Origin: a virus
Lineage: Duplodnaviria > Caudoviricetes
Reading direction: 5' to 3' (one strand)
Virus record (IMG/VR): IMGVR_UViG_3300011441_000022
Location: 1-40,333 of that record
Length of the DNA stretch: 40,333 nt
Part shown: positions 1 to 40,333 of the stretch, one piece after another
Layout: each line of letters starts with the position of its first letter
Numbering within the stretch: position 1 is the first letter of the stretch
The notes under the pieces: generated by a model
Database searches by the model: none
The model's input: the letters and a program-made list of their open reading frames with translations, nothing else
Told to the model about the DNA's origin: nothing
Translations under genes and position numbers: made by a program

Positions 1-437
1 CCAGCGCCACCTACACCGCCAGCGCCGCCTGCTCCGCCTTCGCCGCCCATGGCAGCTTGGTTTTGCACTTGGCCTTGGAGCTGCCCTTGCAGCTGTCCCT
101 GGGCTTGCTGGTTGACGTTGCGAATCGTGGTGCGAGCCGCTTCCGTGACGGCAGCAGCGCCAACACGTCCGCCCGCTTCGATCATTGACGGAATGATAAC
201 GCAGTGGAAAGCCTGGCCGCGAGCCGATGCCGCGTCGATTAGCTTAGCGTCCGCGTCATAAGTCTGGAGCACAGTGAGCGTGCCGCAGTCGGAGAAGCGA
301 ACGTCGCTGCGATGAAGCACAACGTCAATCGATTTGTTGCTCGTCGGCAGCAAGAAGCTCTCGGGCTTCGTGGTGTAAGAGCCGCAGCCCACCGCAAGCA
401 AAGCCGCTGGAATCAGGGCAAAGGGTGCGCGTTTCAT
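1..437 (-). CDS. Putative lipoprotein with Gln- and Gly-rich low-complexity region (partial, runs off window)
   Basis: Manual translation from ATG 437, which overlaps the TAA of 437-700: MKRAPFALIPAALLAVGCGSY... Basic N-terminus, hydrophobic stretch and lipobox-like LAVGC, later QQAQGQLQGQLQGQ and GGEGGAGGAGGVGG. Confidence 0.7.
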   Translation of the reverse strand, partial: MKRAPFALIPAALLAVGCGSYTTKPESFLLPTSNKSIDVVLHRSDVRFSDCGTLTVLQTYDADAKLIDAASARGQAFHCVIIPSMIEAGGRVGAAAVTEAARTTIRNVNQQAQGQLQGQLQGQVQNQAAMGGEGGAGGAGGVGGA

Positions 438-700
438 TATAGCACCGCCCAGGTCAAGGCTAAGCGCCCGGTGATGGTGCAGCGCCGCTTGGTGGAATTG
501 GTAAGCTTGCCGGCGCGACGAAGCTCCGGGAGCCGTTTGTGGATCGCGTCGTGCGAAAGCACGTCAGGATTCACCTTGATGGACAACTCGGTGGCAGTGC
601 GGTAGGGAAACTCCCGCACCAACGCCAGCGTCTTGGTGAGCTGATCGGCAATGATGCCGCTGCTCGCCACGTTATGAAATGCAAGATTCTCCGAAGTCAT
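437..700 (-). CDS. Small winged-helix-like DNA-binding protein
   Basis: TATELS...AIHKRLPELRRAG...RRCTITGR...TW pattern typical of small phage wHTH proteins; AGGAGG RBS. Confidence 0.55.
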   Translation of the reverse strand: MTSENLAFHNVASSGIIADQLTKTLALVREFPYRTATELSIKVNPDVLSHDAIHKRLPELRRAGKLTNSTKRRCTITGRLALTWAVL

Positions 701-709
701 AAAACCCTC

Positions 710-850
710 CTAGTACGGTCGGTTGCGCACAATTAGTCTTCCGTTTGATTTTTCAACGTAGCACACTTGGGCTAGGAAGAATCTCCCTGTGCGCTCGAAA
801 CTCGGTATCCGCTTGTCTGCCATTGCAGCCACTAGATCGTACAAAGTCAA
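710..850 (-). CDS. Hypothetical protein
   Basis: Same frame as track ORF 710-937. A TTG at 850 overlaps the stop of 847-1269; start uncertain. Confidence 0.4.
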   Translation of the reverse strand: MTLYDLVAAMADKRIPSFERTGRFFLAQVCYVEKSNGRLIVRNRPY

Positions 851-1269
851 GACACCACCACCTTTCCATCCACCTTGTAATCCCGCAACACTCTTCGAAG
901 CTTCGGCAGAGCCCGCTCTTTCATCCATCGACGCCAAGTGCGAGTCGACCGCTTCTTCATGTACCGGGTGGCGTAGCTCACCGACTGCCTGTAGAGGAGC
1001 ACCCGCATAAGCACCCGCCTCTCCTGTACTGTAAACATTCCCAAAGCCTTTGTCAAGTCATACCGCAGCTCTGGTTGATCCTCCCGCACAAGCAGAGCCC
1101 GCTCTGTACCTTCCCCCTGTAAGTCTAGCAAAACAACCTCTTCTCTCTCCCCCTGGTCGTTGCGCAGGCGGAGCGCATGATAATCATCTGCCCTCACCTT
1201 TTTAGCCCCAAACCTTGTACTATCGGCCACCCTCTTGGGAGCCGGCTTAGCTTTCCTCTTGTTTTTCAT
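847..1269 (-). CDS. Sigma70 region-4-like HTH protein (possible phage transcription regulator)
   Basis: C-terminal LTKALGMFTVQERRVLMRVLL...SVSYAT...STRTWRRWMKERALPKLRRVL resembles sigma region 4; no region 2 visible. Confidence 0.5.
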   Translation of the reverse strand: MKNKRKAKPAPKRVADSTRFGAKKVRADDYHALRLRNDQGEREEVVLLDLQGEGTERALLVREDQPELRYDLTKALGMFTVQERRVLMRVLLYRQSVSYATRYMKKRSTRTWRRWMKERALPKLRRVLRDYKVDGKVVVS

Positions 1270-1936
1270 CGTGTTGCCTCTGTTCCTTAATGCGTTTCAT
1301 TGAACGATAGATCGTCATTCGAGACATACGCCCCTTGTAGCCTTGCTGCTTCAAGAGCTGGATTGCCTTGTCCGAGCCGTAGCCCGCGTCGACGTAATGC
1401 CCAAGCTTTCTAAGCACTTGCTGCTCATCTGGGTCGGGCTGAAGACAGCCCTCGTCAAACCGGTAGCCGAAAGGAGCATGGTGGCACCACCGCTGCCCTC
1501 GTCGCTTCTTGTACTGGAGAGCATCGGATGTTTTCTTCTTCACCATGTCCCTGAAAAACTCATCGAACAGCCCTCGCATGCCCGTAGCCAGCTTCTTGGT
1601 TGGGTCGGCTAGGTCAACCCTCCCCTGGCCTACCTCGTGGATCTCCACGCCCGCCAGGGCCAGCTGTTGCAGGTTTTCGAGGAGCCCTACAACGTCGCGG
1701 GAGAGCCGATCTTGATTGTAGAACACAAGAGCGCCGGCTTGGTGCCGCTTGATCGCTCCGTGAATCTGCTCCCACCGGCCACGCGAGGCCCCGCTGACGC
1801 CATCATGCTCAATGTATTCAACCACTTGCATGCCATTAGCTGAGGCATATCTGGAGATCTGATCGGCCTGCTCCAGCAGCGAAACCACCTTATTATCCGA
1901 GGCCTTAGACCGCCTCACGTAACCGATTACTTTCAC
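1247..1936 (-). CDS. Serine recombinase (resolvase catalytic domain plus short recombinase-type DNA-binding domain)
   Basis: VIGYVRRS catalytic motif, DGVSG, DRLSR, then APFGY. GTG at 1936 is coupled to the upstream stop (GTGA). No zinc-ribbon/coiled-coil C-terminus. Confidence 0.9.
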   Translation of the reverse strand: MKVIGYVRRSKASDNKVVSLLEQADQISRYASANGMQVVEYIEHDGVSGASRGRWEQIHGAIKRHQAGALVFYNQDRLSRDVVGLLENLQQLALAGVEIHEVGQGRVDLADPTKKLATGMRGLFDEFFRDMVKKKTSDALQYKKRRGQRWCHHAPFGYRFDEGCLQPDPDEQQVLRKLGHYVDAGYGSDKAIQLLKQQGYKGRMSRMTIYRSMKRIKEQRQHDEKQEES

Positions 1937-2082
1937 TTTGCATTCCTCTTCACATTCCGCTTGCACCGTTCGCACCATCGCCGGCTTGAGCACTTACCGA
2001 AGACACACTTCGCCATGCGCTCGCATCGCCGCCCGCGACACTTGTGGTAATGCCCGCCATCGGGCTCTCCGCTGCCGATCAC
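1933..2082 (-). CDS. Small Cys-rich basic protein (49 aa, not in ORF track)
   Basis: MIGSGEPDGGHYHKCRGRRCERMAKCVFGKCSSRRWCERCKRNVKRNAK; GTGA overlaps with both neighbours. Confidence 0.6.
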   Translation of the reverse strand: MIGSGEPDGGHYHKCRGRRCERMAKCVFGKCSSRRWCERCKRNVKRNAK

Positions 2083-2267
2083 TTCACCCCCACCACGCAC
2101 CACGTAGGATGCAGCTCTGCAATCACCACGTTCGTGGGACTGCCCTTCGGGTCTTTGATGATCCGGTCGAGCACAACCTCGATCCGCGCTTCACCGATTA
2201 GCCGGTGAACAGTGCCCTGGCCGAATGGATAGATGGTGATTACATCACCGGTTCTTGGCATCATCAT
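2079..2267 (-). CDS. Hypothetical protein
   Basis: Fits the minus-strand operon; GGAGG RBS. Confidence 0.6.
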   Translation of the reverse strand: MMMPRTGDVITIYPFGQGTVHRLIGEARIEVVLDRIIKDPKGSPTNVVIAELHPTWCVVGVK

Positions 2268-2269
2268 GG

Positions 2270-2467
2270 CTAGTCATCCTCCAGCAAATAGATCGTGTTA
2301 AGAGTTTCCACGAGGCCCTGCATGAGATCCATGCGGAGCACGCGGCTTGTAATGATCCGACGCCCAGATCCCAGGTGCGGGTGATCCTGGGGAATGCCAA
2401 TCAGCCGAAGCTGACGCGAGCTTAATTCGACAAACGACCAGCTCGCTAGTTTCACTCTTGGTTTCAT
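2270..2467 (-). CDS. Phage hypothetical protein
   Basis: L-G...HP...G..I.TS......VET.NT.Y.L pattern common in small phage proteins; GGAGG RBS before MKPRV. Confidence 0.65.
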   Translation of the reverse strand: MKPRVKLASWSFVELSSRQLRLIGIPQDHPHLGSGRRIITSRVLRMDLMQGLVETLNTIYLLEDD

Positions 2468-2480
2468 AGCTTCCTCCATG

Positions 2481-2732
2481 TCAGTAAGTATAGCCATCGC
2501 CCACCCGCATGTCAAGGGGTGCGGTTATCTCAGCCCACATTTCACGGCTGATTGTTTTTGCCAGGGGAGAGCGGACGAACGCCGACACCCGCTTGTTCCC
2601 CCGGCGACAAGATACCAGTAACAGTTTTCCGTGTGCCGCGCCAGATGAAGGCGTTACAGAGCCGGCAGATGCTAACCGAGATCGTTTCTCCACCTTGCTC
2701 TCTCCTCTCACGATACCACGGGCTTGGTTCAT
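2481..2732 (-). CDS. Hypothetical protein
   Basis: Abuts neighbours in the operon. Confidence 0.5.
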   Translation of the reverse strand: MNQARGIVRGESKVEKRSRLASAGSVTPSSGAAHGKLLLVSCRRGNKRVSAFVRSPLAKTISREMWAEITAPLDMRVGDGYTY

Positions 2733-2734
2733 GG

Positions 2735-3097
2735 TTACACTCTTGGTTTGTTAGGACAGTCGTTGGCGTTGAACTCATGGCTGGCCTCATACGCACAATG
2801 CGGGCACACCGTCACCATCTGAGGGGTGTTGGCGCTCTTCCGGTGCTCTTCCCGCTTCGCCGCCGCAGCTTTCAGATTGGTCGCCCAATTGTTCCAAAAC
2901 ACTTCGGTGTCGAGCTGCCTCAACAGCGCCGCGCCCTTCTGCTTGTAATCCGCATAGCCAGCAGCATCGATGACCTTCTTCACTTCGTCCTTCGATAAGA
3001 TCGAAACGATACGGCCGATATACTCTGCCTCTTCACCGCTGAAAGTAGCCGTCAGCTCGAAGCTGTTCTTAAACTGCCTCACTCGATTGACTCGCAT
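2735..3097 (-). CDS. Hypothetical protein with C-terminal CxxC...H...C motif
   Basis: AGGAGG RBS; CPHCAYEASHEFNANDC. Confidence 0.7.
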   Translation of the reverse strand: MRVNRVRQFKNSFELTATFSGEEAEYIGRIVSILSKDEVKKVIDAAGYADYKQKGAALLRQLDTEVFWNNWATNLKAAAAKREEHRKSANTPQMVTVCPHCAYEASHEFNANDCPNKPRV

Positions 3098-3105
3098 AAA
3101 ACCTC

Positions 3106-3282
3106 CTAGTTGCGCACGTTAGTAATAACATATCCGATCATCCACGCTAAGCCTGTCAAGGGAAACACCAGAAACACCCACTCGCCAAAAGCATCCACCA
3201 AGCCACGGAGAACAATCACCACGACAGCTATTAGGAGCAGGCAAGCATACCCTACGAAGATGTTGCCGATTACGCTTTCCAT
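3106..3282 (-). CDS. Small two-TM membrane protein (58 aa, not in ORF track)
   Basis: MESVIGNIFVGYACLLLIAVVVIVLRGLVDAFGEWVFLVFPLTGLAWMIGYVITNVRN; TGATG overlap with upstream gene. Confidence 0.65.
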   Translation of the reverse strand: MESVIGNIFVGYACLLLIAVVVIVLRGLVDAFGEWVFLVFPLTGLAWMIGYVITNVRN

Positions 3283-3665
3283 CAATCCTCCTTTGGAGAC
3301 ACGCTTGTTGGTTCGAACAATAGGAATGGCTCTTTGACTCCCTTGTGCCAGTTGTTCACGGCCAAGACGTTGCGCACCGGGTCGTCACCGAGCGCCGCTT
3401 GAAAGGCAGCCCTCACCGGCAGATCGTAGTCGACCGGCAAGCTTATGATTGCATGGTGGCCCTTGCCGTCTTTCGACGTGTAAAGGTGCTCCAGCTTCGC
3501 ACCGTATCGACGGCGCAGGATCTCGAAGACAAGATCATTCAGCTGCTTGCCATCGTCCAGGTCGACCAGCAGATGACGCGGGGTGCTGCGATGCACGATG
3601 AAGCCGGCGTCCGCAGCCTTATCAACCGCTGCTTCAAATTGTACGCTATAATCCGTTGATTCCAT
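3282..3665 (-). CDS. Small protein with AEP/primase-like motifs
   Basis: LLVDLD (hhhDhD) and YTSKDGKGHH (S..G.G.H) resemble AEP motifs I and II; only 127 aa. Confidence 0.45.
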   Translation of the reverse strand: MESTDYSVQFEAAVDKAADAGFIVHRSTPRHLLVDLDDGKQLNDLVFEILRRRYGAKLEHLYTSKDGKGHHAIISLPVDYDLPVRAAFQAALGDDPVRNVLAVNNWHKGVKEPFLLFEPTSVSPKED

Positions 3666-3849
3666 TGCGCTTTATCCTCCTTGCATCGCCCACGCCATAG
3701 CGAATCAGCTGACTCACTGACTCGGGAATCGGGAAGCTTCCGTCTTCCCACCGCTGCACTTGCCGCACACTGTAGCCCAAGGCCTTGGCGAGCGAGGCCT
3801 GGGTGTGATGCCGCTTCAGCCTTTCCGCAATGAATTCAGAGGCTTGCAT
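3646..3849 (-). CDS. XRE-family HTH protein
   Basis: TQASLAKALGYSVRQVQRWEDG..PIP. Confidence 0.85.
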   Translation of the reverse strand: MQASEFIAERLKRHHTQASLAKALGYSVRQVQRWEDGSFPIPESVSQLIRYGVGDARRIKRNGINGL

Positions 3850-4351
3850 GGTATCTCGCAATCTGTGCTTCAGCTTGTTTCCACAGCAACTCATTGCCGC
3901 CTTGCAGCGCCGGCAGCAGAGCTGCCTTCTCCGCCATGTACACGCGGGCAAACTTAGGATCGTGCAGCGTTATGTCTTCCGTGTTGTCGAGGAGATCCGC
4001 CAGCTTGATGGTTTTCACTTCAGCCGGCGCAGCTGCCAGCCGTATGCGTGACTGTGCTTTGCGCTCAGCGCGATTGCCTTGCTCCATGTCGGAGAGCGCA
4101 ATCACGTAGCTCGCCACCACCACGCCGAAGAGCTGCTTGATATCCGATGCTGTCGCCTTGGTGTCTTCGAGGGTGTCATGCAGCAGAGCTGCCATGATCA
4201 TCTGCGAATCACCGCGTACCGCTTCGACACGCGAGGCCACCGAGATCGGATGGTTGATGTAGGGCAAGCCCGTGTATTTGCGCACCTGGCCCTTGTGGGC
4301 TTCCGCTGCAAATACAGCAGCTTGCAGTATTGTGTTGAAGTATTCCATCAC
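3836..4351 (-). CDS. HD-domain (p)ppGpp hydrolase (small alarmone hydrolase, Mesh1/SpoT-HD-like)
   Basis: AHKGQVRK...PYINHP...AALLHDTLEDT...KLADLLDN; stand-alone, no synthetase domain. Confidence 0.9.
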   Translation of the reverse strand: MMEYFNTILQAAVFAAEAHKGQVRKYTGLPYINHPISVASRVEAVRGDSQMIMAALLHDTLEDTKATASDIKQLFGVVVASYVIALSDMEQGNRAERKAQSRIRLAAAPAEVKTIKLADLLDNTEDITLHDPKFARVYMAEKAALLPALQGGNELLWKQAEAQIARYHASL

Positions 4352-4473
4352 TCTGTCCCTCGCTCTTTCGTCAAGCGCTTCTGTGCGCTACGCTCAGCTT
4401 TCCAAAAGATCCGCTTCCACTTGCGCAGGTGCTTCCACCATTGCGGGGGCCGCGTTGCATTGCCTTGTTTCAC
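4348..4473 (-). CDS. Small basic Trp-rich peptide (41 aa, not in ORF track)
   Basis: MKQGNATRPPQWWKHLRKWKRIFWKAERSAQKRLTKERGTE; fills the gap exactly and is coupled to the HD gene. Confidence 0.55.
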   Translation of the reverse strand: MKQGNATRPPQWWKHLRKWKRIFWKAERSAQKRLTKERGTE

Positions 4474-4474
4474 G

Positions 4475-4678
4475 TTAGCCATTGAGCCCCCTCTGCGGCC
4501 AAAAGACATGCCGATTGCCCCCACGGTCGAGGAGCACCACGGATAGCTGCTTGTGATTCGCCAGCGCTTGGCACTCCGCCGCTATGCCGGCGCATTGCAC
4601 CGCGCTCTCCTCGTCAACCGGTTGCACCATGATATTCACTTGCCTCTCAGCAATTATCTGAATCAATGATCTGTTCAT
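4475..4678 (-). CDS. Hypothetical protein
   Basis: Fits the operon. Confidence 0.6.
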   Translation of the reverse strand: MNRSLIQIIAERQVNIMVQPVDEESAVQCAGIAAECQALANHKQLSVVLLDRGGNRHVFWPQRGLNG

Positions 4679-4684
4679 GGCTCT

Positions 4685-4713
4685 AATCTAATCCTCCCCT
4701 CGTGCTTTGTCAA
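4685..4713 (-). promoter_or_regulatory. Candidate sigma70 promoter
   Basis: TTGACA (4713-4708), 17 nt spacer, TAGATT (4690-4685); predicted start falls at or near ATG 4678. Confidence 0.45.
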
Positions 4714-4861
4714 GCCCCTGTATTTTGTGCCGGCTACGCTCCCATCGGAAGTCGACGCAATCGCACTCCATGCAAGGCTTGATCCACTCATTTCGATCAT
4801 GCTCTTTGTAGCTATGCCGGCACCGTCCGCACTTACGATCTTGGCCCTCAGCTTTAAGCAT
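4688..4861 (-). CDS. Small Zn-finger-like protein (57 aa, not in ORF track)
   Basis: MLKAEGQDRKCGRCRHSYKEHDRNEWIKPCMECDCVDF...; AGGAG RBS. Confidence 0.65.
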   Translation of the reverse strand: MLKAEGQDRKCGRCRHSYKEHDRNEWIKPCMECDCVDFRWERSRHKIQGLDKARGED

Positions 4862-4916
4862 TTTTAACTCCTAACTGCTTGATCTTACTCACTTCATGCT
4901 CAAATGACATATAAAT

Positions 4917-5153
4917 AGCTCTTAATAGCTTAAAGAAGCTTTGCTATACTTAGCTTCTTAAAGCTTTAAGAAGCTGCTTAAAGCAGCCTAAGCTGCTTTA
5001 AGCTCATAGCTCTGGCTTAAGAGCCCTAAGCTCTTAAGCCCATAGCTCCAATAGCATAGCTCTGACTAAATGCCATAGCTCTAAAGCTTCAGGGAGCTTC
5101 ATAGCTTCGAGGAGCAAAGCTTCGAGGAGCTTCATGGCTTGCTCCGAGGAGCT
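4917..5153. repeat. AGCT-dense array with three tandem palindromes/hairpins and short direct repeats
   Basis: 19 AGCT by manual count. Perfect 24-bp palindrome 4952-4975; 12-bp inverted repeat 4976-5003; 11-bp inverted repeat 5014-5040; CATAGCT x5; AGCTTCGAGGAGC x2. Confidence 0.9.
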
Positions 5154-5286
5154 TCGTTCACTGTGATCTCTACGCAGAGAGGAGCACCGTTTAGAGCTGC
5201 TATTCTGTACGCTTCTCGCCACTCAGGAGCACAGATTAGTAGCAGCATGATGAAGTCTTCGAGCTGCATTGTTGACTCTGTGCTAT

Positions 5287-5667
5287 TCATATCATCCTCC
5301 ATGCCCAAATTACTTTAGCTCGTGGTCTTGAGCGCCAATCATGTACTAAGCCCTGCGTCACTGCGAAGTAGTGCCCTCGGGACATGCAGAGATAATGCCC
5401 CTCGGGATGCGCTAAAGCGAAAGCTTTGACTGTCATGCTCTTATGCCGCAGGTATCGCGTGACTGTATCGGGAGCGATGTTCAGGATCGCATTGGCAAGC
5501 TGCGTCACGCTAGTCTTGCGCCCTGGCTTGCGTCCCTCAGCTTGTAGCACGCTCCATGCTTGACTGTAGGGTATGCCGACAGCGCAGACAAGAGCCCGGA
5601 CAGCGCAATCGTTGCGCTCAGTGTGCGGAGCGCAGCCGCGATAAAGATCGTCAGTGTGCTTAAGCAT
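5287..5667 (-). CDS. Phage protein with DCAVRA motif (possible papain-like Cys/His fold)
   Basis: NDCAVRAL...GHYFAV..G.VHD; GAGGAG RBS before MLKH. Confidence 0.65.
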   Translation of the reverse strand: MLKHTDDLYRGCAPHTERNDCAVRALVCAVGIPYSQAWSVLQAEGRKPGRKTSVTQLANAILNIAPDTVTRYLRHKSMTVKAFALAHPEGHYLCMSRGHYFAVTQGLVHDWRSRPRAKVIWAWRMI

Positions 5668-5827
5668 TGCTGTTCTCCTCGCGTTCGATAATGGCATACT
5701 GCCAGTTGACAGAGTAGGGGCTTTCCGCTTCCCATAGCTCCGGGTGTTGCTCTAAATCAATCACCTTGCTCTTGAACTGTAGCGGATAGCCTTCCGGCAA
5801 TCCGATGATTCGATAGCTCACCATGAC

Positions 5828-6055
5828 TTAGCCCTCCGCCTTGCAAAGACAACGCTCCAACACCTTACCGTTAGCCTGGGGACCGTTCCCCATGTCGGGA
5901 TAGTCCAAGCCGCAATCAGTGCAGCTGTACCAGTTGAAGCTATCCCGTAGCCCAAGCCTGGCATGCCCGGTGAACTTTAGCCCGGTGCGCTGCTCGATCT
6001 CCCTAGTTTGCTGAAGATCCCACCATCTGCAAATTGGTGTCTCGTATTCGTTCAT
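5828..6055 (-). CDS. Hypothetical protein with CxxC and CxC motifs
   Basis: GAGGG RBS before MNEYE; CTDC...CLC. Confidence 0.55.
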   Translation of the reverse strand: MNEYETPICRWWDLQQTREIEQRTGLKFTGHARLGLRDSFNWYSCTDCGLDYPDMGNGPQANGKVLERCLCKAEG

Positions 6056-6272
6056 AATGCCCTCGAATCCCGCACAGGTTGCCACGTAATAGCTTTTCAG
6101 GCCTTGGTTGCGGCTAGTGCCTCAGTTTCGCTTTTCTCCTGGGGCCAAGCCCCTAACCCTTCAAAATAGCCCCTTAAAGCCACACAATTGGCCGTAGCGC
6201 GATGTGTATGGTTTTCCCTACACTCAGGGACTAGGGGCCATTTAGCCCCCAATCCCTAAGCTTTTCCAGTAG

Positions 6273-7016
6273 TTACGCTCCGAACACCTTGCTGAAGCCC
6301 ACGGTGGAGTTGAAAGCCACATTGGGAGTTGACTCTTTCAGAGCCCGCGTTACCGCGTTGTGCAAGCCCCATGCTGTCATCTGGGCGCAATCGGGATATT
6401 GCTCAGGGTTACGCTGTGCCCGTTCGAAGAAGATATCGTAAGCGATCTTGAAGGTTTGGAACGTAAGTATGCCATCGTAAAGGCTTTTAGCGAGCAAAGC
6501 CTGTGCCTCATGCGTCGACAGCGACGTGTTCTGCATGCGTTCGATGCTATTGGCGAAATTTGACTGCTTGTTACGCCAAGAATCCATCCCGCGACGGATC
6601 AAATCACGGAGCGAATAGCCCCAGGTGTGCTTTTGCTTCAAGACGGTGATATCGCCGCTCAATGCCATGTTATCGCAAACGAAGACGCGAGCGCCGGCAA
6701 CGATCTGGATTGCAATTTTCTTGTCATTGCTGTGACGAAAACCGATTGCCGATGATACTCCCGGCACTAGCTGTTCAGCTAAATCAAAGGCACCGAAAAG
6801 CTTGTTGCCATTGCTTCCGACTGCGAACTGCTCCCGCGTGACTTCGAGCCCCTGATAAGACAAGTCAAGCTTGATGCTTTCGACTAGCTCAACATGACTC
6901 ACTGGACGCCAATAGCGTGTCGAGCCCGGAGTTGCGATTTCTCGCAGCTGCTCGATTGTGACGATTGCCGTGTCTTTGTGACTGATAAACCTTGCTTTGT
7001 TATTGTTGTCTTCCAT
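6273..7016 (-). CDS. DUF932/DUF945-like protein
   Basis: GFRHSNDK...AGARVFVCDN motif and C-terminal TAWGLHNAVT. Confidence 0.75.
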   Translation of the reverse strand: MEDNNNKARFISHKDTAIVTIEQLREIATPGSTRYWRPVSHVELVESIKLDLSYQGLEVTREQFAVGSNGNKLFGAFDLAEQLVPGVSSAIGFRHSNDKKIAIQIVAGARVFVCDNMALSGDITVLKQKHTWGYSLRDLIRRGMDSWRNKQSNFANSIERMQNTSLSTHEAQALLAKSLYDGILTFQTFKIAYDIFFERAQRNPEQYPDCAQMTAWGLHNAVTRALKESTPNVAFNSTVGFSKVFGA

Positions 7017-7067
7017 GACTGCGATTCTCCTATCTGTCGTTGAGCCCGTTAATGTTTTGACTTGTTA

Positions 7068-7376
7068 TTAAGCATCTTCTGTGCCAACGTCATCGATGGC
7101 ATTTTCGAGCATCTCTTCCCGTACCGCTGCCAATTGGTCTTCCCTGTCAGTGTCAATGCTGTCAATTGACTTGTCACCAATGACAAGATGACCGTCGACA
7201 AGCGATAGCGATGGAAAGCGCTCCAACATCGCTAGGCGTTGCTTTGCCTCTGCGATTGACTGCCGGTGACTCTCGATCAATGCTGTATTCACTGGTGTCT
7301 CACCTAACAGATAGCGAATGTTAGTTTCAGTGAAAGTGATTTTGAATCGTAGGTTGTCAGATTCAGTGTTATGCAT
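7068..7376 (-). CDS. Hypothetical acidic protein
   Basis: AGGAG RBS; operon context. Confidence 0.65.
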   Translation of the reverse strand: MHNTESDNLRFKITFTETNIRYLLGETPVNTALIESHRQSIAEAKQRLAMLERFPSLSLVDGHLVIGDKSIDSIDTDREDQLAAVREEMLENAIDDVGTEDA

Positions 7377-7388
7377 GGCTTGACTCTC

Positions 7389-7595
7389 CTATAAGCTTGA
7401 AAACAACGCGAATCGGTCCCTGATGATATAGCAATCATCTTGTGACTTGTCAATGCTCCATCGAGCAATGACTTTACCATCTGGCATAATCTTGTAATCG
7501 TTAACCAGATGCGCAAGGTAAGCGCTGTCCGTAGCGTTCGCAAGCGCTTTGCCATATTCGTCAATCGAGATTTCGAACTTTGCTATTTTTTCCAT
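7389..7595 (-). CDS. Hypothetical protein
   Basis: AGGAG RBS; operon context. Confidence 0.6.
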   Translation of the reverse strand: MEKIAKFEISIDEYGKALANATDSAYLAHLVNDYKIMPDGKVIARWSIDKSQDDCYIIRDRFALFSSL

Positions 7596-7599
7596 GGTC

Positions 7600-7755
7600 T
7601 TATTCTCCTATTTTGTCGACTATCTCTTCAGTGATAAAGCTTCGGCTACAGAGCTGATAATAAGCTTCACTTTCGAATTGCTCTGCTCCGCAATTGGCGC
7701 AATGGTCGCATGACTCATAATCGTGACCTAGTTTGTCTTCAAGCTTTTTGCTCAT
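7600..7755 (-). CDS. Small Cys-containing protein (51 aa, not in ORF track)
   Basis: MSKKLEDKLGHDYESCDHCANCGAEQFESEAYYQLC...; GAGG RBS. Confidence 0.55.
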   Translation of the reverse strand: MSKKLEDKLGHDYESCDHCANCGAEQFESEAYYQLCSRSFITEEIVDKIGE

Positions 7756-7765
7756 TGTCTTTCCT

Positions 7766-8452
7766 CTACAGAGTCACTAGAAAATCACTGTTCTGCTTTG
7801 CTCGTTTTTTTGCTTCATTACCTTTGATGCAAAGGCCTACAATTACGTTTTTCTTGTCAAGAAATCTCAAGTCATGCTCGGTGCCGTCTATGACTTCGTG
7901 CCCTTTGTAGCTGTCAGGGATATCGCCGGCGAATACCACGGCAACATTGACTCCGCGATTCATTGCGTCTTCACAAGCTTGCCAATTGTCACCACTGAAA
8001 GAGAATGTTAGGTGATAATTTGGTAGCTGTCCGCGATGCTGTAGCGGTACTTTGGTGTAATCGTAAAATTGAACTTCCGAGAATTCAACCATTAAGCTTG
8101 ACAATTTCTCCCATAGAATATCGCTTGTGCCGTTTAAGCGAATCGCAGGGATTAAATTCAATCGCTTTGCTCTTCGGATTAAGGCCTTGATATCTTGCCG
8201 CAAGGTATCGATGAAAGCTTGACGATTGCTCAAAAACTCCATCGTTTTGCGTGCCCTTGCAGCATTGATCTTCGGATATACTTGACCTAACCCGCTATCA
8301 ACTAAGCAATTCGTGAAACATGATTCGCTGGCATAGGGACAAAGCTTTGCTCGGTTTGTTCTTGGGTTAAGATACAGTATGCCCGTAAGATAACCGTAAG
8401 ACTCACCTAAGCTTGTCTTTGCATTGTCTTCCGCTAACAGTTTCATTGCCAT
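7766..8452 (-). CDS. GP88-like phage protein (Cys triad, possibly radical-SAM-like)
   Basis: CPYASESCFTNC, IRLNGTSD, FYDYTK, NYHLTFS, NVAVVF, DGTEHDLRFLD; AGGAG RBS. Confidence 0.75.
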   Translation of the reverse strand: MAMKLLAEDNAKTSLGESYGYLTGILYLNPRTNRAKLCPYASESCFTNCLVDSGLGQVYPKINAARARKTMEFLSNRQAFIDTLRQDIKALIRRAKRLNLIPAIRLNGTSDILWEKLSSLMVEFSEVQFYDYTKVPLQHRGQLPNYHLTFSFSGDNWQACEDAMNRGVNVAVVFAGDIPDSYKGHEVIDGTEHDLRFLDKKNVIVGLCIKGNEAKKRAKQNSDFLVTL

Positions 8453-8480
8453 ATTGTTCAATCTCCTATGCCAGTAACAA

Positions 8481-8829
8481 AGCAATCGATATGCCAGTGC
8501 AGCGTTGCGCTGGAATGCTCAATCGCTCCAAGATGCTCCAAGCGCTCTTCCGCGTTTTGTCATATCTGTCAAATCTTTGTGTCAATGTCATGTCAGAGAC
8601 AAAGAACTTGACTATGCAAGAGGCGTGCCAAAAGCAATTTCAAGCTTTGGAGCGCTCTTCCCTGCTAACTATGTGATATCCCTATGCAATATCCGTACCA
8701 CATCGAACGTTATGGTATGCTTGCCGATCTCTTAAGCAATATGCATGCCATGCTAAGTCATTGATATCATTAGTGTTTGTTGTTGCATGCAAGAACCGTG
8801 CCATGCTCGGACATGCAAGATCGGTGCCA
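8481..8829 (-). promoter_or_regulatory. Six tandem sigma54 (-24/-12) motifs facing the early genes
   Basis: Minus strand: TGGCATATCGATTGCT 8481-8496, TGGCACGCCTCTTGCA 8615-8630, TGGTACGGATATTGCA 8685-8700, TGGCATGCATATTGCT 8735-8750, TGGCACGGTTCTTGCA 8788-8803, TGGCACCGATCTTGCA 8814-8829; all GG-N10-GC. Confidence 0.85.
8754..8766 (-). promoter_or_regulatory. IHF binding site
   Basis: Minus strand TATCAATGACTTA matches WATCAANNNNTTR exactly; a one-mismatch copy lies at 8666-8678. Confidence 0.65.
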
Positions 8830-8835
8830 AGCATC

Positions 8836-8851
8836 TGGCATGGATTTTGCA
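8836..8851 (+). promoter_or_regulatory. sigma54 motif facing the packaging/structural genes
   Basis: TGGCATGGATTTTGCA, GG-N10-GC. Confidence 0.7.
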
Positions 8852-9032
8852 AGGCGGCGGCAGCGGGGTGGCCCCGAGGGGTGGGGTGGGCAGAGGTCCA
8901 TATTAGAGCCTTTTCTCATGCGTGTGGAACAAAAAGAACTTTCCTGTGCTCCTCCGCGCACTTAGCTCCTCTTTCGCCCACAGCTTTGACCAAAACTTCC
9001 ATGTTTGGGGCCAATAGGGTGAGGGGGACAAC

Positions 9033-9605
9033 ATGCCAAAGCTGCGTAAGCCAGGGAGATCTAAGAAAAAAGGGGTGCCCCCGACAAAGCGAGAACAAGC
9101 CCAGATGTTGGCGTTGAAGCAATTGAATCTCGGCAACTACCAAGTGGGCGAGATCATGGGCCGCTCGCCACACACCATCAGGAAATACTGCGAGAGCCCA
9201 ATGTTCACGGACCCGGCTTTCCAGAAGCTCGTGGAGGAGTACAAGAGCAAGGAGCTGATCGATCTCACAGCGATGAACATCAGCGCTCGGGCTCGCATTC
9301 ACGATCTCATTCCCACGATGACGCCAATCGAAGCTATCGCCACCATGGACAAGAGCTTCCAGCAACGCCGGCTCATCGAAGGCAAGAGCACAGAAAACAT
9401 CTTCAGCCTGCGCAAGATCATCGAGGAAGCCCACGGCCCTAGCATAGCGCAGAAGCCACAGGGGAGCACAGATGCCATTCAAGAGCAAAGCGCAGCAGCG
9501 CTACATGTTCGCCAAGGAGCCGGCGATAGCGAGAGAGATGGCGTCGAAGACGCCCAGTATCAAGAAGCTCCCGGAACACAAGAAGAAAAAGAAAAAGAAT
9601 CTTAA
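9033..9605 (+). CDS. terS: Putative terminase small subunit (N-terminal HTH)
   Basis: HTH-like NYQVGEIMGRSPHTIRKY, helical body, position upstream of terL. Confidence 0.65.
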   Translation: MPKLRKPGRSKKKGVPPTKREQAQMLALKQLNLGNYQVGEIMGRSPHTIRKYCESPMFTDPAFQKLVEEYKSKELIDLTAMNISARARIHDLIPTMTPIEAIATMDKSFQQRRLIEGKSTENIFSLRKIIEEAHGPSIAQKPQGSTDAIQEQSAAALHVRQGAGDSERDGVEDAQYQEAPGTQEEKEKES

Positions 9606-9621
9606 GCAAATCTTCGGATAA

Positions 9622-9695
9622 GGGCCTGTAGTGTAATGCGAGCACGTCTGCCCTGCAAGCAGACAGCGAGGGTTGAACTCCCTCCCGGTCCACCA
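9622..9695 (+). tRNA. tRNA-Ala(UGC), atypical
   Basis: Cloverleaf with G3:U70, A73 and encoded CCA. Anticodon loop CCTGCAA (C33), T-loop TTGAACT, 6:67 mismatch. Confidence 0.8.
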
Positions 9696-9699
9696 ATAA

Positions 9700-9775
9700 G
9701 CCCGAATAGCTCAGTTGGTAGAGCACTTGCCTTGTAAGCATGTGGTCGGCGGTTTGAATCCGTCTTCGGGCTCCA
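9700..9775 (+). tRNA. tRNA-Thr(UGU)
   Basis: GCCCGAA/TTCGGGC acceptor stem, TAGCTCAGTTGGTAGAGC D-arm, loop CTTGTAA, T-loop TTTGAAT, CCA end. Confidence 0.92.
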
Positions 9776-9790
9776 AACAAGAGAGGGATC

Positions 9791-11272
9791 ATGGCCCGTT
9801 CAGACGAGTCGGACATCGTACTGGCGTGGAGCAAGGATATCGAGAAGTATGTCGCAGACACGCTCCCCGATTTCACCTTCACACGTCAGCAGCTAGTCGC
9901 CGCCAAAGCCTTCGTGGAGTTGTGTTGGGCGAAGCTTGAAGTGAATAGCAATCCGAATGGGAAGCACAGCGAGAAGCTCAGGGCTCTCTCGCGCAAGTTC
10001 GGCATGAGCATCATGTCCGGTGTCGGCACAGGCAAAGGCGCTCTCGCCGCTGTGCTCGTGCTCTGGTTTTTGAGCGTGTTCCCTTATCCCAAATGCGTGG
10101 CGGTGTCGCCGTCAGCACGCCAGCTGCGAGACAACTTGTGGTCGGAGCTGGCGAAGTGGCATCAGAAGAGCAAGATCAAAGAATGGTTTGTGTGGCAGAG
10201 CGACAAGTTCTTCCTGAAGGAGTGCAATGGTCAGCAGTGGTTCATATCGGCACGCACGGCAAATCCGCGCAATAGTGCAGATGAGCAAGCAGAAACCCTC
10301 GCGGGTATCCACGAAGACTTCGTGCTTATCGTTGGCGACGAAGCTACGGGCGTGCCCGATCCTGTATTCCGACCGCTCGAAGCCACTCTCACACGTAAAT
10401 GCAACCTCTGCTTATTGACCTTCAACCCCACAAAGGGCAAAGGCTTTGCATACGACACGCAATTCAAGGAACGCGATCAATGGGTGACGTTCCGCTGGAA
10501 CAGTGAGGAATCGGAACTTGTCACAAAAGAAAGTATTGATCGACTCGAAAGAAAGTACGGAAGAGAGTCAAACTCATTTCGCATTCGTGTCTTGGGATTG
10601 CCTCCACTGTCTGGAGAGAATGAAGTTATTCCCTGGGATTGGATCGAAGAAGCAGTTGATAGAGAGCTGGAGCCCCTCTCGGACGATAAGCTCATTTACA
10701 GTCTCGACGTTGGAGCCGGGGGAGATGATTCGATACTCCTAAAGAAGCTCGGCCCCCGCGTGTTGAGCCTCGAAGCGAAGGGATACAACGAGAGCACGAA
10801 GGTGGTCGATTGGGCTGTGCGTGAAACGCTGGCTCAGCCGCCTACAGTGTTCTTTGGCGATCCGATCGGATGGGGGTGGGGCGTCATGGGTGAGATCGAG
10901 CGCCGCGTCAAGCACATGAATGTGGACGTGGTGCAGGTGAACGTCAGCGAGCATGCCTATCAGCCCGACCGCTTCCATAGGCTGCGCGACGAGCTGTGGT
11001 GGACCCTGCGCGAAGAGTTCGAGCGCGGCCATCTCAGCATTCCTGATGACCCAATCCTTAAAGGCGACTTAAACGCTCCTCACTACGATGATAGCACAGG
11101 CATCATCAAGGTGGAGAGCAAGGCCGATCTCAAGCGGCGCGGTGTCGAGAGCCCCAACCGGGCAGACGCCCTGATGATGACCATGCGGTATGGTGCCAGC
11201 GAAATTAGACGCCGGCCTCCCCCGCGTGATAAGGCCCGACAGCGCAGCCGAGAGAGCTGGCGCACAGCTTAA
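9791..11272 (+). CDS. terL: Terminase large subunit
   Basis: Walker A SGVGTGKG, Walker B LIVGDEA, motif III TFNP, nuclease SLDVGAGGDD and SPNRADA. Confidence 0.95.
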   Translation: MARSDESDIVLAWSKDIEKYVADTLPDFTFTRQQLVAAKAFVELCWAKLEVNSNPNGKHSEKLRALSRKFGMSIMSGVGTGKGALAAVLVLWFLSVFPYPKCVAVSPSARQLRDNLWSELAKWHQKSKIKEWFVWQSDKFFLKECNGQQWFISARTANPRNSADEQAETLAGIHEDFVLIVGDEATGVPDPVFRPLEATLTRKCNLCLLTFNPTKGKGFAYDTQFKERDQWVTFRWNSEESELVTKESIDRLERKYGRESNSFRIRVLGLPPLSGENEVIPWDWIEEAVDRELEPLSDDKLIYSLDVGAGGDDSILLKKLGPRVLSLEAKGYNESTKVVDWAVRETLAQPPTVFFGDPIGWGWGVMGEIERRVKHMNVDVVQVNVSEHAYQPDRFHRLRDELWWTLREEFERGHLSIPDDPILKGDLNAPHYDDSTGIIKVESKADLKRRGVESPNRADALMMTMRYGASEIRRRPPPRDKARQRSRESWRTA

Positions 11273-11286
11273 CGAAAGGAATCCTT

Positions 11287-13482
11287 GTGGCCCAAGCAAC
11301 GAATTCTCCGACATACGAAGAAGATGCCCGCGAGAAGGGCCATGAAGATGACGACTACAAAGAGTTCAGCGCTGAAGCAGATCTCTCTCCCGACGAGAAA
11401 GCTAAGCTTGTAGACAAGCTCGACAAGATGTTCAACTACGCCCTGGACAATCCATCCTGGAAGCGTGGCCGAGACAAGATGATCGAGTGCTTCAAGTATC
11501 GAGAGGGAGAACAGTGGACGGAAGCCGAGAAGAAAATTCTCGCAGAGCGCCATCAGCCTGACACGGTGAATAACCAAATCAGCGTGGTGGTGAACAGGCT
11601 TGTTGGCGATCTCGTCAATCAGCGCTTCCGTGTTGGCTTTGTGGGGCTCAACCAGGAGCCCGATGAAGCCATCGGCAACATCCTCTCCGACATATTCCGC
11701 CATATCCGCCAAAGCAACGATATGGAGTTCGAAGAGCGGGATATGGCAGAGGATGGCTTCACGTCTGGGATGGGCTGTCTCGATATCAGCATCGCCTTCG
11801 ATGACATGGATCAGCCCCAGATCAAGGTAAGGAACGAAGACCCTCTGATTGTCTTCCCGGACCCTGACAGCCGGCGCTACGATTGGAACGAGGATGCTCG
11901 TTTCATTGCGCGGGCCAAGTGGTGGAGCATCGAGGAAGCGTGCGAAGTTTATCCACAGGCCGAAGCCGATATCAAGGGAGCGGGCGGATTGTCCCCCTTT
12001 GATTCCAGCTCGGGGCAGATTGCCAACGTGGATCACTTCAAGGGCGAGCGCTACGTCGACAAGGACAACGAACGCATTCGAATTATCGAAGTGCAGTACA
12101 AGAAGCAGGAGCGCGAACGCCTCTTGCTCCTCAGTGACGGCACTTCGCACCCTCTGCCTGAAGAGGCGAAGGGCAAAGAGATTATGAAGCTGGCAAGAGA
12201 GCGCGGCCTTCAAGCCAAGATGCTCAACCGGCTCAAGACAACTGTGTGTGTTGGCGTGTATGCAGCCGGCGTGCTGCTTGAACACAAGGAAACCGACCAC
12301 AAATACTTCTCGCTGGTGCCCTACTTCGCGTACCGGCGCAAGACAGGGGAGCCTTACTCCCTAATAACACTCGCACTGTCCATGCAGGACGCAATTAACA
12401 AGCGAGAATCTAAGGCTCTCCACTTACTCAACACCAACCAGGCCATCTATGAGAAGAGCGCCGTTGACGATCCTGCGCGGTTGGCGGAGGAAAAGGCGAA
12501 GCCGGATGGAAACATCGAGCTTCGTGACGGTGCGCTCTCGCAGCAACGCTTCCAGTTCAAGGAAAACCTTGAATTGGCCGCTTCGCAGTTCAATATGCAC
12601 CAACGGGCGCAGGCCGATCTCTACAGCATTGTCGGGATGGATCAGCGCATGGGGCAGCAAACAGGGGAGATCCGCTCCGGGAAAGGCTTGCAGCAGAAAT
12701 ACGCTGAAGCAAGCAAGCCGGTTGCGACCCTGTTTGACAACATCCGGCGCACACGGAAGATCTTTTCCCGTGTGGCCCTCGACTTCGTGCAGAAATACTA
12801 CACGGGCGAGAAGATCTTTCTCATTACGGACGACGAGAACGCTGCCAAGCAGGTGGGCATTAGTGCCGACCAGATGGCACAGATCAAAAATGGGCTCTAT
12901 GACGTAGTGGTGACGGAATTCGAGGACGATCCAAGCACGCAGGACGAGCATTTCCGCATTCTGATGGAAACTCTCCCGCAGCTCTTGCAGTTCCCGGCTC
13001 CCTACACCGCCGAATTGCTCAAAGCTTCGCGTATCCGCAACAAAGAGGGGCTTCTCAAGGTGCTCAGCGAGCCGCAAGGCCCGCCGCCTGTACAGCCTAA
13101 GCTCAATTTGCAGGCCAATCTCGATATGCTTGAGCCTGTAGAGCGTGCCGGCGTGTGGCAACTCGCTGGCAAGCCTGAAATCGCTGATGCCGTCATGCAA
13201 ATCAATCCCCAAACAGTGCAGGCGGCGAAGTCCGCCACTGAATTGGCGAAAGAGCAGATGAAGAGCAGCGGTCAGGGCGAGCAACAGCGTGTGCAGCTCG
13301 AAATGGAGCAGGCACAGATGGATGCTCAGCTGAAGCAAGAAGAGCACCGCATGAAAATGGAGGAGATGGCAGCGAAGCATCAGCTAGAGATGGAGAAGAT
13401 CCAGATGGAGATGCAGAAGATGCAGCTTCAGATGGTAGTCGCGCAGAACACACCACAGAAAACGGAAAAGGCAGGGAAATGA
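11287..13482 (+). CDS. Portal protein, P22-like
   Basis: 731 aa after terL; GEQW, TVNNQI, FPDPDS, QDAINKR motifs and a long C-terminal Q/E/M coiled coil. Confidence 0.92.
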   Translation: MAQATNSPTYEEDAREKGHEDDDYKEFSAEADLSPDEKAKLVDKLDKMFNYALDNPSWKRGRDKMIECFKYREGEQWTEAEKKILAERHQPDTVNNQISVVVNRLVGDLVNQRFRVGFVGLNQEPDEAIGNILSDIFRHIRQSNDMEFEERDMAEDGFTSGMGCLDISIAFDDMDQPQIKVRNEDPLIVFPDPDSRRYDWNEDARFIARAKWWSIEEACEVYPQAEADIKGAGGLSPFDSSSGQIANVDHFKGERYVDKDNERIRIIEVQYKKQERERLLLLSDGTSHPLPEEAKGKEIMKLARERGLQAKMLNRLKTTVCVGVYAAGVLLEHKETDHKYFSLVPYFAYRRKTGEPYSLITLALSMQDAINKRESKALHLLNTNQAIYEKSAVDDPARLAEEKAKPDGNIELRDGALSQQRFQFKENLELAASQFNMHQRAQADLYSIVGMDQRMGQQTGEIRSGKGLQQKYAEASKPVATLFDNIRRTRKIFSRVALDFVQKYYTGEKIFLITDDENAAKQVGISADQMAQIKNGLYDVVVTEFEDDPSTQDEHFRILMETLPQLLQFPAPYTAELLKASRIRNKEGLLKVLSEPQGPPPVQPKLNLQANLDMLEPVERAGVWQLAGKPEIADAVMQINPQTVQAAKSATELAKEQMKSSGQGEQQRVQLEMEQAQMDAQLKQEEHRMKMEEMAAKHQLEMEKIQMEMQKMQLQMVVAQNTPQKTEKAGK

Positions 13483-13688
13483 AAAAGCACGTAGCAGTAT
13501 TGTTTTTCATTGGATGGTTTTTCTCTATGCGGGCGAGCGTCGGGCCTGGAATCAAGGCCACCACCACGGTGGGACCCTTCAGAAACCAGGCGGGCTGCTC
13601 TGCCTATCGGGAAGAGATCGTTGAGAGCCTGAAAGCTGTTGGCTTCCAGGGCGTGGTTGACGATTGCGTTGAGCGAAAGGGTGCCTAA
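13479..13688 (+). CDS. Hypothetical protein with hydrophobic N-terminus and two Cys
   Basis: Overlaps the portal stop and the holin start. Confidence 0.6.
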   Translation: MKKHVAVLFFIGWFFSMRASVGPGIKATTTVGPFRNQAGCSAYREEIVESLKAVGFQGVVDDCVERKGA

Positions 13689-14116
13689 TGTGGAATTTAC
13701 TGATCGGCCCAATCGCTGAAGTGGTGAACACCATCCTCAAGCGCATTCTCCCCGCCGAGAAAATGTCAGAGGAAGAGCGGGCTAAGTTAGAAGCCCAAGT
13801 TACCCTAGAACTCGCCAAGCAAGATTGGCAAGGTATCCTGGGTCAGCTGGAGATCAACAAAGAGGAAGCCAAGAGCCCCCACTGGTGGGTGGCCGGCTGG
13901 CGTCCCTTCGTTGGATGGGTGTGCGGTACGGCTTTCGCCTACCACTACATCGTCCAGCCTCTCCTGGGCTTTGTGCTGGTGGCAGTCTATGAGAATCCGC
14001 TTGGAAGCAACCTTCCAGTGTTTGACATGGACAGCTTGCTCACCGTGCTCCTCGGTATGTTGGGGCTAGGCGGGCTGCGTACATTCGAAAAATACAATGG
14101 GGTGACCCGTGGCTAG
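13688..14116 (+). CDS. 3TM holin (GTA-holin-like family)
   Basis: INKEEAKS..WVAGWRPFVGWVCG...LLGMLGLGGLRTFEK signature. Confidence 0.85.
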   Translation: MWNLLIGPIAEVVNTILKRILPAEKMSEEERAKLEAQVTLELAKQDWQGILGQLEINKEEAKSPHWWVAGWRPFVGWVCGTAFAYHYIVQPLLGFVLVAVYENPLGSNLPVFDMDSLLTVLLGMLGLGGLRTFEKYNGVTRG

Positions 14117-14312
14117 AGAATTCCGCGTCGGCTTCGACAAAATTAGCGATCCTCAGACAATCACACAAGAGAACGTCAAAGCGTTCAAAGAGCAAGATCT
14201 CGACATTCACAGACACGAAGTTGAGAAGTTAGAAGATGACCATGGCAAGCGGGAGCGAGTCTACCGTGTGAAGAACACGAAATACTTCGGCCCCTGGAGC
14301 CATCGCGGATAA
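14109..14312 (+). CDS. Hypothetical protein
   Basis: Overlaps the holin end. Confidence 0.6.
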   Translation: MAREFRVGFDKISDPQTITQENVKAFKEQDLDIHRHEVEKLEDDHGKRERVYRVKNTKYFGPWSHRG

Positions 14313-14578
14313 GCGGCCAGCAGGGGGGCCATAGCCTCGCATAGAGGCTTCCCCCGGCACCGCTTGCATGACACCATCATCTAACCAAGACCGACCATCC
14401 CTCCTGGCCGGAATGCTGGTGAAAACCCGGCTGGTGTCTTCAATCTGCTATATCATATAGCGGATACCCAATTTTATACGTTAAAGTGTATTTTCCATCT
14501 CAGCGTTCACCCGCAGCGCATGTTCACTAAAAATGAACAAGCTTCCTGCAAATCCAATTGATCGCTGAAGGAGTGTTC

Positions 14579-15535
14579 ATGGCAGTAACAGAAGGCACGA
14601 GCGAAAGCTCTGCAACGCCCCTCGATTCATTGTTCAGTCACGATTCGGAGCCGAGCGTCGAAAAGACCTCCTCAAGCGTCGAAAACGACTCCAAAGAAGA
14701 CGGTGAGGGCGAAGCTTCTCAGAAATTCCCCGAGTCTTCGTCGGATGAAAAACCGACCGACAAAGAGGCAAAGCCTGAAAAGCAAGCACCGGTTGTCAAG
14801 AAGGAGACTGAAAAGACTCCTGACGTGAAAACTGATGCTAAGACGGAAGGAGAGCCCACCCCGGAGCAGAAAGCTGCGAAGGAAGCGGAAGAAGCGAAGA
14901 AGAAGTGGGAGAACGACGAAAACCCATTCTTCAAGCGCTACAGGGACACGTCAGCCAGCTGGCAGAAGGAGCACCAAGAAAAGCTTCAGCTCCAGCAAGC
15001 AGTGGCCCAGATGCAGCAAGAGATGGGCGTCATGCGCAAGATTGCGGATGGCACCTACGATCCTGAAGTGGATGACCCGGCGAAGCATATCACCCCCGAG
15101 GCGATAGCGTCCCAGGCCCTCACTGTCGGCAAGGCGTTGTCGTCCAAAGCGGCGATGATCGAGCAGCATGGCAGTGAAGTGGTTGAGCAGAAGTTGGCTC
15201 AGTTTCACGAGCACTTCGGCGGCAACCAGATGGTTCAGGCTCTCGTGCTGAATTCCGATTCCCCCGTACACGAAGCTTTCCGTGTGATGGAACGCCTGGA
15301 GTTCGAAACCAAGTACGGCAGCTCGCCTGCTGATTGGCACAAGAACATTCGAGCCGAAGCTGAAAAAGAGCTTCGGGAGAAACTCAAGGCTGAAATCACC
15401 GAAGATCTCATGGGCAGGGCTGATAAGAAGAACAACACCCCGCGAGGACTCTCTTCCCCTCGTGGGAGCAATGGCCTCAAGGCAGGCAACAAAGTTGCCG
15501 GCCCTAAGTCATTGGGCGATATATTCTCTCGATAA
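14579..15535 (+). CDS. Capsid scaffolding protein
   Basis: Acidic disordered N-terminus, helical core, directly upstream of the capsid gene; AAGGAG RBS before ATG 14579. Confidence 0.75.
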   Translation: MAVTEGTSESSATPLDSLFSHDSEPSVEKTSSSVENDSKEDGEGEASQKFPESSSDEKPTDKEAKPEKQAPVVKKETEKTPDVKTDAKTEGEPTPEQKAAKEAEEAKKKWENDENPFFKRYRDTSASWQKEHQEKLQLQQAVAQMQQEMGVMRKIADGTYDPEVDDPAKHITPEAIASQALTVGKALSSKAAMIEQHGSEVVEQKLAQFHEHFGGNQMVQALVLNSDSPVHEAFRVMERLEFETKYGSSPADWHKNIRAEAEKELREKLKAEITEDLMGRADKKNNTPRGLSSPRGSNGLKAGNKVAGPKSLGDIFSR

Positions 15536-15550
15536 AGGAAGGTACTCAAA

Positions 15551-16594
15551 TTGTCTTACATCGAAATCCTCACTGGTAACGGGCTGACCGCTGAACAATG
15601 GGAAGATAGCATTTTCAGCGAATACATCGGCATGCTCCAGTGCAAAAAGTTCATGGGCACCGGCACAGACAGCATCATCCAGGTCAAAGAAGACCTGATT
15701 AAGAAAGCTGGCGATGCCATCACTATCGGCCTCCGTGGTCGTGTGGTTGGCGGCTTGGTGTCGGGGAACGCGAAAGCCATCGGAAACGAAGGCACGCTGT
15801 CCTTCTACAACCAACGTGTCGAAATCGACAACATTCGTCGGGCGATCAAGTTTGAAGACATCCCCATGTCTCAAAAGCGCACGATGTTCAACGTGCTGAG
15901 CGAAGGCAAGAGCGCGTTGGAAGACGAATTCGCGGTCGACTTCGATGATGATGTGATCGAAGCGTTGACAGACCACGCCTCTGGCCGCGTTCGTGGGCGC
16001 TATCTGTACGGGGCTGCGGATTCCAACTGGAACGCCACGCATGCCACCGCGCTGACGAACATCGACGGCACCAACGACATGCTCACCACGAACATGATCG
16101 GCATCGCAAAGCGTAAAGCTTTGATCCCGGTCAATGCCACTGCGAAGATCCGCCCCTCGCGTTTCAAGATGGGCAAAGACTTCGAGCAATGGTTCGTTCT
16201 GTGGGCTCACACCTACGCTCTCAGGGATATGGTGAACAACGACGCTGCTTGGCGTAACCGTGAGTTGAACCTCACGCCTGCCGGCACGGGCTCTGTGTTG
16301 TTCTCTGGCTCCGCGTTCAAAGGTGCGTGGGAAGGCGTCATGGTTTACGAGAACGAGCGCTTGCCGCTGATCTCGTCCACCGTTCAATGCACCGAAAACT
16401 TGCTCTTGGGAGCGCAGGCTGCGGCAGTTTGTTGGGGCCAACGCACCAAGTTCAACGAAGAGGAAGCAGACTTCGGGCATGACATCTCCTACGAGCTGCA
16501 TGAAATCCGTGGCATCGAGAAGCTGGTGTTCAACCGGAGCACCGAAGAGGACCATGGCGTTGTGCATGTTTTCTCGTCTGCGGTTGCGGACTAA
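15551..16594 (+). CDS. Major capsid protein (N4-gp56/DUF4043-like)
   Basis: IIQVKEDLIKKAGDAITIGL, GNEGTL, GAWEGVMVYE, LLLGAQA, DHGV; TTG start with AAGGAAGG. Confidence 0.9.
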   Translation: MSYIEILTGNGLTAEQWEDSIFSEYIGMLQCKKFMGTGTDSIIQVKEDLIKKAGDAITIGLRGRVVGGLVSGNAKAIGNEGTLSFYNQRVEIDNIRRAIKFEDIPMSQKRTMFNVLSEGKSALEDEFAVDFDDDVIEALTDHASGRVRGRYLYGAADSNWNATHATALTNIDGTNDMLTTNMIGIAKRKALIPVNATAKIRPSRFKMGKDFEQWFVLWAHTYALRDMVNNDAAWRNRELNLTPAGTGSVLFSGSAFKGAWEGVMVYENERLPLISSTVQCTENLLLGAQAAAVCWGQRTKFNEEEADFGHDISYELHEIRGIEKLVFNRSTEEDHGVVHVFSSAVAD

Positions 16595-16619
16595 CCGTAA
16601 CTAAGAAAGGAGTTAAAAC

Positions 16620-16880
16620 ATGGCTCAAACTGCTCTTTCTCCCACTCGCGTTGAAGCGGTGGGCTCGATGACGAAGCTGGTGGTGGGTGTGGCTGGCGGA
16701 AGTGGTACGACCACAACTGTCACCATCCCCGGTGTGAAGGGAATCAAAGCGGTGATCGTGAGCGGGGCTACGTCAGCTACCGCGCCCTATTGCGACACGA
16801 TCTCGACCAACACCTTCACCGTCACACATGCTTCGAGCGATCTGTTCACGTACATCGCGTATTGCGATGGTGGCATCTAA
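16620..16880 (+). CDS. Small Ser/Thr-rich putative head/decoration protein
   Basis: Strong AAGGAG RBS directly after the capsid gene; beta-rich, GSGTTTTVT. Confidence 0.6.
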   Translation: MAQTALSPTRVEAVGSMTKLVVGVAGGSGTTTTVTIPGVKGIKAVIVSGATSATAPYCDTISTNTFTVTHASSDLFTYIAYCDGGI

Positions 16881-16890
16881 TTTACCTGTA

Positions 16891-16939
16891 GGGGGAAGCC
16901 AGTTTGGGAAGCCTAGTGAGTTGTCCCGGAGCTTCCCCC
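16891..16939 (+). other. Intergenic stem-loop (attenuator or processing site)
   Basis: GGGGGAAGC...GCTTCCCCC arms with an internal stem; no U-tract. Confidence 0.5.
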
Positions 16940-16960
16940 GACTAACTAAGGAGAATCATA

Positions 16961-17794
16961 GTGGCAATCGTTAATCTTCGCCCCTTCTACGTGAAGCTGG
17001 TGAACACCCGCACAAAGCGCCCCATCGATGACGACACGGGCGTGTTCCAGGTCTACACCGCTGGCTCCGCTGCCCGCGCTACGATCTACAATGCGGCTGG
17101 CACGCAGCTCACCCAAGAAGTGGTCGGCACTTCGTTCATCTCTCGCACGATGACGGACGGTACGTTAGAGTTCTACACCGACCGTAGCGTTTCGAGCGTT
17201 GACGTTACTATCCTCACCGCTGGTGGGCGTTCGTACTTCCTGAAGAGCCTCTCGGCTTCGCAGCATCGTGCGGACGTTGACCCGGAACAAACCGAGTTCA
17301 CCCTCGTCGCTGCTTTCAACGACCGGGCGAGCTGCACCACTGTTCGTCCGTTGGGCTTCCGCCTGCGGCGCGGCATGGTGGTCAAAGACGTGTTGGTTAA
17401 AGTCACTGCGGCCTTTGCGGGCGCTGCGGCTGCTTCCAACCGCTATAGTGTGGGGCGTTCGGGAGCCGCAACTGGCTTCTTGAACAACATCACGCTCAGC
17501 TCTGTGGGTTTCAAAGTTGGCTCTCCGTCTGTTTCGACCACGGGCGTTGTCCTGGCTTCGCGCTACGGTGCAAGCTTGGCGCAATTCCATGCTTCGAGCA
17601 CGGCGTTTGTCGACTACTACATCCGCAAGAACTACATCGCGGCCACGGCCACGGCGTCGAATAACCTCGTTGTGAAACGTCAAACTGCGGCTACCTTAAC
17701 CCATTCGTTCACCAACACTGGTGTCAGTGGCGCGGGCAAAGGCTACATCTACTACATGTACACTTTGCTCCCCACCGAATTGGCAAGTCAGTAA
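16961..17794 (+). CDS. Ser/Thr/Ala-rich putative virion protein
   Basis: AAGGAG RBS; beta-rich two-domain appearance; head module position. Confidence 0.6.
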   Translation: MAIVNLRPFYVKLVNTRTKRPIDDDTGVFQVYTAGSAARATIYNAAGTQLTQEVVGTSFISRTMTDGTLEFYTDRSVSSVDVTILTAGGRSYFLKSLSASQHRADVDPEQTEFTLVAAFNDRASCTTVRPLGFRLRRGMVVKDVLVKVTAAFAGAAAASNRYSVGRSGAATGFLNNITLSSVGFKVGSPSVSTTGVVLASRYGASLAQFHASSTAFVDYYIRKNYIAATATASNNLVVKRQTAATLTHSFTNTGVSGAGKGYIYYMYTLLPTELASQ

Positions 17795-17810
17795 TCATCA
17801 TTGGAGGGAA

Positions 17811-19532
17811 ATGATGGATCAGCAAACACAGGCCGAGTTTCTACGCGGGAAGTATGAAGCTTCTCGCGTAGCAGCTCTGGCTGTTACCAGCAAAATCAAG
17901 AGCGGGGAATATCCTTTAGTGGATGTTCCCTGCTTTTGCGGTTCTAGGGACGCAGAGGTATTGGGTGAGCATGAGCGCTACGGCATTCCAGCTCGCATCG
18001 TGCTCTGCAAAGAGTGTGCGCTCATTCGCATCAATCCGCGAATGACCCAGAAGGCCTACACGGCCTTTTACAACGATCATTACCGAAAGTTAAATTCCCC
18101 TAAGCTCCTCACCCCCAACATCACCAATTTGGAGGAAGAGGAGATGGGCGTCTTCAACCGGCAGATGGAAAAGGGCGAAGGCATCATCAAGAAGATGCTG
18201 GAGCAAGCCATTCCAGCCCCCAAGAGGGTGCTGGACATTGGCTGTCATGTCGGCGGGATGCTTAAGCCCTTTGAAGAGCGCTTTGGTTCGGAGCTATGGG
18301 GTGTGGAGATCGATGAGGCCAGCGCAACCCATGCGCACGAGAACGGAGTGGCGGTCGTCCCTACAGTGGACGCCCTGATCTCCCGAGGGCTTAAGTTCGA
18401 CTTCATTATCATGCAGGACGTGTTGGAGCATTACACAGATCTCTACGATCTGCGTAAGGTGCGGGAGTTGATGACCCCCGACTCGTTCCTCTACATCTAC
18501 ACGCCTGGGCTGTTCCGTGCAAACATCCACAGCAACCTACAGATTGCGCACACTTTCTATTTCTGTGCGAACAATCTACATTGGACTCTTACGGAGCTAG
18601 GCTTCCACGTCACGTTCATCGATGAGGAATGCTACGCTTTCTGCCAGCGTGTTGAAGGGACTGTCATCAACAATCCTAAGCCAACGGAGTGGGTGGAATA
18701 TGTGCGAGATGAATGGGAAGGGAAAGACTTGCGCAAGATGCCGCCCTTCAGCGGGGTCTGCAAGTTCACCAAAGAAGAGCTGTACGGGAACATGCGCGAC
18801 GTGTTCGCAAGGAAGCTCCCCGATCTCTCAGAGATCACCCAGACGCAGCACGGAGGAGTGTGCATTGTCGCTGGCGGACCTTCCATTGACGGAGAAGTGG
18901 ACACCCTCCGAGAGCTACAAAAGCAGGGTATGCAAGTTATATCCATTCTGCGGATGTATCCTTGGTGTGTCCAGCACGGCATAGTGCCCGACTACGTGGT
19001 GAGTCTCGACTGCACTGACGACCAAGTGAATGGCTTCAGTGAGAAGGCTCCTGGAGTCACGTATCTGTTCGCCTCTGTGACGAATCCCTCTTTCCTCGAC
19101 CAAGTGGTGGGGGAGAAGATTTACATCTTCGATAGCAGGGATGATCGGAAGATCCAAGACCTGCGCAGGGATGCGGGCTACACCCGCTGCTCCGTCGTAA
19201 ATGGCGGGGGCAGTGTGGCAATCTGCTCCATCTCTCTTGCATTCAACCTTGGCTTCCGCGAGCTGCACATCTTCGGGCTCGACTGCATGATGCCTTCCGT
19301 TGAGAAGACGCATGCGGACGGCATCGCCGGCAAGAGCATCGACGTGCGCCCGCTGCCTATCGAGATCGCAGGGGAGACAATCCTCACCACAGGAGCCTGG
19401 CTGGAATTCACCAACCAAGCCCTGGACCTGATCTCTGTCGCGCAGCAAGAGGGAGCGCTGGACAAGGTGCAATTCCATGGGGAATGCCTTGCAAACAAAT
19501 TGTGGGATGGAACCTTCTCGGAGGGAGAATGA
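17811..19532 (+). CDS. Fusion of class I SAM methyltransferase (Zn-binding N-terminus) and DUF115/Maf-type glycosyltransferase domain
   Basis: CFC...CKEC, VLDIGC, GVEID, FDFIIMQDVLEH; then CIVAGGPSI, HGIVPDYVVSLD, GGSVA...LAFNLGFRELHIFGLD. GGAGG RBS before 17811. Confidence 0.85.
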   Translation: MMDQQTQAEFLRGKYEASRVAALAVTSKIKSGEYPLVDVPCFCGSRDAEVLGEHERYGIPARIVLCKECALIRINPRMTQKAYTAFYNDHYRKLNSPKLLTPNITNLEEEEMGVFNRQMEKGEGIIKKMLEQAIPAPKRVLDIGCHVGGMLKPFEERFGSELWGVEIDEASATHAHENGVAVVPTVDALISRGLKFDFIIMQDVLEHYTDLYDLRKVRELMTPDSFLYIYTPGLFRANIHSNLQIAHTFYFCANNLHWTLTELGFHVTFIDEECYAFCQRVEGTVINNPKPTEWVEYVRDEWEGKDLRKMPPFSGVCKFTKEELYGNMRDVFARKLPDLSEITQTQHGGVCIVAGGPSIDGEVDTLRELQKQGMQVISILRMYPWCVQHGIVPDYVVSLDCTDDQVNGFSEKAPGVTYLFASVTNPSFLDQVVGEKIYIFDSRDDRKIQDLRRDAGYTRCSVVNGGGSVAICSISLAFNLGFRELHIFGLDCMMPSVEKTHADGIAGKSIDVRPLPIEIAGETILTTGAWLEFTNQALDLISVAQQEGALDKVQFHGECLANKLWDGTFSEGE

Positions 19533-20413
19533 TCTTTCCAAAAGACTCAACTTTCATTATCGGTGAGATTGGCGTCAACCATAACGCCAGCATGGACATT
19601 GCGAAGGAGCTTATCATCGGGGCGGCTGAGGCCGGCGCGAACGCTGTCAAGTTTCAGAAGCGCACCCCGCACATGAGCCTCCCGCCTGAAAAGTGGGACG
19701 TGATACGCGACACCCCTTTCGGGCCAATGAAGAGTATCGAGTATCGGCAGAAGATGGAATTCAGCTGGAGCCAGTTCGAAGAGCTGATGAGTTTCGCATG
19801 GGAGCGGGGCCTCTATTGCTTCGCCTCGCCGTGGGATATTCAAGCTGCGAATGGCCTCGCGTCCATTGGCAATCCGATCTACAAGGTGGCCTCAGCCACC
19901 CTCACAAACATTCCGCTCCTCGAAGCTATTGCCGCGATCAAAGCCCCTGTGATCGTCAGCACTGGCATGAGCGATCTCGACATGGTACGGAAGGCCATCG
20001 GCATCTTCCAAAGCCATGGGGTGCCCGAGTTGGGCATCCTGGCATGCACAAGCACCTATCCCGCCCCCGTAGAGAGCCTTAACCTTCGGCGCATCTACAC
20101 GCTGAAGAACATGTACCCGGAATGCGTTATCGGCTACTCCGGGCATGAAGTGGGGCTCTGGACGACTCTCTGCGCCGTGGCGATGGGCGCTCGCATTGTC
20201 GAGCGTCACATCACCCTGGACAGGGCCATGAAGGGCTCAGACCATGCGGCCTCTGTCGAACTGCGCGGCTTCGAGCTGCTGTGTCGTGAGATCCGGCAGT
20301 TTGAAGCCGCTCGCGGTGACGGTGCTCTAAAGATTCAGGAGTGTGAGTATGCTGACATTGCCCGTTTACGAGGATCTCCTTTCCCCCTCACCGGGGCGAC
20401 GAGGCACCAATGA
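19529..20413 (+). CDS. neuB: N-acetylneuraminate/nonulosonate synthase family (no SAF domain)
   Basis: IIGEIGVNHN, AVKFQ, KVAS, VSTG, CTSTYP, GYSGHE, VERHITLD, GSDHAAS; ATGA overlap with upstream gene. Confidence 0.95.
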   Translation: MIFPKDSTFIIGEIGVNHNASMDIAKELIIGAAEAGANAVKFQKRTPHMSLPPEKWDVIRDTPFGPMKSIEYRQKMEFSWSQFEELMSFAWERGLYCFASPWDIQAANGLASIGNPIYKVASATLTNIPLLEAIAAIKAPVIVSTGMSDLDMVRKAIGIFQSHGVPELGILACTSTYPAPVESLNLRRIYTLKNMYPECVIGYSGHEVGLWTTLCAVAMGARIVERHITLDRAMKGSDHAASVELRGFELLCREIRQFEAARGDGALKIQECEYADIARLRGSPFPLTGATRHQ

Positions 20414-21120
20414 GAACAGTGTGCATAGTGCAGGCTCGGATGGGCAACACCCGATTGCCTGGGAAGAACGGAAGAATGCTTTGCGGACTGCCGCAGATCT
20501 GGCACGTCTTAAAGCGCATATCAAGAGCTTCGACCTTCACGGAGATCATGCTGGCGATCCCCCACGAGAGCAACGGTGGGATACAGATCGACGCAGCCCG
20601 CTCTCTCGGTATTCCGTATCTCGACTACCGTGGCGATCCTAACGATCTGGTACATCGCTACGCTCTGGCCGCTGATATCATGGACGCTTCTGTTGTTGTA
20701 CGCATTCCTGGTGATAATACTCTGGTGGACCCGGACGAGATAGACCGCATCGTAAATTATTACAATGCGAATCCATGCTCCTGGGACGTGCTCACCACCA
20801 ACCTAGACAGGAACGTGCTCGACAACGGGTATCCAGCCGGCCTGGGAGCGGAAGTGTACGACGCTCGCTACTTTCAGATGATCGACAAATTGAAGCTCCC
20901 CAAGCACCAGCGGGAGCATCCTCACAAGTGGGCCTTCGAAAACTTCAAGGTGAGAACGATCAGCGCTCCCCCCTACATCTACAATCCAGGGGTGAGCTAC
21001 TCCATCGACACGGAGGCTGATTGGGCGTTCACGGAGGAGATCTACGAAGCCCTCTGGCGTAACAATCCCGACTTTCGCATCCGCGATATCAATCAGTATG
21101 TAGGAGAAAAGCATGGCTAA
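20410..21120 (+). CDS. SpsF-like CMP-nonulosonate cytidylyltransferase
   Basis: IVQARMGNTRLPGK, VVRIPGDN, YPAGL, REHP, SIDTEAD; ATGA overlap with neuB. Confidence 0.9.
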   Translation: MRTVCIVQARMGNTRLPGKNGRMLCGLPQIWHVLKRISRASTFTEIMLAIPHESNGGIQIDAARSLGIPYLDYRGDPNDLVHRYALAADIMDASVVVRIPGDNTLVDPDEIDRIVNYYNANPCSWDVLTTNLDRNVLDNGYPAGLGAEVYDARYFQMIDKLKLPKHQREHPHKWAFENFKVRTISAPPYIYNPGVSYSIDTEADWAFTEEIYEALWRNNPDFRIRDINQYVGEKHG

Positions 21121-21427
21121 CGACATTACCAACAATCCACTTGTGCTCGATACGGCAGCGGCCACCGCTGTCATCAGCAATCTTTTCCGCATCACAGCCA
21201 TCAAGTGGACGGTTGATGCCGGTGCCACTGACAACGACACGGTGGTTCTCACCGACAAGAATGGTAAGGTGATCTACGAAGAGATCCTCACCGTCATCAC
21301 GAGCGGCATGACGCAGGCTCCTCCGATCAGCTTCCCTATCCCGCTGAAGTGCAACGGCTTGATTTGCCCCACGCTTAGCGGCGGCAAGGTGTACGTTTAT
21401 TGGGAAGGCCAGCAGCCCACGGCGTAA
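21113..21427 (+). CDS. Small putative virion protein
   Basis: Thr-rich beta protein ending GLICPTLSGGKVYVY; AGGAG RBS. Confidence 0.55.
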   Translation: MANDITNNPLVLDTAAATAVISNLFRITAIKWTVDAGATDNDTVVLTDKNGKVIYEEILTVITSGMTQAPPISFPIPLKCNGLICPTLSGGKVYVYWEGQQPTA

Positions 21428-21429
21428 CC

Positions 21430-21855
21430 ATGAGAAAAGACAATCGCTATGACAGCTTGATTCAGTATTACGCTGAGGAGAATGGCTTCCATGGCAAAGA
21501 GTGGTTCTGGCTGAAGGCTCAGATCAAAGCCGAGTCCGCATTCAACCCTACTGCCAAGTCAGGCGTGGGCGCGAAGGGGCTCGGCCAGTTTATGCCTCCC
21601 ACCTGGGGGGAATGGGGCAGAGGGCAGGACGTGTTCAACCCGGAAGCCAACATCGAAGCGCAGGCTCGATACATGAAATGGCTCCTCGGTCGCGTTACCA
21701 CTTGGGACTGTGCCTTCGCCGCTTACAATTGGGGCATTGGCAACGTGCTGAAGGTGTGGCAGAACAGCAATTGGAAGAACACGCTTCCCAAAGAGACAAA
21801 AGACTACATCGTCCGCATCAATCAGTATCACGAGGAGTATCTCAATGGCAATTAG
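21430..21855 (+). CDS. SLT-family lytic transglycosylase (endolysin or virion lysin)
   Basis: AES (catalytic Glu), GAKGLGQFMP, AAYNWG, ETKDY. Confidence 0.92.
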   Translation: MRKDNRYDSLIQYYAEENGFHGKEWFWLKAQIKAESAFNPTAKSGVGAKGLGQFMPPTWGEWGRGQDVFNPEANIEAQARYMKWLLGRVTTWDCAFAAYNWGIGNVLKVWQNSNWKNTLPKETKDYIVRINQYHEEYLNGN

Positions 21856-22219
21856 CACAATCAGCATCAGCACCCCTTCGGGGCTCTACAAGTATCGCAA
21901 CACCGATCTTGCAGAAACCAAAGACGGCGTTGACAACTCCTCGGGAACGATCCACAGCATCCTGGTGGACAACACAGCCAACGCTGGCGCAGCCAGCTAC
22001 CTGAAGCTCTGGGATCTGGCTGCGGGCTCCGTCACAGTGGGCACCACCGCTCCTGATTACATCCTGAAGATTCCTGCGGCCACCAAACGTTATGTCGTGT
22101 TCCCTGAAGGCTTGGCCTACGGCACCGGGCTCGTCGCGGCCTGTCTCACAGCTGGCGGCACTGCGGGCACTACAGGCCCCACGTCAGACGTGATCGTGGA
22201 GATCATCTTCGAGACATAA
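21845..22219 (+). CDS. Small Thr/Gly-rich putative virion protein
   Basis: YLKLWD...VTVGTTAP...GLAYGTG; GAGGAG RBS. Confidence 0.6.
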   Translation: MAISTISISTPSGLYKYRNTDLAETKDGVDNSSGTIHSILVDNTANAGAASYLKLWDLAAGSVTVGTTAPDYILKIPAATKRYVVFPEGLAYGTGLVAACLTAGGTAGTTGPTSDVIVEIIFET

Positions 22220-22228
22220 GGGGGAGCG

Positions 22229-22501
22229 ATGTTCTACCCTCAGCAGCAGTATAAGCAGCAGGAGTATGCGCAGAACCCCTACCAACAGCAGGGCTATGCG
22301 CAGAATCCTTATCAGCAGAATCAGTATCAGCAGCAGAATCCTCAGCAGCAAGCCTACGCACAGAATCCCTATGCGCAGCAGCAGTACAAGCAGGAGCAGT
22401 ATCAGCAGCCTGATTACGGGATGAGCCCTTTCGGGCCAACGAGCATGGCTTCGCTGTTCTTCAATCGCACCACACCGACAAGGAGCAGATATGGCAGATG
22501 A
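22229..22501 (+). CDS. Gln/Tyr-rich repeat protein
   Basis: YAQNPY(Q/A)QQ x3 among poly-Gln runs; GGGGGAG RBS. Confidence 0.7.
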   Translation: MFYPQQQYKQQEYAQNPYQQQGYAQNPYQQNQYQQQNPQQQAYAQNPYAQQQYKQEQYQQPDYGMSPFGPTSMASLFFNRTTPTRSRYGR

Positions 22502-22724
22502 CGCTTCCAGCGAATTAGCAAAGGGTATTCTTCGGAATATCATCCCGCTCGACACACCGGGCATGAACAAGGCCGCGCAGGGCATGAACGACACCGTGAT
22601 ACAGCTCTTGCAGCGTCTAGGCTTAGCCAAACCACCGGCTCCGCCGCTCAACGCTCCTCTCCCCCGCATGAATCCAGCGACGGGTCAAGTGGAGTTTCCG
22701 CCTAACTATCAAGGACCGAGATAA
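22491..22724 (+). CDS. Pro-rich hypothetical protein
   Basis: AAGGAG RBS; coupled to next gene. Confidence 0.6.
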   Translation: MADDASSELAKGILRNIIPLDTPGMNKAAQGMNDTVIQLLQRLGLAKPPAPPLNAPLPRMNPATGQVEFPPNYQGPR

Positions 22725-23605
22725 TGGCTACAGGGTCAACAGCAGATTTCGCTCTCACACGCAATGAGGTTATCGCGTCGGCCCTGCGCAAGATCAAGGG
22801 CTGGCCGGAAGACGGCAACCCTCCGGTTCATAAGCTGCGCGAAGCTATCCGTGCGCTCAACAACTTGCTCCGCTCCGAGGACCTGAAGCAGACAGGCTTG
22901 GCGAAGAGCGCTTGGGCTCTGGACACGGCCTATCTGCCCCTAGCGGCAGGCCGCTACATCTTCAGCTCAAACGAAGACCTTCCGCTCATTCAGGAGCTGA
23001 TCTCCGCCACTGTGCGCGGCACAGATGGGGATGACAGCGATCTCTTGGATATCATCTCTGCGGAAGCTTATTCCAGCCTGGTGCCGAAGAACGACACAGG
23101 CGATCCGCTGAAGCTCTATCTGAAGCGGGCTCGCTTGCTCAGCGATCAACGGCTTTATCTCTGGCCCGCTCCTTCGAGCGTCACAGCCGGCGATAGCGTT
23201 GTGCAGTCCGACTACACGTACACCTGCATCCTGAAGCACACGGCTTCTTCGGAGAATAAGCCTGGCAGCGGAGCCAGCTGGCGGCTGTTCTGGATTCAGG
23301 GCGATGAAACCCTCACGGCTGACACATGGGCTACATCCACGGAATACGACAATGGAGACTTACTCGTACTCACTTACAAGCGGCCTCTCTACGACTTTGA
23401 CAGCCAATACGATAATCCCGATTTCCCTCTTGGGTGGGAAGATTATCTTATCTACAAGTTGGCTGTTCGGCTGGCCCCCGATTACGATCTCGGGATGGAG
23501 CAACGACAGCAGCTTAGACAGGATCTCGCTGCCCTCGAAGCTGAGCTAGTGCCGGCAGCTCGTGAGAAAGTGAACACCATGCACAATCATGCGAGGTTTT
23601 TCTAA
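22724..23605 (+). CDS. Head-to-tail adaptor with inserted CBM5/12-like module
   Basis: TRNEVIASALRKI...ALNNLL, LYLWPAP, LIYKLAVRLAPDY typical of podovirus adaptors; insert GDSV...YTCILKHTAS...W. Confidence 0.7.
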   Translation: MATGSTADFALTRNEVIASALRKIKGWPEDGNPPVHKLREAIRALNNLLRSEDLKQTGLAKSAWALDTAYLPLAAGRYIFSSNEDLPLIQELISATVRGTDGDDSDLLDIISAEAYSSLVPKNDTGDPLKLYLKRARLLSDQRLYLWPAPSSVTAGDSVVQSDYTYTCILKHTASSENKPGSGASWRLFWIQGDETLTADTWATSTEYDNGDLLVLTYKRPLYDFDSQYDNPDFPLGWEDYLIYKLAVRLAPDYDLGMEQRQQLRQDLAALEAELVPAAREKVNTMHNHARFF

Positions 23606-23925
23606 TGGCTGATTTGCTTTACACTGCCGTACTGGAGCGTTTCACAGATGAACAGTTTGATGAAGACTTCGAGTTTAGTGGCTACATTCCAGAGAGCACT
23701 ACTGTATTCAGCGCTGTTGTGTATGCTGTTAATTCCACCGGGGCGAACGTCACGGACGACCGTGTTGTCACCCATTCCATTAGTGGAACGGTGGTGACGG
23801 TGACGCTTCGCGCAGGCTCTACAGAAGGCCCCTACCTGATTAAGGTGGTGGCGACTTCCACTTCCAACGTGCCCTCTGTGCAGACGAAACTCCTGAACGT
23901 CACTGCTCCGGGGCTTTATCGATAA
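23605..23925 (+). CDS. Small beta-rich tail-associated (fibre adaptor-like) protein
   Basis: TVVTVTLRAG...YLIKVVATS; position. Confidence 0.5.
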   Translation: MADLLYTAVLERFTDEQFDEDFEFSGYIPESTTVFSAVVYAVNSTGANVTDDRVVTHSISGTVVTVTLRAGSTEGPYLIKVVATSTSNVPSVQTKLLNVTAPGLYR

Positions 23926-23937
23926 GGGGCGTGAACC

Positions 23938-25464
23938 ATGGCTTCGGCAACTGAGCAAGCTACTCCCATCACGGGCTTTAAGGGGCTCGACAAGTCTCTC
24001 CCTGTTCCAAAGCAGGGCTACACCCGCTCGCTCAAGAATGTCCTGATAAACCATCAGAACGTCCGTGGCAGAGGCGGGGTGTCTTACAGCAGCACCTTCG
24101 GCGGGGCTATGTCGGAGAGCGCTCTCCATCTGATGCCTCATGTGGCAGACAGCACGTTGGCGACAACCCTGCTGCGCATCGGTCCTACGAAAGTGGAGAA
24201 GAGCACGAGCGGGGCCTGGTCTGATATCACCGGCACAGCGCTAAACGGTGCAGCTGGCGATAAGCCTCAATGGGCAAACTTCCGAGGCACGCTTTACTTC
24301 GTCAATGAAGGCAAGGACAATCCACGGAGCTGGACAGGGAGCGGCAACACAGCTGCAATCGCATCAGGCACCGCTCCGAAAGCCAAGGGCATCATGTCCT
24401 ATTACGGCTTCCTCTTCTTGCTCAACATCTATGACACGGCTGCGTCAGCTTTCGCTCCGCGCCGTGGGCAGTATTCAGAGACACCTGACACCGATTGGAC
24501 GCAGTGCGCAGCCAACCTAGTCAACTTCAATGAGACACCGGGAGCTGTGCTCGCCGGCATCCCTTGGGGCGAAGCTGCGATGATAATGAAGGAAGACGGT
24601 GTGGTGGCTTTGCGGTGGGTGGGCGGTCAAGTGCGCTTCACACAGCGGCTTGTCCAGGGGGCTCCTGGAACGCTGGCTCCCTACAGCTGTCAGCCTATTG
24701 GAGATAAAGGCGTCATCTACTTGGGGGACGACTACCAGCTCGGGCTCGTCAATCCCAACTCCTTCGAGCCGCTGCCCCCTAACGTGACGGACATTCTACA
24801 GAACGATCTCTACAAGGCGGGCGTAGCCAACTGCCGCACCGCTGTGATGGATGACCGCAATCTCTATTGCTTCTTCTTCCCGCTCGATTCGAGCGGCAAC
24901 ACGGGGCGGATTGATTTCAACTACCAAACCGGCGAGTTCGCCTACAGCACCTACAGCACTTCACAGCCGTGGAGCGCTGTGCAGATGGTGCGCTGGACGA
25001 AGACAGCGGAACAGTCGTTGATCGGACAGAGCGCTACGATTGCTTACACGATGGACAGCGCCACGGACAAGCTGGACAACATCAGCGCAAGCAGCACTGC
25101 CAGCGTGAGCCGCTACTACGACACGGATTGGATGCGGCCCTCCGAGATGGCTTCTGCCTTCACGGGAGCCACCTTGGTGTTCGAGTCTAACGCTTACGCG
25201 AAGTGTGCGTTGAGCGTGGCAGTCGACCACAAGAACACGTTCCGCTACCGCAAGGTGTACGATCTGAAGCCCAAAGCAGCCGGCGATGAATACACCAACG
25301 TGCGCTATGACCTTCCCCCTATCGAATGCGAATGGGTGAACGTCCGTATCGAGTTTCTTCCCAACGTGTCCAGCTCCCCGGTGCTCCGCTCTGGGGCGCT
25401 GCATTTCATCCCGAAGAAGGATCACCGCGACGTGCGCCGGTCGGCTAACATGACGGAGGAATAA
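23938..25464 (+). CDS. Tail nozzle/stabilisation protein (P22 gp10 or T7 gp12 analogue)
   Basis: FKGLD N-terminus, beta-propeller-like composition, 508 aa, follows the adaptor. Confidence 0.65.
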   Translation: MASATEQATPITGFKGLDKSLPVPKQGYTRSLKNVLINHQNVRGRGGVSYSSTFGGAMSESALHLMPHVADSTLATTLLRIGPTKVEKSTSGAWSDITGTALNGAAGDKPQWANFRGTLYFVNEGKDNPRSWTGSGNTAAIASGTAPKAKGIMSYYGFLFLLNIYDTAASAFAPRRGQYSETPDTDWTQCAANLVNFNETPGAVLAGIPWGEAAMIMKEDGVVALRWVGGQVRFTQRLVQGAPGTLAPYSCQPIGDKGVIYLGDDYQLGLVNPNSFEPLPPNVTDILQNDLYKAGVANCRTAVMDDRNLYCFFFPLDSSGNTGRIDFNYQTGEFAYSTYSTSQPWSAVQMVRWTKTAEQSLIGQSATIAYTMDSATDKLDNISASSTASVSRYYDTDWMRPSEMASAFTGATLVFESNAYAKCALSVAVDHKNTFRYRKVYDLKPKAAGDEYTNVRYDLPPIECEWVNVRIEFLPNVSSSPVLRSGALHFIPKKDHRDVRRSANMTEE

Positions 25465-25775
25465 TGCATAGTGTGCTCAAGATTGGCGACAAGAAGATCC
25501 TAGTCACGCATCCCGAAGGCACAGAGCTGAAGATGGAGGGCAGCGTGCTCTCAGCAACCAGCTCCTCTCACCGATCCCTGGAAGCGCAGCTTAAAGAGCA
25601 GATGGGGCAGGAAGGCGTGCAGTGGGGGGATGCTATCGCTTGGGCCACCAAGAAGCTTGGCATCGAGGCCTGTGCCCCCTGCAAGGCTCGCCAGAACATC
25701 TTGAATCACGCAAAGCAGCTTGGCATTCGGGAAACCATCAAGCAGATCAAGGACACATTCAATGTCGGCAGCTGA
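25464..25775 (+). CDS. Hypothetical protein with WGD...LGI..CxxC..R...LN motif
   Basis: GDAIAWATKKLGIEACAPCKARQNILN. Confidence 0.65.
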   Translation: MHSVLKIGDKKILVTHPEGTELKMEGSVLSATSSSHRSLEAQLKEQMGQEGVQWGDAIAWATKKLGIEACAPCKARQNILNHAKQLGIRETIKQIKDTFNVGS

Positions 25776-27219
25776 TTTCACTAACGTCAGGGTGGAGAGC
25801 AAGTATTACGATTCGGTCATCATCCGCTACAGCTATGCGGGCGCTGGCACGATCAAGCTATACCGCTCTACAGACGGCAGCTCCTACTCTGCGCTGCAAA
25901 CCATCCCTGCGGCCTATGGCAGCTATCCGACGCTTACGGATATCACCGTGTCTGCGTCTACGCTTTATTATTACAAGTTCACTGACGACAACGGCAGCAC
26001 GTTCTCCTCGGTGGCTTCTGTGAAGACACAGACTCAGTTTCCTCCAATCGACTTGACGCCGAAAGCTTTGACGCTCCCTGTGTTCACAGGGGACAAGGAC
26101 GTTGACGCTGCGAACCTCGATCTCATGCGGGCTCAGATTGAAGCCTACGTGAATGGCGACTATGGAGCCTCTCCCCGCAAGACATGCGAAGTCTGCGTTG
26201 AAGACGGAGCCCTGGTGCTTGATTGCGCCACGGGCTGTTTTGCATTTGTCGTGCAAGGCGCTGATATCGCTGATATCAACAGCCTCTCCATCAACTGCGA
26301 GAAGTTTGAGATCACTTTTGATGTGCCGGATGGTACGTCCACTGAGGTGTGCGGATGGGACCCAGGGGCCGGGTATCGAGGGGACGAGTGCTTCCAGGCT
26401 CCAATCGATGGCCCTGTGACGCTGCCGATCACGATGATCCAGCAGACTCCTTGCCCAGGAGAGCGCACCTATTACGTGTCCGCTCCTTGCAAGGGGGACT
26501 ACGTTTATGAATGCTATGACCGAGACAGCCGCTTCCATTCAGCGAATCGGAATCTCTCTGTGACGGACTGTACGTGTGCCGCGATCTTCGATGGCAATAC
26601 GGCAATGTCGTCCAACGGCTTCACTTGGGTGATGCGCTCCGGCTGGAATACAGGCTGGTCGACGCTCGATCATCAGGGCGCAGCTGGCATGTCCATGTAC
26701 TTCGCCCGCGTCAATTCCAGCTGCGCTGGTGCGCCGGGGGCTGCTAACATTCTTCAGTATAGCATCGGTGGGTTTGGCGCAAACGCTATGTCCTATTCGG
26801 TGGAAGGCAAGCCGCTGTTTGGGTTCGCGGTGAACGTGCCGGCAACGGCTACTCTTCGCTCCTTCACAGGGCATGTTTTGCTGTTCGATTATATCAACAG
26901 CCGCTTTACGTGGGGGCGCTATACCAACGCCGATCTACACGCGGGGACTATGCCCACCGTGATTAGTACGCTCGCAATGAGCGCAATCACGCCAACGCAG
27001 ATCTCGCTGATTATCGACGCCACCGGTGGCAACACTTACAGCCTGTACGATGTTACGTTCGACAATGACACCCAGAGCGAAACCATAGCCCACAGCTCGA
27101 TTAGCTTAGGCTCTGAGCCCTTGGGGTTTGGTGTGTTTTGGGTGGCTAATAATAATACGGGGGATCACACAGCCCGTCTTTCGACGGGAAAAGAACAAGT
27201 AATGCTTTGGTGGGGGTAG
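25762..27219 (+). CDS. FN3-like plus Cys-rich putative tail/adhesion protein
   Basis: KLYRSTDG...LTDITVSASTLYYYK (FN3-like); 13 Cys clustered centrally; start 25762 after AAGGA. Confidence 0.6.
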   Translation: MSAADFTNVRVESKYYDSVIIRYSYAGAGTIKLYRSTDGSSYSALQTIPAAYGSYPTLTDITVSASTLYYYKFTDDNGSTFSSVASVKTQTQFPPIDLTPKALTLPVFTGDKDVDAANLDLMRAQIEAYVNGDYGASPRKTCEVCVEDGALVLDCATGCFAFVVQGADIADINSLSINCEKFEITFDVPDGTSTEVCGWDPGAGYRGDECFQAPIDGPVTLPITMIQQTPCPGERTYYVSAPCKGDYVYECYDRDSRFHSANRNLSVTDCTCAAIFDGNTAMSSNGFTWVMRSGWNTGWSTLDHQGAAGMSMYFARVNSSCAGAPGAANILQYSIGGFGANAMSYSVEGKPLFGFAVNVPATATLRSFTGHVLLFDYINSRFTWGRYTNADLHAGTMPTVISTLAMSAITPTQISLIIDATGGNTYSLYDVTFDNDTQSETIAHSSISLGSEPLGFGVFWVANNNTGDHTARLSTGKEQVMLWWG

Positions 27220-27220
27220 A

Positions 27221-28216
27221 ATGAAACCAACACAGAAATATGCGTGGGATCTGATCGACTCCCCCCTACGCTTCAACGAGGTCACAGCTCCCACTGCCGC
27301 CCAGATCCAAGCGAACAGCTTGGCTCTCTACGCGAAGGACAAAGCGGGCGTAAGCAATCTCTACTTCAAGGATGACGCGGGCGTTGAGCATGACATAGGG
27401 CTTCTGGGCTCAGGAGCCGCAGCCCTCACGAAGGTGGATGACACAAACGTCACCCTCACCCTCGGGGGCTCTCCTACAGTGGCCCTGCTTGCTGCTACGA
27501 GCATCACAGTGGGCTGGACGGGCACGCTGTCAGCCGCCAGGGGCGGCACCGGCGTGAGCAGCTTAGGCAACGTCACAGCGGGCAGCTCGAAGATCTCTCT
27601 CGGCGGCACGCCCACAGGGGCGGTCATCAACTCCTTCAGCATCGATGTCAACCAGGCCAACCTTGACCACGGCAGCATTGGCGGGCTCTCGGACGACGAT
27701 CACACCATCTATCTCCTCGCAGCAGGCACCCGTGCTCTGACAGCAGATTGGGATGCCGGCAGCTTTGAGATTCGGGCTCAAACTTTTGAGAGCGACGTAG
27801 CCACGGGCACAGCTCCGCTGGTGATTGCCAGCACGACGCTGGTGTCGAATCTGAATGCCGACTTGCTTGACGGACAGCATGGCAGCTACTATCTCGACAG
27901 CGCCAACTTCACGGGCACCAACTGGACAGACCTTACGGACGGGGGCGCAACCACGCTCCACAGCCATTCGGGGAGCGGGAGCAGCAGCAGTGGCGGCGGG
28001 CATGCACATGGCATCACGCGGCTTACAGGCGATGGCTCCACCACTGTATTCAACTTGCTCGACATAGCTGAATACTTGGAATTCGCCACAGACAACGGCT
28101 CGATGATGGACCCGCTCAACTATACGCTCAGCGCTGATGGAAGCCAGATCACTTACGCTACAGCTCCCACGGCAGCGCATTTCATCGAAGTCAACTACGT
28201 CATCATGGGGCTCTAA
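27221..28216 (+). CDS. Tail fibre protein
   Basis: RGGTG, DHGSIGGLSDDDH, TTLVSNLNADLLDGQHGSYY and GDGSTTVF fibre motifs. Confidence 0.75.
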   Translation: MKPTQKYAWDLIDSPLRFNEVTAPTAAQIQANSLALYAKDKAGVSNLYFKDDAGVEHDIGLLGSGAAALTKVDDTNVTLTLGGSPTVALLAATSITVGWTGTLSAARGGTGVSSLGNVTAGSSKISLGGTPTGAVINSFSIDVNQANLDHGSIGGLSDDDHTIYLLAAGTRALTADWDAGSFEIRAQTFESDVATGTAPLVIASTTLVSNLNADLLDGQHGSYYLDSANFTGTNWTDLTDGGATTLHSHSGSGSSSSGGGHAHGITRLTGDGSTTVFNLLDIAEYLEFATDNGSMMDPLNYTLSADGSQITYATAPTAAHFIEVNYVIMGL

Positions 28217-28977
28217 TGAGTACACCAGGCAGCATTTGGCATAGCGATCTAGCGCTCCTTACATCAGGCGATGACCATACGCAGTATGCCCTGCTTGCAG
28301 GGCGGAGCGGTGGGCAGACGCTAATCGGGGGCACAGGCTCGGGGGACGATCTAACGCTTCAGAGCACGTCCCACGGCACGCGGGGCTCCGTATTGATTAC
28401 CAACGACGAGTTTGTGATTGGCGGCTCTCGCACCATGTCCACCCTGGAGAAGGGGCACATGGAGATTACAACCACGATCACCAACAGCGCCACAACCATA
28501 GCCGGCTTGTGGTGCAGGCCCACGTTCTCAGGCAATAGCAGCTTGCCGATTGGCATCATCGCGCAGCCTACGTTCACGCCAGGCGCAAGCATCAACGAAG
28601 CTATCGGCTTCTGGTGCGATGCTCGTGTGAGCCCTGGCAACTCAATCACCATCAGCCTAGCCGAAGGCGGGATGTCGCGGCTGATCTACTCGGACGTAGC
28701 GGGAGCTGTCACCACGGGCGTCACGCACACTATCTCAGCGCCTGAAGTGCAGGGAGCCCTGCTGCCCACGCATCAATACGGCTTGAACATCGCCAACCAG
28801 GGGGTGGCTGGCATGACCAACGCCTTCGGCTTGCAGGTGGTGGCACAGGCGGGGGCCACGAATAACTATGACATGAGCTTCACCACAGTGGACACCACAG
28901 CAGCCGGTGCTTACTACGGACGTGTACCAGTGCTTTACAATGGCCTGAAGAAGTACGTTCATCTCTTCAGCGCATAG
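28216..28977 (+). CDS. Tail fibre/spike-like protein
   Basis: DDHTQYALLAGRSGGQTL motif followed by beta-rich repeats. Confidence 0.65.
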   Translation: MSTPGSIWHSDLALLTSGDDHTQYALLAGRSGGQTLIGGTGSGDDLTLQSTSHGTRGSVLITNDEFVIGGSRTMSTLEKGHMEITTTITNSATTIAGLWCRPTFSGNSSLPIGIIAQPTFTPGASINEAIGFWCDARVSPGNSITISLAEGGMSRLIYSDVAGAVTTGVTHTISAPEVQGALLPTHQYGLNIANQGVAGMTNAFGLQVVAQAGATNNYDMSFTTVDTTAAGAYYGRVPVLYNGLKKYVHLFSA

Positions 28978-28984
28978 GAGGACC

Positions 28985-29203
28985 ATGGCAATTATCTCAA
29001 TCACAGTTCCAGACAGCGCTCTGCCTCGGCTACGCGCTGCCTTTGGGCATCCCGATCCAGTGACGCCAGGGGCGTGGGTGGATGCAACGAACGCAGAAGT
29101 GATGGCGGCAGTGAAAGCAGGGCTTAAGAGCAAGGTGATCGATCACGAAACCACGCTCGCTGCTATGAATGATAGATCTATTCGCAGCTCAGAATCTTGG
29201 TAG
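28985..29203 (+). CDS. Hypothetical protein (possible fibre chaperone)
   Basis: AGGAGG RBS; follows fibre genes. Confidence 0.6.
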   Translation: MAIISITVPDSALPRLRAAFGHPDPVTPGAWVDATNAEVMAAVKAGLKSKVIDHETTLAAMNDRSIRSSESW

Positions 29204-29211
29204 GAGGAAAC

Positions 29212-29340
29212 ATGACCATAGATGACCGCGTAGCCAAAGAACTCGGCTCTCTAACGCTGCTCGTTTTGCGGCTTCAGACAGAAGTGGACTTGCTTAAGCA
29301 GAAGCTTGAAGACGCAGAGAAACAACACAAGGATCAGTAA
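29212..29340 (+). CDS. Small coiled-coil protein (42 aa, not in ORF track)
   Basis: MTIDDRVAKELGSLTLLVLRLQTEVDLLKQKLEDAEKQHKDQ; AGGAGG RBS, TAATG overlap. Confidence 0.7.
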   Translation: MTIDDRVAKELGSLTLLVLRLQTEVDLLKQKLEDAEKQHKDQ

Positions 29341-30203
29341 TGGCGAACACAGCTCTTAATCGCTCCGTTGTCGCGCTGCTCACGAACAAGTCGGGCGGCA
29401 ACCTAGCCTATGGGGACGTGGTGGTAATCTCCACGGGGACAGCCTCGGCATTCACCACCACCACCACGGGTGCTTACCTTACCACAGGCATCGGTGTTAT
29501 CATCGAGCCCAATGGTATAGCAAACGATGCCACAGGCCTCGTTGCTACAGCTGGTTGGGTGCCGAAGGTAAACTTGAACACAGCGGCTACGCTTGGTCAG
29601 TTCATTAAGACGCACACTGTTGCGGGCCAGGCTACTCCCCACTCGACGCTCGCTTCTGGCGACTTCGGCTACGCCTTGGAAGCTTCGGCCACTCCGAAGG
29701 CTATCCTGTTCGGTGGGGCTGTGACGGTAAGCTCCGCTGGTATTTCAGACGGAGACAAGGGTGATATAACGGTATCCGCAAGCGGTGCGACGTGGACTAT
29801 CGACTCCAGCACAATTACTGTGGCTAAGTTGGCTACTGCTGCGAAGACCGGAACCATCACCTTCGTCATCGACGGCGGGGGCAGCGAGATCACCACTGGC
29901 ATCAAGGGCGATCTTGAGATTCCCATGGCCTGCACAATCACCCAGGCGACTCTCTTGGCAGACCAAAGCGGAAGCATCGTCATTGACATCTGGAAGGACG
30001 CCTATGCAAACTTCCCACCAACCGATGCAGACAGCATCACCGCGTCTGCGCCTCCTACGATCTCGACGGCAACGAAGTCTCAGGATTCGACGCTTACTGG
30101 CTGGACAACTTCCATCTCAGCGGGCGACATCCTACGCTTCAACGTGGACAGCATCACGACTTGCACTCGCGTAACCCTGTCGCTGAAAGTAACACTGGCT
30201 TAA
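29340..30203 (+). CDS. Thr-rich fibre/decoration protein
   Basis: Cement-like N-terminal domain (GDVV...GIAN..TG.V...G), SDGDKGDITVS linker, IDGGGS...AGDILRFNVDS C-terminal domain. Confidence 0.65.
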   Translation: MANTALNRSVVALLTNKSGGNLAYGDVVVISTGTASAFTTTTTGAYLTTGIGVIIEPNGIANDATGLVATAGWVPKVNLNTAATLGQFIKTHTVAGQATPHSTLASGDFGYALEASATPKAILFGGAVTVSSAGISDGDKGDITVSASGATWTIDSSTITVAKLATAAKTGTITFVIDGGGSEITTGIKGDLEIPMACTITQATLLADQSGSIVIDIWKDAYANFPPTDADSITASAPPTISTATKSQDSTLTGWTTSISAGDILRFNVDSITTCTRVTLSLKVTLA

Positions 30204-30204
30204 T

Positions 30205-31032
30205 ATGTTAAGTAGTATCTTTGCAGGACACAGCCGCGTGTTTGCCGGTGGTGGAGCGGGTTTACCATCTGCCAACATGACGGCGCACTTCGACTTTTCT
30301 GACATCTCGACCTTATACAAGACTCGCACCGCCGGAAATAACCCTGGGTATTCGGACGTTGCGACAACGGACGCCGATGTTATTCGGGCGATCAGAAGCA
30401 TCTACCCGGCAGCCACGTCAGACCTTGTGCTATCAGATGCTAACAACTCCGCCCTCGCTCCAGCACTTCGCCTCACCTCCCCCCTGTTGGGCACACAGTG
30501 TTTGGATTTTGACGGATCAAACGATAGGATGGTAGTTTACGACCGCACCATCACAACAGCACGGGTTGCCTCGGTGATCTTTGGCGTGGGAGCTAAGACA
30601 GCTTTGATCTCGTTTCGGTGTGAATCCTTACCAGCTTCGCCAAGCACATACCAGCCTCTAATGGCAGATTTAAGTGGTTCGTTTTTTTGGGGTATCTACA
30701 TATACAACAACGCCGGCACAGTGCAGCTTCTTTTCCAGAACTATGATGGCACCTATGATTCACTGTTTCACGGCACGGTTGCAGCCGATACAAACTATGT
30801 TGCTGTAGTACGACACGATGGGACCAACATCTACGCTGCGCTTAACAATGCGTCCGAGTCATCTTTAGCCAGTGGAAATTCTAGCGACTTAGGCAGCGCG
30901 TTCTATATAGGTGGGGGTAGCGACTCTTCAGTGTTTAACGGGCGGATAGGAGAAGTTGTAACATACAATGCCGCTCTCACTGGTGGCAATCTAACAGACG
31001 CTATCACTTATATGACAGACAAGTGGACTTAG
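30205..31032 (+). CDS. LamG/concanavalin-A-like lectin-fold protein (candidate receptor binding)
   Basis: LDFDGSND...IGG...FNGRIGEVVTYNAALT. Confidence 0.75.
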   Translation: MLSSIFAGHSRVFAGGGAGLPSANMTAHFDFSDISTLYKTRTAGNNPGYSDVATTDADVIRAIRSIYPAATSDLVLSDANNSALAPALRLTSPLLGTQCLDFDGSNDRMVVYDRTITTARVASVIFGVGAKTALISFRCESLPASPSTYQPLMADLSGSFFWGIYIYNNAGTVQLLFQNYDGTYDSLFHGTVAADTNYVAVVRHDGTNIYAALNNASESSLASGNSSDLGSAFYIGGGSDSSVFNGRIGEVVTYNAALTGGNLTDAITYMTDKWT

Positions 31033-31051
31033 GAGACTCAAGGAGAAATAA

Positions 31052-31654
31052 ATGGCAACTACCATGACGTGGGCTCCCACGAAAGCAAGTAAGAACGCGG
31101 TTCAGCCCGGAGCGTCAAAGTCTAGCTCGGCCACTACATATGCCGATCCTACGCTCGCCAGCACCATTGCTCAGGGTGGAGCAGCGAACACGGCAACTGC
31201 CTCGAAGAGCCTGCTCGATCTGCTTGGCGATCCCACGGCAAGTTCGGCTTACCAGACTACTCTTAAGGGCATGCTTGCCGACATGCAACCATCAATTGAC
31301 CAAGGCTACTCCGACCTGTCCGATGCATTCCGTAAGGCTGGCGCACAGCAGAGCGGAGCCTACGGCTCCTCGCTCGCGCAGTATGCCTCCGGGGTTGAGC
31401 GCAATCAGCTAGGAGCAGCGGCGGACGCGATGAAAGCGATCCTCCCGTCCCTAGTGTCGGGCTACAGTGGGATGGCTACGCAGACGCCTTCCTTGATGGA
31501 GGCCCTTAAGGTGTCGCAGTCGAACAGCGCTTCACAGGCGTATGACCCGAATGCGGCGAACAAGAACAGCGCCATGGGCATGCGGCAGACGCTCCCTAGC
31601 GCATCCGGCAACACCCAAGGACGAATCGGCTACACGGTTGGGGGCGGGTATTAA
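31052..31654 (+). CDS. Putative DNA ejection/pilot protein
   Basis: Ala/Ser/Gln-rich helical; DPTASSAYQ...GAQQSGA; position after tail genes. Confidence 0.55.
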   Translation: MATTMTWAPTKASKNAVQPGASKSSSATTYADPTLASTIAQGGAANTATASKSLLDLLGDPTASSAYQTTLKGMLADMQPSIDQGYSDLSDAFRKAGAQQSGAYGSSLAQYASGVERNQLGAAADAMKAILPSLVSGYSGMATQTPSLMEALKVSQSNSASQAYDPNAANKNSAMGMRQTLPSASGNTQGRIGYTVGGGY

Positions 31655-31656
31655 GC

Positions 31657-32817
31657 ATGGACACTCTGCAAGATCTTCTCACGCGCATCGGTGCGGAGCA
31701 GGCGACACAGCCTAATCCAGACCAGCTGGAAACGCTCACAAGCCTCGTGCGCCAGAACATGACCAGCGGGCTTGGCGTGAACGAGCAAGGCAACTTGCAG
31801 TATGACATGCCGGCCTTCAATCGAGCTGCCGGCTACGCCGGCCCTATGCGGGAGAGCGACAAGCCCTCGCTCATAGCCGCAGCGGATATCCCTGTCTACA
31901 ACGGGGCGAAGCTTTCTCCTCAAACCCTCGAAGCGCAGCTCATGGCCGGTGGCCCTCTGCGCAGTGTGCTGCCGGCAGACAAGGCTCAGCAGATGGGCTC
32001 TGGCATGCAGGCTATGCAGGCCGCAGGCATGCCCGCAGCTGTGCAGGGCAGTGTGGTGCAGAATCTTTTACAGAAGATGGGCATCGGGCCTGACAAGTTC
32101 AGCGATGCTTTCGCTGAAGCACGCGGCAAGGCTCTGGGTGAGCTGGCTGGCGGGGGCGGCAAGCGTAACATTCCTTCGGAAGTGATGCGCTCCATCGGCA
32201 AGGAAAACTTTCACGATGCCGTGGACAAGGGCATTGCGGACGGGAGCATTACACCTCAGCAGCAGATGCAGCTCGAATCGCGGCATCAAGCAGCCTGGGC
32301 TAAAGGCACTCCTAGCGAGAAAGCTGTTCTCACGCTGGCTTCTGTCCGCACATCAGCAGATGCTCTCGACCGCTTAAAGAAAGCTTACGAAGAGACAGAG
32401 GCAGCTAAGACCGGCAGAATGAGCAGCACATTTAAGATTGCGCTTGCTCGGACAGTGGCCGGCGCATCAGGCACAGAGCTGCTTCCCTTCATGGAGAAGC
32501 TTACGCCTGAAGAACGCCGCTATGTGGCGGAAGCCAACACGTTCAGCATCAACCTCCGTAACGTGTCGCAGGACAGCCGCTTCAGCAACTTCGACTCTCA
32601 GAAAGTGTTGCAGGCCGTGGGCAATCCGCTCATGGGCCGCGACCTTTACATGGATCAATTGGATAGCTCGGGCAAAGAACTCTACCGTCGATACGACAAC
32701 ACTGTGAAAGCGCTGAAAGGTGCAGGCAAGAGGGTGGATGAATTTGCACGAGAAGAAGCTCAACCCGCAGCTAAAAGCGGAGCCACCGGAGCATGGAAGG
32801 TGGAAGTGGAGAAGTAA
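31657..32817 (+). CDS. Putative internal virion/ejection protein
   Basis: Helical, Ala/Gln/Met-rich, no Cys; position. Confidence 0.55.
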   Translation: MDTLQDLLTRIGAEQATQPNPDQLETLTSLVRQNMTSGLGVNEQGNLQYDMPAFNRAAGYAGPMRESDKPSLIAAADIPVYNGAKLSPQTLEAQLMAGGPLRSVLPADKAQQMGSGMQAMQAAGMPAAVQGSVVQNLLQKMGIGPDKFSDAFAEARGKALGELAGGGGKRNIPSEVMRSIGKENFHDAVDKGIADGSITPQQQMQLESRHQAAWAKGTPSEKAVLTLASVRTSADALDRLKKAYEETEAAKTGRMSSTFKIALARTVAGASGTELLPFMEKLTPEERRYVAEANTFSINLRNVSQDSRFSNFDSQKVLQAVGNPLMGRDLYMDQLDSSGKELYRRYDNTVKALKGAGKRVDEFAREEAQPAAKSGATGAWKVEVEK

Positions 32818-35013
32818 ATGGCAACGTACCGAGTCACCGGGCCTGATGGCACAAAGTATCGGGTAGAGGGTCCTGATGGAGCTTCCCAAGAGGAAGTGTT
32901 AAGCCAGATCCAGGCCTATCGGCAGGGTCCGACAGAGCCGTCTTACGTGAAGCCCGGTGATGTAGCCGGGGCGAAGCGCAAGCTTGGTGTGTCGGGCGAC
33001 GTGCAGCAAGGCTTCACGAACGTACCCCAAGCAGACACAAGCGGCAGGGGCCGCGAGCTGCTTGGCGGTGACACGGTGCTCAATCCTATCGTTGGCCCTA
33101 TCAGCGAAGCCGGCAAAGGCATTGCGCAAGTGGCTGGCGGTGTGAAGGATCTCGTCACCACCAATCCCTTCCAAGGGCCTGATACGCCCGCTCAAGGGCC
33201 TATGGACGCGCTGCGCAACATAGCAGCGTCCCCACTTGGGCAGATCGGCCTGGGCGCTGTGCGCACAGTGGCCGCTCCTTTCGCTCCCGTAGCTGACCTT
33301 GCCTCTGTGCTAGGCGGCGGTGCTGCGAACCTACTGGACAAAGCCGGCATGCCGAAGACAGCCAACGTGGTGGGCGGTGTGGTGCAATCGGCAGGCGACG
33401 TGCTAGGCTCCCTGGGCGCAGCGGGCTACACCAAGCAAGTGGGCAACCTAATCAAGGGCGATCCTCGCACAGCCGACAAGTATCTCAAGTCGTCGCGCAT
33501 GCGGGCTAGGGAAGCTGAAGACGAGTTGGTGCAGTCGACCAAAGCCACCGAAGCAAAGGTGGCCTCGATCAAAAGCGAGACAGAGCAGGGCAAGCGCTTC
33601 GTGAGCGAAGTGGCGGATGAACAGAAAGCTGCCATTCCCACAGCTCAAGAGCTGAAGCAGAAGTTTGCCGCCAATGCTCCTCTTGGCAAAGAGGCGGGGG
33701 CAAGCTGGCAGCAGGGCTACTTCCGCGAGCTGGACACCACCAAGAAGAAATTCAATGAGGCGTATGCCGACAAGCTCAACCGGGGAGCAAGCATCGAGAC
33801 TGTTCCCGAAGACTATCTCGCAGCAGCGAAAGATCTTCGCCAAGCAAGAGGCATGGCAGAGCGTCCTAGCATGGGTCCAGCCGAAGGCGTGGCAGAGCGG
33901 CTAAAGAAATACGACAACCTTGAAGACTACATGGACGACACTGCCAAGGCGCTCCGCGAACAGCTCCGCAGCGGTAGTCCAGCGGAGAAAACCTACGCGG
34001 AAGATGCCCTGAAGGAATTCCTGGGCAAGGGCGCAAAAGAAATGCCGGAGATCCCCACAGTGCGCGATCTCATATTCGAGCGTCAGCGCTTGAAGGCAGG
34101 GCAGCGAGTTGTGTCTTCGGACGCAGCAAAGAATCAATTCGACAGGCTTATCAAGCCCCTCGAAAACGATATCGTCAAAGCAGATGAAACGCTTGCCCGC
34201 GAGCTGTTCGCCGTGGACAACGCTTACAAAAAGGAATTCGTTCCCTACTTCAGCAAAGGCTCTGCCACGCGAGCAATCAGCGAGAAAGACCCTAGCGCGG
34301 TGGTGGATATGATCTTCCAGCCCACAGTGAAGGGCGGACGCATCGGTAGCACTAGCCGCACCGAGGAAACAATCTCACGAGCGCAGGAGCTTCTCCCCGG
34401 CGCAGAATGGGATAAGGTTAAGAAAGCGTTCACGAATAAGTTGATTGAGAACGCCATGGAAGGCGGGGTGTTGAATCAGCAGAAGCTTGTGAAGGAATGG
34501 GGCAAGTATTTAGATCCCGCAGGCAGCAACAACGCAGTGCTCCGCAAGGGGCTAGGCGAAGCCGACTTCCGAAGCATGCAAAGCACCATCAACCAGCTTC
34601 AGCGCAGCACGCCGCAGGGCATTGATGCTTACGCAAAGGATCTCGTGAAGGGCTTAGAGAAGCAGGGTAAGGTGAGCACGGAAACCGTGCTCGCAGCTCA
34701 GAAGACAGTGGAGAAGCGGCTTGTGGAGAAGATAGCGCGGGAGACAGGGAGCAGCACAGAGATGGTTACGAACAGACTCCAAAGCATAGGCTCTGGCGTC
34801 TTCGTGTCAGGCTTGCTCCGTGGTAACACAGCAATCACGCTCGAAGGTGCCGGCCTGGTGGTGGGCTCGAAGGCCCTCGCCACAGTGTTGGGCTCCATGC
34901 GCGGACGCAATGCTTTCAAGGCTCTACTCCGCGCCGCCCCAGGCACATCACAGCGGGCGGCGCATGCTCGAATCATTCAGCAAGTTATCAACCAAGATGG
35001 AGGGAACGAGTAA
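32818..35013 (+). CDS. Large putative ejection protein
   Basis: MATYRVTGPDG..YRVEGP N-terminus, Gly-rich hydrophobic segments, helical core. Confidence 0.65.
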   Translation: MATYRVTGPDGTKYRVEGPDGASQEEVLSQIQAYRQGPTEPSYVKPGDVAGAKRKLGVSGDVQQGFTNVPQADTSGRGRELLGGDTVLNPIVGPISEAGKGIAQVAGGVKDLVTTNPFQGPDTPAQGPMDALRNIAASPLGQIGLGAVRTVAAPFAPVADLASVLGGGAANLLDKAGMPKTANVVGGVVQSAGDVLGSLGAAGYTKQVGNLIKGDPRTADKYLKSSRMRAREAEDELVQSTKATEAKVASIKSETEQGKRFVSEVADEQKAAIPTAQELKQKFAANAPLGKEAGASWQQGYFRELDTTKKKFNEAYADKLNRGASIETVPEDYLAAAKDLRQARGMAERPSMGPAEGVAERLKKYDNLEDYMDDTAKALREQLRSGSPAEKTYAEDALKEFLGKGAKEMPEIPTVRDLIFERQRLKAGQRVVSSDAAKNQFDRLIKPLENDIVKADETLARELFAVDNAYKKEFVPYFSKGSATRAISEKDPSAVVDMIFQPTVKGGRIGSTSRTEETISRAQELLPGAEWDKVKKAFTNKLIENAMEGGVLNQQKLVKEWGKYLDPAGSNNAVLRKGLGEADFRSMQSTINQLQRSTPQGIDAYAKDLVKGLEKQGKVSTETVLAAQKTVEKRLVEKIARETGSSTEMVTNRLQSIGSGVFVSGLLRGNTAITLEGAGLVVGSKALATVLGSMRGRNAFKALLRAAPGTSQRAAHARIIQQVINQDGGNE

Positions 35014-35270
35014 TGGCAGCGAGGCGCAATCAAGTAATGGAAACTCTGAATGAGATTAAAGAAATCATTCAGCGACACACCGAGGCTGACGACCGCAACT
35101 TCAAGGAGCTACGTGCTCTCTTCGACGGTACGGACGCCAACCCCGGCATGAGAATGCGTATCGACCGTATCGAGCAGGCGGCTTTAGCTAAGCACAGCCA
35201 GTTCAAATACGTGTGGAGCGCAATTGCAACAATCGCAGCAGCAGCTATTGTGAAGATTTGGATTGGCTAG
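35013..35270 (+). CDS. Small protein with C-terminal TM helix
   Basis: YVWSAIATIAAAAIVKIWIG; last gene of the late block. Confidence 0.6.
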   Translation: MAARRNQVMETLNEIKEIIQRHTEADDRNFKELRALFDGTDANPGMRMRIDRIEQAALAKHSQFKYVWSAIATIAAAAIVKIWIG

Positions 35271-35469
35271 TCTTCGTGAGAGTCCAACCCATCAAATCAC
35301 AGTAGGTTTGCACGCGGCTGATCTTCCAATTCAACATGTAGGCCGTGATGGGGGCGGAGTGTTTCACCACCCCGTCCCTCACCACGATCCCCACGTTGAA
35401 GTGCGGAGCATCAATTTCCCACAGGCTGTTTGGCCCGCTTGATGATTTCAAGAGGATCTCCTTCTCCAA
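35245..35469 (-). CDS. Phage hypothetical protein
   Basis: IDAPHF..G....G.V...API..YM..W; start uncertain. Confidence 0.55.
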   Translation of the reverse strand: MEKEILLKSSSGPNSLWEIDAPHFNVGIVVRDGVVKHSAPITAYMLNWKISRVQTYCDLMGWTLTKTSQSKSSQ

Positions 35470-35773
35470 CCCAGATCAAAGTGATTTCCTGATTCTCCTC
35501 TTCCTTGCACATCCAATTGCTTTCCTTCTCCAGCTCCTCCATCGCCAGCATGTAACGCTTCACTTCCCCGATCAAGTGCTCAATGAGCTTCACGTCGATG
35601 CTGTGCCGGTACGCGGCCTCTTGGAGCCTGGTGCGGCGGCACATCTGCTTAGCTCCTGGGAGCCCTAAAGCCCTGTATTGATTGAGGAATTCCCTCACAG
35701 TGCGCTTCGGCGGCGTAGCTGGCTTGGCCGGCACCTCCGGGATCGTTTCACAATTATCAATGTTTTCAGTCAC
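35411..35773 (-). CDS. Hypothetical protein
   Basis: GGGAGG RBS before GTG. Confidence 0.6.
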   Translation of the reverse strand: MTENIDNCETIPEVPAKPATPPKRTVREFLNQYRALGLPGAKQMCRRTRLQEAAYRHSIDVKLIEHLIGEVKRYMLAMEELEKESNWMCKEEENQEITLIWVGEGDPLEIIKRAKQPVGN

Positions 35774-35821
35774 TTACAAATCCTCCCTTTCTGGTTGAGG
35801 GGTTAGGCCCACCCTAGCCCC

Positions 35822-36091
35822 CTACGTTAATCCCTGGGCCTCCTGCGAAGCCTGGCGAGCTTTCTTGGTGGCTTGGGCCTTGGCAGCTGCCACTTTCCGG
35901 GCTTCCTTGCGTTCCGGGGCCTGGTAGAGCCGGTGGCCTGGGCGCAGGTGCGGCGGCACGTAGGGAGCCTTGCCCTCGTCAATGAGAGCATTCTTGGCGT
36001 CCCGCGCATCGCAGCAGGGCAAGCAGATCCGGCATACTCGATCCGTAGGCTTGCCACACCAAGCACATTTCCTTTCACTAAGCTTTGACAT
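35822..36091 (-). CDS. Cys-rich basic protein
   Basis: MSKLSERKCAWCGKPTDRVCRICLPCC...; Lys/Ala-rich tail. Confidence 0.55.
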   Translation of the reverse strand: MSKLSERKCAWCGKPTDRVCRICLPCCDARDAKNALIDEGKAPYVPPHLRPGHRLYQAPERKEARKVAAAKAQATKKARQASQEAQGLT

Positions 36092-36287
36092 CTTCGTGCG
36101 CCAGCATTGCGGCATGCTGCCGGCAATACTCCCCCTTCGGTCCCTGTCCCCGCCTGCGTAAGCATTGGTAGGGAATCCAGCCTCCGCTCGAAGGCCACAC
36201 TTCCATGGCACAGCGTTTCTTGTCTTCAGCTGTGCCCTTGGGATTGCCAGCCCATTCCCCATAGCGCTTGTTCTTCGGCGTGCTCAT
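36078..36287 (-). CDS. Hypothetical protein (C...C...C..H)
   Basis: YGEWAGNPKG...RC...QC.R..G.GP.GEYCRQH; TAATG overlap. Confidence 0.65.
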   Translation of the reverse strand: MSTPKNKRYGEWAGNPKGTAEDKKRCAMEVWPSSGGWIPYQCLRRRGQGPKGEYCRQHAAMLAHEDVKA

Positions 36288-36706
36288 TATCGTTTGCCTT
36301 TGGCATCATCGCAAGCGCTGCACTGATCCGGGTCCGGGTTATCATGCGCCGGCTTGTAGGTGGATTTCCTAATCTCGGTTTCCTTCTTCGCCAGCACATA
36401 CTCCGCTCCGTTGATGTTGAAGTAGACGGCAGAGGCATGGTCTTCGTCACGCTCGCCGTTGTACCATTGAAGGAAGTGTCTTAGGGCTGATTCACGGAAG
36501 CGATCATACTCCTCCATGCCGTTGGCCTTCATCCAATTGCGCTTCGCGTATTTCTTCGCTCCCTTAGTGAGATGCTCCGCCCACCGCTTGAACATAGGGC
36601 CGTCGAGCGCCAGGCCAAAGTCGACCTTGTTATCCGTGGTGTCGCGCACCATGCCGCTCTCGAATTGCTGTCTCGCTCCGCTATCCTTCACAGTGAACTC
36701 GCTCAT
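36287..36706 (-). CDS. dATP/dGTP diphosphohydrolase-domain protein (DUF5664-like)
   Basis: KDSGARQQFESGMVRD, GAKKYAKRNW.K, SALRH, EDHASAVYFN. Confidence 0.8.
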   Translation of the reverse strand: MSEFTVKDSGARQQFESGMVRDTTDNKVDFGLALDGPMFKRWAEHLTKGAKKYAKRNWMKANGMEEYDRFRESALRHFLQWYNGERDEDHASAVYFNINGAEYVLAKKETEIRKSTYKPAHDNPDPDQCSACDDAKGKR

Positions 36707-36942
36707 TTTCGTTCCTCCACGACAAGAGTTAATTCGGTGCCCGGTGGGAGTATTTTTACTTTCAAGGGACAGTCAGTGCCCCACGTATTGCGCGGGTTGT
36801 TCAGGCTGATAAGGCCATGGTAGCCCCGCATGATGAAATTCCCGAAGTAGGTGCCCGGTTCTTTCACTTGAGCAACGTCCCCCAACTTCATGTCAAAGGC
36901 ACGGACCACTTGCGCCGCTTCAGCTGTTATTTCAACCTTCAT
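36703..36942 (-). CDS. Hypothetical protein
   Basis: ATGA overlaps on both sides. Confidence 0.6.
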   Translation of the reverse strand: MKVEITAEAAQVVRAFDMKLGDVAQVKEPGTYFGNFIMRGYHGLISLNNPRNTWGTDCPLKVKILPPGTELTLVVEERK

Positions 36943-37286
36943 TTGCCTAGCTCCTTTTCATCGAACACTTCTTCAAGCACCGGCTTCCGCACGATATGCT
37001 TTGTCTCACGCGGCATCACCATGACACGTCCCTCTCCGTTCCCGCGATCCACCCACATGCCTTTCTGGGGCTCAGGAGCGCAGGCAGCGAGCCCGTCATC
37101 GACCACAGCAGGGTCGATGATCATAGGCGGCGGAGCCGGATGACGGGGCACGCTTGCCACGGTGAGCATTTCCAGCAAGGTGTCGAGGATCACATGCCCT
37201 TCCGGGATATCCTCTTTGAGCGGGCATTCCGCTCTGATACGAGAGCGGATAGCGTCCAGCTCCATCACGAAGTCAATCCACTTCAT
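36939..37286 (-). CDS. Hypothetical protein
   Basis: GGGGAG RBS; operon context. Confidence 0.6.
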   Translation of the reverse strand: MKWIDFVMELDAIRSRIRAECPLKEDIPEGHVILDTLLEMLTVASVPRHPAPPPMIIDPAVVDDGLAACAPEPQKGMWVDRGNGEGRVMVMPRETKHIVRKPVLEEVFDEKELGK

Positions 37287-37677
37287 TGTGCTTCTCCCCC
37301 TTGGCGATCTCGGCTAGATAGTAGACGCATTCATCCCAATCAGCAAACTCTTGGTCAGCCAGGTAGTGGAAGACGTTGCTTGGCTTGCCGATAAGCCAAA
37401 GCTGCTTGTGCTGAAACTCGCCCAGGGCGAAGCCCCATTCAGCATTCTTCCCCCCGGTGCTCTGCCGGTTGTCAAGGATGATAAGGTCGGCTCTGCCCAC
37501 TTCGCAGAGATCCTTGATGGCAAGCTTTTTCTTGAACGTGTCATCGTCCATGCCGGCTGGCTTCGCTACCTCTTGAAGCCAGGTGCCGGTGATTTCATGC
37601 CCTTGCGCCCACACACGATGCGCCTCGGGGCGCAGGGCGGCTTGATCGGTGAAAGAACCTGCAATGTAAATCCTCAT
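37273..37677 (-). CDS. Nucleoside 2-deoxyribosyltransferase/N-glycosidase-like protein
   Basis: MRIYIAG...DLCEVGRADLII...GGKNAEWGFA...NVFHYL. Confidence 0.75.
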   Translation of the reverse strand: MRIYIAGSFTDQAALRPEAHRVWAQGHEITGTWLQEVAKPAGMDDDTFKKKLAIKDLCEVGRADLIILDNRQSTGGKNAEWGFALGEFQHKQLWLIGKPSNVFHYLADQEFADWDECVYYLAEIAKGEKHNEVD

Positions 37678-37976
37678 TAGATCCCTCCATTTTCGTATCG
37701 TTTTCGTAGCTCGTAAGACACCACTTCCACAGCAAAGAACACTTGCCACGCCAGCTCATAGGCAAGGCGGTCATCGGGCTCCATCACCTTTGCCCACAAG
37801 TCAGTGGTCATTTTCCGGTAGATGCTATGGGCCGTGGTCCAGCGGGGCTCCGTATGCCACTGATCCATCATCTGCTTGTAGAAGTAATAGCAGCGATCTC
37901 CGGCTTCCACAACGGGAAGCGAGTAGAGCCCGTGGGCGTCGATCTGCTTCCGGCGTTCCTTTTTGATGAACGGCAT
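37677..37976 (-). CDS. Phage hypothetical protein
   Basis: MPFIK..RR...AGD..Y...YE..KR.ENG.I pattern; TAATG overlaps. Confidence 0.65.
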   Translation of the reverse strand: MPFIKKERRKQIDAHGLYSLPVVEAGDRCYYFYKQMMDQWHTEPRWTTAHSIYRKMTTDLWAKVMEPDDRLAYELAWQVFFAVEVVSYELRKRYENGGI

Positions 37977-38269
37977 TATTCCATCTCCTTTTGCTTCTCC
38001 GGTTCAAGCACAGTTATCTCCGTGATTAGCGCTTCGTGAACGTATCCATACATGCCCTCACCTGGCTTCTCCTCGCCAGGGTCGTAGCCTTCCGAATGAC
38101 GTAAGCGTACCACTTCCTCTTCGATGTTATCGATACGCCCAAACTCAACCCACGTTGCAAGAGCCTTAAGGCCCTTTGGTGCTTTCTCAATGGCATATCG
38201 ATCTCCCCCTATCGGGTCCACCCACTTCAGCGAAACGATCTTCCCAATATAAGCACGCGGTACACGCAT
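37976..38269 (-). CDS. Hypothetical protein
   Basis: IVSLKWVD; operon context. Confidence 0.6.
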   Translation of the reverse strand: MRVPRAYIGKIVSLKWVDPIGGDRYAIEKAPKGLKALATWVEFGRIDNIEEEVVRLRHSEGYDPGEEKPGEGMYGYVHEALITEITVLEPEKQKEME

Positions 38270-38270
38270 G

Positions 38271-38405
38271 TCAAGCCCTCGCTAGAAAGAAGTTTGCCAC
38301 AGCGTAGGCCACATAGGAGCAGGCCAGGAAGTAGCTACCCTTGCCAGCTTCATGGACCGCAGCGCCAACGTACAACAACCCGGCTGCAATGGTGAACCAA
38401 TTCAT
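38271..38405 (-). CDS. Small two-TM membrane protein
   Basis: MNWFTIAAGLLYVGAAV...YFLACSYVAYAVANFFL; GGAGG RBS. Confidence 0.6.
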   Translation of the reverse strand: MNWFTIAAGLLYVGAAVHEAGKGSYFLACSYVAYAVANFFLARA

Positions 38406-38479
38406 TTCGGCTTCCTCCGCAGAGGACAGTCGGCGGTGTCGTGCTCTTTGCTTTCGCAATGCCAGCATTTTCCGTTCAT
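38402..38479 (-). CDS. 25-aa CCHC zinc-knuckle peptide
   Basis: MNGKCWHCESKEHDTADCPLRRKPK = C-X2-C-X4-H-X4-C; ATGA overlaps at both ends. Confidence 0.6.
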   Translation of the reverse strand: MNGKCWHCESKEHDTADCPLRRKPK

Positions 38480-38616
38480 AGTTTCCCCCCTTGGTATAGG
38501 TCCATACTGTGCTGGCAAGCTGTGTTGAAGCAAGCCCACCGGATGCAGAAGCTTAGCGCCACCCTGGTAAGGATGGTGTTGCACTTCGGACAGATGATCC
38601 ACTTTCTCCACTTCAC
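38476..38616 (-). CDS. Small zinc-ribbon protein (46 aa, not in ORF track)
   Basis: MKWRKWIICPKCNTILTRVALSFCIRWACFNTACQHSMDLYQGGKL; GTGA/ATGA overlaps. Confidence 0.65.
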   Translation of the reverse strand: MKWRKWIICPKCNTILTRVALSFCIRWACFNTACQHSMDLYQGGKL

Positions 38617-38861
38617 AGCTTGCCTCCCTTAAAGAGCGAGATAGTTCGACTACAGTTGACGTTGATGCAGATGTAAGATGTATGCGTCACTGCCGTGACA
38701 CGCTCCATCAGGGAGCCGCAGGCTCCGCATACTCGTAGCTTCGGCATCGCTTGGGAAGGCCGCTTAGGGCAGTCTTCCTCGTGCTCCTGCATGGCCTTCA
38801 GGGTGCAGTAGCGGTTGCTTTCACAGTGCCGGCACTTCTGCCATTCCAAGCCTTCCGGCAT
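38613..38861 (-). CDS. Double zinc-binding small protein
   Basis: CRHC...HEEDC plus CGAC...CINVNC. Confidence 0.65.
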   Translation of the reverse strand: MPEGLEWQKCRHCESNRYCTLKAMQEHEEDCPKRPSQAMPKLRVCGACGSLMERVTAVTHTSYICINVNCSRTISLFKGGKL

Positions 38862-39055
38862 TACTCCTCCTCGTAGATCTGGTAGGGGCCAGCTGCCCCC
38901 CTCGCATAGAACTTAATCACTGCCCCGTCGAATGTCAACTCTGCCGTAGGCGAAGGCTGTCTGAATTCGTTCTTCGGCAAGAAGAACACCACCGGGTAGT
39001 GCCCCACGTCATAGGGCAAGAACGCTCCGCTCTTGAAGATTAGCAGTGCTTTCAT
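38861..39055 (-). CDS. Hypothetical protein
   Basis: GGAGG RBS; coupled to neighbours. Confidence 0.55.
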   Translation of the reverse strand: MKALLIFKSGAFLPYDVGHYPVVFFLPKNEFRQPSPTAELTFDGAVIKFYARGAAGPYQIYEEE

Positions 39056-39216
39056 CGAGCCTCCGGCACCGCTGTTAAATCAGCAATGAAGTTACCTTGC
39101 GGATTAAGTCGCACAGAGGCCACCGTCACTTCCTGCTTCATCACTTCTTCGTTCAAGTAATAGGTGATAGCCTTGCACATCTGCTCTTGTGTAAAATGCA
39201 GTTCGTCCACTTGCAT
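39052..39216 (-). CDS. Hypothetical protein (54 aa, not in ORF track)
   Basis: MQVDELHFTQEQMCKAITYYLNEE...; overlaps both neighbours' start/stop codons. Confidence 0.6.
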   Translation of the reverse strand: MQVDELHFTQEQMCKAITYYLNEEVMKQEVTVASVRLNPQGNFIADLTAVPEAR

Positions 39217-39917
39217 CACTTCACCCCCTTAGTGTCTTTGCCCCAGGCTCCGCAGTCGTTGCACTGGAAGCGTTTGTAGCGCTGCGTGCCGGTGAAGGCC
39301 ACGCCATGGTATTGGACGTTCCCCCCGCACTTGGGGCACGTCTGCCGATCCTCTTCGAACGACATGCGAGGATGGGCATTATCGAACGGGAGCAAGCGGT
39401 AGTACAGCTCTTCGAGCGCAAGCACGTCCCCCTTGCAATACTCCGCCATTTCCTCCACGGCTTTCATGTCACCCTGCATAGCTCCGAACCACCACAGCGG
39501 CCAGCCAGTGCCTTTCTTGATTTTCTTGTGCTCCAAGTTGAGCGTGTTGCCCAAGTTGTCGAGCCGGTTGGAAGAGTAGTTTGCTGCCTTGCGAGCAATC
39601 ATGCAAGTGTCACGCATCTTCGTGAACGGAATAGCAGGCAGCTTGTGAATCATCAGCCGGCCTTGGATGAAGCGCCGGTCGAACACAGAGCCGAAGTGGG
39701 CCACGGTGAGATCCGCTTCCTTGTAGATCTCGGAGAACTCTTTGAGGAGCGGGCCATCGTTGAACGTCTTGAGATCCTTCTTTTTGATGCAGAGGATCTT
39801 CACCTTGTCTTCGTAATTCCACTTGTAGCCCACCATGAGGCAGAAGCCCAGGTCGGATTTCAGTGCGTTGACGCCGGCAGTCTCGATATCCCAGAAGAGT
39901 ATCTTAGGCTTGTTCAC
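39216..39917 (-). CDS. RNase H-like (DEDD-type) 3'-5' exonuclease with C-terminal zinc ribbon
   Basis: ILFWDIET, AHFGSVFD, SNRLD, YCKGDV; CPKC...CNDC. Confidence 0.85.
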   Translation of the reverse strand: MNKPKILFWDIETAGVNALKSDLGFCLMVGYKWNYEDKVKILCIKKKDLKTFNDGPLLKEFSEIYKEADLTVAHFGSVFDRRFIQGRLMIHKLPAIPFTKMRDTCMIARKAANYSSNRLDNLGNTLNLEHKKIKKGTGWPLWWFGAMQGDMKAVEEMAEYCKGDVLALEELYYRLLPFDNAHPRMSFEEDRQTCPKCGGNVQYHGVAFTGTQRYKRFQCNDCGAWGKDTKGVK

Positions 39918-40279
39918 TTGTTCTCCTTACGAACTTTATTTTCTCGTTTCGTTTTGGTGTCGTGGCAGTCTTTACAAAGGATCTGAAAGCCATCGGGTCC
40001 GCAAAACATTCTCGATATGTATTCGTCAAAGCCTTGCCAGCCTTTCTTCGGGTCAACCACTGGCTTAATGTGGTCAATCGACACTTGCTGGCGAGGGTAG
40101 GTTTCTTCGCAGCCCGCGCATTCATAGAAGTTCCTCACTCGTGGATATTCCTTTTGGATCGCGCTGCTCTTGCCCACTTCCACCTTTGCATCCCGCAAGC
40201 AGGCGTTACGCGGGGGCCAACGGTACGATGCTTTACGCAGGCTCCAGATCACCCACGTCTTCAGGTCTACAGGCTTCAT
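39914..40279 (-). CDS. HNH endonuclease
   Basis: CAGC...IDHIKPV...QILCKDCHDTKT. Confidence 0.85.
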   Translation of the reverse strand: MKPVDLKTWVIWSLRKASYRWPPRNACLRDAKVEVGKSSAIQKEYPRVRNFYECAGCEETYPRQQVSIDHIKPVVDPKKGWQGFDEYISRMFCGPDGFQILCKDCHDTKTKRENKVRKENK

Positions 40280-40333
40280 CTTATGGGTCTTTCCTCATTG
40301 AACCAAAACTCCCTTGTTTGATCGCGCACAAGA

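Follow-up and report, generated by a model that had tools for sequence, protein, structure and literature searches.

Early gene expression in phages is usually described in terms of sigma-70 promoters or phage polymerases. The T7 promoters A1–A3 are activator-free sigma-70 early promoters that pull DNA into the cell by transcribing it, and sigma-54 sites cannot fire without an activator. At lambda cos, IHF acts at the packaging origin upstream of terS. For the Escherichia coli sigma-54 factor, the available part of PMC4591121 describes roughly 250 host sites, mostly inactive binding of the holoenzyme in vivo under any condition, and single sites that form no roadblocks, and the excerpted text of PMC2715252 reports that sigma-54 binds DNA without core polymerase in vitro. 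For phage T5, an in silico proposal places an injection stop region at a group of DnaA boxes (10.1101/866236, in part), and the portion of 10.1101/2023.10.13.562163 at hand maps a sigma-54-like promoter in Pseudomonas phage YuA. This single promoter is the nearest case in the full-text literature searched (a body from which subscription papers are mostly missing), where we found no description of a phage sigma-54 array; the accessible passages of PMC11797060 and PMC8244752 treat rpoN just as a host gene or a host motif. Here we describe such an array in a whole viral record of 40,333 bases (hereafter, the window) from a podovirus-like phage whose portal is of the P22 type.

The divergence point and its motifs

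The sites lie in a 580-bp gap (8453–9032) between a leftward early operon led by a GP88-family gene (7766–8452, minus strand; PF17338 and phrog_1617) and a rightward series of putative terS (small terminase; 9033–9605, plus strand), two tRNAs and terL (large terminase; 9791–11272, plus strand; phrog_2), which bears out the early/late divergence point of the original prediction. The putative terS is assigned by position and features (that is, a helix-turn-helix protein ahead of terL), and a family search with it gave no match. The tRNAs, tRNA-Ala(TGC) and tRNA-Thr(TGT), are encoded at 9622–9775 (plus strand), a stretch that is absent in some strains. Indels in the alignment of the gap with a relative indicate that the gap is non-coding.

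As predicted, exactly seven pattern matches occur in the 40,333 bases, all within 8481–8851, six on the minus strand and one on the plus strand, with offsets of 134, 70, 50, 53 and 26 bp; shuffled sequence gave a mean of 0.17 matches and no shuffle reached seven. Given that this pattern had been fitted to the sites, looser and independent tests were added. With the looser TGG-N8-TTGC, 7 of the 20 matches in the window fall in 8400–9000, and with an RpoN weight matrix derived from unrelated phage loci (571 sites), seven of the nine hits of at least 13 bits are the seven sites (14.2–21.7 bits), in line with the local enrichment that had been anticipated. GG at −24 and GC at −12 are present at the exact 10-base spacing in 7/7 sites, and the spacers differ between sites, so the earlier view that the motif is what is conserved holds and tandem duplication is ruled out as the origin of the sites.

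A complete relative (G001/L008; TerL 93%) retains four of the seven sites (that is, 1, 5, 6 and 7). Site 1 (8481–8496, minus strand; core 10/10 and spacer 2/5 kept in the relative) would start transcription near 8470; the GP88 start codon follows 18 nt later, and a ribosome site lies at 8462–8467. It is a candidate real promoter, and given an active host activator it probably has a second role in driving the early operon. Site 2 (8615–8630, minus strand; core 3/10) and site 4 (8735–8750, minus strand; core 2/10) are lost in the relative, and of site 3 (8685–8700, minus strand), whose −24 half forms an arm of a short inverted repeat (8694–8719), just this half and the inverted repeat are retained. 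Site 5 (8788–8803, minus strand; core 10/10) opens a tight conserved triplet, in which site 6 (8814–8829, minus strand; core 9/10) lies 26 bp from site 5 and back to back with site 7 (8836–8851, plus strand; core 10/10), which faces terS from 180 bp away and abuts a G-rich tract. Across the retained sites, 39/40 core positions are identical, compared with 13/20 in the spacers and 271/466 in the other gap DNA. An eighth motif that the original prediction overlooked (7072–7086, minus strand; 16.6 bits, 17.0 bits in the G001 counterpart) lies at the end of the ORF at 7068–7376, approximately 55 bp ahead of a DUF932 gene, and is also conserved. Site 1 and this eighth motif are the ones just ahead of a gene in the sense orientation; sites 2–6 are 160–380 bp from a gene. 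The early genes of G001 begin with a different GP88 variant.

The gap holds further elements that had been missed. An IHF consensus box (WATCAA-N4-TTR; 8754–8766, minus strand) has a same-strand match upstream of terS both in the complete relative and in a distant one (L018), and both have tracts resembling the 50-base stretch of the contig that is richest in G (29 G; 8849–8898, plus strand), which may mark a packaging origin or genome end. Five TGTCA words (8558–8595, plus strand) lie approximately 90–125 bp upstream of the predicted start of site 1, with six at the aligned place in the complete relative, and could be binding sites for an activator or sigma-70 −35 boxes that have decayed. The gap contains no sigma-70 promoter match at 9 of 12 positions and two at 8 of 12, and no DnaA box was found in 8453–9032. 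A structured RNA or hairpin was considered and rejected (z −1.3, with no Rfam family there). Repeated AGCGCTCTTCC words occur at 8541–8551 and 8651–8661, and at 3599–3653 of L008 the gap word is expanded to four AGCGCT copies.

Assembled RNA contigs cover the window at a depth of 2–9, and two runs begin at 9029; among the RNA contigs listed, none falls in the bin 8719–9019 in four runs. One RNA contig (8299–8554) crosses the predicted start of site 1. All of these RNA observations are weak hints at most, given possible DNA carry-over. DNA depth, taken from contigs, has no step at the G-rich tract. Contig ends were dropped as terminus evidence because many of them fall inside arrays; in one record, a 443-bp end match is 94% identical.

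Elsewhere in the window, a protein of 140 aa (847–1269, minus strand) that gave a lead resembling sigma-70 region 4 is a candidate phage transcription factor, and a resolvase-family serine recombinase gene (1247–1993) adjoins its gene. An HD-domain gene (3746–4482) is 98% identical to that of G001, compared with 67–85% elsewhere, which suggests recent transfer. A block of low complexity and high AT content (4900–5150), in which AAGC/GCTT words recur alongside palindromes, is a possible replication origin. Methyltransferase/MptE-like, NeuB and cytidylyltransferase genes within the structural region (17721–21120, plus strand) suggest sialic-acid-like sugar modification of the virion, and an SLT lysin (21400–21855) is swapped for an unrelated lysozyme-like gene in G001 (8987–9415). 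A search for the host found no TerL relative in genome_contigs, and NeuB homologues gave no host name.

Relatives and cultured phages

The expectation that the array would recur upstream of terS in related phages holds for near-identical records, for the complete relative and for L018, but fails for three more distant TerL relatives, which have no array in 1.5–4 kb of upstream DNA. All seven sites are present in six near-identical records. In L018 (TerL 39%), six sites (four plus and two minus) lie upstream of terS and are followed by a G-rich tract. Both L008 and L018 have sigma-70 matches for their early genes. Strain L006 matches the window at 99% identity from the array up to nt 240 of terS and at approximately 90% further on; the mosaic boundary lies within terS near nt 240, such that the N-terminal helix-turn-helix part is shared together with the upstream DNA and the C-terminal part differs (74% overall). 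Given that packaging sites travel with the DNA-binding part of TerS, this mosaic suggests a packaging origin here. The TerL of the window is nearest (29–35% identity) to those of phages that include the proven headful packager B83 (29%; PMC6669507, in part); with headful packaging, genome ends drift after the first headful.

Three of 26 annotated phage records, a non-random set, carry pairs or clusters of sites, and the other 23 have neither under a looser pattern, which was used because the strict one recovers one of the six VpV262 sites; the looser rescan covered all but two large records, Tunturi_5 and phiCbK. A BLAST search of the array DNA against cultured phages returned nothing useful. 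In Vibrio phage VpV262, six sites at 173–346, the six best in the genome, come directly after a C6 tract and lie 35 bp to the inside of the terminal repeat, which is annotated as 138 bp long; four point inward and two outward, approximately 690 bp before the first gene. Early and late genes of VpV262 diverge across the genome end, as they do across the gap in the window, and because this layout is T7-like, the array-bearing end presumably enters first. In pVp-1, two site pairs have DnaA boxes next to them and lie past A2, A1 and dmp in a T5-like pre-early block; V22 has one 28-bp pair and one single site. The host species of VpV262 and pVp-1 has RpoN, as stated in the accessible text of PMC9817140.

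Distribution, ligand and spacing

Tandem sites occur in approximately 1600 viral contig stretches (an estimate from 5 of 64 parts), and a control spacing one base longer is approximately 12-fold rarer (about 130 viral stretches in 59 of 64 parts), with repeats that mostly have periods in multiples of three. Triple arrays number approximately 300 in viral contigs versus 52 in cellular genomes totalling 596 billion bases, and 40 of those 52 cellular matches lie in long open frames versus 14 of 120 viral ones; non-coding sigma-54 arrays are thus common in phages and rare in cellular genomes. One of the cellular matches is itself on a contig that looks like phage, where terS and terL lie downstream of the array. 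An element resembling a satellite in a Methylococcaceae assembly (L309, 3950–4220) has eight motifs with a 40–41-bp period beside a primase gene, and a contig binned as Saccharibacteria (L306, 3835–4322), possibly mis-binned phage DNA, has eleven sites with a 25-bp period in an assembly without an RpoN match. G024 and G025 carry approximately 18–20 sites over 10–14 kb, mostly on one strand, outside a tight array.

Arrays adjoin unrelated terminase families. Among 80 loci with flanks (122 ORFs scanned), a terminase is the largest ORF of a flank in 33, a raw rate without a random-locus baseline, and it points away from the array in 32 of these 33. These 32 loci form 14 sequence clusters, with 18 loci in one family. 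A G tract follows the array in 23/32 loci, an adjacency that is driven by this family (17/18, compared with 6/14 outside it). Across 133 loci, IHF boxes (31 versus 5.7 when shuffled, with flat spacing controls), DnaA boxes (55 versus 13.7) and sigma-70-like promoters (82 versus 11.5) are enriched near arrays, and PhoB, NifA, CRP and CtrA boxes are not.

The original prediction took the motif to be the RpoN consensus, and this extends to positions that no search had fixed: in 403 phage sites, −27 is Y in 84%, −20 is G in 73% and −11 is W in 87%, as in the established RpoN consensus. RpoN is encoded in seven of the nine cellular assemblies with non-coding arrays. The earlier remark that no activator is visible in the window also stands, as neither a sigma-54 DNA-binding domain nor an activator was found among its 71 scanned ORFs, and PF04552 and PF00158 gave matches in none of 30 array-bearing records, 20 of them at least 90% complete. 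Judging from sequence, the ligand is very probably host sigma-54.

Co-occupancy of sites 26 bp apart had been called unlikely, a view that a comparison of unrelated phages does not support, as 26–29 bp is the commonest direct spacing among them and the spacing is helically phased. Within the search range of 23–53 bp, direct spacings have a floor at 24 bp, a peak at 26–29 bp and a drop at 30–34 bp; with 76 clusters weighted equally, the density is 5.2 per bp at 24–29 bp versus 0.7 at 30–34 bp, and the period is 10.5 (p approximately 0.004). Back-to-back pairs, scanned separately (26 of 64 parts in the first scan), number 139 at offsets of 20–25, 5 at 26–29 and 80 at 30–33, counts that are uncorrected for kinship. 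Such a forbidden zone, one half-turn wide, would be expected from two proteins bound at once, and together with the helical phasing the empty zone of back-to-back pairs at 26–29 bp argues for co-occupancy. The window triplet (sites 5–7) has both favoured offsets.

Possible roles of the array

We tentatively favour a scenario, to which we would give a little under even chances, in which host sigma-54 polymerase docks silently at the genome end and holds or shields the DNA that enters first. The seven motifs would form a phased cluster beside the IHF box and the G-rich tract, close to which the genome end of the window probably lies; polymerase would dock there as silent closed complexes, adjacent sites may be filled simultaneously, and the docked complexes could then hold or shield the first-entering DNA, a structural role akin to a clamp that would need neither activator nor RNA. 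Support comes from the RpoN consensus and clustering of the sites, the end location in VpV262, the phasing, the four retained sites, the lack of a phage-coded sigma-54 or activator, the terminases that point away from arrays, the enrichment of IHF boxes, the mosaic in L006, the pVp-1 sites beside DnaA boxes and the mostly inactive binding of sigma-54 in E. coli. Its main weaknesses are that the gap, the largest non-coding one in the first 15.5 kb, is where any non-coding element would lie by default, which may partly account for the position of the array, and that TerL is akin to that of a headful packager, whose ends drift; in addition, the closest distinct relative retains just four of the seven sites. 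Further points against docking are the absence of arrays from the three more distant TerL relatives and of pairs or clusters from most annotated phage records, the dependence of G-tract adjacency on one family, the lack of roadblocks at single sigma-54 sites in E. coli, and the ability of RecBCD to evict RNA polymerase. The generalization that unrelated phages use silent sigma-54 polymerase as a structural cap, with helically phased closed complexes that anchor or shield incoming DNA, we regard as possible but rather doubtful.

The alternatives are not exclusive of docking or of one another. A battery of sigma-54 promoters for the early genes, fired by a host enhancer-binding protein such that phage development follows a host signal, was part of the original prediction, and site 1 fits it: this site and the one at 7072 lie just ahead of genes and both are conserved, six of the seven sites face the early operon, the IHF box and TGTCA cluster lie at enhancer distance, the gap is poor in sigma-70 matches, and YuA has its mapped promoter. 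The remaining sites fit less well. Although sites in the wider set face away from the terminase 99 to 44, this bias comes from one family, and the other 14 loci split into 6 away, 7 toward and 1 tie; L018 and VpV262 have mixed orientations, with the VpV262 sites far ahead of the first gene, the early genes of L008 and L018 come with sigma-70 matches, and alternative promoters need no phased, abutting pairs. We consider the battery unlikely as the main role, if still a serious contender. The adjacency of the conserved triplet to the G-rich tract and IHF box, the movement of the array with the N-terminal part of terS in strain mosaics and the position of arrays upstream of terminase operons would also suit a packaging platform, in which the packaging origin takes its shape from sigma-54 polymerase and IHF, which also mark the cut and cap the side that stays unpackaged; the pVp-1 sites, however, lie several kilobases inside the inferred end, away from the cut, and we find this role improbable.

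A DNA sponge, also part of the original prediction, would titrate away sigma-54 or its holoenzyme and thereby dampen the sigma-54 responses of the host; it accords with near-perfect sites in either orientation and variable number without an activator, and after replication hundreds of sites (copy number assumed) would exceed the E. coli complement given in part of PMC4591121. Yet seven sites at infection are few next to those of the host, and neither the end position nor the neighbouring G tract is needed for titration; the sponge thus survives as an idea that leaves position and phasing unexplained, and we hold it to be quite improbable. Least credible, and very improbable in our view, is that the motifs bind a phage protein such as TerS or a repressor, or that the cluster is neutral repeat debris: a helix-turn-helix TerS candidate is next door and three sites are unconserved, but the same bipartite motif recurs in RpoN detail beside unrelated terminases, cores outlast spacers and other gap DNA in L008, and the control spacing is far rarer. 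Returning to silent docking, if activator-free sigma-54 arrays do prove widespread at genome ends, DNA entry or packaging would gain a further host factor, and the silent binding of sigma-54, for which even E. coli offers no explanation, would acquire a role; RNA polymerase would then be used non-transcriptionally, as a hidden host factor for infection. VpV262 offers a testable case, as it is cultured, has annotated ends and six sites, and infects a species for which an rpoN mutant has been described.

Compared with known systems, the array shares with bacterial sigma-54 promoters and silent sites (as far as the available parts of PMC4591121 and PMC2715252 describe them) the motif, the exact spacing and a nearby IHF box, and the bacterial sites are known to be bound in an inactive closed complex; the array has seven phased sites in 371 bp, in both orientations and without an activator gene. 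YuA (10.1101/2023.10.13.562163, in part) is likewise a phage that uses a sigma-54-type site, but with a single mapped promoter and no cluster. As in T7 A1–A3, tandem RNA polymerase sites lie at what is probably the early end, mostly inward with one outward; the window gap, in contrast, lacks a strong sigma-70 match (none at 9 of 12), and the inward majority (6/7) gives way to mixed orientation in L018, in VpV262 and outside one family. Like lambda cos, the window has a site for a host DNA-binding protein beside a putative packaging origin upstream of terS, whereas its repeated element is a sigma factor site. In the injection stop region of T5, host-protein boxes cluster in non-coding DNA near the first-entering end, as the window sites may do, and pVp-1 has sigma-54 sites and DnaA boxes side by side where this region lies in T5. 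The window differs in that the ligand would be sigma-54, the gap has no DnaA box and the end is placed indirectly, and we know of no two-step injection for this phage; the array would extend to sigma-54 the host-factor box arrays at phage ends.
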